This document shows, piece by piece, positions 1 through 40,000 of a stretch of 40,000 nucleotides of DNA. The stretch comes from Nitrosopumilus sp. (GTDB lineage Archaea > Thermoproteota > Nitrososphaeria > Nitrososphaerales > Nitrosopumilaceae). Location of the stretch: contig NZ_OZ253550.1 in assembly GCF_965262695.1 (NCBI RefSeq), positions 233,671-273,670 on the forward strand. The letters run 5' to 3'. The notes beneath the pieces were generated by a model that saw only the letters and a list, made by a program, of their open reading frames with translations, searched no databases and was not told the origin of the DNA. A program made the position numbers and the translations under genes. The first letter of the stretch is position 1. Each line of letters begins with the position of its first letter.

Positions 1-37
1 CATAAAGAACAAACAACCCGATTCAGACACTGATGTT

Positions 38-292
38 ATGACTAGAACTCATTCTGATTTTGAAGCATTAAAAGAGATTGAGCACAACAAAGCTATGGAA
101 AAATTAGAAGTAATATGTCCTCACTGCAAAGAACATTTTGCAGATTTTAAAGAACCTGAAAGTTATGCCTTCTCAATTGTTACTTTGAATAAACTAAACA
201 CACCAGAAATAAAAAATAAATTGATTTGGGAAGAGAACAAGGCTCAAAATATTATAAATTCTATAATGAATCCTGAATTTTTGTACAAATAA
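38..292 (+). CDS. hypothetical small protein (CPHC motif), possibly 5'-truncated by the window edge
   Basis: 84-aa ORF from the track. Its frame stays open upstream to base 2, so the true start may lie outside the window. No family recognised. Confidence 0.35.
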   Translation: MTRTHSDFEALKEIEHNKAMEKLEVICPHCKEHFADFKEPESYAFSIVTLNKLNTPEIKNKLIWEENKAQNIINSIMNPEFLYK

Positions 293-399
293 ACATTCTA
301 TGTGTTTCCCTCACTCACATTTGTATATGTTAATTCTAGTTTACACTTCTAACAACTTTAAAATTTTGAATTATTGTAAATACCAGATCGTTTGAAACA

Positions 400-1860
400 C
401 TAATCTAAAGTTTTTGGTAAGGTTATTGTAAAAATAGTTGGTGGAGAAGAGACCGATATTTTGCCATGGTGTTGATGTATAATGCTCTCAACACTAGATA
501 AACCCAAACCAGTTCCCTTTTGTTTGGTAGTAAACAATGGTTCAAAAATTTGATCAAGATCTTCAGGATCTATACCGTCACCAGAATCTTCAAACTCTAT
601 TTTTATAGCATCTGGAATCGAAGTAAACCTTATCTTGACTTTCCCATCATCTTTAACAGCATCAACTGCATTTAAAAACAAATTTGAAAACACTACTCCT
701 ATTTTATGGGAATCACATTCAATTACTACATCATTTTGTGGCAAAATAACTTCAATATTATCTGAAATTTTTTTAGTTGATATGACATTTTTGAGAATTG
801 TCAATAAAGACACTTTTTCTATTTTTAAGGAAGATGTTTTGATAAAATCAAGAACCTCACTAACCTGATGGTCAATACGCATAATAGCATCAACTATTCT
901 GTCAAATCTTTTCTCCTCGTTGTTGACGTATTTGATTTTAAGGTATTCTATATTCAGCTTTATGATTGCAAGTGGATTTCGTATATCATGTGCCAGTCTT
1001 CCTGATAAAAGCCCTACAGTAGAAAGTTTTTCTGATTTTAGCAGTTTATTTCGAATCTCTTTTAATTCAGAAGTCATTTTATTAACATCTGCAGACAAGT
1101 CGCCTATCTCATCATTTGAAATGTCATCAATTTTAGTGTCAAGATTGTTTTTGGCAATTTCTTTTGTGGCATGACGAATTTTGGAAAGTGGTATTAAAAT
1201 TGATCTTAAAAAATAGTAGCGCAGAATAATAAAAACAATCACAAAGATTAAGACTATAGAAGATATGATTAAAGTAGTATTTCTAATAAGTTCAGAAACT
1301 ATCTGTTCTTTATTTTTTACCTCTTTTTCATTTTCAATTAACACCAGATCAATTTCTTTAACTAACGCATTCTTCGAATCTTTTAATTCATTTTTTATCT
1401 TAATGAATTCATCACCCGTAATCCCTCTTTTCCCATAATCCACAAATTTATCTGAAATAATATCAAACTCTTCCCATTGTTGTTCTATGGTGTTAATTGA
1501 ATCTGCAGATATGGTTTCCGATGTTTTTTGTGTATATAATTCCAATAACTGAGAAAATTGGGTTTTATCTATCTGAATTTCAGAAATAATTTCATTATCT
1601 TTAACATCTATATCTGAAACTGTTCTATGAGACGAAACAAAATTTTCTTCAAACACAACATATTCAATAGATGATGTCAAAATGTTAGAAGCTGCTAATC
1701 TCATGTCTTTCAAGATGCTTGAACGTGGAATAAGATCATCGTTCAAAGATGAAATGTTTTCTTCAACCTCTGAAGCATAATATAATATCATAATTGAGGC
1801 AACTGCCAAAATAGCCGATAAAACCAATATTTCAAAAATGAACTTTGTTCTAATTTGCAT
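400..1860 (-). CDS. membrane-bound sensor histidine kinase
   Basis: H-box HDIRNPL, N-box NLFLNAVDA, G1 DSGDGI and G2 GTGLGLS. An N-terminal TM and a second TM (LIISSIVLIFVIVFIIL) flank a ~170-aa outside domain, followed by a HAMP-like linker. Confidence 0.85.
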   Translation of the reverse strand: MQIRTKFIFEILVLSAILAVASIMILYYASEVEENISSLNDDLIPRSSILKDMRLAASNILTSSIEYVVFEENFVSSHRTVSDIDVKDNEIISEIQIDKTQFSQLLELYTQKTSETISADSINTIEQQWEEFDIISDKFVDYGKRGITGDEFIKIKNELKDSKNALVKEIDLVLIENEKEVKNKEQIVSELIRNTTLIISSIVLIFVIVFIILRYYFLRSILIPLSKIRHATKEIAKNNLDTKIDDISNDEIGDLSADVNKMTSELKEIRNKLLKSEKLSTVGLLSGRLAHDIRNPLAIIKLNIEYLKIKYVNNEEKRFDRIVDAIMRIDHQVSEVLDFIKTSSLKIEKVSLLTILKNVISTKKISDNIEVILPQNDVVIECDSHKIGVVFSNLFLNAVDAVKDDGKVKIRFTSIPDAIKIEFEDSGDGIDPEDLDQIFEPLFTTKQKGTGLGLSSVESIIHQHHGKISVSSPPTIFTITLPKTLD

Positions 1861-2019
1861 TATGACTCAGAATGATATTGTGAATAAAATAAGCATTTCA
1901 TGTATTTGTGACTCAAAATAGTAAAAGATGTAATGCGCACATTTTTTTTGATTTTTATGAAAACTTGATTAATTTAATAGCAATTTGCCAGAATTCAACA
2001 AAAAAAAAAAATAAATAAA

Positions 2020-4053
2020 ATGAAACAAAGGATACATATGTTTATCACATCAAAGTCAAGTGTAGCAATAATTTTTTTATCCGTTTTACTTCTCACGTGG
2101 GGTTTTACTAGTACTGATTATGTGTTTGCTCATCATAAATCTGGACATGATAATGGAGGCGGCAACGGTAATGGAGGCGGCAACGGTAATGGAGATGACA
2201 ATGGTAAGAAAAAAGGCAAAAACAAAAACAACGATAAATCTGAAAAAATAGACGAACTAAAGAAAAACTACAAGAAAAAAAGTAAGAACAACATCCTAGA
2301 CAAAAATCAAAAGGAAAAAAAAGAAAAATTTGATAATTGGAATACAAACCCTGATAAAAATAACAATAAAAATAAAAAAGTGGACGGGAAAATTTTAAAA
2401 TTAATTTCTAGTAAGGCACCGCAAAAATTTGCAAAAAACAAAGGTTTTGATTATCATGATGGGATGATCCGATTGATGATAAACATGAATGAATTAAATG
2501 ATTCAATAATGACCAAAATAAAGGAAACATCTACAATTGAAGTAACAAAAGGAAATAGTATGCAAATTAGCATACCTGCCAACAAAATATCTGAATTGAG
2601 TCTAATTGATGAAATAAGCAATATCAAACCTACACTTCCTGCAATTCAAAATAGGGATATAGTCATAGATGGGAAAATTATAGAAGAATCTGTATTTTTT
2701 AATTACACAAAACCAAGTGGATCTGCAAATGTGGCAGTTATAGATCTTGCATTCAATGGAACAAATGAACAAATTGCTAATAATGTCGTTGAAAATATCT
2801 CATTTAGAAATACCTTTGAAGATTCAGAACAAATGCAAAATGTAACAGAATCTTTACACGGAACTGCTATGGCACAGATCATTGCATCCATATCTCCAAA
2901 TGTAAACTTGTATCTTCTTTCTGCGGGAACTGAATTGGAATTTATTGATGCAATGGATTATGCTATATCAAAAGAAGTCGATGTTGTCACAATTTCGTAT
3001 ACCTGGCTTGATTATAATACCGATGGCGCAAGTTCAATCACAAAAAAGGTAGAAGACGCAATAAATTCAAAAATCACTGTAGTTGTGCCCTCCGGAAACT
3101 ATGCTGAAAATCACTGGGAAGGTGTTTTTGTAGATACTGATGGGGACAAATGGCATGAATTTGAGAACTTGGATGAGGGTTTGACTATTACTATAGATTA
3201 TGAACGAATTTTTGAAGAAAAACCCATACTAGTTTACCTTAGATGGAGTGATGATATGGAAAACGTATCTGATTTTGACATAACCTTGATGGATCCTGGT
3301 GGGAGAATTCTAGATTATTCATACAACACACAAGAACGTGAATCTGATGAATCTATAGAATATCTGTACCACATGCCTGAAATTCCAGGCGAATATTACA
3401 TAGGAATCTCAAATTTTGGAAAACAAACAAATGCTAAGATGAACCTCTTTAGTGTGTATGACAAATTAGAGTATTATCATGTCAACGGAAGTGTAGCGGT
3501 TCCATCGGATGCAAAGGGAGCCATAGTTGTTGGATCAATTGGGAATGATACTAAAAGACAAACATATAGCTCGACTGGCCCAACAGATAACGGATTAAAT
3601 GTTCCAAACATATTGGCAAAAGATGGATTTCTAACCAAAGTTTACAATGGCGAACCATTTTACGGAACATCCTCATCTGCAGCATACATATCAGGTTTGA
3701 TTACAATACTGTATTCTGAAATACAAGACATTGATCCGTTCAACATTCCGTCTATACTAAATGAAAACATGCTCTTATCAAACTCCACTCAAAATTCAAA
3801 CCTGTCTGTAATGACGTATATGGGAAACCTAGATGCAAACAAATCGTCTAATAGTATGGATTGGTATGAATCCTTGAAATCTGATTCAACGGAACATGAT
3901 TTTCCAATCAAATTCACAGATAATGAAGAGAAATCAAACAAAATAACATGCAAGTCAGATATGGTGAAAATCCTAAAAAAATCCACATCGGATTATGTAT
4001 GTGTGACAGAAACTACGTCTGAATCATTAATACAACGTGGTTGGGGTTTTTAA
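2020..4053 (+). CDS. secreted subtilisin-like serine protease (peptidase S8) with N-terminal low-complexity region
   Basis: Signal-anchor N-terminus. Catalytic triad motifs occur in D-H-S order (VAVIDLAF, HGTAMAQ, GTSSSAAYISG), with oxyanion Asn in PSGNYAENH. A Gly/Asn-rich then Lys/Asn-rich segment sits at residues ~40-130. Confidence 0.8.
   Translation: MKQRIHMFITSKSSVAIIFLSVLLLTWGFTSTDYVFAHHKSGHDNGGGNGNGGGNGNGDDNGKKKGKNKNNDKSEKIDELKKNYKKKSKNNILDKNQKEKKEKFDNWNTNPDKNNNKNKKVDGKILKLISSKAPQKFAKNKGFDYHDGMIRLMINMNELNDSIMTKIKETSTIEVTKGNSMQISIPANKISELSLIDEISNIKPTLPAIQNRDIVIDGKIIEESVFFNYTKPSGSANVAVIDLAFNGTNEQIANNVVENISFRNTFEDSEQMQNVTESLHGTAMAQIIASISPNVNLYLLSAGTELEFIDAMDYAISKEVDVVTISYTWLDYNTDGASSITKKVEDAINSKITVVVPSGNYAENHWEGVFVDTDGDKWHEFENLDEGLTITIDYERIFEEKPILVYLRWSDDMENVSDFDITLMDPGGRILDYSYNTQERESDESIEYLYHMPEIPGEYYIGISNFGKQTNAKMNLFSVYDKLEYYHVNGSVAVPSDAKGAIVVGSIGNDTKRQTYSSTGPTDNGLNVPNILAKDGFLTKVYNGEPFYGTSSSAAYISGLITILYSEIQDIDPFNIPSILNENMLLSNSTQNSNLSVMTYMGNLDANKSSNSMDWYESLKSDSTEHDFPIKFTDNEEKSNKITCKSDMVKILKKSTSDYVCVTETTSESLIQRGWGF
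2152..2194 (+). repeat. 18-bp tandem repeat (aatggaggcggcaacggt x2.4) encoding the NGGGNG run
   Basis: Two perfect 18-bp units at 2152-2169 and 2170-2187 plus a 7-bp partial unit, all inside the subtilase N-terminal low-complexity region. Confidence 0.85.
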
Positions 4054-4254
4054 CATACACAAATAGGATTTCTGGGCATAAATGACGTCCAAAACACTAT
4101 TTTCGAGAGTTTTGTTATTGAATAATACTCTTCATTACTAATATTTTCATAATGATTTGGAACCAAAATGGAACTTCACAGACTCGAATCCGGTCGGGTC
4201 CGCTTTAATTTATGTAAAATTTATACTCTGTTATAATTTTGAAAAATTAATTAT

Positions 4255-5445
4255 TTGGACTTAACTGAAATATTTTTTGCAATTGTGATTTTGCTTGCTG
4301 GTGCAAAGATTCTTGGTGAATTATTTCGAAAACTAAAACAACCATCTTTAGGCGGTGAAATTCTTGCTGGTATTATACTTGGTCCTACACTGTTTGGAAT
4401 TGTTCAAATCTCAGATGGATTAGAATTGATTTCCACAATTGCCATATTCTTTGTAATGCTTTTCATTGGACTTGAAATGAATTTAAGTGAAATTCGAAAA
4501 ACTGGAAAATACGCTTTACTCATATCCATAACTTCTCTAATAATTCCATTTTTCATAGGATATCAATTATCCGTTGTTTTTGGTTTAGAGTTAATTGAAT
4601 CATTGTTCATTGGATTGTTACTATCTGTCACGTCTGTTCCTGTTAGTGCTATGATTTTACGTGAATTAGGAATTCTCAAAACAAAAATTGGAACTACTGT
4701 GATATCTGTGGCAATAATTGATGATATAATCTCTTTAATAATTTTGGCAATAATTTTACAACTTCATGCAGCTGATCATGCTTCATTTAATTTTGAAGAA
4801 CTTGGAATTTCCATATTCCAAATATCTGTTTATTTAATTGGAATTACTTTTCTGGCTTTTATTGTTTATAGAATTGATAATTGGTTCCCAAAACGATTTG
4901 AACTATTTTTTGAAAAAGCAAAAACCCATGAAGCAAAATTTGGTATATTCATTGTTGTTGCAATCACCTTGTCGTTAATAGCTGATCTTGTTGGGCTGCA
5001 TTTTATTTTAGGCGCATTTTTTGCTGGTTTAATATTTAGTAAAAAAATTCTTGGTAACAAGGAATCTGATAAAACATATGGTACAATGTCTGGAATGACA
5101 TTTGGTTTTATTGCACCCTTGTTTTTTGCTATAATTGGAATAAAATTCAGTGCACAATCTTTAGAAAATTACATCCCATTTCTCATTTTGTTGGTAATAT
5201 TGGGTATATTCGGTAAAACCTTTGGAGGGTTTTTGGGAACAAAAATTTCCAAGTTTTCCAATATGCAGGGATTTGCAATATCTGCTCTATTGAATGGTCG
5301 TGGAACTGTTGGGTTGACAATAACTGCAGTTGCATACGCCCTAGGAATTTTAGATATTGTATTGTTCTCTGTCTGTGTTCTTATCTGTGTCATCACTACT
5401 ATGGTGACTCCAGTTATTGCAAAACCATTTTTGAAAAAAATTTAA
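4255..5445 (+). CDS. cation:proton antiporter (CPA2, Kef/NapA-like), copy 1
   Basis: About 11-12 TM helices. N-terminal signature LLAGAKILGELFRKLKQPSLGGEILAGIILGP. TTG start. Paralogous to 17757..19007. Confidence 0.8.
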   Translation: MDLTEIFFAIVILLAGAKILGELFRKLKQPSLGGEILAGIILGPTLFGIVQISDGLELISTIAIFFVMLFIGLEMNLSEIRKTGKYALLISITSLIIPFFIGYQLSVVFGLELIESLFIGLLLSVTSVPVSAMILRELGILKTKIGTTVISVAIIDDIISLIILAIILQLHAADHASFNFEELGISIFQISVYLIGITFLAFIVYRIDNWFPKRFELFFEKAKTHEAKFGIFIVVAITLSLIADLVGLHFILGAFFAGLIFSKKILGNKESDKTYGTMSGMTFGFIAPLFFAIIGIKFSAQSLENYIPFLILLVILGIFGKTFGGFLGTKISKFSNMQGFAISALLNGRGTVGLTITAVAYALGILDIVLFSVCVLICVITTMVTPVIAKPFLKKI

Positions 5446-5486
5446 TTTTTACAAAATTCATTAAACCGTCCATATAGCCGCATATT

Positions 5487-6233
5487 ATGTATGGTGATGC
5501 ATGGAATGACATGTCTTCAGAATATGATAATTGTGTAGAAAACAATCCAAACCATGTAATTTCAAATTTTATCAATCAAGAAATCAAAATTATTTCTAAT
5601 CTTTTCAAAAAATTCATCAAACCTGACAAAAATTATATCGTAATTGATCTTGGTTCTGGAACTGGTAGAGTGTTGTTTTCTTTACAAAATATTTTTGGTA
5701 ATTCTTTATCTTACTGTGGTCTTGATGCATCAGAATCTATGATCCAACTATCAAAAACAAAACAATCTAAATTGAATTTACAAAATATTTCTTTTCAAAA
5801 TTATGATGTTACCAATACTAAAATAGATGAACTATTTGATGATGACTCTATTAAAATTCCAATATGTGTGTACAACACTATAGGTGTTATTCCAATTCAA
5901 AAAAGAGAGCAATTTTTTGAAAATATGAAAAAACTTGCAGGAAACGAGGGATTTGTTTTATTATCTGCATTTAATGGAGATGATTTTGCCTTTGCATCTC
6001 CACAAATTTATCATCCAATGAAAAGCATGGTAAAACAAATAGATGCTGACTCGTTTGATGAAGAAAAATTAGCATTTAGAAATAGTCTTGGATATTATAG
6101 TCAATGGTTCAAAAAAACACAACTTCAAGCATTTCTAAAATCTGAGATAAACCCTATTCCAATTAAAGTGTTCATTAATGACGTCCCTCATGTTCTTGGA
6201 CATGTGTTTGTAGATAGATTCATAGAAAATTAG
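5487..6233 (+). CDS. class I SAM-dependent methyltransferase
   Basis: Motif I VIDLGSGTGR followed by an acidic loop GLDASE. Typical Rossmann methyltransferase spacing. Confidence 0.7.
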   Translation: MYGDAWNDMSSEYDNCVENNPNHVISNFINQEIKIISNLFKKFIKPDKNYIVIDLGSGTGRVLFSLQNIFGNSLSYCGLDASESMIQLSKTKQSKLNLQNISFQNYDVTNTKIDELFDDDSIKIPICVYNTIGVIPIQKREQFFENMKKLAGNEGFVLLSAFNGDDFAFASPQIYHPMKSMVKQIDADSFDEEKLAFRNSLGYYSQWFKKTQLQAFLKSEINPIPIKVFINDVPHVLGHVFVDRFIEN

Positions 6234-6237
6234 ATTT

Positions 6238-6624
6238 TTGCAAGACAATGCAGTCTTACTAGTTAAATCAAAATTTCAATTACTTCCGTTAATGTCTCAA
6301 ATAGAAGCACAATACAACGAATTCACAAATGCAATAACTCAGACACTCTCAAATGTTGATGTTGATCTCTTGATCAAGATAATGTATCTTGAAAGAAAAC
6401 TTCCTGACGCACCACCTATGGTAGAGTTGACTATTGACTATAATTCTGGCACAAATATTCAAAACAAACAAGAAGCAATTAGAGCAAAATATGGATTCCC
6501 AATGAATGCTGGTGAACATGGATTAACTCTAGTTAGCAGAATGGACATACCATTAATCGAAGAAATCTCTAAAGATAGAGATATCAAATTCATTTCTGGT
6601 AAAGCAACTCCTGCATCATACTGA
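6238..6624 (+). CDS. hypothetical protein
   Basis: 128-aa ORF with a TTG start 4 nt after the upstream stop. No motif recognised. The start is uncertain (internal ATG at MSQIEAQ). Confidence 0.4.
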   Translation: MQDNAVLLVKSKFQLLPLMSQIEAQYNEFTNAITQTLSNVDVDLLIKIMYLERKLPDAPPMVELTIDYNSGTNIQNKQEAIRAKYGFPMNAGEHGLTLVSRMDIPLIEEISKDRDIKFISGKATPASY

Positions 6625-6772
6625 TACTAGACGATCTCATTTTATTTTTTCATAAAAATCCCGAATATCCCTTCAATTATTTTTGGCACTAGAAAATATT
6701 TTTTTAATTTAGTTAAATGTGATCCTGCATTTTTTTATGATGTGAAGATATACACTTCAAGGGGACCTGCAT

Positions 6773-7408
6773 TTGCGAGGAATATTTGAATCACTAATTG
6801 TATTTGGCATAATGACTGGTTTATTGTTACCTGCAAGACTACTCTTTGTTGAATTTGTTTCTGATGACTGGTTGGGCTCATTTGGAGTAATTACTGCTAT
6901 CTCTATGTCTGTCATAGTTTTAGCAAAAAAGAAAAAATTAGGCTTTTTTGGTCCTATGCTTGAGAGACAAATCTACAAATTCCAAAAAGGGAAATGTGGA
7001 ATTGTAGTATTTGGAGAATCTGTATTTTTGCTTTTAATTCTAGGAACAATGATTGTAGCAATTGATCAAGGTAGTTCTGTCTATTCTGAATACATGTTAC
7101 AAAATTCTTCTAATGTACCTGTAGTAAATTCCTCCGAGCAAGTTTTAGAAATGACAAATGAAATGGCTCCTACTGATTGGGTTGTTGGATTTTTGTTAGC
7201 TCCTTCTGCATTACTAACAGAATTCCCTAAAATGAGTGCTGCAATTGCATCTATTGATCAATCCCTTGACGGATGGTTAATGCATTTTTACACTGTAGGA
7301 TTTGTAGAATATTTAGAGTTGTTGGGAATTCTAATTTTTTATAGAGTTTCCTTTAGGAGAAAGATTTCTACTGCAACAAGCCAACTGTATGTCAAGGCTG
7401 CAATTTAG
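6773..7408 (+). CDS. hypothetical membrane protein
   Basis: 211-aa ORF with 4-5 hydrophobic segments and a TTG start. No family recognised. Confidence 0.45.
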   Translation: MRGIFESLIVFGIMTGLLLPARLLFVEFVSDDWLGSFGVITAISMSVIVLAKKKKLGFFGPMLERQIYKFQKGKCGIVVFGESVFLLLILGTMIVAIDQGSSVYSEYMLQNSSNVPVVNSSEQVLEMTNEMAPTDWVVGFLLAPSALLTEFPKMSAAIASIDQSLDGWLMHFYTVGFVEYLELLGILIFYRVSFRRKISTATSQLYVKAAI

Positions 7409-7464
7409 AATCTAAAACTCCCATGATGTGATTATCTTAAATATTATAACATAATATAACAATA

Positions 7465-7863
7465 ATGAGTCGCGAAGATTTCAATTATTCATCAATCAAA
7501 GTACAAGATATTATGACGCGTGCACTAATTACTGTTAATCCCAGCACAACTGCACTACAAGTTGCTAAAATGATGGAACAAGGTGGAATAGGGGCAGTTA
7601 TTGTAAAAGAAGGAGACAATCTTGTGGGTATTGTAACTGATAGAGATTATGCTACCAAGATTGCAGCAAACAATCTTCCATTTGACACTACTGTTGAAAA
7701 AATAATGTCTTCCCCACTAATCACAATTAATCAGGGAGAGCCAATTTCTGTTGCAGCTGAAACAATGGCTAGTAAAAAAATTAGAAAACTTGCAGTATCT
7801 GATAATGGCACAATTACTGGAATTGTTACATCAACTGATTTAGTAAATCAACTAGCAAAATAA
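7465..7863 (+). CDS. CBS-domain pair protein
   Basis: Two CBS repeats (VQDIMTR...GIVTDRD and VEKIMSSP...GIVTSTDL). Stand-alone 132-aa size. Confidence 0.8.
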   Translation: MSREDFNYSSIKVQDIMTRALITVNPSTTALQVAKMMEQGGIGAVIVKEGDNLVGIVTDRDYATKIAANNLPFDTTVEKIMSSPLITINQGEPISVAAETMASKKIRKLAVSDNGTITGIVTSTDLVNQLAK

Positions 7864-8289
7864 CTAGTACGTTTTTGTTTTTCTAAGAAATAATGTAACT
7901 GATGCCATATAACATCCAGTAGCAATTATTTCTGAAATTAATGATGCTAAGAATGGTTCTATTCCAATTTCTAAGAAATAATAGAAAGTTGGCCACCTTA
8001 TTCCAAGATAAACAATCTCTCCTACCCCAAATGATGAAACTAATGCAAGTAATTCTCTTCTGATTAATTCTCTCTTCATTGATTTGTACCGTTCTTTGTT
8101 ATCCCAATAGAATAAACCCGAAAAAATTCCAAAATAAACTACATATCCAAAAATTATCGTAAATGTTGTAGTAAGATAACTGTCATAATCTGCTAACATT
8201 TGGGCAAATGCCGCAGAAAGTGATGCTGAAATTATAAAACAAATGAGAAAACTTCGGTTGATTCTCAGTAATTGTTGATTTACTTTCAT
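7864..8289 (-). CDS. hypothetical membrane protein (4 TM)
   Basis: 141-aa ORF with four hydrophobic helices. Convergent with and abutting the CBS gene stop. Confidence 0.5.
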   Translation of the reverse strand: MKVNQQLLRINRSFLICFIISASLSAAFAQMLADYDSYLTTTFTIIFGYVVYFGIFSGLFYWDNKERYKSMKRELIRRELLALVSSFGVGEIVYLGIRWPTFYYFLEIGIEPFLASLISEIIATGCYMASVTLFLRKTKTY

Positions 8290-8340
8290 CAGTTTTTTAA
8301 AAATTTGATAACTAATATTTTGTTAGACCTTTGAAAAATC

Positions 8341-8892
8341 ATGAAAAGATGCAAGTGGGCGGTAGAAGAACCAAACATCACCTATCATGATAAAGAATGG
8401 GGACGACCTCAACATGATGATCAAAAATTATTTGAATTTCTGATATTGGAAGGTGCCCAGGCTGGTCTTTCATGGGTAACTATTCTCAAGCGTAGAGGTG
8501 GCTACAAAAAGGCATTTTCTAATTTTGATGCCCTCAAAGTTTCAAGATACTCTCAAAAACATGTATCAAAATTATTGCAAGATGAATCAATAATTCGAAA
8601 CAAACTCAAAATCAATTCTGCAATTAACAATGCAAAACAGTTTATCAAAATCCAAGACGAGTTTGGTTCTTTTGATAAATATCTATGGAGTTTTGTAAAT
8701 GGTAAACCAATCAAAAATAATTTCAAAAAACTATCTGATTTGCCTGCATCTACTTATATCTCTGAAAAACTCAGCAAAGATCTCAAAAAACGCGGATTTA
8801 CTTTTGTTGGGCCTACAATATGCTATGCACTAATGCAGGCAATAGGAATGGTCAATGACCACACGACTGAGTGTTTTTTGCATGGAAAATAA
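8341..8892 (+). CDS. tag: DNA-3-methyladenine glycosylase I
   Basis: Near-full-length match by eye to the Tag signature (YHDKEWGRP...DQKLFEFLILEGAQAGLSWVTILKRR...GPTICYALMQAIGMVNDH). Confidence 0.85.
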   Translation: MKRCKWAVEEPNITYHDKEWGRPQHDDQKLFEFLILEGAQAGLSWVTILKRRGGYKKAFSNFDALKVSRYSQKHVSKLLQDESIIRNKLKINSAINNAKQFIKIQDEFGSFDKYLWSFVNGKPIKNNFKKLSDLPASTYISEKLSKDLKKRGFTFVGPTICYALMQAIGMVNDHTTECFLHGK

Positions 8893-8920
8893 TTTTATTC
8901 TTCTATAATCTTGACAAATC

Positions 8921-9292
8921 ATGGCAGAAGGAACATTTGCAACATCTGTAACTTGTATGGATGGTAGAATACAACTACCTCTTGCAAAATGGATCAAAGA
9001 AAACTATTCTGTTGATTATGTTGATGCAATCACAGAACCAGGTGTTGATAAAAAAGTTGCAGACAATTCTGATCTTGAATCCATAAAGACCAAAGTTGGA
9101 ATTTCAATCAATGCCCACAAATCTGAACTAATCGTAGTGTCTGGTCACTATGACTGTGCTGGAAACCCCGTTTCAGATGAAGAACACAAATCACAAATCA
9201 AAAAAGGTGTTGAAGTAATTTCCTCTTGGAACACTGGTGCTAAAGTTATCGGCGTTTGGGTTGATGGCACTTGGAATATCAACGTGTTATAG
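8921..9292 (+). CDS. small protein with beta-carbonic-anhydrase-like zinc-ligand motifs
   Basis: C12-M-D14-G-R16 (CxDxR) and VVSGH76-Y-D-C79-AG (HxxC), spaced 64 aa apart. At 123 aa it is shorter than known beta-CAs. Confidence 0.5.
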   Translation: MAEGTFATSVTCMDGRIQLPLAKWIKENYSVDYVDAITEPGVDKKVADNSDLESIKTKVGISINAHKSELIVVSGHYDCAGNPVSDEEHKSQIKKGVEVISSWNTGAKVIGVWVDGTWNINVL

Positions 9293-9296
9293 AATA

Positions 9297-10562
9297 ATGG
9301 ATTCAAAACTCTCTCATTTTTCAAAAACCGCTGGACCTGGAATCTTATTTGCATGTACTGCAATAGGCGTATCTCACTTGATTCAATCAACTCGTGCTGG
9401 TGCTGATTTTGGTTTAATGATATTAGGATTTGTTGTGCTTGCAACTGTGCTCAAATATCCTTTCTTTGAATACGGTTCTCGTTATGCAAACTCTACTCAA
9501 ACAAGTATCATTGATGGCTACAAAAAACTTGGAAAACCTGCATTGTGGATGTATTTTATAATTACAATCTGCTCCATGTTTTTTGTAACTGGTGCAGTAG
9601 GATTTGTAACTGCAGGTTTTTTTGAGAATTTATTTGGAATCGATTTTCTTGAAGAGTTTACTGTAGTTATTTTATTTGCAATTTGTGTTGGAATTTTGGC
9701 TGTTGGAAAATACAACATTCTTGACAGTCTAATTAAGATCATAGCAATTGTTTTGCTAGTTTCAACTGTTTCTGCATTTTTACTGGCATTATACAATGGT
9801 CCAATAGAAGAAGTTCCTGGATTTTCCCCAAGGGAACTTTGGAATTTAACTGGAATCTTTTTCTTGTTGGCATTAATGGGTTGGATGCCTGCCCCTCTTG
9901 ATCTTTCTACATGGAATAGTCTGTGGACACTTGAAAGATCAAAACAAACCAGTTATCGACCAAAATTAAAAGAAACACTACTAGAATTCAGATTAGCTTA
10001 TCTGATAACTGGTATTTTGGCTGTAATGTTTGTTGTTTTAGGTACTTTCATCTTTTATGGCTCAGGTGAAGAATTGCCAAATAGTAATTCTAGTTTTGCT
10101 CACAAAGTTGTTACATTGTATACTCAGACTATTGGTGAGTGGAGCTATGTTGTTATTGCTGCTTCGGCGTTTTCTGTAATGTTTGGAACCATAATTGCAT
10201 TATTTGATGGGTATTCTCGCTCTTTGCAAAGAACCGTAGAGTTGATTTTTTCTAAAAAAGAAGAAACAATACGAACAAAATTCAAGACATTTTATGTTAT
10301 TTTTTTGATAGTTCTCTCTGTTGGTTCATTAATTGTGATTTTTCAATTTGCAGGAAATCTAAAAGAATTAGTTGATTTTGCTACTGTTTTGTCTTTTGTA
10401 GTCGCACCAGTTATTGCAATATTTAATTTCAGATTAGTTACTGGAAAATATTTTCCAAAAGAATCTCAACCTTCTACTTTATTGAGAATTTTGAGTTTTA
10501 CTGGAATTACCTTCCTTAGCGGATTTGCAATATTCTTCCTAGTGACGAAATTCATGTCATAA
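9297..10562 (+). CDS. Nramp-related (APC-fold) transporter with non-canonical metal-site motifs
   Basis: GPGILF...AGADFG pattern and ~11 TM helices. I chose the ATG at 9297 rather than the track start 9237, because 9237 would overlap the upstream gene by 56 nt and adds no conserved sequence. Confidence 0.65.
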   Translation: MDSKLSHFSKTAGPGILFACTAIGVSHLIQSTRAGADFGLMILGFVVLATVLKYPFFEYGSRYANSTQTSIIDGYKKLGKPALWMYFIITICSMFFVTGAVGFVTAGFFENLFGIDFLEEFTVVILFAICVGILAVGKYNILDSLIKIIAIVLLVSTVSAFLLALYNGPIEEVPGFSPRELWNLTGIFFLLALMGWMPAPLDLSTWNSLWTLERSKQTSYRPKLKETLLEFRLAYLITGILAVMFVVLGTFIFYGSGEELPNSNSSFAHKVVTLYTQTIGEWSYVVIAASAFSVMFGTIIALFDGYSRSLQRTVELIFSKKEETIRTKFKTFYVIFLIVLSVGSLIVIFQFAGNLKELVDFATVLSFVVAPVIAIFNFRLVTGKYFPKESQPSTLLRILSFTGITFLSGFAIFFLVTKFMS

Positions 10563-10617
10563 TCTGATCATAAGCTTAGCCTTAGCAAGTTTTTTTAATA
10601 CTGCAGACTGATTATTT

Positions 10618-11145
10618 ATGAAAATCATGAAAATTTCTACTAAAATGAAAAAAGCACTACAAGACCAAGTGGCACTTGAAGGATTAGCGTCAAATAGTTA
10701 CTTGGCAATGGCATCCTGGTGTGAAATAACAGGATATCGGGGTGGTGCAGCATATTTCTATGCTCAGTCCGATGAAGAAAGAACTCACATGATCAAAGTG
10801 GTTCATTATCTCAATGATATGGGTGCAACTGCAACAATTCCTGCAATTAAAGCTCCAACTGCAACTTACAAATCCTTAGAAGGATTAATCAAATCTGCAC
10901 TAAAGAGCGAACAGACTGTTACTAAGGCAATTCACAAAATGGTAGAGATTGCGCAAAAAGAAAAAGATCATTCAACTTATGCATTTCTGGAATGGTTTGT
11001 AAATGAACAGGTTCAAGAAGAAACAAAGTTTGAAACAATCTTACAAAAGTTTGATCTTATTGGACGAGATAAAATTGCAGTAAATGAAATTGATAAAATT
11101 CTTGCAGCAGATGCAGCAGCCCCTCCAGCAGAACCTGCAGCATAA
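10618..11145 (+). CDS. ferritin (ferritin-like diiron four-helix bundle)
   Basis: LQDQVALEGLASNSYLAMASWCE...SDEERTHMIKVVHYLND...EQVQEE match the ferroxidase-centre pattern. There is an Ala/Pro-rich C-terminal tail. Confidence 0.8.
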   Translation: MKIMKISTKMKKALQDQVALEGLASNSYLAMASWCEITGYRGGAAYFYAQSDEERTHMIKVVHYLNDMGATATIPAIKAPTATYKSLEGLIKSALKSEQTVTKAIHKMVEIAQKEKDHSTYAFLEWFVNEQVQEETKFETILQKFDLIGRDKIAVNEIDKILAADAAAPPAEPAA

Positions 11146-11186
11146 ATTTCTAAAATAATTAATACTCTATTGTTTTCAATCATTCC

Positions 11187-11519
11187 ATGACAGTAACTGT
11201 TACAAGAAAACCTGGTGGAATGACACAACTATTCAACACTGACACTGGACGTGTGACTTACAAATGCAAGGCAGATTCAGCTTACATGTTAATTGAAGCA
11301 TTTGGGGGAATTGTAAAGTTTAATCAAAAAGGTGCAATGGCAACAATAACTGGACACGTTACTTCTTTAGAGTCATGTGATGTTCTAAAGAATGGTCATC
11401 CTGAATACAAGGATGCACTTGTTGCAATTATTTCTGCACACAAAGATTTTGCAAAAACCATTGCTGATTCTTATCAAAAAGAAATAACGGAACTTGAAAA
11501 CAAACTATCTGCACTCTAA
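11187..11519 (+). CDS. hypothetical protein
   Basis: 110-aa ORF. No motif recognised. Confidence 0.45.
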   Translation: MTVTVTRKPGGMTQLFNTDTGRVTYKCKADSAYMLIEAFGGIVKFNQKGAMATITGHVTSLESCDVLKNGHPEYKDALVAIISAHKDFAKTIADSYQKEITELENKLSAL

Positions 11520-11626
11520 GATTTGTATTTTTCACATTTGCAGCCTCGAACTAGACATTTTCCATTCCCATCCATGTGAATTGAATTGTCATGATAACAT
11601 CCAACCTCTTTGTTATTGCATTTCAT
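11516..11626 (-). CDS. candidate 36-aa cysteine-rich micro-protein
   Basis: Hand translation: MKCNNKEVGCYHDNSIHMDGNGKCLVRGCKCEKYKS. ATG start, TAG stop, 5 Cys plus 2 His. Below the ORF-track length cutoff. Confidence 0.3.
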   Translation of the reverse strand: MKCNNKEVGCYHDNSIHMDGNGKCLVRGCKCEKYKS

Positions 11627-11647
11627 TTTAGACCCTCAAATTAGAAA

Positions 11648-11755
11648 TTATTTTGATTCATCGTGGTCTTTGCCGATATGAGTAGCAAGGTCAATTACAC
11701 TATTTCCAAAATCCTTTCCGCAAAACTTGCAATGAAATGTATACTCATTTGACAA
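11648..11755 (-). CDS. candidate 35-aa C2H2-type zinc-finger micro-protein
   Basis: Hand translation: (TTG)M-SNEYTFHCKFCGKDFGNSVIDLATHIGKDHDESK. Pattern F-x-C-x2-C-x3-F-x6-L-x2-H-x4-H. The only in-frame start is TTG. Confidence 0.35.
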   Translation of the reverse strand: MSNEYTFHCKFCGKDFGNSVIDLATHIGKDHDESK

Positions 11756-11808
11756 GAATAACTCTGGAACATAATATTATTTAAAAAATTTCTTGATTCT
11801 GGTTTGAT

Positions 11809-11982
11809 TTATCCATAAATCATACAATGTTCGCATTCGCAAACATCTTGTTTCTTTGCTTTTTTCAAGCAGTTCTTGTGTTGTCCTGCTTGACACTGGA
11901 CACAAATCTCATCAATATTCTCTACATTGGTGTATTTTTTTGATTGATCAAATCCAAAACCCCCATCTTGTGGTCCTACCAT
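11809..11982 (-). CDS. candidate 57-aa cysteine-rich (CxxC ... CxCxxC) protein
   Basis: Hand translation: MVGPQDGGFGFDQSKKYTNVENIDEICVQCQAGQHKNCLKKAKKQDVCECEHCMIYG. ATG start, TAA stop. Just under the track cutoff and co-directional with 12014..12316. Confidence 0.4.
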   Translation of the reverse strand: MVGPQDGGFGFDQSKKYTNVENIDEICVQCQAGQHKNCLKKAKKQDVCECEHCMIYG

Positions 11983-12013
11983 ACCCTTACACGTATGATG
12001 TAGTATTTCTAGT

Positions 12014-12316
12014 TCACTGATTAATTGCAGATTTTATTGCATCGTACAATTCATTTTTGTGTTCTTCAATTATTCCTCTTATCTCAAATGAATCTACATA
12101 TCCTCCTGCTGATGCACGGGTTGCTTTTAGCAAATAATGTAATGCCCCTTCTTCAATTTTTCCAACATAATATCCATACAAAAAATCTATTTCATTTTCA
12201 CACTTCCAAATTTTTTTAATGTTTGGAAATGTCTGTTTAATCTCTGATTCTATTTCTAAAATTCTATTTTTTATGTATTGATCAAGTGATTTTCTTATTG
12301 ATGAATCTTGAAGCAA
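12014..12316 (-). CDS. hypothetical protein
   Basis: 100-aa ORF with a TTG start. Helical composition. No motif recognised. Confidence 0.45.
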   Translation of the reverse strand: MLQDSSIRKSLDQYIKNRILEIESEIKQTFPNIKKIWKCENEIDFLYGYYVGKIEEGALHYLLKATRASAGGYVDSFEIRGIIEEHKNELYDAIKSAINQ

Positions 12317-12342
12317 TAGTAATTTCTTTAGAATACTTGGCT

Positions 12343-12486
12343 TTAGTCCTTTTTCTTACCTTTATCATCTTCTGGATTGTCCCACATATGCATAGTTCCT
12401 CTTATCATAAATGAGCCTACAATTATGGCTACCAATCCTCCTACAATGAATACAAAAAATTTCCTTACATCTTTTATGCTTGCCAA
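12343..12486 (-). CDS. candidate 47-aa single-TM micro-protein
   Basis: Hand translation (TTG start): MASIKDVRKFFVFIVGGLVAIIVGSFMIRGTMHMWDNPEDDKGKKKD. One TM helix and a charged tail. Confidence 0.2.
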   Translation of the reverse strand: MASIKDVRKFFVFIVGGLVAIIVGSFMIRGTMHMWDNPEDDKGKKKD

Positions 12487-12547
12487 TGATGCTTAATCGT
12501 AGTCATTCTAATTATAATTGTCTAAATGATTTGGATTAGATTCAATA

Positions 12548-12670
12548 ATGAGATTGAATAATTCATTTCATATGTCTAGAATTAAACAAATTGCTATTTG
12601 GATTGGAATTATTGGGGGAGGAATAGGATTCTTCTTCTTCTCTATAGAAGCTGCTGAATTTATGAGATAA
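12548..12670 (+). CDS. candidate 40-aa single-TM micro-protein
   Basis: Hand translation: MRLNNSFHMSRIKQIAIWIGIIGGGIGFFFFSIEAAEFMR. ATG start and one TM helix. Confidence 0.25.
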   Translation: MRLNNSFHMSRIKQIAIWIGIIGGGIGFFFFSIEAAEFMR

Positions 12671-12710
12671 TTTTCAAAAATTAATTACATTGTACTGATT
12701 TCTAAAAATA

Positions 12711-13154
12711 TTGCCTGAAATTACTGATGAGATCAAGCGCTTTTTAGATTTACAAAAATTAGGTTATGTTGCAACTGTATCTTCTGATGGAACCCCAAAT
12801 CTTTCTCCTAAAGGTACCATTATGAAATGGTCAAAAAAACAACTAGTATTTGCAGATATTCGTTCACCTGACACTATGCAAAATCTGAAAACTAATCCTA
12901 ATGTGGAAATCAATGTAATTGATCCCTTGTTGAGAAAGGGATTTTTGTTCAAAGGCTTTGCCAAAACCATACATGATACTCTTTATGATGATGTTTTGAA
13001 ACGTTATAGAGATAATGGCATCAAGAGTCCCATTAATGCAATTGTACTAGTTGATGTGACTGAAATCTCTGAAGTGACATCTCCTCTATATGATATGGGT
13101 GCTAGTGAGGAAGAAATCAAATCAAAATGGAAAAAACATTTTGATAATTTATGA
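12711..13154 (+). CDS. pyridoxamine 5'-phosphate oxidase-family (FMN-binding split-barrel) protein
   Basis: LGYVATVSSDGTPNLSPKG...FADIRSPDTMQNLKTNPNVEINVIDP...KGFLFKG is the typical PNPOx-like split-barrel pattern. TTG start. Confidence 0.7.
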   Translation: MPEITDEIKRFLDLQKLGYVATVSSDGTPNLSPKGTIMKWSKKQLVFADIRSPDTMQNLKTNPNVEINVIDPLLRKGFLFKGFAKTIHDTLYDDVLKRYRDNGIKSPINAIVLVDVTEISEVTSPLYDMGASEEEIKSKWKKHFDNL

Positions 13155-13907
13155 TTCCTGATCTTTTGATTTGAGTTTGTTTAATTCTTTTTTTGTTTCT
13201 TCGTGCTCTTCTCTTTCTTTTTCTAAAAGTAATTGAAGTGCTTCTAATTCCTTTTGTGTCATGCTTAGTTTTGACTTTAATGAGCCTACAACAACACTTG
13301 CTGCCTCAATTACTCCTGCCGAACTCTTGTTTTCACCTTGAATGAACTCCCTTTCTTTTGGTGTAAGGATACTTGTATCTTGAAATTCATCTTTTTTGTT
13401 TAGTTCTTCTTTTGCATTGTATAGTCGTGAATTTGCTTCATCTAACTCTTTTTCTGCCTCTACTTGTTGTTTTCTAATTTGAGATAATGCTGATTGTTCT
13501 GTTGAAATTTTTTCTTTTGTTTCTTCATATTCTTTTGTAATCTCTTCTAACTCTTGTTTTATTTTTGATAGGTTTTCTTCTGTTCTACTAAATTCTTCAA
13601 TTGATTTTGAATCTTTGATTTGTTCGGCATCTTTAATTTTTTCTTTGATTTCTTTATGTTCTCGAATAACTATATCTAATTCCATTTTCTTTTGATTGAG
13701 CTCTTTTTTTACCAACATCAAATTACTTACTGCTGTTTCATATTCTTCTTTGACTGAATCAATTTTTTGTTGAATACCATTTAATTCATCTTGCTTTCCC
13801 CTAAACTCATTTTGTAGACTTTCCACTTCAGTCTCTAATTCTTCTTTTAGAACATTTTCTTCACTATTTTCTGATACTGTGTCCTCTTTTTTACCAAAAA
13901 GTCCCAT
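13149..13907 (-). CDS. Glu/Lys-rich coiled-coil protein with MGLFGKK N-terminus
   Basis: 252-aa ORF, almost entirely heptad-like E/K/L/Q sequence. Last gene of the elp3-lysK string. Its stop overlaps the convergent PNPOx-like stop (TTATGA). Confidence 0.6.
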   Translation of the reverse strand: MGLFGKKEDTVSENSEENVLKEELETEVESLQNEFRGKQDELNGIQQKIDSVKEEYETAVSNLMLVKKELNQKKMELDIVIREHKEIKEKIKDAEQIKDSKSIEEFSRTEENLSKIKQELEEITKEYEETKEKISTEQSALSQIRKQQVEAEKELDEANSRLYNAKEELNKKDEFQDTSILTPKEREFIQGENKSSAGVIEAASVVVGSLKSKLSMTQKELEALQLLLEKEREEHEETKKELNKLKSKDQES

Positions 13908-13946
13908 TCATTTCTCACCGCCTTTCTCTAAAAGATGAATCTTTCT

Positions 13947-14147
13947 TTATTGTTGTTTTGTTCTATGTCTGATGAATTTGAGATAAAATCCTAACCCTCC
14001 AATTAACAGACCTCCAACCCATGTTACTACACTCATGCTTTTTGGCACAATTGCTTCTTGTGGACCTATGATGAGCAATAATGCACCTAGAATGATTAAT
14101 GCAAATCCTCCACTATTTTTTGATTTATTGTGCTCAGAATGGACCAT
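13947..14147 (-). CDS. small 2-TM membrane protein
   Basis: 66-aa ORF with two hydrophobic helices. It starts 3 nt after the lysK stop. Confidence 0.5.
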   Translation of the reverse strand: MVHSEHNKSKNSGGFALIILGALLLIIGPQEAIVPKSMSVVTWVGGLLIGGLGFYLKFIRHRTKQQ

Positions 14148-14150
14148 TTT

Positions 14151-15740
14151 CTACGTATACTCTGAAAGTGTTTTTGCTACTTGTTTTCTTCCTATATCTG
14201 AAATGAACGGTCCAATTTTTGGTCCTCTGGATGTCCCTAGAATAATTTGGTATAGTATCTTGAAGAAATCTTTTGGTTGCACGTCATTTGATTTTGCAAT
14301 TTGGTAAATTGTATTTTGAATGTCCACTGGCTCTTCATCTGCCCCAAGTGCTTCTGATAAGATCTTTAATGCTTTTTTTGCTGTTTCATCTAAATCAACT
14401 TGAGTTTTTTCTTGTTCATCAAATTCATCTGAATAATTCCCTGCAAGCTCAATTAGTTTTTCAATTTCTGGTTCTGGATTTTTTATTACTCCATAATCAA
14501 GTAATTTCTTCATCACTCTTTCGTTTCTGTTTTCTTTGAAGATCTTTGACAATTCAATTAACAATCTATAGTTTACATGTGTGCTAGCTTGTTTTGGAGG
14601 ATCTAGAAGATTTACGTATTCATAAAGTCCTTTTGATTTTACAAGTTTTGCTTGGTTATCTATTTTGATCCTTCCAAAGTTAATATCTTCTAATTCATTG
14701 TATTCATTCATCAAAGATGGTATGTCTTCTATACCAAGCTCACGTGCGCCTGTGATTCTTTTGTAAAGTAATAATAAAATTGATTTTGGACTGCCAAATT
14801 CTAACCATCTTTGTGCAGTCAATACGTTTCCTAATGATTTTGAAATCTTTTTTCCTCCCTTGTCTAAGAACATTTCATATTTTACATGGTGAGGATGTGG
14901 GAAATCTAAAATTTCATCTGCTACCCAGTCATTTACTTTAACTGAATCCATGATATCTTTTCCATATGCTTCAAATCTAATATCAAATGCTGCCCATCTT
15001 GCTGCAAACTCTACTTTCCATGCTAATTTTCCAAGGTCTTTTCCAATGTCTGCTTCTCCCTCATGACCGCAACCCTTGATCATTTGTGAGCCAATTTCTG
15101 CATCATGACATTTGTACTTGACTTTCTTTTCATCTGCAATGTACTCTGTTGCTTCTGCTGTGTAAAGACGATTACAGTTTGCGCAAACCGGAAAATATGG
15201 GAGATATTTTTGATATTTCTCCTGTCCGACTAATTCTGATATCTTGTCTCCAATCTTTGTGCTGTTTTGCAAAATGGTGTGTATGTTATCTTTGAGTAAT
15301 CCTTGCTTGTATGTGTCAACTGCTCTCCGGAATTCATATTTTATTCCAACCTTGTCTAGTCCATCCAAAAGAATACTGCTCATATGCATGCCATAGGAAT
15401 CATGACACCCATATGGATCTGGAATCAATGATACGGGTTTTGCCAAGTGTTCTTCTAACCCAAACTCGTGCATTCCCTCTGGAATTTTCCGTAATCCGTC
15501 TAAATCATCTGAATATGCAATAAGCTCAGATTTGTAACCCAAATTCTCTAATGCTAATTTTACACCATATGCTCTAACTGCATCTCCTAAACTTCCAATA
15601 TGTGGAATTCCTGATGCGCCAAGACCGCTTTCTACTCTAAGAAGTTCTAAATTTCTTCCAAGTGATTTTTCACGGTCAAGTAACTCTGAAGCTAACTTGT
15701 CAATCCAAGTTCCTTTTCCGATAATTTCTTGTTCTGACAT
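14151..15740 (-). CDS. lysK: lysyl-tRNA synthetase, class I
   Basis: HIGH-type motif (SGIPHIGSLGD) and KMSKS-type motif (KISKSLGN). The 529-aa length and overall sequence are typical of archaeal class I LysRS. Confidence 0.9.
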   Translation of the reverse strand: MSEQEIIGKGTWIDKLASELLDREKSLGRNLELLRVESGLGASGIPHIGSLGDAVRAYGVKLALENLGYKSELIAYSDDLDGLRKIPEGMHEFGLEEHLAKPVSLIPDPYGCHDSYGMHMSSILLDGLDKVGIKYEFRRAVDTYKQGLLKDNIHTILQNSTKIGDKISELVGQEKYQKYLPYFPVCANCNRLYTAEATEYIADEKKVKYKCHDAEIGSQMIKGCGHEGEADIGKDLGKLAWKVEFAARWAAFDIRFEAYGKDIMDSVKVNDWVADEILDFPHPHHVKYEMFLDKGGKKISKSLGNVLTAQRWLEFGSPKSILLLLYKRITGARELGIEDIPSLMNEYNELEDINFGRIKIDNQAKLVKSKGLYEYVNLLDPPKQASTHVNYRLLIELSKIFKENRNERVMKKLLDYGVIKNPEPEIEKLIELAGNYSDEFDEQEKTQVDLDETAKKALKILSEALGADEEPVDIQNTIYQIAKSNDVQPKDFFKILYQIILGTSRGPKIGPFISDIGRKQVAKTLSEYT

Positions 15741-15749
15741 TCCTCCTCA

Positions 15750-17333
15750 CTAATCTAATGTTTTGGACATGTATGGCCCATATAACGAATACCCTAACTT
15801 TTGATAATATTCTCTTGTCCCAACTGCACTGATTACCAATAATTCCTTTGCATCAAATTCTTCTCTTGAAATTTTTTCTGCTTCTCTCATCAGATTTTTT
15901 CCTAAACCTGAATGTTGTATTTCACTTTCTTCTTTCTCTCCAATCTTTAGTGATTTTCCATAAACATGAAGTTCTCTTACGATACAAGAGTTCTTACCGA
16001 CTTCATCTCTATGTGCACTATCACTTGGTTTTCTTAACCTCAAAAATCCGTAAATTGATTCATTTTTGTCTTCATATGACAAAAACACTTCTTTGCCTCC
16101 TGAAGAATCATAATCTATTCTAGTTAGATTGATGTCTTTATCTTCTGATTTTTTGTTCAAGCCGGCTTCTCTGCATCTAATACATTTGCATTTCATTCCT
16201 TGTTTTGCCAAATTTTGATGTACAATCTGTCTTAGATTTCCTGATTTTGGGCCTGCGATAATCTCATTTGGGGAAATTTCTCTTTGAACACGCATGATTC
16301 TAACCCATTTTGGGATGTTTTTCTTTGCCTCTGTTAGAACTTGAATCATATCTTCATCTGAATATGGGGCATACTTTCCATCTTTGTATTCTTGATACAT
16401 CGGAGTATTTTCAATAACTAATGATGGGTATATCTTGAGCATATCTGGCCGTAACTGTGAATCTGAAAACAGTTTCTTAAAATCTTCAATGTCTTCTTTT
16501 GGAGTCATTGTTGGCAATCCTGGCATCATATGTGCAACAATTTTGTATCCTGCATCTTTTGAAATTTGAAATGATTCTACAACATCATTGTAATTATGTC
16601 CTCGATTAACAATATTGTATACTCTTTCTTGTAATGATTGAACTCCAATCTCTATTCTTGTTACCCCATAATCTAACATCCAATCAACATGTTCTTTTTT
16701 ACAATAATCTGGTTTTGTTTCAATTGTAAATCCCACATTCCTGATTGCAGCATGTTCATTGTTTATTTTTGCTTCTTGCAAATTTTTAGAATCAGTTCCA
16801 TTAAGTGCATCATAACATGACTTGATAAAATTTTCTTGATAATCTTTTGGCATAAATAGAAATGTTCCTCCAACAATAACTATTTCCATCTTAGATGGGT
16901 CATGACCAAATGCAATTAGTTTATCAATTTTTGTTGTGATTTGTAATTTTGGATCATACTCATTTTCAATTGCATTTAGTGTTGATGGTTCATTTCCTGT
17001 ATAGCTGTTAGGTGAATTAAATTCAATCCCTCCTGGACAATACGTGCATCTTCCATGTGGACATGCAAATGGTTTTGGCATTAATGCTACTACTGCAACA
17101 CCTGATGCAGTCTTTGCAGGTTTTTTTAACAAAACTTTTCTTAGTTTTTTAAATTCTGATTCTTTTGCCATTGAAAGTATTTCATGATTTCTTGGAATTC
17201 TTTCTAGTGAATATTTGGCACAAATTTTCTTGATTTCTTCTTTGACTTGTTTTTTACTAGGCTCATTAATTGTTAGTAGATTTTGAGTGATTTCACTACA
17301 TGCCTTTGAAAACACTGAATCTAACTTACTCAT
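15750..17333 (-). CDS. elp3: Elp3-type radical SAM / acetyltransferase (tRNA U34 modification)
   Basis: Radical SAM cluster motif CPHGRCTYCPGG. C-terminal GNAT-like region (HSGLGKNLMREAEKI). 527 aa. Confidence 0.9.
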   Translation of the reverse strand: MSKLDSVFSKACSEITQNLLTINEPSKKQVKEEIKKICAKYSLERIPRNHEILSMAKESEFKKLRKVLLKKPAKTASGVAVVALMPKPFACPHGRCTYCPGGIEFNSPNSYTGNEPSTLNAIENEYDPKLQITTKIDKLIAFGHDPSKMEIVIVGGTFLFMPKDYQENFIKSCYDALNGTDSKNLQEAKINNEHAAIRNVGFTIETKPDYCKKEHVDWMLDYGVTRIEIGVQSLQERVYNIVNRGHNYNDVVESFQISKDAGYKIVAHMMPGLPTMTPKEDIEDFKKLFSDSQLRPDMLKIYPSLVIENTPMYQEYKDGKYAPYSDEDMIQVLTEAKKNIPKWVRIMRVQREISPNEIIAGPKSGNLRQIVHQNLAKQGMKCKCIRCREAGLNKKSEDKDINLTRIDYDSSGGKEVFLSYEDKNESIYGFLRLRKPSDSAHRDEVGKNSCIVRELHVYGKSLKIGEKEESEIQHSGLGKNLMREAEKISREEFDAKELLVISAVGTREYYQKLGYSLYGPYMSKTLD

Positions 17334-17389
17334 GGGTACTCACACTGAATTGGACATAAATTCGTTAAATAATTTGGCCGATTTTGAGG

Positions 17390-17725
17390 CTATCGACGCC
17401 TAGTTTTTCTTTTTGATTTTGATGTTTTTCTAGCAGTCTTTCTCTTTGTTGTCTTTTTAGCTGGCTTTCTCTTTACAGTCTTTTTCTTTGCAGCAGTCTT
17501 TCTCTTTGTTGTCTTTTTAGCTGGCTTTCTCTTTACAGTCTTTTTCTTTGCAGCAGTCTTTCTCTTTGTTGTCTTTTTAGCTGGCTTTCTAGTAGATTTC
17601 TTTGAAATGGTTACTTTGAGATTCTTTAGTTCATTTAACTCCTCTTGAATTTTCTTGATCTCTGCAACCATTTTTTCTTTGAATGATTGACTGTTTGCAT
17701 CAACTGACATGTTACTGATTTTCAC
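17390..17725 (-). CDS. lysine-rich basic repeat protein (short coiled-coil head plus H1-like KPAKKTTKRKTAAKKKTVKR repeats)
   Basis: 111-aa ORF. The N-terminal ~40 aa are helical (EKMVAEIKKIQEELNELKNLK). The C-terminal ~70 aa are more than 60% K/R and are encoded by perfect 60-bp tandem repeats. Confidence 0.7.
   Translation of the reverse strand: MKISNMSVDANSQSFKEKMVAEIKKIQEELNELKNLKVTISKKSTRKPAKKTTKRKTAAKKKTVKRKPAKKTTKRKTAAKKKTVKRKPAKKTTKRKTARKTSKSKRKTRRR
17432..17590. repeat. perfect 60-bp tandem repeat, 2.65 copies, in-frame within the CDS
   Basis: Bases 17461-17520 and 17521-17580 are identical. 17432-17460 and 17581-17590 extend the register without mismatch. Confidence 0.95.
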
Positions 17726-17756
17726 GAATTTTTGTAGAATTTAAGACTTTGCTGGA

Positions 17757-19007
17757 CTATTCAGGTTTTTGTTCTATACTTTGTTCTGGTTCACTATTTC
17801 CACTTCTCTGTTCTTTTCTATATTCCATCTTCAACCAAATTGGTGTAATTATTGTTGTGACTGCAACCATGATTACAATTGTAGAATATACTTCTGATGT
17901 TAATACTCCTGCAGTCACTCCTACACCTGCAACAATTAATCCTACTTCTCCTCTTGAAATCATTCCAATTCCCACTCTCATTCCCTGAGCTTTGTTTTTC
18001 AAGAAGAACATTGCTGGCAATCCACAACCTAATAGTTTTGTAACAATTGCAACTGCAATGATCACTCCACTGATCATCAAAATATTCAAATCTACTGCAC
18101 GAAGATCCACTTGCGCTCCAATAATTGCAAAGAATAACGGCGCAAAAATTAATCCAATTTTTCCAATGTAATTTTCAACCTTTTCAAACACTTTAGTTGT
18201 TGATAATGCCATTCCCACTGCAAACGCACCTACAATTGGTGATAACCCAATCGAGCCTGCAAGCGCTGCAGCACCAAAGAATGACGCTGTCGCGATTCCT
18301 TCAACACTGCCCTTTGCCTTCCATAATCTTGGAGTGATGACTTTGGGAATTACTATTACTGCTACAACTAACATAATTGCAAAGAATCCTAATACTTGTA
18401 GAATCGTTATCATTACGTCTGTGATAACTATGCTTTCAATTCCTGCATCTGAACCTGTAATTGAAATCACCACTGACAAAACTGCAATTGCTAAAATGTC
18501 ATCTACTACTGCTGCACCGATAATCAATCTAGCTTCAGGAGCCTTTAGTTTTCCAAATTCACTAAGTACTTGAATAGAAATTGCAATACTGGTAGCTGTA
18601 AGCGCCGTCGCAATCAACATTGACTCTAATGCTTCAAATCCAAACAATCCGAAAATTACAAAACCCGCAAAGAACGGGACGACCACCCCTAACGTGCCAA
18701 CTGTAAACGACGCCTTTCCACCTTTAAGAAATTCCTTGGGTGTCATTTCTAATCCTGCCATAAACAAAATTACAATTGCCCCCATCTCTCCTAGAATTTT
18801 TATCTCATCGTTGATATGCAACAATTGTTTTCCGTCTAAAATGAAAAATTGACCTAACGCAAATGGTCCTACAATCATTCCTGCTAATAATTCCCCTAAC
18901 ACAATTGGCAGTTTTAATCTCAAGAAAAGCTCTGCCATTAATTTAGCTGCAAAAAGAAGTATTCCTATACCAATGATTGTTTCAATAAAATGTGCATCTG
19001 CAGCCAT
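17757..19007 (-). CDS. cation:proton antiporter (CPA2, Kef/NapA-like), copy 2
   Basis: About 12 TM helices. N-terminus LLFAAKLMAELFLRLKLPIVLGELLAGMIVGP parallels copy 1. Confidence 0.8.
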   Translation of the reverse strand: MAADAHFIETIIGIGILLFAAKLMAELFLRLKLPIVLGELLAGMIVGPFALGQFFILDGKQLLHINDEIKILGEMGAIVILFMAGLEMTPKEFLKGGKASFTVGTLGVVVPFFAGFVIFGLFGFEALESMLIATALTATSIAISIQVLSEFGKLKAPEARLIIGAAVVDDILAIAVLSVVISITGSDAGIESIVITDVMITILQVLGFFAIMLVVAVIVIPKVITPRLWKAKGSVEGIATASFFGAAALAGSIGLSPIVGAFAVGMALSTTKVFEKVENYIGKIGLIFAPLFFAIIGAQVDLRAVDLNILMISGVIIAVAIVTKLLGCGLPAMFFLKNKAQGMRVGIGMISRGEVGLIVAGVGVTAGVLTSEVYSTIVIMVAVTTIITPIWLKMEYRKEQRSGNSEPEQSIEQKPE

Positions 19008-19081
19008 CTTTCTCTTATAATTCTGGAGAAATGTGTAATATAAGGCGATACTAGGTTGAAAATTATTTTACTATTGTTAAA

Positions 19082-20104
19082 TTAAGCAATTTTTTGTGAA
19101 TTTACAAAAACACCTTTCTTGGAAATGATCTGCCCAATTTCCTGACTTGAAATCTTGTATTTTTTGAATATTGATTTGATTCTTGTTGCCTGTTCTTTTG
19201 GTGCAATCACACAGAATCCTACTCCCATATTGAATGTCTTGTACATTTCTTCAGATTTTACTCCTTGCTCTTCTACAAGCCCCATAATTGGTGGTATTTT
19301 TGGCAAAGAGTCTATCTCATAACCTATCTTCTTTAGGCGTAATAGTTTGGTAAATGAGCCTCCAGTAATATGGGCAAGACCTGTAACCTTGCATTTTTCC
19401 ACCATTTCTAAAACTGGTTTTGTATAGATTTCAGTTGGCTTTAGCAATGCGTCCCCTATGGTCCCTACTCCTTTTACCTTGTCTTTAACTGAATATTTTT
19501 TCAACAGTGCTTTTCTTGCAAGAGAGTATCCGTTTGAATGAATCCCTGTACTGTTTGCACCAATTATTACATCTCCTGATTTTATTTTATTTCCAAGTAC
19601 CATCTGTTTTTTTTCTACTAATCCTACAACCATTCCTGCTAAATCAAACGCAAAACCTTTTCCCTCTATGACATCTGGCATGATGGCAGTTTCTCCACCC
19701 ACAATTGGCATTGCAGATTTCTTTGCACCTTTTACTAATCCCTCTACAATCTTTTTGAAAATTGGAACATCGTTTTTGTTTGCTGCAATATAATCTACAA
19801 ATGATATTGGTGTTGCACCAATACAGATTATATCATTAACATTCATTGCAACACAATCAATTCCTATTGTATTGTATTTTTTCATCATGTTTGCAATTAC
19901 CACTTTTGTTCCAACTCCGTCAGTATGTGTTGCTAAAAGTTTTCCTCCTGGAATTTCCACAATTCCTGCATAATGTCCAAACCCATGAGCTATCTTTGCT
20001 TTTTTCTGAAGTTTATGAGTTGATGAAATTAACTTGCCTATTGCCATCTGGCTTTGTTTAATTTTAGAAATGTCTACTCCTGCTTTTTTGTATGTTAGAG
20101 CCAT
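19082..20104 (-). CDS. purM: phosphoribosylformylglycinamidine cyclo-ligase (AIR synthetase)
   Basis: YKKAGVDI..., THTDGVGTKV, DCVAMNVNDI and GGETA motifs across 340 aa. Confidence 0.9.
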   Translation of the reverse strand: MALTYKKAGVDISKIKQSQMAIGKLISSTHKLQKKAKIAHGFGHYAGIVEIPGGKLLATHTDGVGTKVVIANMMKKYNTIGIDCVAMNVNDIICIGATPISFVDYIAANKNDVPIFKKIVEGLVKGAKKSAMPIVGGETAIMPDVIEGKGFAFDLAGMVVGLVEKKQMVLGNKIKSGDVIIGANSTGIHSNGYSLARKALLKKYSVKDKVKGVGTIGDALLKPTEIYTKPVLEMVEKCKVTGLAHITGGSFTKLLRLKKIGYEIDSLPKIPPIMGLVEEQGVKSEEMYKTFNMGVGFCVIAPKEQATRIKSIFKKYKISSQEIGQIISKKGVFVNSQKIA

Positions 20105-20153
20105 AGTTTGTTGCCCTTTTGCTGTGAATAAAAGAATTTGCCCCTCGATTCGA

Positions 20154-20879
20154 TCACATGTACATTCCAGCTATCTCTTCTCTGTGCTCTACATATTTTT
20201 GAGATAATTCACTAAATTCTGAATGAATTCTCTCTTTTTCTTCTTGCATATCTGTTGTATCTATATTCATATCGTAGAATCGATTTAGAGCCTCAATTAG
20301 AGTTACTGCGGCTGCAGAATCTGTAGTATCTCTGCTTGCCTTTGCCAATAATGTTAATCCTTGAATTTCTCTTACCAAACATTCGTTTAGTATTCCTCCT
20401 GGAATCCCTGTGATGAATCCTTGTGGAATCATACTGATGTCTTTATCTGCCATGGTTCTTACCAAATCTTCTTCTGCAGCACAGTATGCTTTGTCATCAT
20501 GTTCAGTACTTGCAACTCCATCTAAAATTACAATCTCTTTTGATCCTTTTATTGCTGCCCAATCTAAAATTGATGCAACTAATGAATAAAGTCCTTCCAT
20601 TTTTAATGTAATTTCACAAATTATTGCACAAACTGTTCCTTCTTTGTTTGCATAGAATCTAAATGGATGACGTAATCTCCCTCTCATAAACACTGTTGAT
20701 GGTGGAAGATATTTTGATCTCATCACTGCAATTTCTTCCATCTCTAATTTCTCAATTATATGATTAATTGCAACTGGCCCTACAAGACCTGCGCCAACAA
20801 ACCCTGCAAAAATTACAGGACTTTTCAATTCCATTTCTTTTATCTCAAAGACTTCAGCTTCTGGAAATTCTTTTGACAC
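20154..20879 (-). CDS. PAC2-family proteasome assembly chaperone-like protein
   Basis: 241 aa with the pattern PVIFAGFVGAGLVGPVAINHIIEKL...VRE...LL typical of archaeal PAC2-family proteins. GTG start. Confidence 0.6.
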   Translation of the reverse strand: MSKEFPEAEVFEIKEMELKSPVIFAGFVGAGLVGPVAINHIIEKLEMEEIAVMRSKYLPPSTVFMRGRLRHPFRFYANKEGTVCAIICEITLKMEGLYSLVASILDWAAIKGSKEIVILDGVASTEHDDKAYCAAEEDLVRTMADKDISMIPQGFITGIPGGILNECLVREIQGLTLLAKASRDTTDSAAAVTLIEALNRFYDMNIDTTDMQEEKERIHSEFSELSQKYVEHREEIAGMYM

Positions 20880-21172
20880 TGTTTACGTCGATTTGTTCTG
20901 TCTAATTACTTTACTGAATAAGTATTTTGTACACTTTTTGTTAGACAGAATTTAGTAATCTTTTTGTAATAATTAGAACTTAAGACCAAAAACAATTAGT
21001 TTCTTGGTGACAGTTCCAATTATGGGTACTTTTACAAAAATAGTATTTAGTATATTCTGATGATTTGTATGAATCATTTCTACGTGTCTTTTTTATGCAA
21101 ATTCTGTTTAGTAGATTTGTACAATTGATGGGAGTCATTCATCAACCGTGTGCCAGACCATAGCGTTTCTGT

Positions 21173-21197
21173 CAGGTCATTTTTGACCTGGCTTTTT
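21173..21197 (+). terminator. orphan hairpin plus T-run (caggtc-attttt-gacctg-gcttttt)
   Basis: Perfect 6-bp GC-rich stem, 6-nt loop and T5 tail on the + strand. No upstream + strand gene. It lies 47 nt upstream of the 21244 start. Confidence 0.3.
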
Positions 21198-21243
21198 ACT
21201 TTACTTTGTTCGTAAAACTTGAAATTTTACTAATGATTCATCA

Positions 21244-22962
21244 GTGCCCGCTAAATATCAAAATCTCAGATTTTTGTACATGGTGGGCACGGGATACCTG
21301 TTTGCAGTTGGGATATTTTGCACATTTTTCCTAAATTCTGCCTATGCTCAAACTATGGGGGATCAGACTACTTTGTCAGGAGATCTACAAAACAATCCTG
21401 TTGCTCAGGACATTCTCAAAAAAATTGAGCAAAGCAAAAAATGGATTGAAAAAATTGAGCAACGAAATTTTGAAGATTCTAAACGACAATTAGAATTAGA
21501 ACAAAAACGCACAGAAGTACTACAAAGTTTGGAAGAAGATTTAAGAAAATGGGAGGAACTCTGGGGTTATTACACATTTGACAATATGATTGCAAGGGTA
21601 TTGGAAAATAGTCCTGCAAAAGACACATCTAGCATTTATGATCATCCTTTAAAATTCACTGCATCAAAGATTGATGCTGGACGAGAAGCGTTACAAAAAG
21701 TTATTTTGGCTGGTGGAGGTCCTGAAGAAGCAAGAGATGCATTTGTCAAAGCTGCCAAAATAACAAGAGCTGAAATGGTGTCTGCAAATGCCCTTTATAA
21801 TGTTCTAAACAATAATGCTTACTACAACCAACAAGTACTTTTTGATTCTGATGGTGGATTCAATTATGAACTCTCTGGAGAAGAATTAAGGAAATATTAT
21901 CGAGACTTTAGAACAAATCCAGAATATCTAAATGCAAACCCTTTTGATGAAATCTCTTGGGAGGATCTTGGTAGAACAAATTCTAGTACTGAATGTAGAC
22001 CTGGGCATGTTTTAGTTTACAGAACTCATGCAGACGATTATGTTTGTACAACAGAATACACAGCTGAGATGTGGGTTCGACACAATATGGGAAAAATTGT
22101 TGATGGCTCACATGGAGAATCTTATGCTGTGCTAACTGAACAGAAATTAAATAAAGACAGAATTTTGCAAAAAGCAGATAACTTAAACTCGAAAATCAAA
22201 TCAATGCAAATTCATTATGAAGAACGGATTTCAGAAACTATTGCAAAATATGCCTCTCTTATAGATGATATCGTCTCAGAAAAACAGGCTGAAGAAAAAC
22301 AAATTCTTGAAAATCTCATTCAGTCTGATGATGCTTCAAAAAAGATAACGAGTCAACAAATTGCCAATATTAGAGAAAAATTTGATGAATTTGAAAAAAA
22401 CATTCTGGATGAAAAAGATGACGTGTTGAAAATTTTAGAAGATCAACATCTAACCTCAATAGAGGAATTTGTAGATATTCACAATTCTGATGATGACCTT
22501 AAGATAGAATGGAATCATGACTATCCTATTTTTTATCCCTCTGCATACTATTTCCCACAAAACTCTGATTCAAATTCTATAATTAAGACTAGTTTTGATG
22601 ATGATGTCTCTGGTTTTATTGTTGATAATGCAAGTCTAAAAAATGCATTTGGTGAAAAAATACATTCATTGAAACCTGGCCAACTAGTTCAAGTGACTTC
22701 GGACATTACAAATCATGATGATATTTCAAAAAAATTTGCTTATCTAGTTGAGATTAGAGATGAGCAAAATCAAATTGTTCAACCATTAAAATGGATTACA
22801 GGACAACTTGATTCAGACCAAACTCTTAACTTGGGATTATCTTGGGTCCCAAAAAACACTGGCAATTTTTATGCAGATGTTTTTATTGGAACTAGCTTAG
22901 ACTTTGTATCTAATACAGAAACCATTTCAATTTCTGTAATTCCTTCAGATCATTCATCCTAA
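21244..22962 (+). CDS. secreted hypothetical protein (signal peptide, coiled-coil regions, two-Cys module, C-terminal beta-rich domain)
   Basis: 572-aa ORF with a GTG start. Hydrophobic N-terminus ending in SAYAQ. Module CRPGHVLVYRTHADDYVCTTEYTAEMWVRHNMG is shared with the subtilase C-terminus. Confidence 0.6.
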   Translation: MPAKYQNLRFLYMVGTGYLFAVGIFCTFFLNSAYAQTMGDQTTLSGDLQNNPVAQDILKKIEQSKKWIEKIEQRNFEDSKRQLELEQKRTEVLQSLEEDLRKWEELWGYYTFDNMIARVLENSPAKDTSSIYDHPLKFTASKIDAGREALQKVILAGGGPEEARDAFVKAAKITRAEMVSANALYNVLNNNAYYNQQVLFDSDGGFNYELSGEELRKYYRDFRTNPEYLNANPFDEISWEDLGRTNSSTECRPGHVLVYRTHADDYVCTTEYTAEMWVRHNMGKIVDGSHGESYAVLTEQKLNKDRILQKADNLNSKIKSMQIHYEERISETIAKYASLIDDIVSEKQAEEKQILENLIQSDDASKKITSQQIANIREKFDEFEKNILDEKDDVLKILEDQHLTSIEEFVDIHNSDDDLKIEWNHDYPIFYPSAYYFPQNSDSNSIIKTSFDDDVSGFIVDNASLKNAFGEKIHSLKPGQLVQVTSDITNHDDISKKFAYLVEIRDEQNQIVQPLKWITGQLDSDQTLNLGLSWVPKNTGNFYADVFIGTSLDFVSNTETISISVIPSDHSS

Positions 22963-22969
22963 TTATTCT

Positions 22970-23317
22970 TCAGTTATTTTTCTGCATAAAGAGATTCAAC
23001 ATTGTATGTCCCTTGTCTGTAATTGTGTATATCATGTTTGATCCAACTGCCTCTTTTTTAACAAAGTTGTAATCAACACATAGATGAAGATAGTTCAGAA
23101 ATGACTTTTTCATTCTGATCTTTGATTTTGAATACAATTCTGAAAATGTCATTGGATTTCCTCTTAATTGATACAATAATTTCAACAAAGACAAAGTACT
23201 GTAATCCCTGGTTCTTGCTTTTACTGCACCTAGGATTTCTTCATCCCTTTTGATTATGAAATCTTCGAATTGTTCTGCCACTTCTAGTGGTACATATGTT
23301 AGTCTTGCTCGCATCAT
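22970..23317 (-). CDS. putative winged-helix transcriptional regulator
   Basis: 115 aa. The segment LSLLKLLYQLRGNPMTFSELYSKSKIRMKKSFLNYLHLCVDYNFVKKE fits the helix-turn-helix plus wing pattern of ArsR/MarR-like wHTH proteins. Confidence 0.5.
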   Translation of the reverse strand: MMRARLTYVPLEVAEQFEDFIIKRDEEILGAVKARTRDYSTLSLLKLLYQLRGNPMTFSELYSKSKIRMKKSFLNYLHLCVDYNFVKKEAVGSNMIYTITDKGHTMLNLFMQKNN

Positions 23318-23333
23318 ACCGTATGGTACGGTA
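23317..23333. promoter_or_regulatory. perfect palindrome TACCGTA-tgg-TACGGTA abutting the wHTH gene start codon
   Basis: 7-bp arms with a 3-bp spacer, GC-rich against an AT-rich background. The first T is the last base of the start-codon complement. An AT-rich TATA-like stretch lies about 20-27 nt further upstream on the minus strand. Confidence 0.4.
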
Positions 23334-23504
23334 CATTACTTTATTAGTCTTTAACTTGAGCTTTGTTGATCTTTCTAGCTGATTTTTTTACACTTGTATT
23401 TGACGACTACCCATCAATTCATCACATATGATCTGAATACGATCTACTATTATCTGTGATAATGGCCTAATATCATAAATAGCCCATTTTTTTGAAAATT
23501 ATTT

Positions 23505-24086
23505 GTGAAAAAAATAGAGGCTGTAATTAGGAGAAAGAATTTTCCAACAATTAAATCTCATTTACATATTATTGGTAGTTACATTATAGATAAACGAAAT
23601 TTAGAAGATAGCAACATCTATGATGAGTCTAAAGGCTCACGTGTAGGTTCTACTGGTCTCAAATCAATCCCTCTTGCAAAAATCGAAATGGTAGTACCTG
23701 ACAAAGATGCAAGAAAGGTAGTTGAGATGATTTCCAAAAATTCTGGTTTGTCTGCAACTCATGGAGGAAAAATCTTTGTTTCTGAAATGGAAGAAGTTGT
23801 AGACATGGAAACAAATGATGCTACACAAGATCTTGAACTTGTTTTAGATGAAAAACCAGAACCAATAACATTACCAAAACGCAGTAGATTTGTCCCATTA
23901 CAAAAATTCACTTTACATAAACTCCAAGTAATTTATGAAGAAAATAAAGAAACTCTTAGAACTGATTACAGAATAAAATCATTTAGTGATTTTGTAAATC
24001 ATTGTATCATGAAATACCTTCCAACATTAGAAAAACAACTAAAGAATCCTACAATTGTTTATGAAAACAATTTTGGTGATTTTTAA
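23505..24086 (+). CDS. PII-like (GlnB-fold) domain protein with ~85-aa C-terminal extension (possible RHH)
   Basis: MKKIEAVIR..., KIEMVVPDKDARKVVEMI and GGKIFVSEMEEVVDM parallel PII strands b1, b3 and b4. The T-loop is extended. The C-terminal RSRFVPLQKFTLHKLQVIYEEN...IKSFSDFVNHCIMKYL has a strand-helix-helix pattern. GTG start. Confidence 0.65.
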   Translation: MKKIEAVIRRKNFPTIKSHLHIIGSYIIDKRNLEDSNIYDESKGSRVGSTGLKSIPLAKIEMVVPDKDARKVVEMISKNSGLSATHGGKIFVSEMEEVVDMETNDATQDLELVLDEKPEPITLPKRSRFVPLQKFTLHKLQVIYEENKETLRTDYRIKSFSDFVNHCIMKYLPTLEKQLKNPTIVYENNFGDF

Positions 24087-24181
24087 AAAATATAATCTGA
24101 AAACAACCATAATCCAACTAAAGTTAGGCCAACTGCGGCCATTATCACTTTTGCAATGGATATTTTCTTAGATGTTTTCAT
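24083..24181 (-). CDS. candidate 32-aa single-TM micro-protein (B)
   Basis: Hand translation: MKTSKKISIAKVIMAAVGLTLVGLWLFSDYIF. Its ATG overlaps the stop of micro-ORF A (ATGA). Confidence 0.35.
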   Translation of the reverse strand: MKTSKKISIAKVIMAAVGLTLVGLWLFSDYIF

Positions 24182-24306
24182 ATGAAGAATAATAATATCG
24201 GTGGTATAACAATTATTCCAATGATTACAGCTACCTTTGGGTAATCTTTAGGCTTGATTGGCTGCATTTTTTCTCTTTTGAATAATTTGCTTTTACGAAC
24301 ATTCAT
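24178..24306 (-). CDS. candidate 42-aa single-TM micro-protein (A)
   Basis: Hand translation: MNVRKSKLFKREKMQPIKPKDYPKVAVIIGIIVIPPILLFFI. It starts 11 nt after the PII gene stop. Confidence 0.35.
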   Translation of the reverse strand: MNVRKSKLFKREKMQPIKPKDYPKVAVIIGIIVIPPILLFFI

Positions 24307-24317
24307 CCAAAATCACA

Positions 24318-24647
24318 TTAGATTGTTGATTCGCCCTCTTCACCTGTTGCGATATCTACTGCACGCAATACCTGTGTGACAAAAATCTTACCTACTCTGC
24401 CTTTTTCTTTGATGATGTTTACCACTTCATCTTCTTTTGAATCAGGTATGATGGCTTCGATGAAATATTTGTCATTAAATTGAGGCACAAAAATCTCACT
24501 TCCTTTTGATGCGTGAATTTCAGGTCCTGGTCTCTTTCCTCTACCTCTTACCTTTGTAACTGTGAGACCGCCTATTCCGATATTCTTTAGTGCTTCACTT
24601 ATTGACATGACGTCATTTTCGCCAAGAATAGCTTCTATTTTGAGCAT
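24318..24647 (-). CDS. PII-family nitrogen regulatory protein
   Basis: 109 aa. MLKIEAIL..., GLTVTKVRGRGK (T-loop base), YFIEAIIPD and GKIFVTQVLRAVDIATGEEGE form the canonical PII layout. Divergent from amt. Confidence 0.8.
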   Translation of the reverse strand: MLKIEAILGENDVMSISEALKNIGIGGLTVTKVRGRGKRPGPEIHASKGSEIFVPQFNDKYFIEAIIPDSKEDEVVNIIKEKGRVGKIFVTQVLRAVDIATGEEGESTI

Positions 24648-24764
24648 TTGATAATTGTAATTTCAACTTGATAAATATAATTTCTGATTTTGTATACCAA
24701 ATGATTATCATTTGACAATCAAATTAGGATATTGTTATTAATTAAAAACTAATTTTTTTCTATA

Positions 24765-26072
24765 ATGGTACTTGATTCTGGAGATACAGCGTGGATGCTT
24801 GTAGCTGGAAGTCTTGTATTACTTATGATCCCTGCATTAGGTCTTTTTGAATCTGGTTTGTTACGAAAGAAAAATGCAGCTTCAATTTTCATGCAGATCT
24901 TTTTCGGATTGGCACTTTTGAGTGTGATGTGGTTTGTATTTGGATTTAGTTTATCGTTCAGTCCTTCAGAACATGGTTTAATCGGAGATATGGAATGGGT
25001 ATTCCTCAAGGGTGTACCTTCTGATGATTCATTACCCTTTGCTCCAACCATTCCTGGTGTACTGTTTGTAAAATTCCAATTGATGTTTGCATGTATTACT
25101 CCATTACTTCTTACAGGAACAATTGCTGAGAGAATGAAGTTTAGTTCCTTTATTGTATTCATATCTGCATGGTCTATGTTGATCTACTATCCTCTTGTCC
25201 ACTGGGTATGGGGTGGAGGTTGGCTATCTGAATTAGGTGTTGTAGACTTTGCTGGTGGTATTGTAATTCACACTAGTGTTGGTATGGCTGCTTTAGCTGC
25301 TGCATTGGTACTTGGAAAGAGAAGAAATTACGGTCCTGCCATAATGATTCCTCACAGTATCCCCCTTGCAGTTCTTGGTTCATCTTTGCTATGGCTTGGA
25401 TGGTTTGGCTTTAACGCAGGTAGTGCACTTGCAGCATCAGGTGGTGTTGCAGGTAACACCGTAATTGTAACTCATATGGCTTCTTCTGTTTCTGCTTTAA
25501 TTTGGGCAGGACTTTCATGGGTAAGAACAGGAAAACCATCTGTTGTTGCTACCATCAATGGTGCAATTGCAGGTCTTGCTGGAATTACTCCTGCATCAGG
25601 ATTTGTAAGTGCTGAACATGCATTTGTAATTGGAATTGCAATCGGTGTAATCTCTTATTCTGGTGTAGTACTATTCAAAGAAAAATTACACATTGATGAT
25701 GCACTTGATGTCAGCTCAGTCCACGGTGTTGCAGGTATTGTGGGTTCTCTTGCAATCGGTATATTTGCAAGTACTATGATTAACCCTGGCGGTGTTGATG
25801 GATTACTATTTGGTAATCCTGATCAATTATGGATTCAAGCAGTAGGTGTTGCAGTTGCAGCCGCAATTGGATTTGGTGGAACGTGGATTCTGATGCAGAT
25901 AATAAAACACTTGATGGGAATACGAGTCAGTGCTGAAGTTGAAGATGTTGGTCTTGACATAAGTGAGCATGCTGAATCTGCGTACTCTGACGAAGAAGAA
26001 TTCATGTTGGATATGGATACATATACTGATGAGTTACAAGAAAAAGACGAAATCTTTAGAAAGAGAAAATAG
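24765..26072 (+). CDS. amt: ammonium transporter (Amt/MEP/Rh family)
   Basis: DSGDTAWMLVAGSLVLLMIPALGLFESGLLR, DFAGGIVIHTSVGMAALAAALVLGKR, WFGFNAGSAL and VHGVAGIVGSLAIGIF. 11 TM helices. Acidic cytoplasmic C-terminal tail. Confidence 0.92.
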   Translation: MVLDSGDTAWMLVAGSLVLLMIPALGLFESGLLRKKNAASIFMQIFFGLALLSVMWFVFGFSLSFSPSEHGLIGDMEWVFLKGVPSDDSLPFAPTIPGVLFVKFQLMFACITPLLLTGTIAERMKFSSFIVFISAWSMLIYYPLVHWVWGGGWLSELGVVDFAGGIVIHTSVGMAALAAALVLGKRRNYGPAIMIPHSIPLAVLGSSLLWLGWFGFNAGSALAASGGVAGNTVIVTHMASSVSALIWAGLSWVRTGKPSVVATINGAIAGLAGITPASGFVSAEHAFVIGIAIGVISYSGVVLFKEKLHIDDALDVSSVHGVAGIVGSLAIGIFASTMINPGGVDGLLFGNPDQLWIQAVGVAVAAAIGFGGTWILMQIIKHLMGIRVSAEVEDVGLDISEHAESAYSDEEEFMLDMDTYTDELQEKDEIFRKRK

Positions 26073-26087
26073 GTTTGGTGTATTTTC

Positions 26088-26456
26088 TTGGGAATTAATT
26101 ATAATGACATCACAAAAAAAATCCTCGATTTAGATCCTCAAGTAAGATTTGCTGGTGTTGCAAACAATAAGGGTGAACTTGCTGCAGGAGGGCAGAAAGA
26201 TGATGTTGAGAAACTATTGGTTGGTGATGAAGTAAAAATGTCCATTCATTATGCTTTACAAAAACGAGATTTGTATACAAATTTGGCATACAAAATTGGT
26301 AATGAGACTTCTTCCATTACAGAATATGAAAAAGTCACAATGATAACTATCCCAATAAACTCTAGTGAGCTATTCTTAATCAGCACTGAACCCCGTGCAG
26401 ATTATTTGAAAATCATTGACACTGTTCGCTCTGAACTTGGTTTATCTGGTGATTAA
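26088..26456 (+). CDS. hypothetical protein (possibly Roadblock/LC7-like alpha/beta fold)
   Basis: 122-aa ORF starting (TTG) 15 nt after the amt stop. The alternating pattern VRFAGVANNKGELAAGG...KVTMITIPINSSELFLISTEP loosely recalls Roadblock/LC7. This cannot be verified here. Confidence 0.45.
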   Translation: MGINYNDITKKILDLDPQVRFAGVANNKGELAAGGQKDDVEKLLVGDEVKMSIHYALQKRDLYTNLAYKIGNETSSITEYEKVTMITIPINSSELFLISTEPRADYLKIIDTVRSELGLSGD

Positions 26457-26601
26457 TTTAGTACGAAGAATTACAGTCACCATGGATGATAAATTAGTAA
26501 AAAAAATCTATCTTCTTCAAGCCAAAGAAATCACAAAATCTCAAAAACACATTAGTTTCTCAAACATCATCAATTTGCAATTGAAACGTGCACTAAAATA
26601 G
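26449..26601 (+). CDS. putative ribbon-helix-helix (CopG/Arc-like) DNA-binding protein
   Basis: RRITVTMDDKLVKKIYLLQAKEI...ISFSNIINLQLKRAL gives a strand-helix-helix pattern. I favour the in-frame GTG at 26449, which overlaps the upstream stop as GTGATTAA. The track's TTG at 26416 is the longest option. Confidence 0.45.
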   Translation: MINLVRRITVTMDDKLVKKIYLLQAKEITKSQKHISFSNIINLQLKRALK

Positions 26602-26654
26602 CATTTTAGGCTCATTTTTTACTCCTTTTGCACACCTGATTGTCTTTGATTTTT

Positions 26655-26676
26655 GGTAGTTTGGAAATTAACTCTA
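26655..26676 (+). repeat. partial third copy of the 60-bp intergenic module (ggtag...gaaattaactcta)
   Basis: The 13-mer gaaattaactcta (26664-26676) is identical to module copy B. The preceding ggtag also matches. Confidence 0.5.
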
Positions 26677-26771
26677 TTTATCCGGCAAGTTATGTACCTT
26701 GTATCATAACCAATTTGAATTTATATCAAAAATTAGCCAGTTTCATGAGCCGTGAAGTTCATGGTAAATTG

Positions 26772-26835
26772 AAACACAAGGTCATGACCGCCCTGTTGTA
26801 AACCTTGATCAAGTAGTGGTGGCTTGTGTTTTTTT
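26772..26835 (+). terminator. long-loop hairpin (aaacacaag / cttgtgttt) running into a T7 tract between convergent genes
   Basis: 9-bp perfect arms at 26772-26780 and 26823-26831. The 42-nt GC-richer loop contains the palindrome gtcatgac. A T7 run lies at 26829-26835, 11 nt before the stop of the minus-strand gene. Confidence 0.3.
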
Positions 26836-26845
26836 ATTTACATAA

Positions 26846-27409
26846 TTAAGTCAGAAATGCAATTCTGGCAATATCTCTTTCATGAAAAAACATTTTTTCT
26901 CCAAATTCAATTTCAGACGTAATCTCATTTTTTTCATCACGAATTATTTGTTTAGGGTTTACAATAACTATGTCTTTTTTATCTTCAACATCTAGTCTAA
27001 AAAGTCGACCTTTATACTCAGTACCTGCTATGGTTATCACAATTATCCAAGGAGCATTATCATATTCTGTAGCCGTTTTTTCCCATGTGTCAAGACGAAA
27101 TCGATTAGATCTTCGACGTCTTAAAATCATTCCAACTCCAAATCCAACTGCTAAAGTGATTCCAAATAAAATCAAGAAATTTGTTGGAATAAAGAATTTG
27201 TCTCGTAAAATATCTAGACTTGTGATACCCGTAATCAATGTGTAGAAAAATATTATTACCATACTAAGACTAAAACTTGAAATTGTAATTTTGAATTCTG
27301 TTTGCTTATTTCCATAATGTCCTAACCATCTAATTATTGTAAATGTGATAAAACCTGGAATCAATAAAATTACAACAATTAATGCATCTGCTAAGGATGG
27401 TAATGCCAT
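26846..27409 (-). CDS. hypothetical membrane protein (3 TM plus C-terminal beta-rich soluble domain)
   Basis: 187-aa ORF. N-terminal LLIPGFITF TM and two further TMs, an RRRRSNR stop-transfer, then WIIVITIAGTEYKGRLFRLDVEDKKDIVIVNP beta-strand-like repeats. Confidence 0.55.
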   Translation of the reverse strand: MALPSLADALIVVILLIPGFITFTIIRWLGHYGNKQTEFKITISSFSLSMVIIFFYTLITGITSLDILRDKFFIPTNFLILFGITLAVGFGVGMILRRRRSNRFRLDTWEKTATEYDNAPWIIVITIAGTEYKGRLFRLDVEDKKDIVIVNPKQIIRDEKNEITSEIEFGEKMFFHERDIARIAFLT

Positions 27410-27414
27410 GCCAC

Positions 27415-27627
27415 TTATTCAGATTTTTCTTTCTTTTTTGGAGATGGTGTTGGAGGTTCAGGTGTTGCACTTGAAACTTTAAAACTTACAGATTCAGATA
27501 ACTGTGAAAATTTTGTCTCTGTTTTTTCTTTTTTACTAGATGATTCATTTTCTACCATATTCTTAGTTGATACAATTACCATATAAAGACAAGTATTAAA
27601 CAAGAAATTCAACAACCAATTAAGCAT
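27415..27627 (-). CDS. small hypothetical protein (hydrophobic N-terminus, Ser/Lys/Pro-rich tail)
   Basis: 70-aa ORF ending 5 nt before the 187-aa gene start. It is preceded by module copy A, whose TATA-like aaaataat lies 28 nt upstream of the ATG. Confidence 0.4.
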   Translation of the reverse strand: MLNWLLNFLFNTCLYMVIVSTKNMVENESSSKKEKTETKFSQLSESVSFKVSSATPEPPTPSPKKKEKSE

Positions 27628-27634
27628 ATTTCAC

Positions 27635-27693
27635 GCCTAATTTTGTGAAGTTTTCATTATTTTGCGCAGAAAGTGGGTGAAATGAACTCTATT
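27635..27693 (+). repeat. 60-bp intergenic repeat module, copy A
   Basis: gcctaattttgtgaagttttcattattttgcgcagaaagtgggtgaaatgaactctatt. It has 54 identical positions over 62 aligned columns versus copy B. Confidence 0.85.
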
Positions 27694-27699
27694 CTCATT

Positions 27700-27978
27700 T
27701 CAATAATTCTGTGTTAGATTCGAATCATCATAATACTCTTTGAGAAATTCATCTAGTTTGTCAAAGGTTTCTTGATTCAATTTTCCATCATGATATAACT
27801 TACTTACAAACATGGCAATTTTTGTAAGAAGTTTACTTTGTTCATCAAGTTTTGTTTGTGTGGATTTTACAATTTCAAGAATTTCACTGATTGCTTCTTT
27901 TTGCCAATCTAGATCTTGTTTTTCCAGAATTTTTGAAACTTCGGATATTTTTTTGAGATGTCCCATATAATTAGCCAT
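27700..27978 (-). CDS. hypothetical helical protein
   Basis: 92-aa ORF. No motif recognised. Confidence 0.45.
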   Translation of the reverse strand: MANYMGHLKKISEVSKILEKQDLDWQKEAISEILEIVKSTQTKLDEQSKLLTKIAMFVSKLYHDGKLNQETFDKLDEFLKEYYDDSNLTQNY

Positions 27979-28068
27979 ATTGTTCTAAAACACTCATGAA
28001 ATAAAAATTAATTATCATAAAAAACGATTTTCTTAAAGTATTAAATCAAAGTCACTATAAATCATCAT

Positions 28069-28374
28069 ATGACTGAGATTGATCCTTTGGCAATTGTACA
28101 AATAAACGCTACAGTGATAACGGGTCTTTTGATACTTCTTACAATTACTAATTTAGTCAAAAGAATAGAAGGATTCTGGATGCCAAAAGCCGTAAGCGGG
28201 GCGGTCATACCATTTGTGATGTCATCAGTTCTTGCATTGTTAGATTACATTACGATTGGTAATGCAGTTGGAGATTTCGCATTGATTTCAATAGGATCTA
28301 TGATAGTGGGATTTATCGTGTTAGGGTTCATGATAATAAAAATATCCTCAGTGAAATTATGGAAAGATAAATGA
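28069..28374 (+). CDS. hypothetical membrane protein (3 TM)
   Basis: 101-aa ORF with three hydrophobic helices. Divergent from 27700..27978. Confidence 0.5.
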   Translation: MTEIDPLAIVQINATVITGLLILLTITNLVKRIEGFWMPKAVSGAVIPFVMSSVLALLDYITIGNAVGDFALISIGSMIVGFIVLGFMIIKISSVKLWKDK

Positions 28375-28468
28375 AATTAACAAAAACAGTTTAGAGGGAA
28401 GCCAGAATATGGAAAAATACTCGTAGTCTTTAAACTAACAAATTTCCTCCCAACTATGTTCATATTGA

Positions 28469-28530
28469 GCCTAATTGCATGAAGTTTTCAATTATTTTAC
28501 GCAGAAAGTGGGTAGAAATTAACTCTAATT
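28469..28530 (+). repeat. 60-bp intergenic repeat module, copy B
   Basis: gcctaattgcatgaagttttcaattattttacgcagaaagtgggtagaaattaactctaatt. Same orientation as copy A. Confidence 0.85.
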
Positions 28531-28592
28531 GCTTGAATTGTAAAATTATAGTAAATGGCTCCCTTTAAACCCCTAAACCTTGAAACTTTCTT

Positions 28593-29528
28593 GTGGAAGT
28601 AGTAATCAGTGCCATTCTTACTGTTGTAGGATTGGTGATGTTATGTTTTGGTGGTAACTGGTTAGTTAGCGGTGGTGTCACTATTGCCCGAAAATTTCGT
28701 ATAAGTAATCTTGTAATTGGAATGACTATTGTAGCGTATGGTACTTCTACACCAGAACTTGCTGCAAGTATTGCAGCTGCCGGAGACCACAGTGCAATTA
28801 TTTTGGGAAATATCATTGGAAGTAATATTGCAAACGTTGGTATGGTGATTGGTATTGCAGCAATACTTGTTCCTCTTGCAATTAAAAAATCTGTACTTCG
28901 TAAAGAAATTCCAATCATGTTGGGTGTTTCTGTTTTGTTAATTTTGATTTCAATTGACGGTGAATTGTCTCATTATGATGGAATATTACTTCTTGTTGGA
29001 TTGGGTGTCTTTGGATATTATACTTTCAAAGACGCAATGAAACAAAGACAAGATGATAAAGAAGATGTAAAACAAAACGGAGGTAATGTATATCTAAAAT
29101 CCATTGGTCTAATTGGACTTGGTATTGGTCTTTTGTATATTGGAGCATTTTTGACAGTTGACAATGCGGTGATTCTTGCCAAAGAGTTTGGTTTATCTGA
29201 AAAAATTATTGGTTTAACAGTAATTGCAATTGGAACCTCTCTTCCAGAATTAATTACCTCACTTATTGCAATTAGAAAGGGGCATAGCGATATTGGTGTT
29301 GGAAATATCATTGGAAGTAACATCTACAACATTTTGATGATTATGGGAGTAGGTGCTGCACTTGGTGGTGTAATGATTTCTGCTGATGTTTATGTTGATT
29401 ATGCAATTATGATTTTATTCAGTCTCTCATTGCTAATTGGCCTCAAAACAGGCGTGATTAACAGGGTAATGGGTGTCTGTCTTGCAATTGGATATGTTGC
29501 ATACCTGGTATTGACATTTTTCAAATAA
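28593..29528 (+). CDS. Ca2+/cation antiporter (CaCA family, YrbG-like)
   Basis: Two alpha-repeat signatures, GTSTPELAASI...GNIIGSNIANVG and GTSLPELITSL...GNIIGSNIYNIL. About 10 TM helices. GTG start. Confidence 0.85.
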   Translation: MEVVISAILTVVGLVMLCFGGNWLVSGGVTIARKFRISNLVIGMTIVAYGTSTPELAASIAAAGDHSAIILGNIIGSNIANVGMVIGIAAILVPLAIKKSVLRKEIPIMLGVSVLLILISIDGELSHYDGILLLVGLGVFGYYTFKDAMKQRQDDKEDVKQNGGNVYLKSIGLIGLGIGLLYIGAFLTVDNAVILAKEFGLSEKIIGLTVIAIGTSLPELITSLIAIRKGHSDIGVGNIIGSNIYNILMIMGVGAALGGVMISADVYVDYAIMILFSLSLLIGLKTGVINRVMGVCLAIGYVAYLVLTFFK

Positions 29529-29544
29529 TTTGTAACTATTCGCT

Positions 29545-30903
29545 TTAGATGGACGTAACTTTGATCTTTTCTGCCTTGATTGATGGTGTTATTGATGGAA
29601 TTGATGCCCATTGTATCACGTTTTGTTGATTGTTTCCAATCTCTGAGATATTTTTTAACATAGTTGGAAGATTGTGAATAATTCTAACTGATTTTCCAGG
29701 ACTTAAGATTTCTCCATTTTCTATAATTCTAACCCCACTTCTTGCAGTGCATGAAAAATCTCCTTTAATTGGATTCACTGCGTACGTGTACCATAATCTT
29801 CCAATTAATATTCCGTGTTTTGTGTCTTTGATCATGTCTTCTTGAGATGATTTACCTGAATCAACTTTTAGATTGTGTGGTGATGAAATTGTAATTGGCT
29901 CTGAACTTCTTCCCATAGGAGATCCAACTCTAGAAGCATTCCCTGTTGATTTTTTATTTTCTTTGTAACTATCAAAAAGATTCGAATATGTATTTTTAAA
30001 AACACCCTTTTCAATTAAGTTGTTTTTATGTGTAATTACCCCTTCATCATCTACTGATTTTGTTCCGACACCTTCTGGGATATGTGGATCATCTGTTAAA
30101 TTGAAATTATTAACTGCTATTTCATCTTCAAAGCTGTTTGAAAAACAACTCTTCTTTTCTGAAAATATTTTAAAATTAAAATTTGATGAAACAACAAATG
30201 CTAATAATTCCCCTACAGAGTATGGCTCAAAAATTATTGAATAAGTGCCCGAATCAATTTTTTTAGGATTTATTGACTCTATACACATCTTTTTTGCATC
30301 TTTTCCAATTTCTTCTGCTGCAAAATTTGACAGAGTTCTGCCACTAGCATGCCCTATTCCTGAAACTGGCAAAATCCCTTGCTCTGATTCTGCATTAATG
30401 ATTCCTGAAATGTATGTTGATTTGTCCTCAAAACACAATCCATTAGAATTTTCAATTTCAAAAAACTCTGAAACTATATTTAATGAGCCTGTAATCGTAT
30501 TGATTTTATCAGAATTTGCTGAATTTATCATAGATTGTGCGATATCCATCATTTCTGATCCTGAAATTTCCTTTAACCTTTCGTCAAATGTGCTCTCTAG
30601 ATTTCTACTTGAAACGGATGTGGGCAATCCTTCCCAAAATTCTCTTGGTTTTAGATTTGGAATTGTTGAGTGTGCTGAATCTATTGAATTCTCAATATTT
30701 TCTTTTTTTGTTGTTTGAATTGACGCAATTTTTTTCTCATGAATTATTCTAACTCCAAAACTCTCATCAAAATTTTGTTTAATTTCTGCAATTTCTGAAT
30801 CTGTAATTCTTATTGTTGTGATATTTTTTTTAACTGAAACTATTTCACATTCATCAATTTGTTTTTTCTTTGAATGCTGTAATGCCTTTTCTAAGGCAGA
30901 CAA
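29545..30903 (-). CDS. TldD/PmbA-family protein (PmbA/TldE-like; no HExxxH motif seen)
   Basis: 452 aa. C-terminal GDFS...G...IENGE...V and GVG/DDEG patterns are typical of the family. Its start codon directly abuts the cofH stop (0-nt gap). Confidence 0.75.
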   Translation of the reverse strand: MSALEKALQHSKKKQIDECEIVSVKKNITTIRITDSEIAEIKQNFDESFGVRIIHEKKIASIQTTKKENIENSIDSAHSTIPNLKPREFWEGLPTSVSSRNLESTFDERLKEISGSEMMDIAQSMINSANSDKINTITGSLNIVSEFFEIENSNGLCFEDKSTYISGIINAESEQGILPVSGIGHASGRTLSNFAAEEIGKDAKKMCIESINPKKIDSGTYSIIFEPYSVGELLAFVVSSNFNFKIFSEKKSCFSNSFEDEIAVNNFNLTDDPHIPEGVGTKSVDDEGVITHKNNLIEKGVFKNTYSNLFDSYKENKKSTGNASRVGSPMGRSSEPITISSPHNLKVDSGKSSQEDMIKDTKHGILIGRLWYTYAVNPIKGDFSCTARSGVRIIENGEILSPGKSVRIIHNLPTMLKNISEIGNNQQNVIQWASIPSITPSIKAEKIKVTSI

Positions 30904-32163
30904 TTATTTTCTCCTTGGATTTTCATAATTGAATTTATTTATTTTAATTAATTCTACGTATGACCCAAACTGTGATGTGTTTGTAACTTTATCTAATTTG
31001 TCTTCTGGCTCAACATCACCTTCAAATTTTTTCAATATTTGGTATTTTGTGTTTCTCTCTGCGGGTATTCTTTTGATTTCTCTTATCATTCTTCTAATCT
31101 CTTTTGGTTTTAATAATTGTCCATGTTCTGAGCCTGCAGACGTTGAAATACTTTCATTGATTAATGTTCCACCAAAATCATTAGCTCCCCACATCAATAA
31201 CAACTGTGACATTTTTTGTCCTTCTTTAACCCATGACATTTGTATATTGTTAATATGATTATTCAACATTATTCTTGCAATTGCATGTGTAAGTAAAACG
31301 TCATTTCCACTTCCACCTTGTTTAATTCCTTCATGTAGTTGATGTTTGTACATTGGCGCTTCTGTGTGAATGAAATTGAGCGGAACAAATTCCGTGAATC
31401 CTCCAGTTTCTTTTTGGATATTTCTTAATTTCTCAATATGTTTTACTCTATCTTCATGTGATTCTAAATGTCCAAACATCATAGTTGATGTAGTGTTTAT
31501 TCCCATTTTGTGGGCATTTTTGATGACTGTTTCCCAGTCTTTCACGCTTATTCTGCCTGGTGAAATTTTATCTCTGAGTTCTTGATCTAGAATTTCTGCA
31601 GACGTTCCTGGTAGGGTATCTACTCCTGCTTCTTTCATTCTCTTTAGAAATTCTTCAATGTCTACTCCTGAACGTGTAGCTCCGTACAGAATTTCTTCAG
31701 GTGAAAAACCATGAATGTGAATATCTGGAACTTCTTTTTTTATTTCTCTACAGATATTCTCATACACGTCTCCTTCCATATCTGGGGGAAGACCTGCTTG
31801 AACGCAAACTTCTGTTGCCCCTAATTGATGTGCTTCTTTTGCTCTACGAACAATTTCTTCAGTTGGAAGAAAATACCCTTCCTCTTCTCTGAAATCTCTA
31901 CTAAATGCACAAAATCCACATTGTTTTATGCAGACGTTTGTAAAATTGATGTTTCTGTTTACTACATATGATACAATGTCTCCTACTCTCCTTCTCCTTA
32001 GTTCATCTGCCACTAGTCCTACTAGATGAAAATCAATACCTGATGTGTCATAAAGCTCTAATCCTTCTTTTGAAGTGATTTCTTTTTCTGACAACGCTTT
32101 GTTTAGAATATCTGAAACAATTGGGTCTGCATTTTTGAAAAGTGCATCTATATTTGTCGTCAT
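30904..32163 (-). CDS. cofH: FO synthase subunit 2 (7,8-didemethyl-8-hydroxy-5-deazariboflavin synthase)
   Basis: YVVNRNINFTNVCIKQCGFCAFSRD is the radical SAM motif characteristic of CofH and the FbiC C-terminal half. I prefer the ATG at 32163 (ATGA overlap with the cofG stop) over the track's TTG at 32169. Confidence 0.88.
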   Translation of the reverse strand: MTTNIDALFKNADPIVSDILNKALSEKEITSKEGLELYDTSGIDFHLVGLVADELRRRRVGDIVSYVVNRNINFTNVCIKQCGFCAFSRDFREEEGYFLPTEEIVRRAKEAHQLGATEVCVQAGLPPDMEGDVYENICREIKKEVPDIHIHGFSPEEILYGATRSGVDIEEFLKRMKEAGVDTLPGTSAEILDQELRDKISPGRISVKDWETVIKNAHKMGINTTSTMMFGHLESHEDRVKHIEKLRNIQKETGGFTEFVPLNFIHTEAPMYKHQLHEGIKQGGSGNDVLLTHAIARIMLNNHINNIQMSWVKEGQKMSQLLLMWGANDFGGTLINESISTSAGSEHGQLLKPKEIRRMIREIKRIPAERNTKYQILKKFEGDVEPEDKLDKVTNTSQFGSYVELIKINKFNYENPRRK

Positions 32164-33332
32164 CTCCAATACTCCTCTTTGACTAATCTTTCCTCATTTT
32201 GAATCTCTTTCATCTTTTCTTGTAGTTCTTTACTAATAAAAGAAAAGAATTCTGGATATATTGGAAATCTGCATTTCAAATCAAACCCTGCATTTTTTGA
32301 ATTTTCGTTAACTTTACTTATTTCTGGCCAAGAAAATTCAGGATTTACAAAATCCGGAGTCAATGGTGAAATTCCCCCCCAATCATTAATTCCTACTGAC
32401 AAAAAACTCTGATATGATCTTGGAGATAGATTTGGAGGAATCTGTATGTTCATTTCTGGCATGATTATTCTAGATAATGCAACAATTGTTTTGAAATATT
32501 TTTCATCAGCAGATGGTTCATCTCTCATTCTAGTGTCTTGTTTTGGTTGGAAATTTTGCAAAATTATTTCTTGAATATTCCTGTATTTCTGGTTTAATTC
32601 TTTGATTGCTAACAATGAATCAATAATTTCTTCTATTGTCTCTCCAATCCCTACAAGTATTCCTGTAGTCATCGGAATGTGTAATTTTCCAGAATTCTCT
32701 AAAATCTCTAATCTTGACTTTGGTCTTTTACTTGATGCCAAATGATGAGGCATTCCTTTTTCTGTTAATCTGTCACTAATGTTTTCAAGCATCAATCCCA
32801 TCGAAACATTTGTTTTCTTTAGTTCCTTCATCTCTTCAAAATTTAAATTCCCTGCATTAGTATGTGGGAAAAGCCCTTTTTCTAACGCTATTTCTGATAC
32901 ATGAATCAGATATTCAGATGTCGATGTAAACCCATTTTCTTTTAACCAATCTCTTGCTTCTTGATATCTCTGTTCAGGTTGTTCCCCTGTTACAAATAAT
33001 GCCTCAACACATCTGTATTTTTTTGCAAGTTCTAATAATTCTGTAATTTGTTGCTTTGACATTAATGATAGTTTTTCTTCTCCTGGTTCTGCTTTGTATG
33101 TACAATACGAACAACTATCTTTGCAGAGATTAACAATATTAAAAAATGCTTTTTTTGAAAACGTTACTGTGTTTCCTTTGTATTTTTTTCTTAAAATCTG
33201 TGCTGCTGAAAAAAGTTCATTTGGGTTTTTTATTGCATTGTGATAAATTTCTAAAATACTGTGTCGTGAAATTTCTTTGTTGTCTAAAACATTGTTTAGA
33301 CTCTCAGAATTTAATACGAGTTTACTCAACAA
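32160..33332 (-). CDS. cofG: FO synthase subunit 1
   Basis: FNIVNLCKDSCSYCTYK is the radical SAM motif characteristic of CofG and the FbiC N-terminal half. 390 aa. Confidence 0.88.
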   Translation of the reverse strand: MLSKLVLNSESLNNVLDNKEISRHSILEIYHNAIKNPNELFSAAQILRKKYKGNTVTFSKKAFFNIVNLCKDSCSYCTYKAEPGEEKLSLMSKQQITELLELAKKYRCVEALFVTGEQPEQRYQEARDWLKENGFTSTSEYLIHVSEIALEKGLFPHTNAGNLNFEEMKELKKTNVSMGLMLENISDRLTEKGMPHHLASSKRPKSRLEILENSGKLHIPMTTGILVGIGETIEEIIDSLLAIKELNQKYRNIQEIILQNFQPKQDTRMRDEPSADEKYFKTIVALSRIIMPEMNIQIPPNLSPRSYQSFLSVGINDWGGISPLTPDFVNPEFSWPEISKVNENSKNAGFDLKCRFPIYPEFFSFISKELQEKMKEIQNEERLVKEEYWR

Positions 33333-33370
33333 AATGATTCTTGACTATGAGTATTTATGCTTGTATAGAA

Positions 33371-34534
33371 CTAATTTCCATTTGGTCTTTCTTGAAGAAT
33401 GATTGAGACATTTGTAGTTCTACCGTCCCTTAAAACCTCCAAAATCATCTCATCTCCAACTGATTTTGCTCTTTGAAGATGAATCAAAATATCATCAATT
33501 TTTCTTACCTCAATTCCATCTACTGCCAAAATAATATCCCCTCCCATTGGATAGTTTACGCCATCTACATCTATTGTTTTATCTGATCCAATTAACCCTG
33601 CTTTTGATGCTGGACTATCTTCTACTACTGTAACAACCAAAAAACCAACTGCATCTGGGAGTTCTAACACTTTGGCCAAATCCGGATCAATATCTCTTCC
33701 AGAAATTCCTATCCATGGATGTTTGTATTCTCCATCTTCAATTAATGTTGGAATTATTTTTGCAACTGTTTGTGATGGTACTGCAAATCCTACGCCTGTA
33801 AACTCACCTGTTGCTGATTGAATTGCTGTATTGATTCCAACTATTTCTCCTCTCATATTCAATAGCGGTCCCCCAGAATTTCCTGGATTGATAGCTGCAT
33901 CTGTTTGAATAACATCTGGAATTGAAAATCCTGAACCTGAAGGAAGTAATCGTCCTAATTGACTAACTATTCCTGATGTCATAGAGCCTGATAATCCAAA
34001 TGGGTTTCCTATTGCAGCTATCGGTTCCCCTACTTTGAGATTTGAAGAATCTCCAATTGATAATGGGTGTAATAATGCTAAATCTGCATTTACTTTGATT
34101 ACTGCAAGATCTGTAAATTCATCTGTTCCAATAACTTCTGCATTATATGATCTGCCATCAAGAAATGTTATAATGACTTTTTTTGAATTATCCACAACAT
34201 GTTCATTTGTAATAACGTGGCCTTGTTTGTCAAACACAAAACCTGAACCAACCCCTCCTGTCTCTGAAGCTTCTTCTCTTTGAACATTAACTCTGACAAC
34301 ACCTGGTTCTGATTTTTCAAATATCTCAATTAATGATAGATTTTTTGAATAAAGTGGAGTAGTTTTTGCTATTGGTCTTTGACCATCTCCTACCTGAACC
34401 TCTAGTTCTGGTTCTATCGGTTTTATTGATTCTGCATTAGTTGTTCCTGGAGGCGAAATGAAGAATACTGTGAAAATTACCATTACACTTATTGCACCTA
34501 TGGCTCCCCCTACTACAATTCCAGATTTATCCAT
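33371..34534 (-). CDS. htrA: HtrA/DegP-family serine protease with PDZ domain
   Basis: N-terminal TM. Trypsin-fold triad context (TNEHVV, DLAVIKV, GNSGGPLLN). C-terminal PDZ-like region (GFLVVTVVEDSPASKAGL...GDIILAVDG). Confidence 0.88.
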   Translation of the reverse strand: MDKSGIVVGGAIGAISVMVIFTVFFISPPGTTNAESIKPIEPELEVQVGDGQRPIAKTTPLYSKNLSLIEIFEKSEPGVVRVNVQREEASETGGVGSGFVFDKQGHVITNEHVVDNSKKVIITFLDGRSYNAEVIGTDEFTDLAVIKVNADLALLHPLSIGDSSNLKVGEPIAAIGNPFGLSGSMTSGIVSQLGRLLPSGSGFSIPDVIQTDAAINPGNSGGPLLNMRGEIVGINTAIQSATGEFTGVGFAVPSQTVAKIIPTLIEDGEYKHPWIGISGRDIDPDLAKVLELPDAVGFLVVTVVEDSPASKAGLIGSDKTIDVDGVNYPMGGDIILAVDGIEVRKIDDILIHLQRAKSVGDEMILEVLRDGRTTNVSIILQERPNGN

Positions 34535-34571
34535 GATTTGGTAATTTTCTATTTTCTATGTAAAAGGATTG

Positions 34572-35780
34572 CTATACGCTAATCGAACTTTGAGAATGAT
34601 CTTTCATAGAATAACTTCTTCCTCTCCATGTAACTGATGATGTTTTCTTTGCTTGGAGTAATCCACTCAAAAATCCTAAAACTACTACAAGACTTCCAAG
34701 TGGTGCAAATAACGCATGAACAAGTTTTAACTCTAATCCAATTTTGGCTTCAATTATGGCTCCAATGTAAATTAACAACGATGCTGCAAATGCAGTTATG
34801 CAAAGAATTTTTGAAGATATTGTTTCAACTGGAAATAAAATTGATGTGGCAAAAATCGGAAATGGTATGAAAAGTAAAAACAACACTGCAAAGAAAATTC
34901 CTATTGCAATTTTTCCACTTTGAAGATATAATGGAATCATTAGTCTTTTTAGTGCATTCCAAAGTGTGACTTTGTCTCTTGCCCAAACTGCTTCGATAAG
35001 ATGCTCTCCTCTTACCATTTTCATTTTATGGCCTGATTCTTTTACTTTTTTTCCAAGTGCCCCGTCTTCGATAATTTCATGTTTTACTCCTTCATGCATT
35101 CCAACTTGTTCGTATGTTTTTTTCTTTAAAATGAAAAAACTACCGAAAAAATACCCTGTCTTTTTTGAAGGATTGTTAACGTTTAGTGCAGAAAATCGTG
35201 TGTGCAAAAATGTAGAAATCATTGGAAGTGTAATCTTTGTCCAAAAATCAAATGTTAGCATTTTTGGGATGGTTGATAATGCATCTAGTTCAAATGATGT
35301 GAGATGTGATACTGCAAGTGATATTACATTTTTTTTATGTGTTGTATCTGCATCTGTAAATAACAATAATTCTCCTGTTGCTTGTTTGTATCCTTCCATA
35401 CATGCCCAGTTTTTACCCATCCAACCCTCTGGTTTTGATCTTGCAGAAACATGAATTATTTTAGAATTTTTTTTGGCATATTCTGAAATTATTTTCCCAG
35501 TGGAATCTTCTGATGAATCATCAATTACAATGATTTCATAATTCTCATAATCTTGATCAATTAATGAATCTAAACATTTTCCTAGAAACTCTTCTTCATT
35601 TCTTGCTGGAAGAATTATTGATACTTTGGGTGATGTTTTTGAAGTATTTTCAAATCTGTCTAGATACGGTGTTAATCTGAATGAGTCTATCATTGTTTTT
35701 ATGAGAAATATCCAAGCCCCACATATGCCAATTAGTATTGCAGATAATGAATAATTAAAAACATCAAATGCTATATCCAT
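34572..35780 (-). CDS. family 2 glycosyltransferase with N- and C-terminal TM segments
   Basis: VSIILPARNEE, IIVIDDSSEDST and LLFTDADT (DxD). An N-terminal TM and ~4 C-terminal TMs, a layout typical of lipid- or polymer-directed GT2 enzymes. Confidence 0.8.
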   Translation of the reverse strand: MDIAFDVFNYSLSAILIGICGAWIFLIKTMIDSFRLTPYLDRFENTSKTSPKVSIILPARNEEEFLGKCLDSLIDQDYENYEIIVIDDSSEDSTGKIISEYAKKNSKIIHVSARSKPEGWMGKNWACMEGYKQATGELLLFTDADTTHKKNVISLAVSHLTSFELDALSTIPKMLTFDFWTKITLPMISTFLHTRFSALNVNNPSKKTGYFFGSFFILKKKTYEQVGMHEGVKHEIIEDGALGKKVKESGHKMKMVRGEHLIEAVWARDKVTLWNALKRLMIPLYLQSGKIAIGIFFAVLFLLFIPFPIFATSILFPVETISSKILCITAFAASLLIYIGAIIEAKIGLELKLVHALFAPLGSLVVVLGFLSGLLQAKKTSSVTWRGRSYSMKDHSQSSISV

Positions 35781-35783
35781 AAA

Positions 35784-36200
35784 CTATCGCTCGATTTCTT
35801 CTTTAATGCTGTTCATGGCTTGTTCTGTACCACTTTTGATGTGCTTTTTTATCATTCCAGTAAACATTCCCATCATTCCTGTTAATTTGATATCCCATAT
35901 TGTTTGAAGAGTAGTTGTTTCTCCTTCTGGAATTAAAGATACGATTTTTTCACCATTAATGATCCCTTTAGTGAATTTTGCATGAATTCTTTCTTCTGGT
36001 TCTAGTGTAACTTCTTGTATACATTTTTGATCTCGAAATGCTATTGTTATTTCTCTATTGATTACATTGTCGTTTTTTGAAATATTTTTCACTTCCTTTG
36101 TTCCTTTCCAAAATTTTGGTTCATTATCAATGTCTGAAACGACTTCCCAAACTTTCTCTGCTGGGGCATTAATCTGTACTTTGACTTCAATTGTAGCCAT
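35784..36200 (-). CDS. SRPBCC (START/Bet v1-like) ligand-binding protein
   Basis: IEVKVQINAPAEKVWEVVSDIDNEPKFW matches the N-terminal signature of polyketide-cyclase/SRPBCC proteins. 138 aa. Its stop is 3 nt before the GT2 start. Confidence 0.7.
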   Translation of the reverse strand: MATIEVKVQINAPAEKVWEVVSDIDNEPKFWKGTKEVKNISKNDNVINREITIAFRDQKCIQEVTLEPEERIHAKFTKGIINGEKIVSLIPEGETTTLQTIWDIKLTGMMGMFTGMIKKHIKSGTEQAMNSIKEEIER

Positions 36201-36238
36201 GACTTGCTGTTACTTGTTCCGCATTAAATATATTAGAT

Positions 36239-36321
36239 TCCAGTTCTATTGCAAATAGACTGTGATGGGCAACATGCCTAAAATCCAGAACAGTAACTCC
36301 AGTTCTAATGGCATTTGCCAT
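36239..36321. promoter_or_regulatory. two copies of tccagttcta, each followed by a short palindrome, in a divergent promoter
   Basis: tccagttcta occurs at 36239-36248 and 36298-36307. Palindromes: ctatt-gca-aatag (36246-36258) and atggca-tt-tgccat (36308-36321). Confidence 0.3.
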
Positions 36322-36355
36322 TCTTCCGTCACAGTCAATTAATCTTTGAAAGAAA

Positions 36356-36571
36356 ATGAAACCCTCGAAATACATGCCAAAAATAGGAACCTTTGATGGT
36401 GCAGGCTTTTGGAAAAATGCATATGCTCATCAACGTGGAAAATTATTAAAAAAAGTTAATGTTCCTGAGGATCAAATAATTGATCTGGTCAACAAAAAGT
36501 ACATGGAACTTCCTGCTCCACTACGATATGAAATTGAAACTAGTGGGATTGATAAAAAAGATTTACAGTAA
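36356..36571 (+). CDS. hypothetical small protein
   Basis: 71-aa ORF with an ATG start. No motif recognised. Confidence 0.4.
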   Translation: MKPSKYMPKIGTFDGAGFWKNAYAHQRGKLLKKVNVPEDQIIDLVNKKYMELPAPLRYEIETSGIDKKDLQ

Positions 36572-36609
36572 TTCGAAATTCATTTAACAGGTAAAATTAG
36601 CATCATTTC

Positions 36610-36939
36610 ATGTCAAATATTTCATATGATGATTTTGCAAAACTCGATATCAGAGTTGCAAAAATTATTGCAACAGAATCTATTGAAGGGAAATCTCGAA
36701 TCATCAAAGGTAAAATTGATTTAGGAAATGATGATCAACGTGATGTCATTATTGGTGGTGCACAATATTTCCAACCTGAAGATATTGTTGGAAAAACTGT
36801 GATTGTTCTTGCAAATTTAGAACCTAAAAAAATGGCAGGGGTAGAATCTAATGCAATGCTTTTAGCTGCAGATGTTGATGATAAACCATTTTGGTTAACT
36901 GTGGAAGAAGATGTTCCACTTGGAAGTCCTATTAAATAA
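36610..36939 (+). CDS. stand-alone tRNA-binding domain protein (Trbp111/CsaA/MetRS C-terminal-like OB fold)
   Basis: FAKLDIRVAKII...ESIEGKSRIIKGKIDLG...GKTVIVLANLEPKKMAGVESNAMLLAA matches the tRNA-binding EMAPII-like domain pattern. Confidence 0.8.
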   Translation: MSNISYDDFAKLDIRVAKIIATESIEGKSRIIKGKIDLGNDDQRDVIIGGAQYFQPEDIVGKTVIVLANLEPKKMAGVESNAMLLAADVDDKPFWLTVEEDVPLGSPIK

Positions 36940-37100
36940 CTTTAGAAAGGAACCAATCATTTTTTGATTTAGTTTTTATAGTTTTTTTTGGATTATACCT
37001 TCTTGAATTGTATGCTTGATACTGTGAAATTTGTATGCAAATTTGATTGTCTTTATAACTAAATATTTAGAAAATTAATGAAAATATGTTTGATTTATGA

Positions 37101-37661
37101 CTAGTCATAAATCATTAGATCTTTTTCTTCTAGTAATGCATGTAAGTTATTTACAGATCTGTAAACATCTGGTTCTTTCTTTGCTCCTGTACAGACAAGT
37201 TTTCCTGATGAAAATAACAAAATGACTGTTTTAGGATCTAGCATTCTATGAATAAGTCCTGGAAATTGTTCTGGTTCGTACATACTTCTTGGCAATGTTC
37301 TTGCAGCTTGCTCTAAGTGAATTTTTCCACCAAGATTAATTGATGCAACAATATTTTGAATTTCGACAACTGCATCTTTCTTAACTTTAATTCCTCCTTT
37401 TCGAAGTTTTTGAACAACTGTCTTTACTGCTTTTCTTGCCATCTCTTCTGATTTAGAACCAGTACAGACCATTTTACCTGAAGTGAAAATCAATGTTGCA
37501 GTTTTTGGACTCTTTAATCTGAAAACTAATCCTGGAAATTGATCAGGATGATATTCTACATCTGGAAATGTTCTTGTAATTTCATTCAAGTCCATCTTTT
37601 GGTCTACAGATGCTGAAGCTACTACATTTTCCACACTTACAATAGGTTTGGTTTGTGGCAT
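37101..37661 (-). CDS. tbp: TATA-box binding protein
   Basis: Two direct repeats with the signatures YHPDQFPGLVFRL...TATLIFTSGKMVCTGSKS and YEPEQFPGLIHRM...VILLFSSGKLVCTGAKK. Confidence 0.92.
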   Translation of the reverse strand: MPQTKPIVSVENVVASASVDQKMDLNEITRTFPDVEYHPDQFPGLVFRLKSPKTATLIFTSGKMVCTGSKSEEMARKAVKTVVQKLRKGGIKVKKDAVVEIQNIVASINLGGKIHLEQAARTLPRSMYEPEQFPGLIHRMLDPKTVILLFSSGKLVCTGAKKEPDVYRSVNNLHALLEEKDLMIYD

Positions 37662-37798
37662 ATTCGATTTTTTTGTATTTTAACTATAATAAAAGCACTC
37701 GCCATATTTTTTCCCGTCTGTAGGCATTTTGTGCAATTTTTTGGCATATTTTGTAATGTGCGAATGGTTTAATTGAGATCTGACGATCGGGGAATTTA

Positions 37799-38920
37799 GT
37801 GGATTTTACAAATTTTGACATTGATCAGTTGTTTGGGATGAAAGATGACACTAATCCCTTGATGATGTTGATTTGGATTTTGCCAATTGTTATTTTCATT
37901 TTTTATGGTCAGCGAATTCAATTGTACGTAACATCTGGTGAGATAAAAAAAGGAATCAAAAAACTTGATGAATTCCGAAAAGAATCAAGAAACGAATTAA
38001 TCACTTACATCAATAAACATCTGAATCCAAAAAACAACCCTGAAAAAAGAATTGATCAATTCTTAGAATATTTTACTATCATGCCAGTTGATATGGATCC
38101 TAATGGTATTGTTGAAAAAGTTCAACATACTGTAAGGTCAAGAGAAGATTATACTAGAGAACATGTGAAATCTCTTTTTTCAGAAATCAATGATGTCGAA
38201 TTATCCAAAGTCCAAACTTTACTTGAAATTGCATCTTCACTACAAATGATTCATAAAATTATCAATCACATGTTTTTAACTGCAAAAAAACAAAACAACT
38301 ACCCTTTAATTTTACCGCTACAGATGATCCTCCCTTTTATAATGGAGCAGGCAGAGGCAATGAAAGAAGCAATTCCTGTATTTAAAACAGGACAACCTGT
38401 AGGTGATGGAATTGGACCTATGGTTGTTGGAAAAATGATGTTAAATAGTCCTAAAGAAGTAATTTCATTTCAAACATCTCTTGCAAAAATTGAATTTGAA
38501 AACAGAAACTTGTTTTTATTAAAAGCAGAAGGCCCTGGATCAACTGTTGGCAGGCCTGCTGATGCATTACAATCTATTGTCTCTGAAAACAAAATTGATG
38601 CAGTAATAATGATTGACGCTGCATTGAAAATGGAAGGTGAAGATTCTGCATCTGTTGCACGAGGATTTGGTGCTGCTATTGGTGGTATTGGAACCGAAAA
38701 ATTCCATATTGAGGCAGTTGCAACTGAAAAACAAATCCCAATATTTTCTATTGTAATAAAACAATCAGTAAAAGAAGCCATTACCTTAATGACAAAAGAA
38801 ATTGCAGACCAAGCAGATGATGTGCGCTCACAAGTCTATGAAATGATTAAAGAAAATACAAAGGAAGGCCAATCTGTGGCTGTTATTGGAGTTGGAAACA
38901 CAGTGGGGGTGCCTCAATAA
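37799..38920 (+). CDS. conserved archaeal membrane-anchored protein (I believe DUF1512-type)
   Basis: 373 aa with a GTG start and a single N-terminal TM (LMMLIWILPIVIFIFYG). Family assignment is from memory of DUF1512-like length and architecture and has not been verified. Confidence 0.55.
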   Translation: MDFTNFDIDQLFGMKDDTNPLMMLIWILPIVIFIFYGQRIQLYVTSGEIKKGIKKLDEFRKESRNELITYINKHLNPKNNPEKRIDQFLEYFTIMPVDMDPNGIVEKVQHTVRSREDYTREHVKSLFSEINDVELSKVQTLLEIASSLQMIHKIINHMFLTAKKQNNYPLILPLQMILPFIMEQAEAMKEAIPVFKTGQPVGDGIGPMVVGKMMLNSPKEVISFQTSLAKIEFENRNLFLLKAEGPGSTVGRPADALQSIVSENKIDAVIMIDAALKMEGEDSASVARGFGAAIGGIGTEKFHIEAVATEKQIPIFSIVIKQSVKEAITLMTKEIADQADDVRSQVYEMIKENTKEGQSVAVIGVGNTVGVPQ

Positions 38921-39099
38921 TGTTTTCAAAAGAAAAGATTACTGTTGCTTATACTGTAGAAAAATGTGAAAAATGTGGAATGCAAAAGAAAAGAAAATTC
39001 TCTGAAGGTGATGTGTTGTTTGCAAAAACATCAAAATGTAATTCCTGTGATGGAATGACTGTAATTGATAAAATATTTGGCGAAACTATAGAACAGTAA
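38920..39099 (+). CDS. candidate 59-aa zinc-ribbon protein
   Basis: Hand translation: MFSKEKITVAYTVEKCEKCGMQKKRKFSEGDVLFAKTSKCNSCDGMTVIDKIFGETIEQ. CxxC-x20-CxxC. Its ATG overlaps the upstream stop (TAATG). One aa below the track cutoff. Confidence 0.45.
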   Translation: MFSKEKITVAYTVEKCEKCGMQKKRKFSEGDVLFAKTSKCNSCDGMTVIDKIFGETIEQ

Positions 39100-39100
39100 C

Positions 39101-39994
39101 TTATGCCTTGGTAGTTACTGTGACTCCGTTTTCTGTTGGAATAAATGTGTGCTCTGCTTGAGCTACTCTTTGCTCATTTACTTCAATTAAAACTGGGTAT
39201 GCTTGTACTGCTTTTTTCTTTATCAAAACATTCAACAAATCCCTTGCCTCTTTTTCTTCTCTTTCCTTTGTAATCCATCTTAATGCAAATGGTAACATGT
39301 TAAAGTTCTCCCAAATAAAATCAAGTAGTTTATCTGCCTCTTGATCTTTTGTTTTCTTTCTAGAGTTTATCGCAAAAATATTTTTTATTTGTCCGTTTCT
39401 TACAAATCCTCCTCCATCAGACGTTGTAACAAAGGGTTCACATGCATATGCAGAATTCTCTGAAAGTGAAAATCCTCCAATTGACCAAATATTTGGAATT
39501 GATTTTCCTGCATGTATCGTATATTGTTCTAAAGAATGACCACTAAGATTTGCAATTGGTTTGTATCCCATTTGCTTAATTGTAGTTTCTATGGTTCTTC
39601 CAATATCACTTGCTTTTACTCCTGCTTTGATCATTGACATTGCATTTGCAAGTCCTTCTTCAGCTGCTTGTACTAATCCATCATATTGTGGATTGTAACA
39701 CACTGTTACTGCTGTGTCTGCAATGTATCCATTAATCTGTGCACCAAGATCAATTTTTATTAAATCTGTATCTTTGATGGTAATCGGATCATTTGGCTCT
39801 GCAGTATAATGAGCTGCAACTTCGTTGATACTTGTATTAACTGGAAATGCACATTTTGCTCCACGTTTTTTAATCTCATCTTCTACCCATTCACAAATTT
39901 CATAGACTGTTTTTCCAACCCAGTCTTTCACTCTGACCATCTCTCTTACTTCTGATGCAATCTTTCCTGCTCTGATGTAGTCTTCTATTTGCAC
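39101..39994 (-). CDS. map: methionine aminopeptidase, type 2 (archaeal)
   Basis: 297 aa. Metal-ligand context DLIKIDLGAQINGYIADTA, SGHSLEQYTIHAG and EPF...AQAEHTF is typical of archaeal MetAP. Confidence 0.9.
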   Translation of the reverse strand: MQIEDYIRAGKIASEVREMVRVKDWVGKTVYEICEWVEDEIKKRGAKCAFPVNTSINEVAAHYTAEPNDPITIKDTDLIKIDLGAQINGYIADTAVTVCYNPQYDGLVQAAEEGLANAMSMIKAGVKASDIGRTIETTIKQMGYKPIANLSGHSLEQYTIHAGKSIPNIWSIGGFSLSENSAYACEPFVTTSDGGGFVRNGQIKNIFAINSRKKTKDQEADKLLDFIWENFNMLPFALRWITKEREEKEARDLLNVLIKKKAVQAYPVLIEVNEQRVAQAEHTFIPTENGVTVTTKA

Positions 39995-40000
39995 ATTTTT

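Follow-up and report, generated by a model that had tools for sequence, protein, structure and literature searches.

A conserved ammonium transporter–PII gene cluster in Nitrosopumilus with a shared promoter repeat that looks like the site of a nitrogen regulator

Introduction

In E. coli and most prokaryotes the gene of the ammonium transporter AmtB forms an operon with glnK, and GlnK plugs AmtB via its T-loop. Nitrogen status is also coupled to the transcription of amt and gln genes by NrpR, the methanogen nitrogen repressor, whose operator is GGAA-N6-TTCC, and by the PII-PipX-NtcA and GlnK-TnrA systems; in all of these, the PII protein and the protein that binds DNA are two different chains. 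MetJ binds cooperatively to tandem short palindromic boxes, NikR combines a ribbon-helix-helix (RHH) domain with a ferredoxin-like domain of ACT type for ligand binding and oligomerisation, and in the Lrp/AsnC (FFRP) proteins, common in archaea, an HTH at the N-terminus is joined to a RAM domain. In cyanobacteria, the transporter SbtA, the PII-like regulator SbtB and the small membrane protein SbtC form one membrane complex (bioRxiv 10.1101/2025.11.25.690420). Lehtovirta-Morley et al. 2016 (PMC4836417, Fig. 4C) reported PII genes near the low-affinity Amt in group 1.1a ammonia-oxidising archaea (AOA), with PII close to Amt1 in neutrophilic Nitrosopumilales, and the locus described here is of the same type.

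Results and Discussion

Gene order and conservation of the cluster

The DNA analysed is a window of 40,000 nt from Nitrosopumilus sp. (GCF_965262695.1, NZ_OZ253550.1, 233,671–273,670), and all the positions given below refer to this window. The host is a marine ammonia-oxidising archaeon. A sequence-only reading had listed eight ORFs within 22970–26601, all of which we found where it had placed them. Six of these are the conserved core in Nitrosopumilus-like genomes, namely PII-CTD, PII109, mTM42, mTM32, amt and the gene of a DUF6659 protein, and they make up three transcription units: amt-DUF6659 on the plus strand; PII109-mTM42-mTM32 on the minus strand, divergent from amt; and PII-CTD, on the plus strand and convergent. 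Eighty metagenome loci were scored downstream of PII-CTD, with denominators that differ by gene: PII109 was present at 70/71 loci with PII-CTD, Amt at 58/58, and DUF6659 followed Amt at 40/40. When the loci were anchored on Amt, PII109 adjoined and diverged from it in 8 of 10 archaeal cases, and in one distant locus (L163) the triad of PII-CTD, divergent PII and Amt was kept despite identities of ~35% for PII-CTD and ~46% for Amt. The arrangement of six of the eight genes is conserved far beyond chance, and the six core genes travel together. Neighbourhood conservation, which had been proposed beforehand as a test, upheld this core but not the two remaining genes: found at 16/63 and 6/40 loci respectively, the wHTH and RHH genes are lineage-specific, incidental neighbours and, contrary to the earlier proposal, stand outside the module.

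As in the amtB-glnK operon, a PII-family gene lies directly beside the Amt gene. Here, however, PII109 is divergent, with a shared promoter region of 117 bp, and it is DUF6659, not PII, that comes after amt; in addition, there is a second PII-like gene, and two microproteins and DUF6659 are co-transcribed. The divergent, multi-component arrangement claimed in place of the usual unit is thus correct, and the canonical order, amt then glnK, was found in two deeper archaeal loci (L010, L072). The same reading had suggested that this could be an undescribed ammonium-sensing and transport-control module, which is partly supported. The promoters are linked by a common cis-element, but the proximity of PII and Amt1 in AOA is already published (PMC4836417), so that the module is not entirely new, and a role in sensing ammonium is no more than a possibility, since key effector-binding residues are missing from both PII domains. 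In the literature passages searched, neither the fused PII-CTD nor the micro-ORFs are described, nor are the link to DUF6659 and the operator array.

Amt, PII109 and the microproteins

Amt (24765–26072, plus strand; 435 aa, no signal peptide) is an ammonium transporter that matched over its full length, and above the curated cut-offs, both Pfam Ammonium_transp (4e-114; 381.9 bits, cut-off 23.2) and TIGR00836 (415.5 bits, cut-off 343.3), which confirms the first identification; it is probably of the Amt1 or 'low-affinity' type. Downstream, after 15 nt, lies the ORF initially described as a 122-aa unknown protein (26088–26456, plus strand), which is present and belongs to DUF6659 (30.1 bits against a Pfam gathering cut-off of 27). 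Its model was matched by 12/12 orthologues, and in one locus (L002) the gene has moved elsewhere but still inside the cluster.

PII109 (24318–24647, minus strand), transcribed divergently from amt, is a divergent GlnK-like PII that matched Pfam P-II over its full length (2.6e-16) and 37 PII chains of the PDB. Canonical PII proteins have a beta-alpha-beta-beta-alpha-beta fold of about 112 aa, which the P-II model recognised in both PII109 and PII-CTD. PII109 had been called a PII of canonical size, which is true of its size but not of its sequence, since it scored, like PII-CTD, well under the equivalog cut-offs of NCBIfam for GlnB/GlnK. We scored the effector-site residues for ATP/ADP and 2-oxoglutarate, namely G27, G35, G37, R38, Q39, K58, G87, G89, K90, R101 and R103. 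PII109 resembles GlnK in its PII fold and in size; its T-loop, about as long, is basic at the R47 position, and K58 is present, as are G89 and K90. Unlike GlnK, it carries R38K, Q39R, R101D and R103A, has G87/D88 deleted with a B-loop 2 residues shorter, and shows Ile in place of the modifiable Y51. Because of the loss of R101, R103, Q39 and Y51 and the shortened B-loop, its GlnK-like behaviour is only assumed.

The PII109 operon continues with mTM42 (24178–24306, minus strand), a microprotein of 42 aa that starts with a conserved basic peptide (RKSKLFxREKM) in its N-terminal part and has its TM helix in the C-terminal part, and ends with mTM32 (24083–24181, minus strand), a single-pass membrane microprotein of 32 aa. 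The two ORFs overlap by 4 nt, and in 64/64 unique orthologous regions both were intact and the overlap was retained. With dN/dS values of 0.19 (mTM42) and 0.27 (mTM32), both are under purifying selection; the two coupled micro-TM ORFs noticed at first are real. The cluster recalls SbtA-SbtB-SbtC, where the genes for a transporter, a PII-like regulator and a small membrane protein also occur together. The parallel is an analogy only: bicarbonate is the substrate there, and neither the proteins nor the domain of life is shared. By this analogy with SbtC, mTM32 and mTM42 might assemble or tether an Amt-PII complex at the membrane, where PII109 would act on Amt post-translationally in the manner of GlnK.

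PII-CTD, a PII-like protein with an orphan C-terminal domain

PII-CTD (23505–24086, plus strand; 193 aa, GTG start) is a candidate transcription factor. The extra C-terminal domain reported for this PII-like protein does exist: a degenerate PII-like domain (residues 1–104) is followed by a variable linker (105–123) and by a highly conserved C-terminal domain of ~70 aa (~124–193). The N-terminal domain was assigned to PII by Pfam (1.8e-10, a partial match covering residues 44–103), by a PDB profile search in which residues 1–111 aligned to PII (2.5e-9), and by Foldseek matches to PII structures. In comparison with canonical PII we found G27I, G35D, G37N, R38I, Q39Y, K58L, G87H, R101D and R103E; only G89-K90-I-F of the effector site is kept, nearly all the canonical nucleotide and 2-oxoglutarate contacts are absent from the PDB profile alignment, and the T-loop could not be aligned to the signature holding the modifiable Y51/S49. 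As judged from these alignments, both PII domains of the cluster are divergent and have lost canonical ATP/2-oxoglutarate residues. Some PII-CTD orthologues bear the NCBI label 'transcriptional regulator'.

The C-terminal domain is an orphan basic strand-helix-helix domain, and its likeness to RHH proteins is unproven. Only 17 clusters were retrieved among 1.84 billion protein representatives, including stand-alone proteins of 57–68 aa with the strand-helix-helix pattern, one of which, divergent, lies next to a provirus capsid module. Conservation within the family is highest in a basic segment, KRSRLVPLQKxT. An AF2 model of the domain alone (pLDDT 83) showed an extended basic N-terminus and helices at 9–24, 26–33 and 38–58; an RHH domain, of about 45–60 aa, has a basic strand at its N-terminus, then two helices, and works as a dimer, whereas the model is a monomer, in which such a strand would not be expected to form. 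No match was found in Pfam, NCBIfam, PHROGs or PDB sequence searches, Foldseek gave a single non-significant match (3no7_B, an RHH ParB; E 8, probability 0.10), and hhalign against the neighbouring small-RHH family returned a probability of 3%, so that sequence and fold searches revealed no significant tie to any DNA-binding family.

Operator-like repeats in the promoters

The divergent promoter between PII109 and amt (117 bp) contains, between two TATA-like boxes, an operator-like array of three units, TGTATACCA, TGATTATCA and TGACAATCA (24691–24723). The units are 9-bp palindromes with the consensus TGATwATCA, and their period of 11 bp places them all on the same face of the helix. On one side of the array lies the block AAATATAATTTCTGATTT (24673–24690, minus strand), in which the PII109 operon has its TATA-like box, centred ~31 nt before the ATG, and on the other the block TTAGGATATTGTTATTAATT (24724–24743, plus strand), with that of amt centred ~25 nt before the ATG; these blocks were defined by columns at least 90% conserved in 57 unique intergenic regions. 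Two to three units occur in 50/57 of these regions, and units of the same type were found in other genera (L002, L003, L007, L163). Upstream of PII-CTD, the block TGAtAATgAcCatTTCTCATAAATA, conserved across 70 unique regions, holds a single operator-like unit, TGATAATGG (23457–23465, consensus TGAtAATgA), 8 nt 5' of the TATA-like box CATAAATAG (23474–23482, plus strand), whose centre lies ~27 nt before the GTG start; the PII-CTD mRNA is presumably leaderless. The repeat shared by the cluster looks like the putative site of a nitrogen regulator.

Which factor might bind the repeats

As to the factor that binds these repeats, we infer that a dimeric regulator would bind the TGATwATCA units cooperatively, with amt, the PII operon and PII-CTD all under its joint control, and that the PII-CTD protein is itself the best candidate. 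Its C-terminal domain, with the basic extended segment and the helices, would be an RHH-like DNA reader, and the degenerate PII-like domain an oligomerising sensor. Our best explanation, which taken as a whole we consider to have an even chance, is that the locus is the form which the Amt1-PII locus for the control of ammonium uptake takes in Nitrosopumilus, and that PII-CTD, a transcription factor of PII type, controls amt and PII as well as its own gene. The fuller version, in which PII-CTD is a one-component factor reading the arrays at amt, at the PII109 operon and at its own gene, and the microproteins belong as structural components to a membrane complex of Amt and PII, is proposed tentatively, at clearly less than even chances. 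If true, PII-CTD would be the first PII-superfamily protein with its own DNA-binding domain and would be the nitrogen regulator of marine ammonia-oxidising archaea.

Such a protein would resemble MetJ and NikR in the tandem short palindromes and in the fusion of a ferredoxin-like domain, here PII, to a strand-helix-helix domain. It differs from them in that its C-terminal domain gave no detectable sequence match and no significant fold match to either, the domain order is reversed, with the sensor N-terminal, the unit is of 11 bp instead of 8 bp, and a trimeric sensor would be combined with a dimeric reader. With Lrp/AsnC it would share the combination of a DNA-binding domain and a small beta-alpha-beta-beta-alpha-beta ligand-sensing oligomerisation domain, but PII-CTD consists of a PII domain and a C-terminal strand-helix-helix, with no HTH/RAM, and had no Pfam match to this family. 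In contrast to NrpR, PII-PipX-NtcA and GlnK-TnrA, a single polypeptide would contain both the sensor and the putative reader, and the operators differ.

A rather unlikely alternative is that the array is real but bound by a regulator encoded elsewhere, either a global nitrogen regulator or one of TrmB/Lrp type, the C-terminal domain serving for protein-protein contacts or oligomerisation, with Amt or an enzyme as its target and not DNA. This would agree with the lack of significant matches to DNA-binding families, with the operator-like units found in L003 and L007 without an adjacent PII-CTD, and with one member of the C-terminal-domain family (P0132) that sits among chemotaxis genes and not beside amt; L004 and L006 have neither the units nor an adjacent PII-CTD. 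On the other hand, PII-CTD is the only regulator-like gene that is found wherever the operator occurs in Nitrosopumilus, it is found with it in L163 too, and its own promoter carries a unit. The basic character of the most conserved segment of its C-terminal domain and the resemblance of the stand-alone homologues to small regulators also speak for PII-CTD, as does the joint change of protein and operator in Nitrosotenuis, where the protein variant TRNRLVSLQKHT and the variant operator-like units TTGTATAACAA occur together in two genomes.

It is improbable that the 11-bp repeats bind no protein and are instead an AT-rich microsatellite prone to slippage, or a promoter element of curved DNA, in a cluster made of the known PII-Amt1 pair and incidental neighbours. 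The region is indeed AT-rich, some loci have 6 or 11 perfect copies, as expected from slippage (11 with period 11 in L134), and the wHTH and RHH genes are incidental. Nevertheless, across the 57 regions the units stay fixed while the intergenic flanks diverge, the palindromic core is kept in lineages whose Amt is only ~46% identical, and the PII-CTD promoter has its single unit at a matching position. Phased pairs, sought in 771 kb of related DNA, were confined to the upstream regions of amt genes, the sole occurrence beyond the main locus preceding the second amt gene of L163; the phased array is specific to amt promoters. Moreover, the micro-ORFs and DUF6659 keep their synteny at practically every locus and are under purifying selection.

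Accessory ORFs

The wHTH regulator with a palindrome at its start, as first described, corresponds to an accessory ORF of 115 aa (wHTH115; 22970–23317, minus strand). The ORF and the palindrome are there; the product is a probable winged-helix protein, with wHTH matches that are all sub-threshold (Pfam DUF4364, DUF7347 and HTH_45 at E 0.005–0.02, under cut-off; best PDB matches AspA and NmtR, E 0.5–1.2). The palindrome, TACCGTA-N3-TACGGTA (23317–23333), lies between the TATA-like box and the start codon, which it abuts, and in 17 unique loci its arms were conserved and its spacer variable; this position, and its difference from the amt repeats, suggest that wHTH115 regulates itself. That wHTH115 or the small RHH protein regulates the amt promoter, as implied by the first reading, is very improbable, since both are small putative DNA-binding proteins less than 2 kb from amt but occur at few loci, as counted above, against a nearly universal operator, and wHTH115 has its own distinct palindrome.

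The RHH protein claimed downstream also exists as an ORF, accessory and on the plus strand (26416–26601 as listed), with weak RHH_1 matches (E 0.03–0.12, below cut-off) and, as best PDB match, the N-terminal RHH strand of NikR (E 0.77); its true start is likely the TTG at 26461, which gives a product of 46 aa (26461–26601).

Conservation of the Amt-PII gene cluster

Ammonia is both fuel and nitrogen source of these very abundant archaea, and the locus supplies a defined cis-element in the amt promoter together with a candidate regulator of unusual architecture. The amt gene (24765-26072, plus strand; very strong Pfam and NCBIfam matches) is followed by the gene of a 122-aa DUF6659 protein (26088-26456, plus; family match confirmed). 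Divergently from amt lie PII109, encoding a divergent GlnK-like PII protein (24318-24647, minus), and the single-TM microprotein genes mTM42 (24178-24306, minus) and mTM32 (24083-24181, minus), both from the ORF scan; beyond them is PII-CTD (23505-24086, plus), in whose 193-aa product a PII-like domain is joined to a conserved C-terminal domain. Pfam and NCBIfam recognised the PII domain of both PII proteins. The cluster is flanked by wHTH115, a 115-aa winged-helix candidate from the ORF listing (22970-23317, minus), and by a small RHH-like ORF (26416-26601 as listed, plus), the wHTH and RHH assignments corresponding to sub-threshold matches only. All the ORFs named in the sequence-only reading were found in the window.

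The neighbourhood was compared in two samples of loci. The Amt-anchored sample, from species-representative genomes, gave about 10 archaeal loci only, the scan being saturated by generic Amt peptide patterns, so that this unbiased sample is small: a PII109 orthologue adjoins Amt divergently in 8 of 10 Nitrosopumilaceae-like loci (L001-L007, L009), PII-CTD is adjacent in 4 of those 8 (L001, L002, L005 and L009), and the classical order, amt then PII, occurs in two deeper archaeal loci (L010, L072). The PII-CTD-anchored sample consisted of 80 metagenomic loci, all from close relatives (76-94% identity), in which the order PII-CTD> <mTM32 <mTM42 <PII109 Amt> DUF6659> was observed wherever the contig sufficed. 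By tblastn, and counting only loci with a long enough contig, PII109 was found in 70/71, Amt in 58/58, DUF6659 in 40/40, mTM32 in 71/76 and mTM42 in 73/76; the upstream wHTH115 was present in 16/63 and the RHH-like ORF in 6/40. The arrangement is also recognisable in a distant member of the family, P0131 at locus L163 (identity about 35% for PII-CTD, 46% for Amt and 29% for PII), which reads PII-CTD> <PII Amt> Amt>; for two other distant members, P0125 and P0128, the contigs were too short for a neighbourhood reading. In L002 the DUF6659 gene is on the opposite side yet within the cluster, with two different small TM ORFs, and in L003 PII109 keeps the microproteins although PII-CTD is absent. 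From the counts and the synteny in the two samples, six genes therefore form a module, which the wHTH and RHH genes adjoin in particular lineages only. The earlier proposal is thus partly supported: the Amt-centred, multi-component unit is real and conserved, with a membership that differs from the proposal in leaving both of these genes outside.

Several variants of the cluster were recorded. In L135 (5555-5815, minus) a further PII-like gene, with 37% identity to PII109, lies between Amt and DUF6659; in L006 (5177-5881, minus) Amt is preceded by two tandem PII109 paralogues, with no PII-CTD and hardly any of the operator left. Locus L163 (669-5662 and 7140-9933) has two tandem amt genes; the genes upstream of its PII-CTD encode a histidine kinase of the dCache-PAS type, a response regulator, a guanylate-cyclase-like protein and a third PII protein. 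In the MAG locus L009 (4738-5314) PII-CTD is split over two frames near residue 25, by a frameshift pseudogene or an assembly error, and in Nitrosopumilus sp. BACL13 (L003, 787-1056, minus) an additional 89-aa soluble ORF separates the two micro-TM genes that follow PII109.

For group 1.1a AOA, a 2016 paper reported PII genes next to the low-affinity Amt (PMC4836417); PMC7490402 treats the two types of amt and how they are expressed, and a 2023 review carries the bacterial GlnK/GlnB model over to AOA (PMC10432482). Given these works, the missing signal peptide of this Amt and its adjoining PII genes lead us to infer that it is of the Amt1 type. The papers searched contain no description of a PII-CTD fusion, of the microproteins, of a DUF6659 linkage or of the operator, no transcription factor or operator for AOA ammonium uptake, and no mention of the Nmar_058x neighbours or of DUF6659. 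The module had been proposed as possibly undescribed. Its PII-Amt core was already known from PMC4836417; new are the operator array, the fusion of a PII-like with a strand-helix-helix domain as candidate regulator, both microproteins, and PII effector sites that depart from the canonical form. The closest functional analogies of the locus are amtB-glnK, MetJ and NikR, and Lrp/AsnC, with SbtA-SbtB-SbtC as an analogy for the small membrane protein.

A phased palindromic array between PII109 and amt

When the stretches between PII109 and Amt of 57 unique loci were aligned, three conserved blocks stood out in an otherwise diverging sequence. The first, AAATATAATTTCTGATTT (24673-24690), holds the TATA-like box of PII109, about 31 nt ahead of its ATG; the second (24691-24723) consists of three tandem 11-bp units, TGTATACCA, TGATTATCA and TGACAATCA, with the consensus palindrome TGATwATCA; the third, TTAGGATATTGTTATTAATT (24724-24743), contains the TATA-like box of amt, about 25 nt ahead of the ATG. 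Dimeric regulators that bind cooperatively classically target short palindromes recurring with each helical turn, and the metboxes of MetJ are the textbook RHH example of tandem short palindromes. As the units lie just upstream of BRE/TATA on both sides, their placement suggests one predicted site controlling both divergent operons, compatible with activation and repression alike.

The paired motif occurs at no other site in the 40-kb window, and in 771 kb of related archaeal DNA the phased unit pairs all precede amt genes, with none elsewhere; none of the 21 matches from an operator scan of viral contigs lay close to an amt or PII gene. Identical units occur in other genera (L002, L003, L007), and L163 carries a related form, with a long array also before the second amt gene. 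The number of units is 2-3 in 50 of the 57 regions, 6 in L100 and L153, and reaches 11 perfect copies of TTTGATAATCA, with period 11, in L134 (9193-9313). Such expansion shows that the copy number of a regulatory repeat varies naturally, and amt expression could be tuned in this way from one population to another. A single further unit, TGATAATGG (23457-23465; consensus TGAtAATgA), precedes the conserved PII-CTD TATA-like box by 8 nt, a spacing equal to that from unit 1 to the TATA-like block of PII109.

TATA-like boxes were observed in all four promoters of the region (23474-23505, 24647-24683, 24736-24765 and 23317-23347), centred 25-31 nt before the start codon, a distance suggesting leaderless or near-leaderless mRNAs. 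The sigma-70 promoter and terminator scan is not applicable to archaea.

PII-CTD as candidate reader of the array

The only regulator-like gene accompanying the array throughout Nitrosopumilus and in L163 is PII-CTD, the single best candidate regulator, a PII-like sensor fused to a small DNA-reader-like domain. Its own promoter carries a unit, and the basic KRSRLVPLQKxT is the most conserved segment of the whole family. On the other hand, L003 and L007 carry units without an adjacent PII-CTD; L004 and L006 have neither. In the Nitrosotenuis-type loci L005 and L169, two independent genomes, the segment is TRNRLVSLQKHT and the units have the form TTGTATAACAA; the variants concerned are KRSRLVPLQK versus TRNRLVSLQK in the protein and TGATAATCA versus TGTATAACA in the units. 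This joint change is a hint of protein/operator covariation, and lineage drift could also have produced it. Beyond conservation, the mechanism proposed for the module is what we infer from these observations.

In PII-CTD a variable linker (residues 105-123) leads to a highly conserved segment of about 70 aa starting PKRSRFVPLQKFTL, which alone retrieved only 17 clusters from 1.84 billion representatives. Members of this family with several domains start with the PII-like MKKIEA... module; two others, 57 and 68 aa long, stand alone and display a strand-helix-helix pattern, e.g., GFKTVTLREKVIEKIREYYEENKEEL...RSFSDFLNFILDAYL. The 57-aa homologue, P0137 (L166, 5001-5174), lies divergently beside a provirus-like capsid module (Phage_capsid_4), a place typical for a small regulator, and near a VapB/ParE pair. 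The AF2 model of the isolated domain is confident (pLDDT 83) and has an extended basic N-terminal segment followed by helices 9-24, 26-33 and 38-58; it would fit the monomer of a ribbon-helix-helix protein, in which the strand takes shape upon dimerisation only. Searches of Pfam, NCBIfam, PHROGs and PDB sequences, with single sequence and profile, gave nothing significant for the domain; Foldseek returned one non-significant match with the domain model and PII matches only with the full-length model. Since all the homology tests were negative or non-significant, we propose 'RHH-like DNA reader' as a hypothesis and not as a classification. Homology of this family to the neighbouring small RHH family is not claimed (hhalign probability 3%).

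Non-canonical PII domains and conserved microproteins

Aligned with E. coli GlnB, PII109 retains the fold, G27, G35, G37, K58, G89 and K90. Lys occupies its R47 position, it shows the changes R38K, Q39R, Y51I, R101D and R103A, and its B-loop is two residues shorter (G87/D88 missing). The PII-like domain of PII-CTD, compared with A. fulgidus GlnK2, has lost G27, T29, G35, G37, R38, Q39, K58, G84, G87, R101 and R103; its T-loop region is almost invariant within Nitrosopumilus and hence under constraint. In established PII biochemistry, binding of ATP/ADP and Mg-2-oxoglutarate uses exactly the residues lost here. Judged from these alignments, both domains are non-canonical at their effector sites, and AOA PII proteins, lacking the canonical ATP/2-oxoglutarate residues, may therefore sense something else. 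In L169 (3388-3952; P0262/P0124) the PII-CTD orthologue was called from an internal ATG, giving 152 aa, and the full N-terminus, MKKIEAII..., starts at an upstream TTG; database entries of this family are thus partly truncated.

Direct ORF scanning of unique sequences found mTM32 and mTM42 intact in every one (64/64), with an identical 4-nt overlap. Although the amino-acid sequences diverge by 10-45%, the reading frames, the start codons and the ATGA overlap persist; the substitutions are concentrated at third codon positions, and pairwise dN/dS values are 0.19 (mTM42) and 0.27 (mTM32), a pattern of conservation that marks the micro-ORFs as genes. Each product has a short basic N-terminus and one hydrophobic helix, and mTM42 contains the conserved cytoplasmic peptide RK(S/N)KLFxRE(K/E)M. 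The micro-ORFs begin 11 nt past PII109 and overlap each other, which points to a single PII109-mTM42-mTM32 transcript. Gene callers would probably overlook both microproteins.

Flanking genes and window background

A palindrome at the start of the wHTH gene, noted in the sequence-only reading, was confirmed: in the wHTH115 promoter (23317-23355), TACCGTA-N3-TACGGTA lies between a conserved TATA-like box, TTTATTAG (23340-23347), about 26 nt before the start codon, and the start itself, with arms conserved and spacer free in 17 unique loci. It resembles a self-repression site unrelated to the amt operator, and wHTH115 most likely regulates itself.

The most likely start of the RHH-like ORF is TTG 26461, 4 nt past the DUF6659 stop. 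Among its orthologues, conservation is confined to the sequence beginning with (K/R)R(I/V)T(I/V). DUF6659 showed no PDB or Pfam relation outside its own family, the profile search giving family size only; in our own reading, its sequence may follow a roadblock/LC7-like alpha-beta-beta-alpha-beta-beta-alpha pattern. The 137-aa ORF at 24749-25162 (minus) was rejected as a gene: it shadows amt on the opposite strand, and the conservation of amt gives rise to similar shadow ORFs in L002, L003, L005 and L007.

The window has a low G+C content of about 33%, and the close relatives of its proteins are all from Nitrosopumilus and Nitrosopumilaceae. Rfam and tRNA scans gave no matches in it, PADLOC no relation to defence systems, and no further nitrogen genes were found in the 40 kb, the remainder being housekeeping (Lys-tRNA synthetase, ELP3-like radical SAM, two Na+/H+ exchangers, a histidine kinase and a Ca2+/Na+ exchanger). 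Downstream of the cluster lies a DUF6338 membrane protein (26846-27409, minus), whose position is not conserved across other loci. Upstream (21244-22962, plus) is a large secreted protein without Pfam match, which diverges fast (45-63% identity vs 85-99% for neighbouring genes); the Nitrosotenuis loci (L005, 2992-4617; L007, 3973-5460) have a different secreted protein, with repeated C-terminal IPxWI(K/R)NNAKWWADGTIGDSDFVxGIQ(Y/F)LI motifs.

What the first reader, a model, noticed from the sequence alone, without database searches (positions are those of the whole stretch)
23505..24086. PII-like sensor domain fused to a putative ribbon-helix-helix DNA-binding tail
The first ~105 aa follow the PII layout (MKKIEAVIR / KIEMVVPDKDARKVVEMI / GGKIFVSEMEEVVDM) with a longer, Ser/Gly-rich T-loop. 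Canonical PII ends there, but this protein continues for ~85 aa. The final ~55 aa (RSRFVPLQKFTLHKLQVIYEENKETL...IKSFSDFVNHCIMKYL) show the strand-helix-helix pattern of RHH/CopG proteins. Their second helix starts with the same SFS[DN]-hydrophobic motif as the separate RHH ORF at 26449 (ISFSNIINLQLKRAL). If correct, this would be a one-component regulator wiring the ATP/ADP/2-oxoglutarate-sensing fold directly to DNA binding. I am not aware of a characterised example.
Basis: inference. Interest (0 to 1): 0.7.

Follow-up and report, generated by a model that had tools for sequence, protein, structure and literature searches.

The report
PII sensor fused to DNA-binding-like tail
Ammonia-oxidizing archaea encode, always next to their ammonium transporter gene, a nitrogen-signalling PII-type protein permanently fused to a small basic domain that looks like a DNA-binding module, and a conserved repeated DNA motif in the transporter promoter is its likely target, which would make it the first candidate nitrogen transcription factor for these organisms.

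Summary
The ORF at 23505-24086 is real. Its first ~105 residues are a genuine but degenerate GlnK-type PII domain. The fusion to an ~85-residue tail is not an artefact: it is full length in more than 1,400 relatives from Nitrosopumilaceae to Nitrosocaldus, and the gene always sits beside an amt gene.

The tail core (residues 125-180) is more conserved than the PII domain. It is basic (pI 9.8) and joined by an acidic linker of very variable length. It also occurs as a free-standing 57-85 aa protein. Ribbon-helix-helix (RHH) identity is plausible but unproven. Pfam, PDB sequence and Foldseek searches found nothing. Only the free-standing relatives give a modest RHH profile signal (P~0.001; 0 of 120 shuffles).

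The T-loop is not longer than normal.

New here: a conserved array of 11-bp TGATWATCA units lies between the divergent amt and short-PII promoters. In other lineages it lies upstream of the fusion gene itself.

Best reading (~0.5): an undescribed one-component PII transcription regulator of ammonium uptake.

The parts
23505..24086 (+). Gene for the 193-aa PII-tail fusion protein (GTG start; the stop codon is included)
   Evidence: ORF list and sequence. Full-length relatives of 172-251 aa were found. Orthologues start at the same position.
23505..23819 (+). Degenerate GlnK-type PII domain (residues 1-105)
   Evidence: Pfam P-II scores 41.5 bits against a cut-off of 25. PDB GlnK1 7p4v matches at E 4.7e-8. 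The AF2 model has a beta-alpha-beta-beta-alpha-beta layout with a disordered T-loop. Foldseek finds GlnK/GlnB structures. The canonical ligand residues are mostly replaced.
23820..23876 (+). Acidic linker of hypervariable length (residues 106-124). It begins with a nearly invariant D-L-E
   Evidence: Linker length ranges from a few to about 60 residues across clades, and D109 and E111 are nearly invariant. pLDDT is below 50 for residues 108-119. The pI is 4.05.
23877..24044 (+). Conserved basic tail core (residues 125-180), proposed to be an RHH-like DNA-binding domain. It comprises the KRSRFVPL segment, helix A plus the short helix A', the YRIKS turn, and helix B starting at FSDF
   Evidence: - R128, L132, Q133, T136, Y144, L151, Y155, I157, S159, F163 and C167 are invariant in 72 sequences.
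- The helices are predicted with pLDDT 88-97.
- The pI is 9.78.
- It is homologous to free-standing 57-85 aa proteins.
- Those relatives give a modest RHH profile signal. Pfam RHH_5 is sub-threshold.
24045..24083 (+). Clade-specific C-terminal 13 residues (NPTIVYENNFGDF), of unknown role
   Evidence: Conserved within Nitrosopumilaceae and replaced by other sequences in other clades. pLDDT is about 40.
23474..23482 (+). TATA-box-like element (CATAAATAG) of the fusion gene, ending 23 nt before the start codon
   Evidence: Conserved in position in Nitrosopumilaceae orthologous loci. Assignment as a promoter element is inference.
23457..23465 (.). Single degenerate operator-like unit (TGATAATGG) just upstream of the fusion gene's TATA box
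   Evidence: It is conserved in position but degenerate among loci: L005 TGATAATCA, L008 TGATAATTA, L012 TGATTATCA. It is weak on its own. In a 55%-identity clade the same position carries 3-4 perfect tandem units (L110, L157).
24691..24721 (.). Operator-like array of three tandem 11-bp units with the palindromic core TGATWATCA (TGTATACCA aa TGATTATCA tt TGACAATCA), lying between the divergent promoters of the short PII gene and amt
   Evidence: - It is the best period-11 triple in the whole 40-kb window (23 of 27; the shuffle maximum is 21) and in every Nitrosopumilaceae locus (23-27 of 27).
- The central unit is invariant in 10 species.
- It is the only doublet scoring at least 16 of 18 in the window, against 0.02 expected.
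- In 18 metagenomic AOA loci it lies 42-54 bp upstream of both start codons.
24318..24647 (-). Short (109-aa) PII gene, convergent with the fusion gene and divergent from amt. It is a likely partner or co-regulated gene
   Evidence: Pfam P-II scores 60.2 bits. Synteny is conserved. It is itself non-canonical: the B-loop is shortened, R101 is D and R103 is A.
24765..26072 (+). Ammonium transporter (Amt) gene, the proposed regulated target
   Evidence: Pfam Ammonium_transp, E 4e-114. It is adjacent to the fusion gene in all four lineages examined.

Best explanation
Proposed function: the gene encodes a lineage-specific, one-component nitrogen regulator of ammonia-oxidizing archaea.

Shown:
- A degenerate GlnK-like PII domain is joined by a flexible acidic linker of variable length to an autonomous, highly conserved, basic ~55-residue domain.
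- The gene is fixed next to amt from Nitrosopumilus to Nitrosocaldus.
- The promoters of amt, of the co-encoded short PII gene and, in some lineages, of the fusion gene itself carry conserved tandem arrays of an 11-bp unit with the palindromic core TGATWATCA.

Inferred:
- The tail is a ribbon-helix-helix-like domain that dimerises between PII trimers. This would give an oligomer with several DNA-binding heads.
- These heads bind cooperatively to successive units one helical turn apart, as Arc, Mnt, MetJ and omega do on their operators.
- The array sits just upstream of two divergent TATA/BRE regions. Binding there would switch transcription of amt and the short PII gene, and autoregulate the fusion gene.
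- The PII domain sets DNA affinity according to nitrogen or energy status.
- Because the canonical ATP/2-oxoglutarate site is not conserved, the signal is either a different ligand or contact with the co-encoded short PII or with Amt.
For: PII domain:
- Supported by Pfam, PDB sequence search and fold search.

Fusion conserved and ancient:
- 1,456 and 884 relatives were found. All of the best ones are full length (172-251 aa).
- They include Nitrosopumilus, Nitrosarchaeum and Nitrosocaldus.

Tail:
- The tail is more conserved than the PII domain. Its invariant residues cluster in the KRSR-VPLQK segment and the YRIKSFSDF turn, which are the two DNA-contacting elements of an RHH (the mapping is inference).
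- The tail core has pI 9.8 and the linker pI 4.05.
- The tail is an autonomous domain: hhalign against free-standing 57-85 aa thaumarchaeal proteins gives probability 99.1%, E 5e-19.
- Those free-standing relatives score 17.6 against a validated 12-family RHH profile (P 0.001). None of 120 column-shuffled nulls reach this (null 7.5 +/- 1.4). The expected register is obtained with a 9-residue insertion.
- Controls score lower: HTH P 0.087 and homeodomain P 0.59.
- Pfam RHH_5 gives E 0.04-0.13 on helix B of the native free-standing relatives P0244 and P0245.

Genomic linkage:
- The gene is linked to amt in four lineages.

Operator:
- The array is the top-scoring site in every locus and exceeds all shuffles. 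Its central unit is invariant in 10 species.
- All 21 AOA loci among 120 metagenome matches have it at a fixed distance from amt plus the short PII gene (18 loci), from the fusion gene itself (2) or from a second Amt type (1).
- The free-standing relatives have their own repeats upstream of their TATA boxes. P0244 has GCGGTA units at 11-bp spacing and P0136 has GTTAAC twice, 21 bp apart.
- No other DNA-binding candidate is conserved in these neighbourhoods. The winged-helix ORF at 22970-23317 is present in only some loci.
Against: - No library search identifies the tail as RHH. Pfam finds nothing. PDB profile searches find nothing. Foldseek gives 0 hits against the PDB and nothing significant against the viral set.
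- The profile of fused tails alone against RHH gives P 0.13, no better than the HTH controls.
- The AF2 model shows no strand and has an extra short helix, so a three-helix fold is not excluded.
- In the RHH register, the ribbon residues that would face DNA are S127, F/L129 and P131. These are unusual for base contacts.
- Nothing links the protein to the motif experimentally, and another factor encoded elsewhere could bind it.
- Single TGATWATCA sites are not enriched in the window (27 found against 28.9 expected).
- The number of units varies from 1 to 6, so it does not mirror a fixed stoichiometry.
- The canonical PII effector site is lost, so what the domain senses is unknown.
Confidence: 0.5

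Rival explanations
1. The protein is a PII-type signal transducer that, like all characterised PII proteins, acts through protein-protein contacts. On this reading the conserved tail is an oligomerisation or docking module, for example for Amt, the short PII or another target. The TGATWATCA array is then bound by an unrelated transcription factor encoded elsewhere.
For: - No library search recognises the tail as a DNA-binding fold.
- The fused-only profile shows no RHH signal.
- The putative ribbon carries L/F and P at the positions that would face DNA.
- Adjacency to amt is equally expected for a GlnK-like Amt regulator.
Against: - The tail exists as a free-standing 57-aa protein in loci without amt or PII. 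This argues against a dedicated Amt or PII docking role.
- The tail is basic (pI 9.8), with conserved K/R clusters.
- Its free-standing relatives resemble RHH proteins and have repeats in their own promoters.
- The operator also occurs upstream of the fusion gene itself, which is typical of autoregulated DNA-binding proteins.
Confidence: 0.3
2. The tail does bind DNA, but it is not a ribbon-helix-helix. It is instead a small three-helix domain (helix, short helix, turn, long helix), used like a helix-turn-helix with the KRSR segment as a basic arm. The regulatory logic would be otherwise the same.
For: AF2 predicts three helices (131-146, 148-154, 160-180) separated by short turns, and no strand. 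The 9-residue insertion needed to fit RHH is unusual.
Against: - HTH and homeodomain control profiles score at background.
- The free-standing relatives have the classic RHH start (KTVTL followed by a helix) and match RHH in register.
- RHH strands normally form only in the dimer, so their absence from a monomer model is expected (established knowledge of the fold).
- Foldseek found no HTH matches either.
Confidence: 0.12
3. The fusion is an artefact, meaning a frameshift, a read-through or an assembly join of a PII gene and a small downstream gene.
For: One orthologous locus (L007) has a frameshift within the PII part. Several short fragments appear among metagenome proteins.
Against: - Hundreds of independent full-length copies are present in isolates, MAGs and metagenomes, at 35-96% identity and with the same architecture.
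- The L007 frameshift is at residue ~25, not at the domain boundary.
- The fragments come from contig ends.
Confidence: 0.01

Closest known systems
GlnK/GlnB PII signal proteins, the closest being the archaeal GlnK proteins of Methanothermococcus/Methanocaldococcus and Archaeoglobus fulgidus
   Same: They share the fold and the family signature. They are also encoded next to an ammonium transporter gene, the classic glnK-amtB linkage.
   Different: - The positions of R38, Q39, K58, R101 and R103 and of the glycines at the base of the T-loop are replaced.
- There is no Tyr at the position of the modified T-loop residue.
- The protein carries an extra linker and a conserved basic domain.
- Known PII proteins regulate only by binding other proteins.
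NikR (nickel-responsive repressor)
   Same: It is a one-component regulator that joins an RHH DNA-binding domain to a ferredoxin-like (ACT-type) ligand-binding oligomerisation domain. The oligomer carries several RHH dimers (established knowledge).
   Different: The domain order is reversed, with the RHH at the N-terminus. Its sensor is a tetrameric ACT-like domain, not a trimeric PII. No sequence relationship was found here. NikR's N-terminus was part of the RHH reference profile.
PII-controlled transcription factors acting in trans: PipX-NtcA (cyanobacteria), GlnK-AmtR (Corynebacterium) and GlnK-TnrA (Bacillus), together with the 2-oxoglutarate-sensing NrpR of methanogens
   Same: They link nitrogen status, as read by PII or 2-oxoglutarate, to transcription of amt and assimilation genes (established knowledge; papers listed).
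   Different: In those systems PII and the DNA-binding protein are separate polypeptides that associate reversibly. Here they would be one chain. The operator sequence (TGATWATCA tandem units) differs from the NtcA, AmtR, TnrA and NrpR sites.
Arc, Mnt, MetJ, CopG and omega RHH repressors
   Same: They are small domains with a basic strand, helix A, a turn with Ser at the start of helix B, and helix B. Dimers bind cooperatively to adjacent sub-sites about one helical turn apart, and they autoregulate (established knowledge; register).
   Different: The tail has a 9-residue insertion that forms an extra short helix. The profile match is only sub-threshold. The ribbon residues are atypical, and the domain is C-terminal to a sensor domain.
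ArgR (arginine repressor)
   Same: It provides a working analogy. A trimeric alpha/beta effector domain pairs into hexamers, and flexibly linked DNA-binding domains occupy tandem operator boxes (established knowledge).
   Different: The folds are unrelated: ArgR has a winged-helix DNA-binding domain at the N-terminus. The comparison is analogy only.

Membership tests
PII (GlnB/GlnK) family, Pfam PF00543 | Sequence match to the family model above the curated threshold | tested here: met
   41.5 bits against a cut-off of 25, E 1.8e-10. NCBIfam equivalog models score far below their cut-offs (22.8 against 181), so it is not an orthologue of GlnB or GlnK.
PII (GlnB/GlnK) family, Pfam PF00543 | Double beta-alpha-beta ferredoxin-like fold with a T-loop | tested here: met
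   The AF2 model has strands E2-9, E27-33, E57-64 and E90-94, helices H10-23 and H66-79, and a disordered loop at 44-51. Foldseek against the PDB finds GlnK/GlnB structures: top E 1.1e-7, target-normalised TM-score 0.6-0.73.
PII (GlnB/GlnK) family, Pfam PF00543 | Conserved ATP/ADP and 2-oxoglutarate binding residues: G27, T29, G35, G37, R38, Q39, K58, the B-loop GDGK, R101 and R103 | tested here: not met
   The alignment with GlnK1, GlnK2 and GlnB shows I, D, D, N, -, -, L at the first seven positions, D at R101 and E at R103. Only GGK-IF of the B-loop is kept. The acid at the R101 position is conserved across the family.
PII (GlnB/GlnK) family, Pfam PF00543 | Modifiable T-loop residue (Tyr51 or Ser49) | tested here: not met
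   No Tyr aligns with Y51, and the loop sequence differs between clades. Many archaeal PII proteins also lack this modification, so this feature carries little weight.
PII (GlnB/GlnK) family, Pfam PF00543 | Homotrimer | not testable with these tools
   Only monomer prediction was available.
PII (GlnB/GlnK) family, Pfam PF00543 | Genetic linkage to amt | tested here: met
   The gene is adjacent to amt in the window, in L001-L012 and in L081-L086.
Ribbon-helix-helix (Arc/MetJ/CopG) superfamily | Significant sequence or profile match to an RHH family | tested here: inconclusive
   - Pfam gives no hit for the tail. RHH_5 gives E 0.04-0.13 for the free-standing relatives P0244 and P0245.
- After I deleted the insertion by hand, RHH_5 covered the whole model at E 0.007-0.05. 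This is an edited sequence and is only suggestive.
- hhalign against a validated 12-family RHH profile gives P 0.001 for the free-standing relatives (0 of 120 shuffles), P 0.028 for all members, and P 0.13 for fused tails only.
Ribbon-helix-helix (Arc/MetJ/CopG) superfamily | An N-terminal strand followed by two helices, with a polar N-cap turn before helix B | tested here: inconclusive
   AF2 gives an unstructured 125-130, helix 131-146, an extra helix 148-154, the turn YRIKS, and helix 160-180. The motif K-S-F-S-D-F lines up with R-S-V-N-S-E of Arc. A strand is not expected to form in a monomer model.
Ribbon-helix-helix (Arc/MetJ/CopG) superfamily | Structural similarity to solved RHH proteins | tested here: not met
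Ribbon-helix-helix (Arc/MetJ/CopG) superfamily | Dimer formed through an intersubunit ribbon, with DNA binding through the ribbon | not testable with these tools
   No multimer prediction or experiment was possible. A candidate operator was found.
NikR-type one-component regulators (RHH plus ferredoxin-like sensor) | An N-terminal RHH followed by a C-terminal ACT-like metal-binding tetramerisation domain (Pfam NikR_C) | tested here: not met
   The domain order is reversed, the sensor domain is P-II rather than NikR_C, and there is no NikR_C hit. NikR serves as an analogy only.

The most novel reading that the evidence does not exclude
This would be the first PII protein that is itself a transcription factor. 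It would be a master nitrogen regulator of ammonia-oxidizing archaea, binding tandem TGATWATCA operators at amt, PII and its own promoter. It would read cellular status through a remodelled PII pocket that binds something other than ATP/2-oxoglutarate, or through mixed oligomers with the co-encoded short PII.
Probability: 0.4. Interest if true: 0.85.

Novelty: new variant of a known kind. Interest (0 to 1): 0.68.

Why it matters
[quoted passage not shown] They use ammonia both as fuel and as nitrogen source.

[quoted passage not shown] I found no named regulator in the library searches.

This finding gives a concrete, testable pair: a conserved candidate regulator and a conserved candidate operator at the ammonium transporter promoter.

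For PII biology, a PII domain covalently tied to a DNA-binding module would be a new way of wiring this very widespread signalling fold. It would also be a case in which the classical effector pocket has been rebuilt.

Tried and rejected
Tail searches that found nothing:
- Pfam and NCBIfam on the tail gave no hit.
- Pfam on all 30 tail-family members gave only scattered sub-threshold hits.
- PDB sequence searches with tail profiles and with an edited sequence found nothing meaningful.
- Foldseek with the tail model found nothing in the PDB or the viral set.

Link to the neighbouring RHH-like ORF:
- The proposed link to the ORF at 26416-26601 gave only P 0.03-0.045, so I rejected it as evidence.

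Motif counts:
- The count of single TGATWATCA sites in the window is not enriched. Only the tandem arrangement carries information.

Three units matching a PII trimer:
- I rejected the idea that three operator units mirror the PII trimer as a strict rule, because unit number varies from 1 to 6.

Non-AOA metagenome matches:
- 99 of 120 metagenome matches are unrelated to AOA.
- These include a eukaryote-like microsatellite in L103.

Other:
- The cluster look-up to name the taxa of the divergent clades returned no names.
- Two cited papers (PMC5150414, PMC3811556) are not held in the library.
- The artefact hypothesis (frameshift or assembly join) was rejected.
Full report
**Observation**

Residues 1-105 are a PII domain by three independent tests:
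- Pfam P-II scores 41.5 bits against a gathering cut-off of 25.
- phmmer against solved structures gives archaeal GlnK proteins as best matches (7p4v, E 4.7e-8, query residues 1-108).
- The AlphaFold2 model (mean pLDDT 76.8, blocks of the PII core above 90) has the beta-alpha-beta-beta-alpha-beta order. It finds 178 GlnK/GlnB chains at E<=0.001 with Foldseek.

NCBIfam's GlnB and GlnK equivalog models score far below their cut-offs. The protein is therefore a divergent family member, not an orthologue of either. The T-loop is rich in Ser and Gly. However, it aligns with small gaps against canonical PII, so it is not longer.

**Is the fusion real?**

Yes.
- A search of 5.8 billion proteins gave 1,456 relatives. 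The best 120 are all 192-197 aa and cover 100% of the query.
- In species-representative genomes, the full-length match occurs in 14 Nitrosopumilaceae loci at 54-93% identity. The closest is Marine Group I thaumarchaeote SCGC AAA799-D11.
- A profile of divergent members found 884 proteins of 172-251 aa with the same two-part layout. These include Nitrosarchaeum, Nitrosocaldus and unnamed clades.
- In the 72-sequence alignment the linker varies from a few to about 60 residues, while the tail is the best conserved part. R128, L132, Q133, T136, Y144, L151, Y155, I157, S159, F163 and C167 are invariant. K125, R126, S127, V130, P131, K134, R156, F160, S161, D162 and N165 are nearly so.
- The only interrupted copy (L007) has a frameshift at residue ~25, not at the domain junction.

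**The PII domain is degenerate at its classical ligand site**

The family has:
- I and D at the positions of G27 and T29;
- no G35-x-G37-R38-Q39 segment;
- L at K58;
- a conserved acid at R101, and E/D/N at R103.

Only the GGK-IF part of the B-loop remains. From established knowledge of PII structures, these residues hold the nucleotide phosphates and the Mg-2-oxoglutarate. Canonical ATP/ADP/2-oxoglutarate sensing is therefore unlikely, and the effector is unknown.

**The tail: what was found**

An exhaustive phmmer search of 1.84 billion cluster representatives with the tail alone found only 17 clusters. These are PII-tail fusions, fragments, two spurious repeat proteins, and two free-standing small proteins. 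A follow-up search found five free-standing proteins of 57-85 aa, one of them named as coming from a Thaumarchaeota MAG. They lie in loci without amt or PII.

Fused tails and free-standing proteins are clearly homologous: hhalign probability 99.1%, E 5e-19, 51 ungapped columns. The tail is therefore an autonomous domain. It is basic (pI 9.78) and sits behind an acidic linker (pI 4.05).

AlphaFold2 gives confident helices at 131-146, 148-154 and 160-180 (pLDDT 88-97), preceded by an unstructured KRSRFV segment.

**The tail: is it RHH?**

The negative results are:
- no Pfam match;
- no PDB sequence match with three different queries;
- no Foldseek match in the PDB and nothing significant among viral models;

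I checked that its profile retrieves exactly these proteins and further RHH entries from the PDB. The hhalign results were:
- The free-standing relatives score 17.6 (P 0.001). None of 120 column-shuffled profiles reaches this (null 7.5 +/- 1.4, maximum 11.8). The tool's own hhalign gives P 0.003.
- The extended alignment has the expected register. SRFVPL lies on Arc QFNLRW and KSFSDFVNHCIMKYL on RSVNSEIYQRVMESF, with a 9-residue insertion after helix A.
- Control profiles score at background for these relatives: HTH P 0.087 and homeodomain P 0.59.
- The fused tails alone give only P 0.13, no better than their controls.

Pfam RHH_5 appears at E 0.04-0.13 for the native free-standing relatives P0244 and P0245. 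After I removed the insertion by hand, it appears over the whole model at E 0.007-0.05. That is a manipulated sequence and only suggestive.

In the RHH register, the residues that would face DNA in the fused form are S127, F/L129 and P131, which is unusual. My reading is that an RHH-like fold is the most likely one (about 0.55) but is not demonstrated. The proposed kinship with the ORF at 26416-26601 is not significant.

**Genomic context**

The gene lies beside an ammonium transporter gene in every lineage examined.
- In the window and ten Nitrosopumilaceae species, the order is fusion gene (+), a small membrane ORF and a 109-aa PII (-), then amt (+).
- In one species (L012) the fusion gene follows amt and a DUF6659 gene.
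- In Nitrosocaldus it lies between amt and a short PII gene.
- In a related clade it lies next to amt without a second PII gene.
- In a fourth clade it lies next to a short PII gene and two amt genes.

Published work notes PII genes near the low-affinity Amt genes of group 1.1a AOA (PMC4836417). It also notes large, variable PII repertoires in AOA (PMC7490402), but says nothing about this architecture.

**A conserved operator-like array (new)**

The 117-bp region between the divergent short PII gene and amt contains three tandem 11-bp units whose core, TGATWATCA, is itself a palindrome. In the window they lie at 24691-24721. In L001 all three units are perfect.

- Scoring three units at period 11, this site is the best in the whole 40-kb window (23 of 27 against a shuffle maximum of 21). 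It is also the best in every Nitrosopumilaceae locus (23-27 of 27).
- It is the only doublet scoring at least 16 of 18 in the window, against 0.02 expected.
- In an alignment of ten species, the invariant columns concentrate in the array and the central unit is invariant.
- The array sits midway between two TATA-like elements (about 24673-24683 for the short PII gene and 24735-24748 for amt). This places it upstream of both, where archaeal activators usually bind (inference).
- The same motif, often as two units 11 bp apart, occurs in the amt and fusion-gene promoters of Nitrosocaldus and the two other clades. Some copies lie downstream of a TATA box.
- All 21 AOA loci have the array at a fixed place:
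  - 42-54 bp upstream of both the amt and short PII start codons (18 loci);
  - 59-71 bp upstream of the fusion gene itself in a 55%-identity clade, with 3-4 perfect units (2 loci);
  - flanking the TATA box of a second Amt type (1 locus).
- A degenerate single unit lies in the same position upstream of the window's own fusion gene, at 23457-23465.
- Unit number varies from 1 to 6 between species.
- Single sites are not enriched in the window.
- The free-standing relatives of the tail have different ribbon residues. They carry their own repeats just upstream of their TATA boxes: GCGGTA units at 11-bp spacing for P0244, and GTTAAC twice, 21 bp apart, for P0136.

**Mechanism proposed**

Shown: the architecture, its conservation, the linkage to amt, and the conserved array.

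Inferred:
- PII domains trimerise and tails dimerise, giving an oligomer with several flexibly tethered DNA-binding heads.
- These heads bind cooperatively to successive units on one face of the DNA. Arc, Mnt, MetJ and omega do this on tandem sub-sites, and ArgR does it with a trimer-based core.
- Binding controls amt, the short PII gene and the regulator's own gene.
- The PII domain modulates binding through a non-canonical ligand or through contact with the short PII or Amt.

I put this at about 0.5. The main rival (0.3) is a conventional protein-binding PII whose tail is a docking or oligomerisation module, with another factor on the array. A non-RHH DNA-binding fold (0.12) would leave the regulatory logic unchanged.

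**Comparison and novelty**

The N-terminal half is a member of the PII family by sequence and fold but fails the effector-site test. Membership of the tail in the RHH superfamily is inconclusive.

Functionally the closest analogue is NikR, which joins an RHH to a ferredoxin-like sensor but in the opposite order. The trans-acting PII-transcription factor pairs PipX-NtcA, GlnK-AmtR and GlnK-TnrA are also close analogues.

Eight literature searches and the AOA reviews I read gave no description of a PII protein with a DNA-binding domain. Databases name these proteins simply 'P-II family nitrogen regulator' or 'transcriptional regulator'.

I rate it a new variant of known kinds. It has high practical interest because it offers the first specific candidate regulator-operator pair for ammonium uptake in ammonia-oxidizing archaea.

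Noticed in passing
window 24691-24721; L001 6177-6207; L110 5376-5417; L197 2726-2789: Tandem 11-bp units with the palindromic core TGATWATCA lie between the divergent short-PII and amt promoters. They are conserved from Nitrosopumilus to Nitrosocaldus. Unit number varies from 1 to 6 between species, and in one clade the array lies upstream of the fusion gene itself.
   Followed up: yes
window 24318-24647 (-): The neighbouring 109-aa PII is also non-canonical. Its B-loop is shortened by about five residues, R101 is replaced by D and R103 by A, while the T-loop base (GRGKR) and K58 are kept.
   Followed up: partly
window 24178-24306 (-): A 42-codon ORF directly downstream of the short PII gene encodes a basic N-terminus followed by a hydrophobic C-terminal segment. 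It is conserved in most Nitrosopumilus loci (tblastn E 1e-7 to 1e-16). It may be a small membrane protein co-transcribed with the PII gene.
   Followed up: partly
window 22970-23317 (-): A 115-aa ORF has weak winged-helix-like Pfam hits (DUF4364, DUF7347, HTH_45; all below threshold). It is 100% identical in L014 and 99% identical in L002, but it is present upstream of the fusion gene in only some species. It is therefore not a conserved partner.
   Followed up: partly
window 26416-26601 (+), overlapping the end of the DUF6659 gene (26088-26456): A small ORF has a weak RHH_1 hit (E 0.12; RRITVTM followed by helices). Homologues occur in L007, L014 and some metagenome loci. Its true start is probably internal. 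It has no significant relation to the tail family.
   Followed up: partly
L087 4918-4972 (also L088, L089); L210 140-170: The free-standing relatives of the tail have repeats just upstream of their own TATA boxes. P0244 has four GCGGTA-containing units spaced 18, 11 and 11 bp apart. P0136 has two GTTAAC palindromes 21 bp apart.
   Followed up: partly
L007 5001-5577: The orthologue in Nitrosopumilus sp. isolate PfA is interrupted by a frameshift at about codon 25. This is either a sequencing error or a pseudogene.
   Followed up: no
P0121, P0134, P0135: P0121 joins a NusB-like N-terminus to the tail and is probably a chimeric assembly or gene call. P0134 and P0135 are long tandem-repeat proteins that match the tail only through low-complexity stretches.
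   Followed up: no
L103 6710-6785; L119 39-91: Contigs from one sample carry ATGATTATCAT repeated about seven times in DNA without long ORFs (GC 0.42-0.45). This is an unrelated microsatellite that matches the operator pattern by chance.
   Followed up: yes
L081/L083 5716-5931 (+): In Nitrosocaldus and a related clade, a 69-73-aa ORF with a signal-peptide-like start and a hydrophobic segment lies between amt and the fusion gene. The operator-like motif is upstream of it.
   Followed up: no

Follow-up and report, generated by a model that had tools for sequence, protein, structure and literature searches.

A directly repeated 60-nucleotide module upstream of a Na+/Ca2+ exchanger gene in Nitrosopumilus is probably a mobile-element relic left by gene capture

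Our study reports on a short intergenic module that occurs twice, in direct orientation, upstream of a Na+/Ca2+ exchanger gene in a Nitrosopumilus genome. The analysis indicates that the module is probably the relic of a mobile-element junction and that its two copies are the scar of gene capture; both lie in a 1851-bp insertion which is missing from the same site in the closest metagenomic relatives of the locus. The genome is a single contig of 1,588,109 bp with 33.9% G+C, and the window, by which we mean the whole 40,000-nucleotide stretch of DNA that was analysed, covers bases 233671-273670; Amt, PII and FO synthase genes are among its gene content, which together with the relatives of the genome suggests an ammonia-oxidising archaeon of the Nitrosopumilus type. 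Read from left to right, the locus carries a DUF6659 gene, an RHH-like ORF, a lone copy of a 13-mer (copy C), a DUF6338 gene and a small ORF (both on the minus strand), module copy A, a 92-aa gene (minus), a 101-aa gene (plus), module copy B and the exchanger gene (plus). The insertion and its native surroundings are delimited by the following features, with positions counted along the window:

26088-26456, plus strand: DUF6659 gene, left of the insertion
up to 26601, plus strand: small RHH-like ORF, between the DUF6659 gene and copy C of the 13-mer
26664-26676, plus strand: 13-mer GAAATTAACTCTA, copy C, the native target and left junction (exact match)
26677-28527, no strand: strain-specific insertion of 1851 bp, bounded by the 13-mer direct repeat
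28515-28527, plus strand: 13-mer of copy B, the right junction, running into the native upstream region of the antiporter gene
28593-29528, plus strand: Na+/Ca2+ exchanger (antiporter) gene (Pfam Na_Ca_ex, E = 7.7e-55)

We regard 26677-28527 as inserted DNA because two metagenome contigs, L053 and L089, the closest metagenomic relatives of the locus (antiporter amino acid identities of 95% and 90%), display an empty site with a single 13-mer. In both contigs the sequence corresponding to window position ~26679 is joined directly to that at ~28513, and both keep the DUF6659 gene, the RHH ORF and the left flank, followed by a single TAGAAATTAACTCTA that leads into the promoter region of the exchanger gene. 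The sequence to the left of copy C continues the empty-site sequence of these contigs, and the outer direct repeat is 13 nt long, possibly 15. The sequence-only reading had offered, as its second choice, that the direct repeats are duplication or recombination scars around the gene pair at 27700-28374; comparison with relatives lacking that pair supports this idea and extends it to the entire 26677-28527 segment and to a transposase-associated relic within it. The target sits in the conserved upstream region of the exchanger gene. The DUF6659 and antiporter genes are adjacent in five of the genus genomes sampled at the locus, and a divergent wHTH gene adjoins the exchanger gene in at least seven other genus genomes. 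No part of the insert, whose G+C content is slightly low (29-31%), turned up in any of 80 related loci, and two loci that are otherwise occupied (L062 and G024) carry different genes and have no junction repeats in common with it.

Both the coordinates and the common direction first proposed for the two full module copies, A (27635-27693) and B (28469-28530), were borne out. Their local alignment has 52 identities in 59 columns, with five mismatches and two single-base gaps (~88%; a MAFFT alignment was also made). A 14-mer, CGCAGAAAGTGGGT, is exact in A and B; with up to two mismatches it has two matches in the window against 0.10 expected, and with up to one mismatch it has no match in the whole genome besides these two. 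Exact copies of the 13-mer GAAATTAACTCTA are confined, in the 1.59-Mb genome, to 26664 and 28515; a copy with one mismatch lies at 27679. A genome-wide blastn-short search with the module returned A and B only. Self-comparison of all intergenic DNA placed the A/B pair as one of 13 local intergenic repeat pairs, and the remark that the window holds no comparable repeats is true for the A/B module family. Our genus comparison set comprised 150 Nitrosopumilus-type genomes, one per species; there the module gave matches at the level of chance only, as did the 14-mer, which with up to one mismatch had 10 matches as against 13 for a reversed control, and flanking similarity was absent at all of the 14-mer matches. 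An exact 23-mer common to A and B had no match in the contig collections searched (genome, viral and metagenome). The A/B repeat is real, non-random and private to the sampled genome.

Conservation between A and B is much better in the core of ~60 nt than in the adjoining tail, where in-register similarity in copy B runs weakly past 28469, maybe to ~28425 (tail test p = 0.08); this higher conservation of the core could reflect constraint or gene conversion. We set aside the module as coding sequence, since its indels put A and B in different reading frames. Single-strand DNA folds of A and B on both strands reached only -3 to -5 kcal/mol (z from -0.33 to +0.62), with no hairpin, and Rfam covariance models had no match inside either module at E <= 5; inspection by eye found no boxes that would make it a C/D-box sRNA. 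Six tests for a resemblance between the left arm of the module and the native flanks gave p values of 0.002 to 0.5 in registers that did not agree, and the resemblance is not relied on here.

The origin of most of the module is indicated by its similarity to a block of sequence adjacent to transposase genes. A query with window positions 27560-27700 gave short significant matches in several genus genomes, and these matches, the regions upstream of related gene cassettes in loci L133 and L137, and copies A and B co-align over ~55-70 nt ending in GTTTAA. The anatomy of the two modules that emerges from these alignments is as follows:

27596-27664, minus strand: copy A relic of the region of a 31-aa micro-ORF (74% identity, E = 1.5e-4, to the block in G021)
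27665-27678, plus strand: copy A 14-mer CGCAGAAAGTGGGT, which stands in place of the transposase 3' end
27679-27691, plus strand: copy A 13-mer, GAAATGAACTCTA, differing at one position and forming the joint of units 1 and 2 inside the insertion (pattern match)
28469-28499, minus strand: copy B relic, more decayed (alignment with copy A and relatives)
28500-28513, plus strand: copy B 14-mer CGCAGAAAGTGGGT (exact match)

The block lies immediately behind a transposase gene, or overlaps its 3' end, in eight genus genomes (G021, G086, G014, G155, G156, G015, G017 and G048) and in loci L137-139, and stands as a solo remnant in G154 and L133 (matching window positions 27596-27663). In the transposase-adjacent loci it reads as a possible ORF of 31 aa, MENxDSERKQKxKKxAKLGVKCAWLVVDxLx, and similarity between the loci ends at the stop of this ORF. 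A degenerate pattern for the core of this ORF matched 10 sites in 9 of the 150 genomes, and its reversed control none; the pattern permits mostly synonymous change, which leaves only the five codons beyond it as an unbiased test of coding constraint, and in these the third positions vary and the residues V-D-aromatic-L-V are kept. Both relics in the window are pseudogenes of the 31-aa micro-ORF: copy A contains an in-frame TAA and lacks a start, and copy B has decayed further.

The transposase linked to the block has 372 aa, with a DDE_Tnp_IS240 domain (E = 2e-18) and a SWIM-like N-terminus. Transposase matches number 7, 9 and 37 in three genus genomes, the last of them G154, and in the sampled genome there is one full copy (14802-15896 in genome coordinates), outside the window, which is its only IS6-like copy by tblastn; a three-copy repeat near this gene, considered as possible element ends, proved to consist of C-terminal segments of paralogues. 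Each genome has the block once only, although the transposase is multicopy, from which it follows that the block belongs to one transposase sub-lineage only. In G021, three directly oriented transposase copies are separated by 1.8-2.7 kb of cargo. Copies A and B break at the identical point, with the 14-mer and 13-mer where the end of the transposase would be, and this common break point implies that both descend from one junction.

The DNA between the junctions falls into two units that are unrelated to each other. Unit 1 (26677-27691) comprises a TATA box, a 47-aa gene, a DUF6338 gene and a hairpin/T-run element, and unit 2 (27692-28527) comprises a pair of ORFan genes that have a divergent promoter region to themselves:

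26759-26835, plus strand: distal element of unit 1, rich in hairpins and with a T7 run at its end (RNA fold z = -2.75)
26846-27409, minus strand: gene for a DUF6338 membrane protein of 187 aa, the second one in the cassette (Pfam PF19865, E = 4.7e-9)
27415-27558, minus strand: gene for a charged protein of 47 aa (alignment with homologues of 47, 45, 37 and 63 aa)
27581-27587, minus strand: TTTATAT box, likely the real cassette promoter, at -29 of the ATG at 27558 and outside the module
27700-27978, minus strand: gene for a helical protein of 92 aa (ORF; no significant family)
28069-28374, plus strand: gene for a membrane protein of 101 aa (ORF)

The first gene of unit 1 had been read as a 70-aa ORF starting at 27627, with a TATA-like box 27-28 nt before its ATG. 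Its homologues align to residues 24-70 of that ORF, beginning at Met24 and with a common EPPTP..KKK tail, and the 23-codon extension to 27627 corresponds to non-coding DNA in them; since the homologues start at Met24, the 70-aa ORF is over-extended and the real start is 27558, which has a TTTATAT box of its own. L133 has an identical box with equal spacing, and L137 a related one; TATA-like hexamers in the genome have a median position near -30 to -33, and the position of TTTATAT fits these and the tRNA promoters. The DUF6338 protein has few relatives overall and one weak homologue in the 150 genus genomes; its homologues in metagenome contigs always have a gene of 37-63 aa 3-12 nt upstream. 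One homologue of the hairpin element was found in G003; it is 78% identical and seems to show compensatory changes. The element is probably either a terminator acting in both directions or a small structured RNA. The joint between relic and cassette recurs elsewhere: in L137-139 a fragment of a transposase precedes it, and in L133 it comes after a tyrosine integrase, with MT-A70 and MunI-type (restriction-modification) genes alongside; these neighbours show that the cassette travels with mobile elements. In unit 2, the 92-aa protein has homologues of 45-47% identity in two of the 150 genus genomes, and the closest homologue of the 101-aa protein (61% over 52 aa) is encoded in G021 immediately behind a Phage_integrase-family gene. 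No identical recorded protein was found for the 92-aa or the 187-aa protein, and PHROGs, PADLOC and NCBIfam gave nothing significant for the five small proteins.

Taken in this light, each module, read on the minus strand, would consist of a 13-nt chromosomal target, a 14-nt joint and ~35-70 nt of post-transposase region, the latter derived from an IS6-like (DDE_Tnp_IS240) element whose intact relatives encode the 31-aa micro-protein across the 3' end of the transposase gene. Each copy would head one cargo unit, A the self-contained cassette and B the unrelated pair of small genes, and the two units together would make up the 1851-bp insertion into the regulatory region upstream of the exchanger gene. 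The 13-mer common to the element and the chromosome may have guided the joint. IS6 copy-in transposition yields 8-bp target duplications, and the elements have terminal inverted repeats of ~14 bp; against a simple event of this kind stand the repeat of 13 bp in place of 8 and the 14-mer, for which a source search found no match. It also counts against a scar of gene capture that an ORF scan found no transposase in or next to 26677-28527 and that no integrase lies in or beside the insertion, PF00589 matches in the genome being confined to 872923-873420 and 1141735-1142262. The restriction of the block to one sub-lineage, the weak similarity of copy B past 28469, the better conservation of the core than of the tail and the lack of terminal inverted repeats to mark the ends of the Nitrosopumilus element weigh on the same side. 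Members of the IS6 family are known to flank captured DNA with direct copies, to form arrays, and to excise and insert units by homologous recombination (PMC7986276). The array may have arisen in the same manner, with a directly repeated element copy before each captured segment, or alternatively by homologous recombination between a circular molecule of relic plus cargo and a resident relic; both routes are documented for IS26 (PMC7986276).

The integration repeats of Thaumarchaeota have a median length of only 17 bp, intergenic DNA hosts 15 of 68 elements, and sites are re-used in tandem (PMC6563490); because of these short intergenic repeats and the tandem re-use of sites, a tyrosine recombinase acting in trans stays a rival explanation, if an unlikely one. 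The 13-mer would then be an att core and the remaining ~46 nt an element-side arm, with two integrase-less cassettes integrated one after the other, as in re-used sites or an integron-like array. The layout of 13-mer, unit 1, arm plus 13-mer, unit 2, and arm plus 13-mer is that expected from tandem site-specific integration, and the direct repeat matches the single-copy site of the empty locus in L053 and L089. Short inverted arms, TAGA/TCTA, can be read around AATTAAC in the sequence; the genome has two tyrosine recombinases, one of them 57% identical to the cassette-adjacent integrase of L133, and the G021 homologue of the 101-aa gene adjoins an integrase. However, C and A have unrelated sequences on the right-hand side of the core, which means that the units cannot be copies of a single element; folding gave no hairpin for the module, which is therefore not attC-like; the module was seen nowhere else in the collections searched; neither it nor the 13-mer resembles the surroundings of the genome's own integrases; and most of the arm is accounted for as transposase-adjacent relic. 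A link of the 13-mer to the genome's integrase island at 1134-1143 kb was sought, and none was found.

It is a shade less probable, and to us doubtful, that the module and the 13-mer form a working recombination site, a landing pad on which self-expressed cassettes are stacked. A truncated IS6-type end would in this case have turned into a portable pad for adding small cassettes ahead of a housekeeping transporter gene in a marine ammonia oxidiser, and stacking would proceed by homologous recombination or by a recombinase in trans. Such a site would amount to an integron-like way of collecting cassettes, derived in Thaumarchaeota from the relic of a transposon, with the well-conserved 60-nt core under selection for that role.

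Still more improbable is a local origin, in which ~60-100 nt were duplicated in situ by slippage or break repair as the 27700-28374 pair entered, leaving a functionless repeat. The family has only two copies, both private to this genome and sharing one internal junction, as a local event would predict, but A and B have diverged by ~12%, the internal 13-mer carries a mismatch, and elsewhere the cargo genes sit beside mobile-element genes, which points to repeated mobile-element activity. A target duplication of 60-100 nt is, to our knowledge, no outcome of simple insertion.

Least credible, and very unlikely in our judgement, is the function first suggested for the repeat, a shared promoter or operator co-regulating minus-strand ORFs downstream of both copies. 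The features that invite this interpretation are the common orientation of A and B, the greater conservation of the 60-nt core relative to its flanks, the AT-rich AAAATAAT, which resembles the sequence GTAAAATTATAG upstream of the antiporter gene, and an ATG 36-37 nt downstream of AAAATAAT in both copies. The ATG at 27627, however, is not the real start, and the real TATA box is at 27587-27581; copy B faces a 28-aa ORF (28463-28377) that is without support, followed by the 3' end of a convergent gene, which leaves this copy no credible gene to drive. With a BRE/TATA matrix derived from the genome's 36 tRNA promoters, no position in the modules exceeds 5.2 bits and AAAATAAT stays below 3 bits; the power of the matrix on protein genes is limited (median best score of 3.0 against 2.8 in the control). 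The operator claim fares no better, as near-matches to the 14-mer in the genome were not above a reversed-pattern control and reveal no regulon, and profile searches of the insertion's proteins found no regulator gene. A promoter matrix trained de novo on the DNA upstream of ORFs shifted towards a coding-like pattern, and the tRNA matrix was used in its stead; a scan for bacterial-type promoters and terminators was uninformative, the host being archaeal. The module is most likely not a promoter or operator.

With gene capture by a mobile element as the preferred reading, the repeat itself would be an ordinary footprint of mobile-element gene gain. The analysis offers a base-pair view of how a streamlined marine ammonia-oxidising archaeon appears to have gained four accessory genes in the control region of its Na+/Ca2+ exchanger, and it corrects the annotation at one gene start, one promoter and one spurious ORF. 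Its by-products may outweigh the repeat in usefulness: evidence for IS6-like elements with cargo arrays in Nitrosopumilus, where a 2019 report had not detected composite transposons in archaea (PMC6563490); a conserved gene that overlaps the 3' end of the transposase gene and encodes a micro-protein of 31 aa; and a mobile pair of small charged protein and DUF6338 protein beside restriction-modification and other defence-type genes.

A comparison with known systems highlights what the locus shares with each. Unlike a casposon or another transposon with long target duplications, the insertion has ends without inverted similarity, no terminal inverted repeats being read there from the sequence, and no casposase or transposase gene among its ORFs. 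Integron cassettes resemble it as small promoter-proximal units, each with a conserved site of ~60 nt, that are stacked in one place; they differ in their imperfect attC hairpins and their IntI and attI, whereas the units here are two only and have their own promoters. The integrated elements of Thaumarchaeota (PMC6563490) are similar in the short direct repeat (13 bp here) around foreign intergenic DNA, the empty site in relatives, the tandem use of the site and the ORFan cargo; our insertion is of 1.85 kb and lacks an integrase, as against 20.2 kb for one cryptic element in that collection. From the arrays of the IS6 family (IS26/IS240-type) the locus departs in keeping only a relic of ~35-70 nt from behind the transposase and no transposase, in an outer repeat of 13 rather than 8 bp, and in the single truncation point of both relics; the archaeal transposase is longer than that of IS26 (372 aa, with the SWIM-like N-terminus) and is followed by the overlapping 31-aa micro-ORF, a feature not described for IS26, and a search of a full copy of the Nitrosopumilus element in G021 found no terminal inverted repeats. 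It is nevertheless these arrays that the locus recalls in its directly oriented element sequence before each captured segment, in the DDE_Tnp_IS240 domain of the related transposase, in the live-looking array of G021 with its three direct copies and cargo, and in the way that units can be gained through recombination between element copies.

Three features of the window flank or lie within the 1851-bp insertion upstream of the Na+/Ca2+ exchanger gene:

Window 28515-28592: sequence that natively precedes the exchanger gene, the same region being present in loci L002-L012 and L053-L132
Window 26482-26601: RHH-like ORF adjoining the insertion
Window 26759-26835: G+C-richer hairpin element of ~80 nt, with a T7 run at its end (fold z = -2.75)

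The exchanger upstream region holds four consecutive 9-mers (GAAATTAAC, TTGAATTGT twice and GAAATTATA), followed by a conserved TTTAAAC ~29 nt upstream of the GTG start of the exchanger gene. This arrangement is likely to represent an operator array together with the TATA box for a leaderless mRNA. All sequence upstream of the first 9-mer has been separated from the exchanger gene by the insertion. The RHH-like ORF on the other side is native; it is carried by both empty-site relatives (L053 and L089), and is absent from those genomes of the genus that have the DUF6659 and exchanger genes as direct neighbours. The hairpin element is probably either a terminator or a small RNA, and its sole homologue, in genome G003 (C12:114202-114279), is 78% identical with apparently compensatory changes.

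The small charged protein and DUF6338 genes form a conserved two-gene unit (L133, L134-L136 and L140), the surroundings of which are defence-island-like, with neighbouring restriction-modification genes (MT-A70, MunI-type) and adjoining caspase-like and HATPase_c_3 genes. A second tyrosine integrase, 57% identical to the one beside the L133 cassette, heads an island with C5-methyltransferase-like and Vsr-like genes elsewhere in the Nitrosopumilus genome. As a separate observation, further local intergenic direct repeats occur in this genome outside the window, and one pair includes a micro-ORF of 16 aa as well as GAATTAAC, a promoter-like sequence located at -30.

Genome 1141528-1142628: second tyrosine integrase, outside the window, within the island at 1134000-1143000
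Genome 902395-902499 and 909093-909198: 107-nt repeat pair, 6.7 kb apart, with the promoter-like sequence and micro-ORF
Genome 904623/906491: local intergenic direct repeat
Genome 873797/874143: 87-nt repeat pair, directly after the integrase gene 872446-873798

Two observations elsewhere in the genus concern IS6-like transposase genes:

L149:1471-1566 (genome G021): conserved 31-aa micro-ORF, with further loci L174-L183
G021:C1:1780553-1788394: three IS6-like transposase genes in direct orientation (loci L158, L154 and L161)

The micro-ORF, found in 9 of the 150 genus genomes, overlaps the last ~35 nt of the transposase gene, is often kept beside truncated transposase genes, and marks with its end the point at which similarity between loci stops. 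Its product, with a basic N-terminus and a hydrophobic C-terminus, could be an addiction-type peptide, or the micro-ORF could be a portion of the element end. Between successive transposase genes of the G021 array lie 1.8-2.7 kb of cargo. Composite transposons were not detected in archaea according to a 2019 report (PMC6563490); the G021 array is of the pseudo-compound type.
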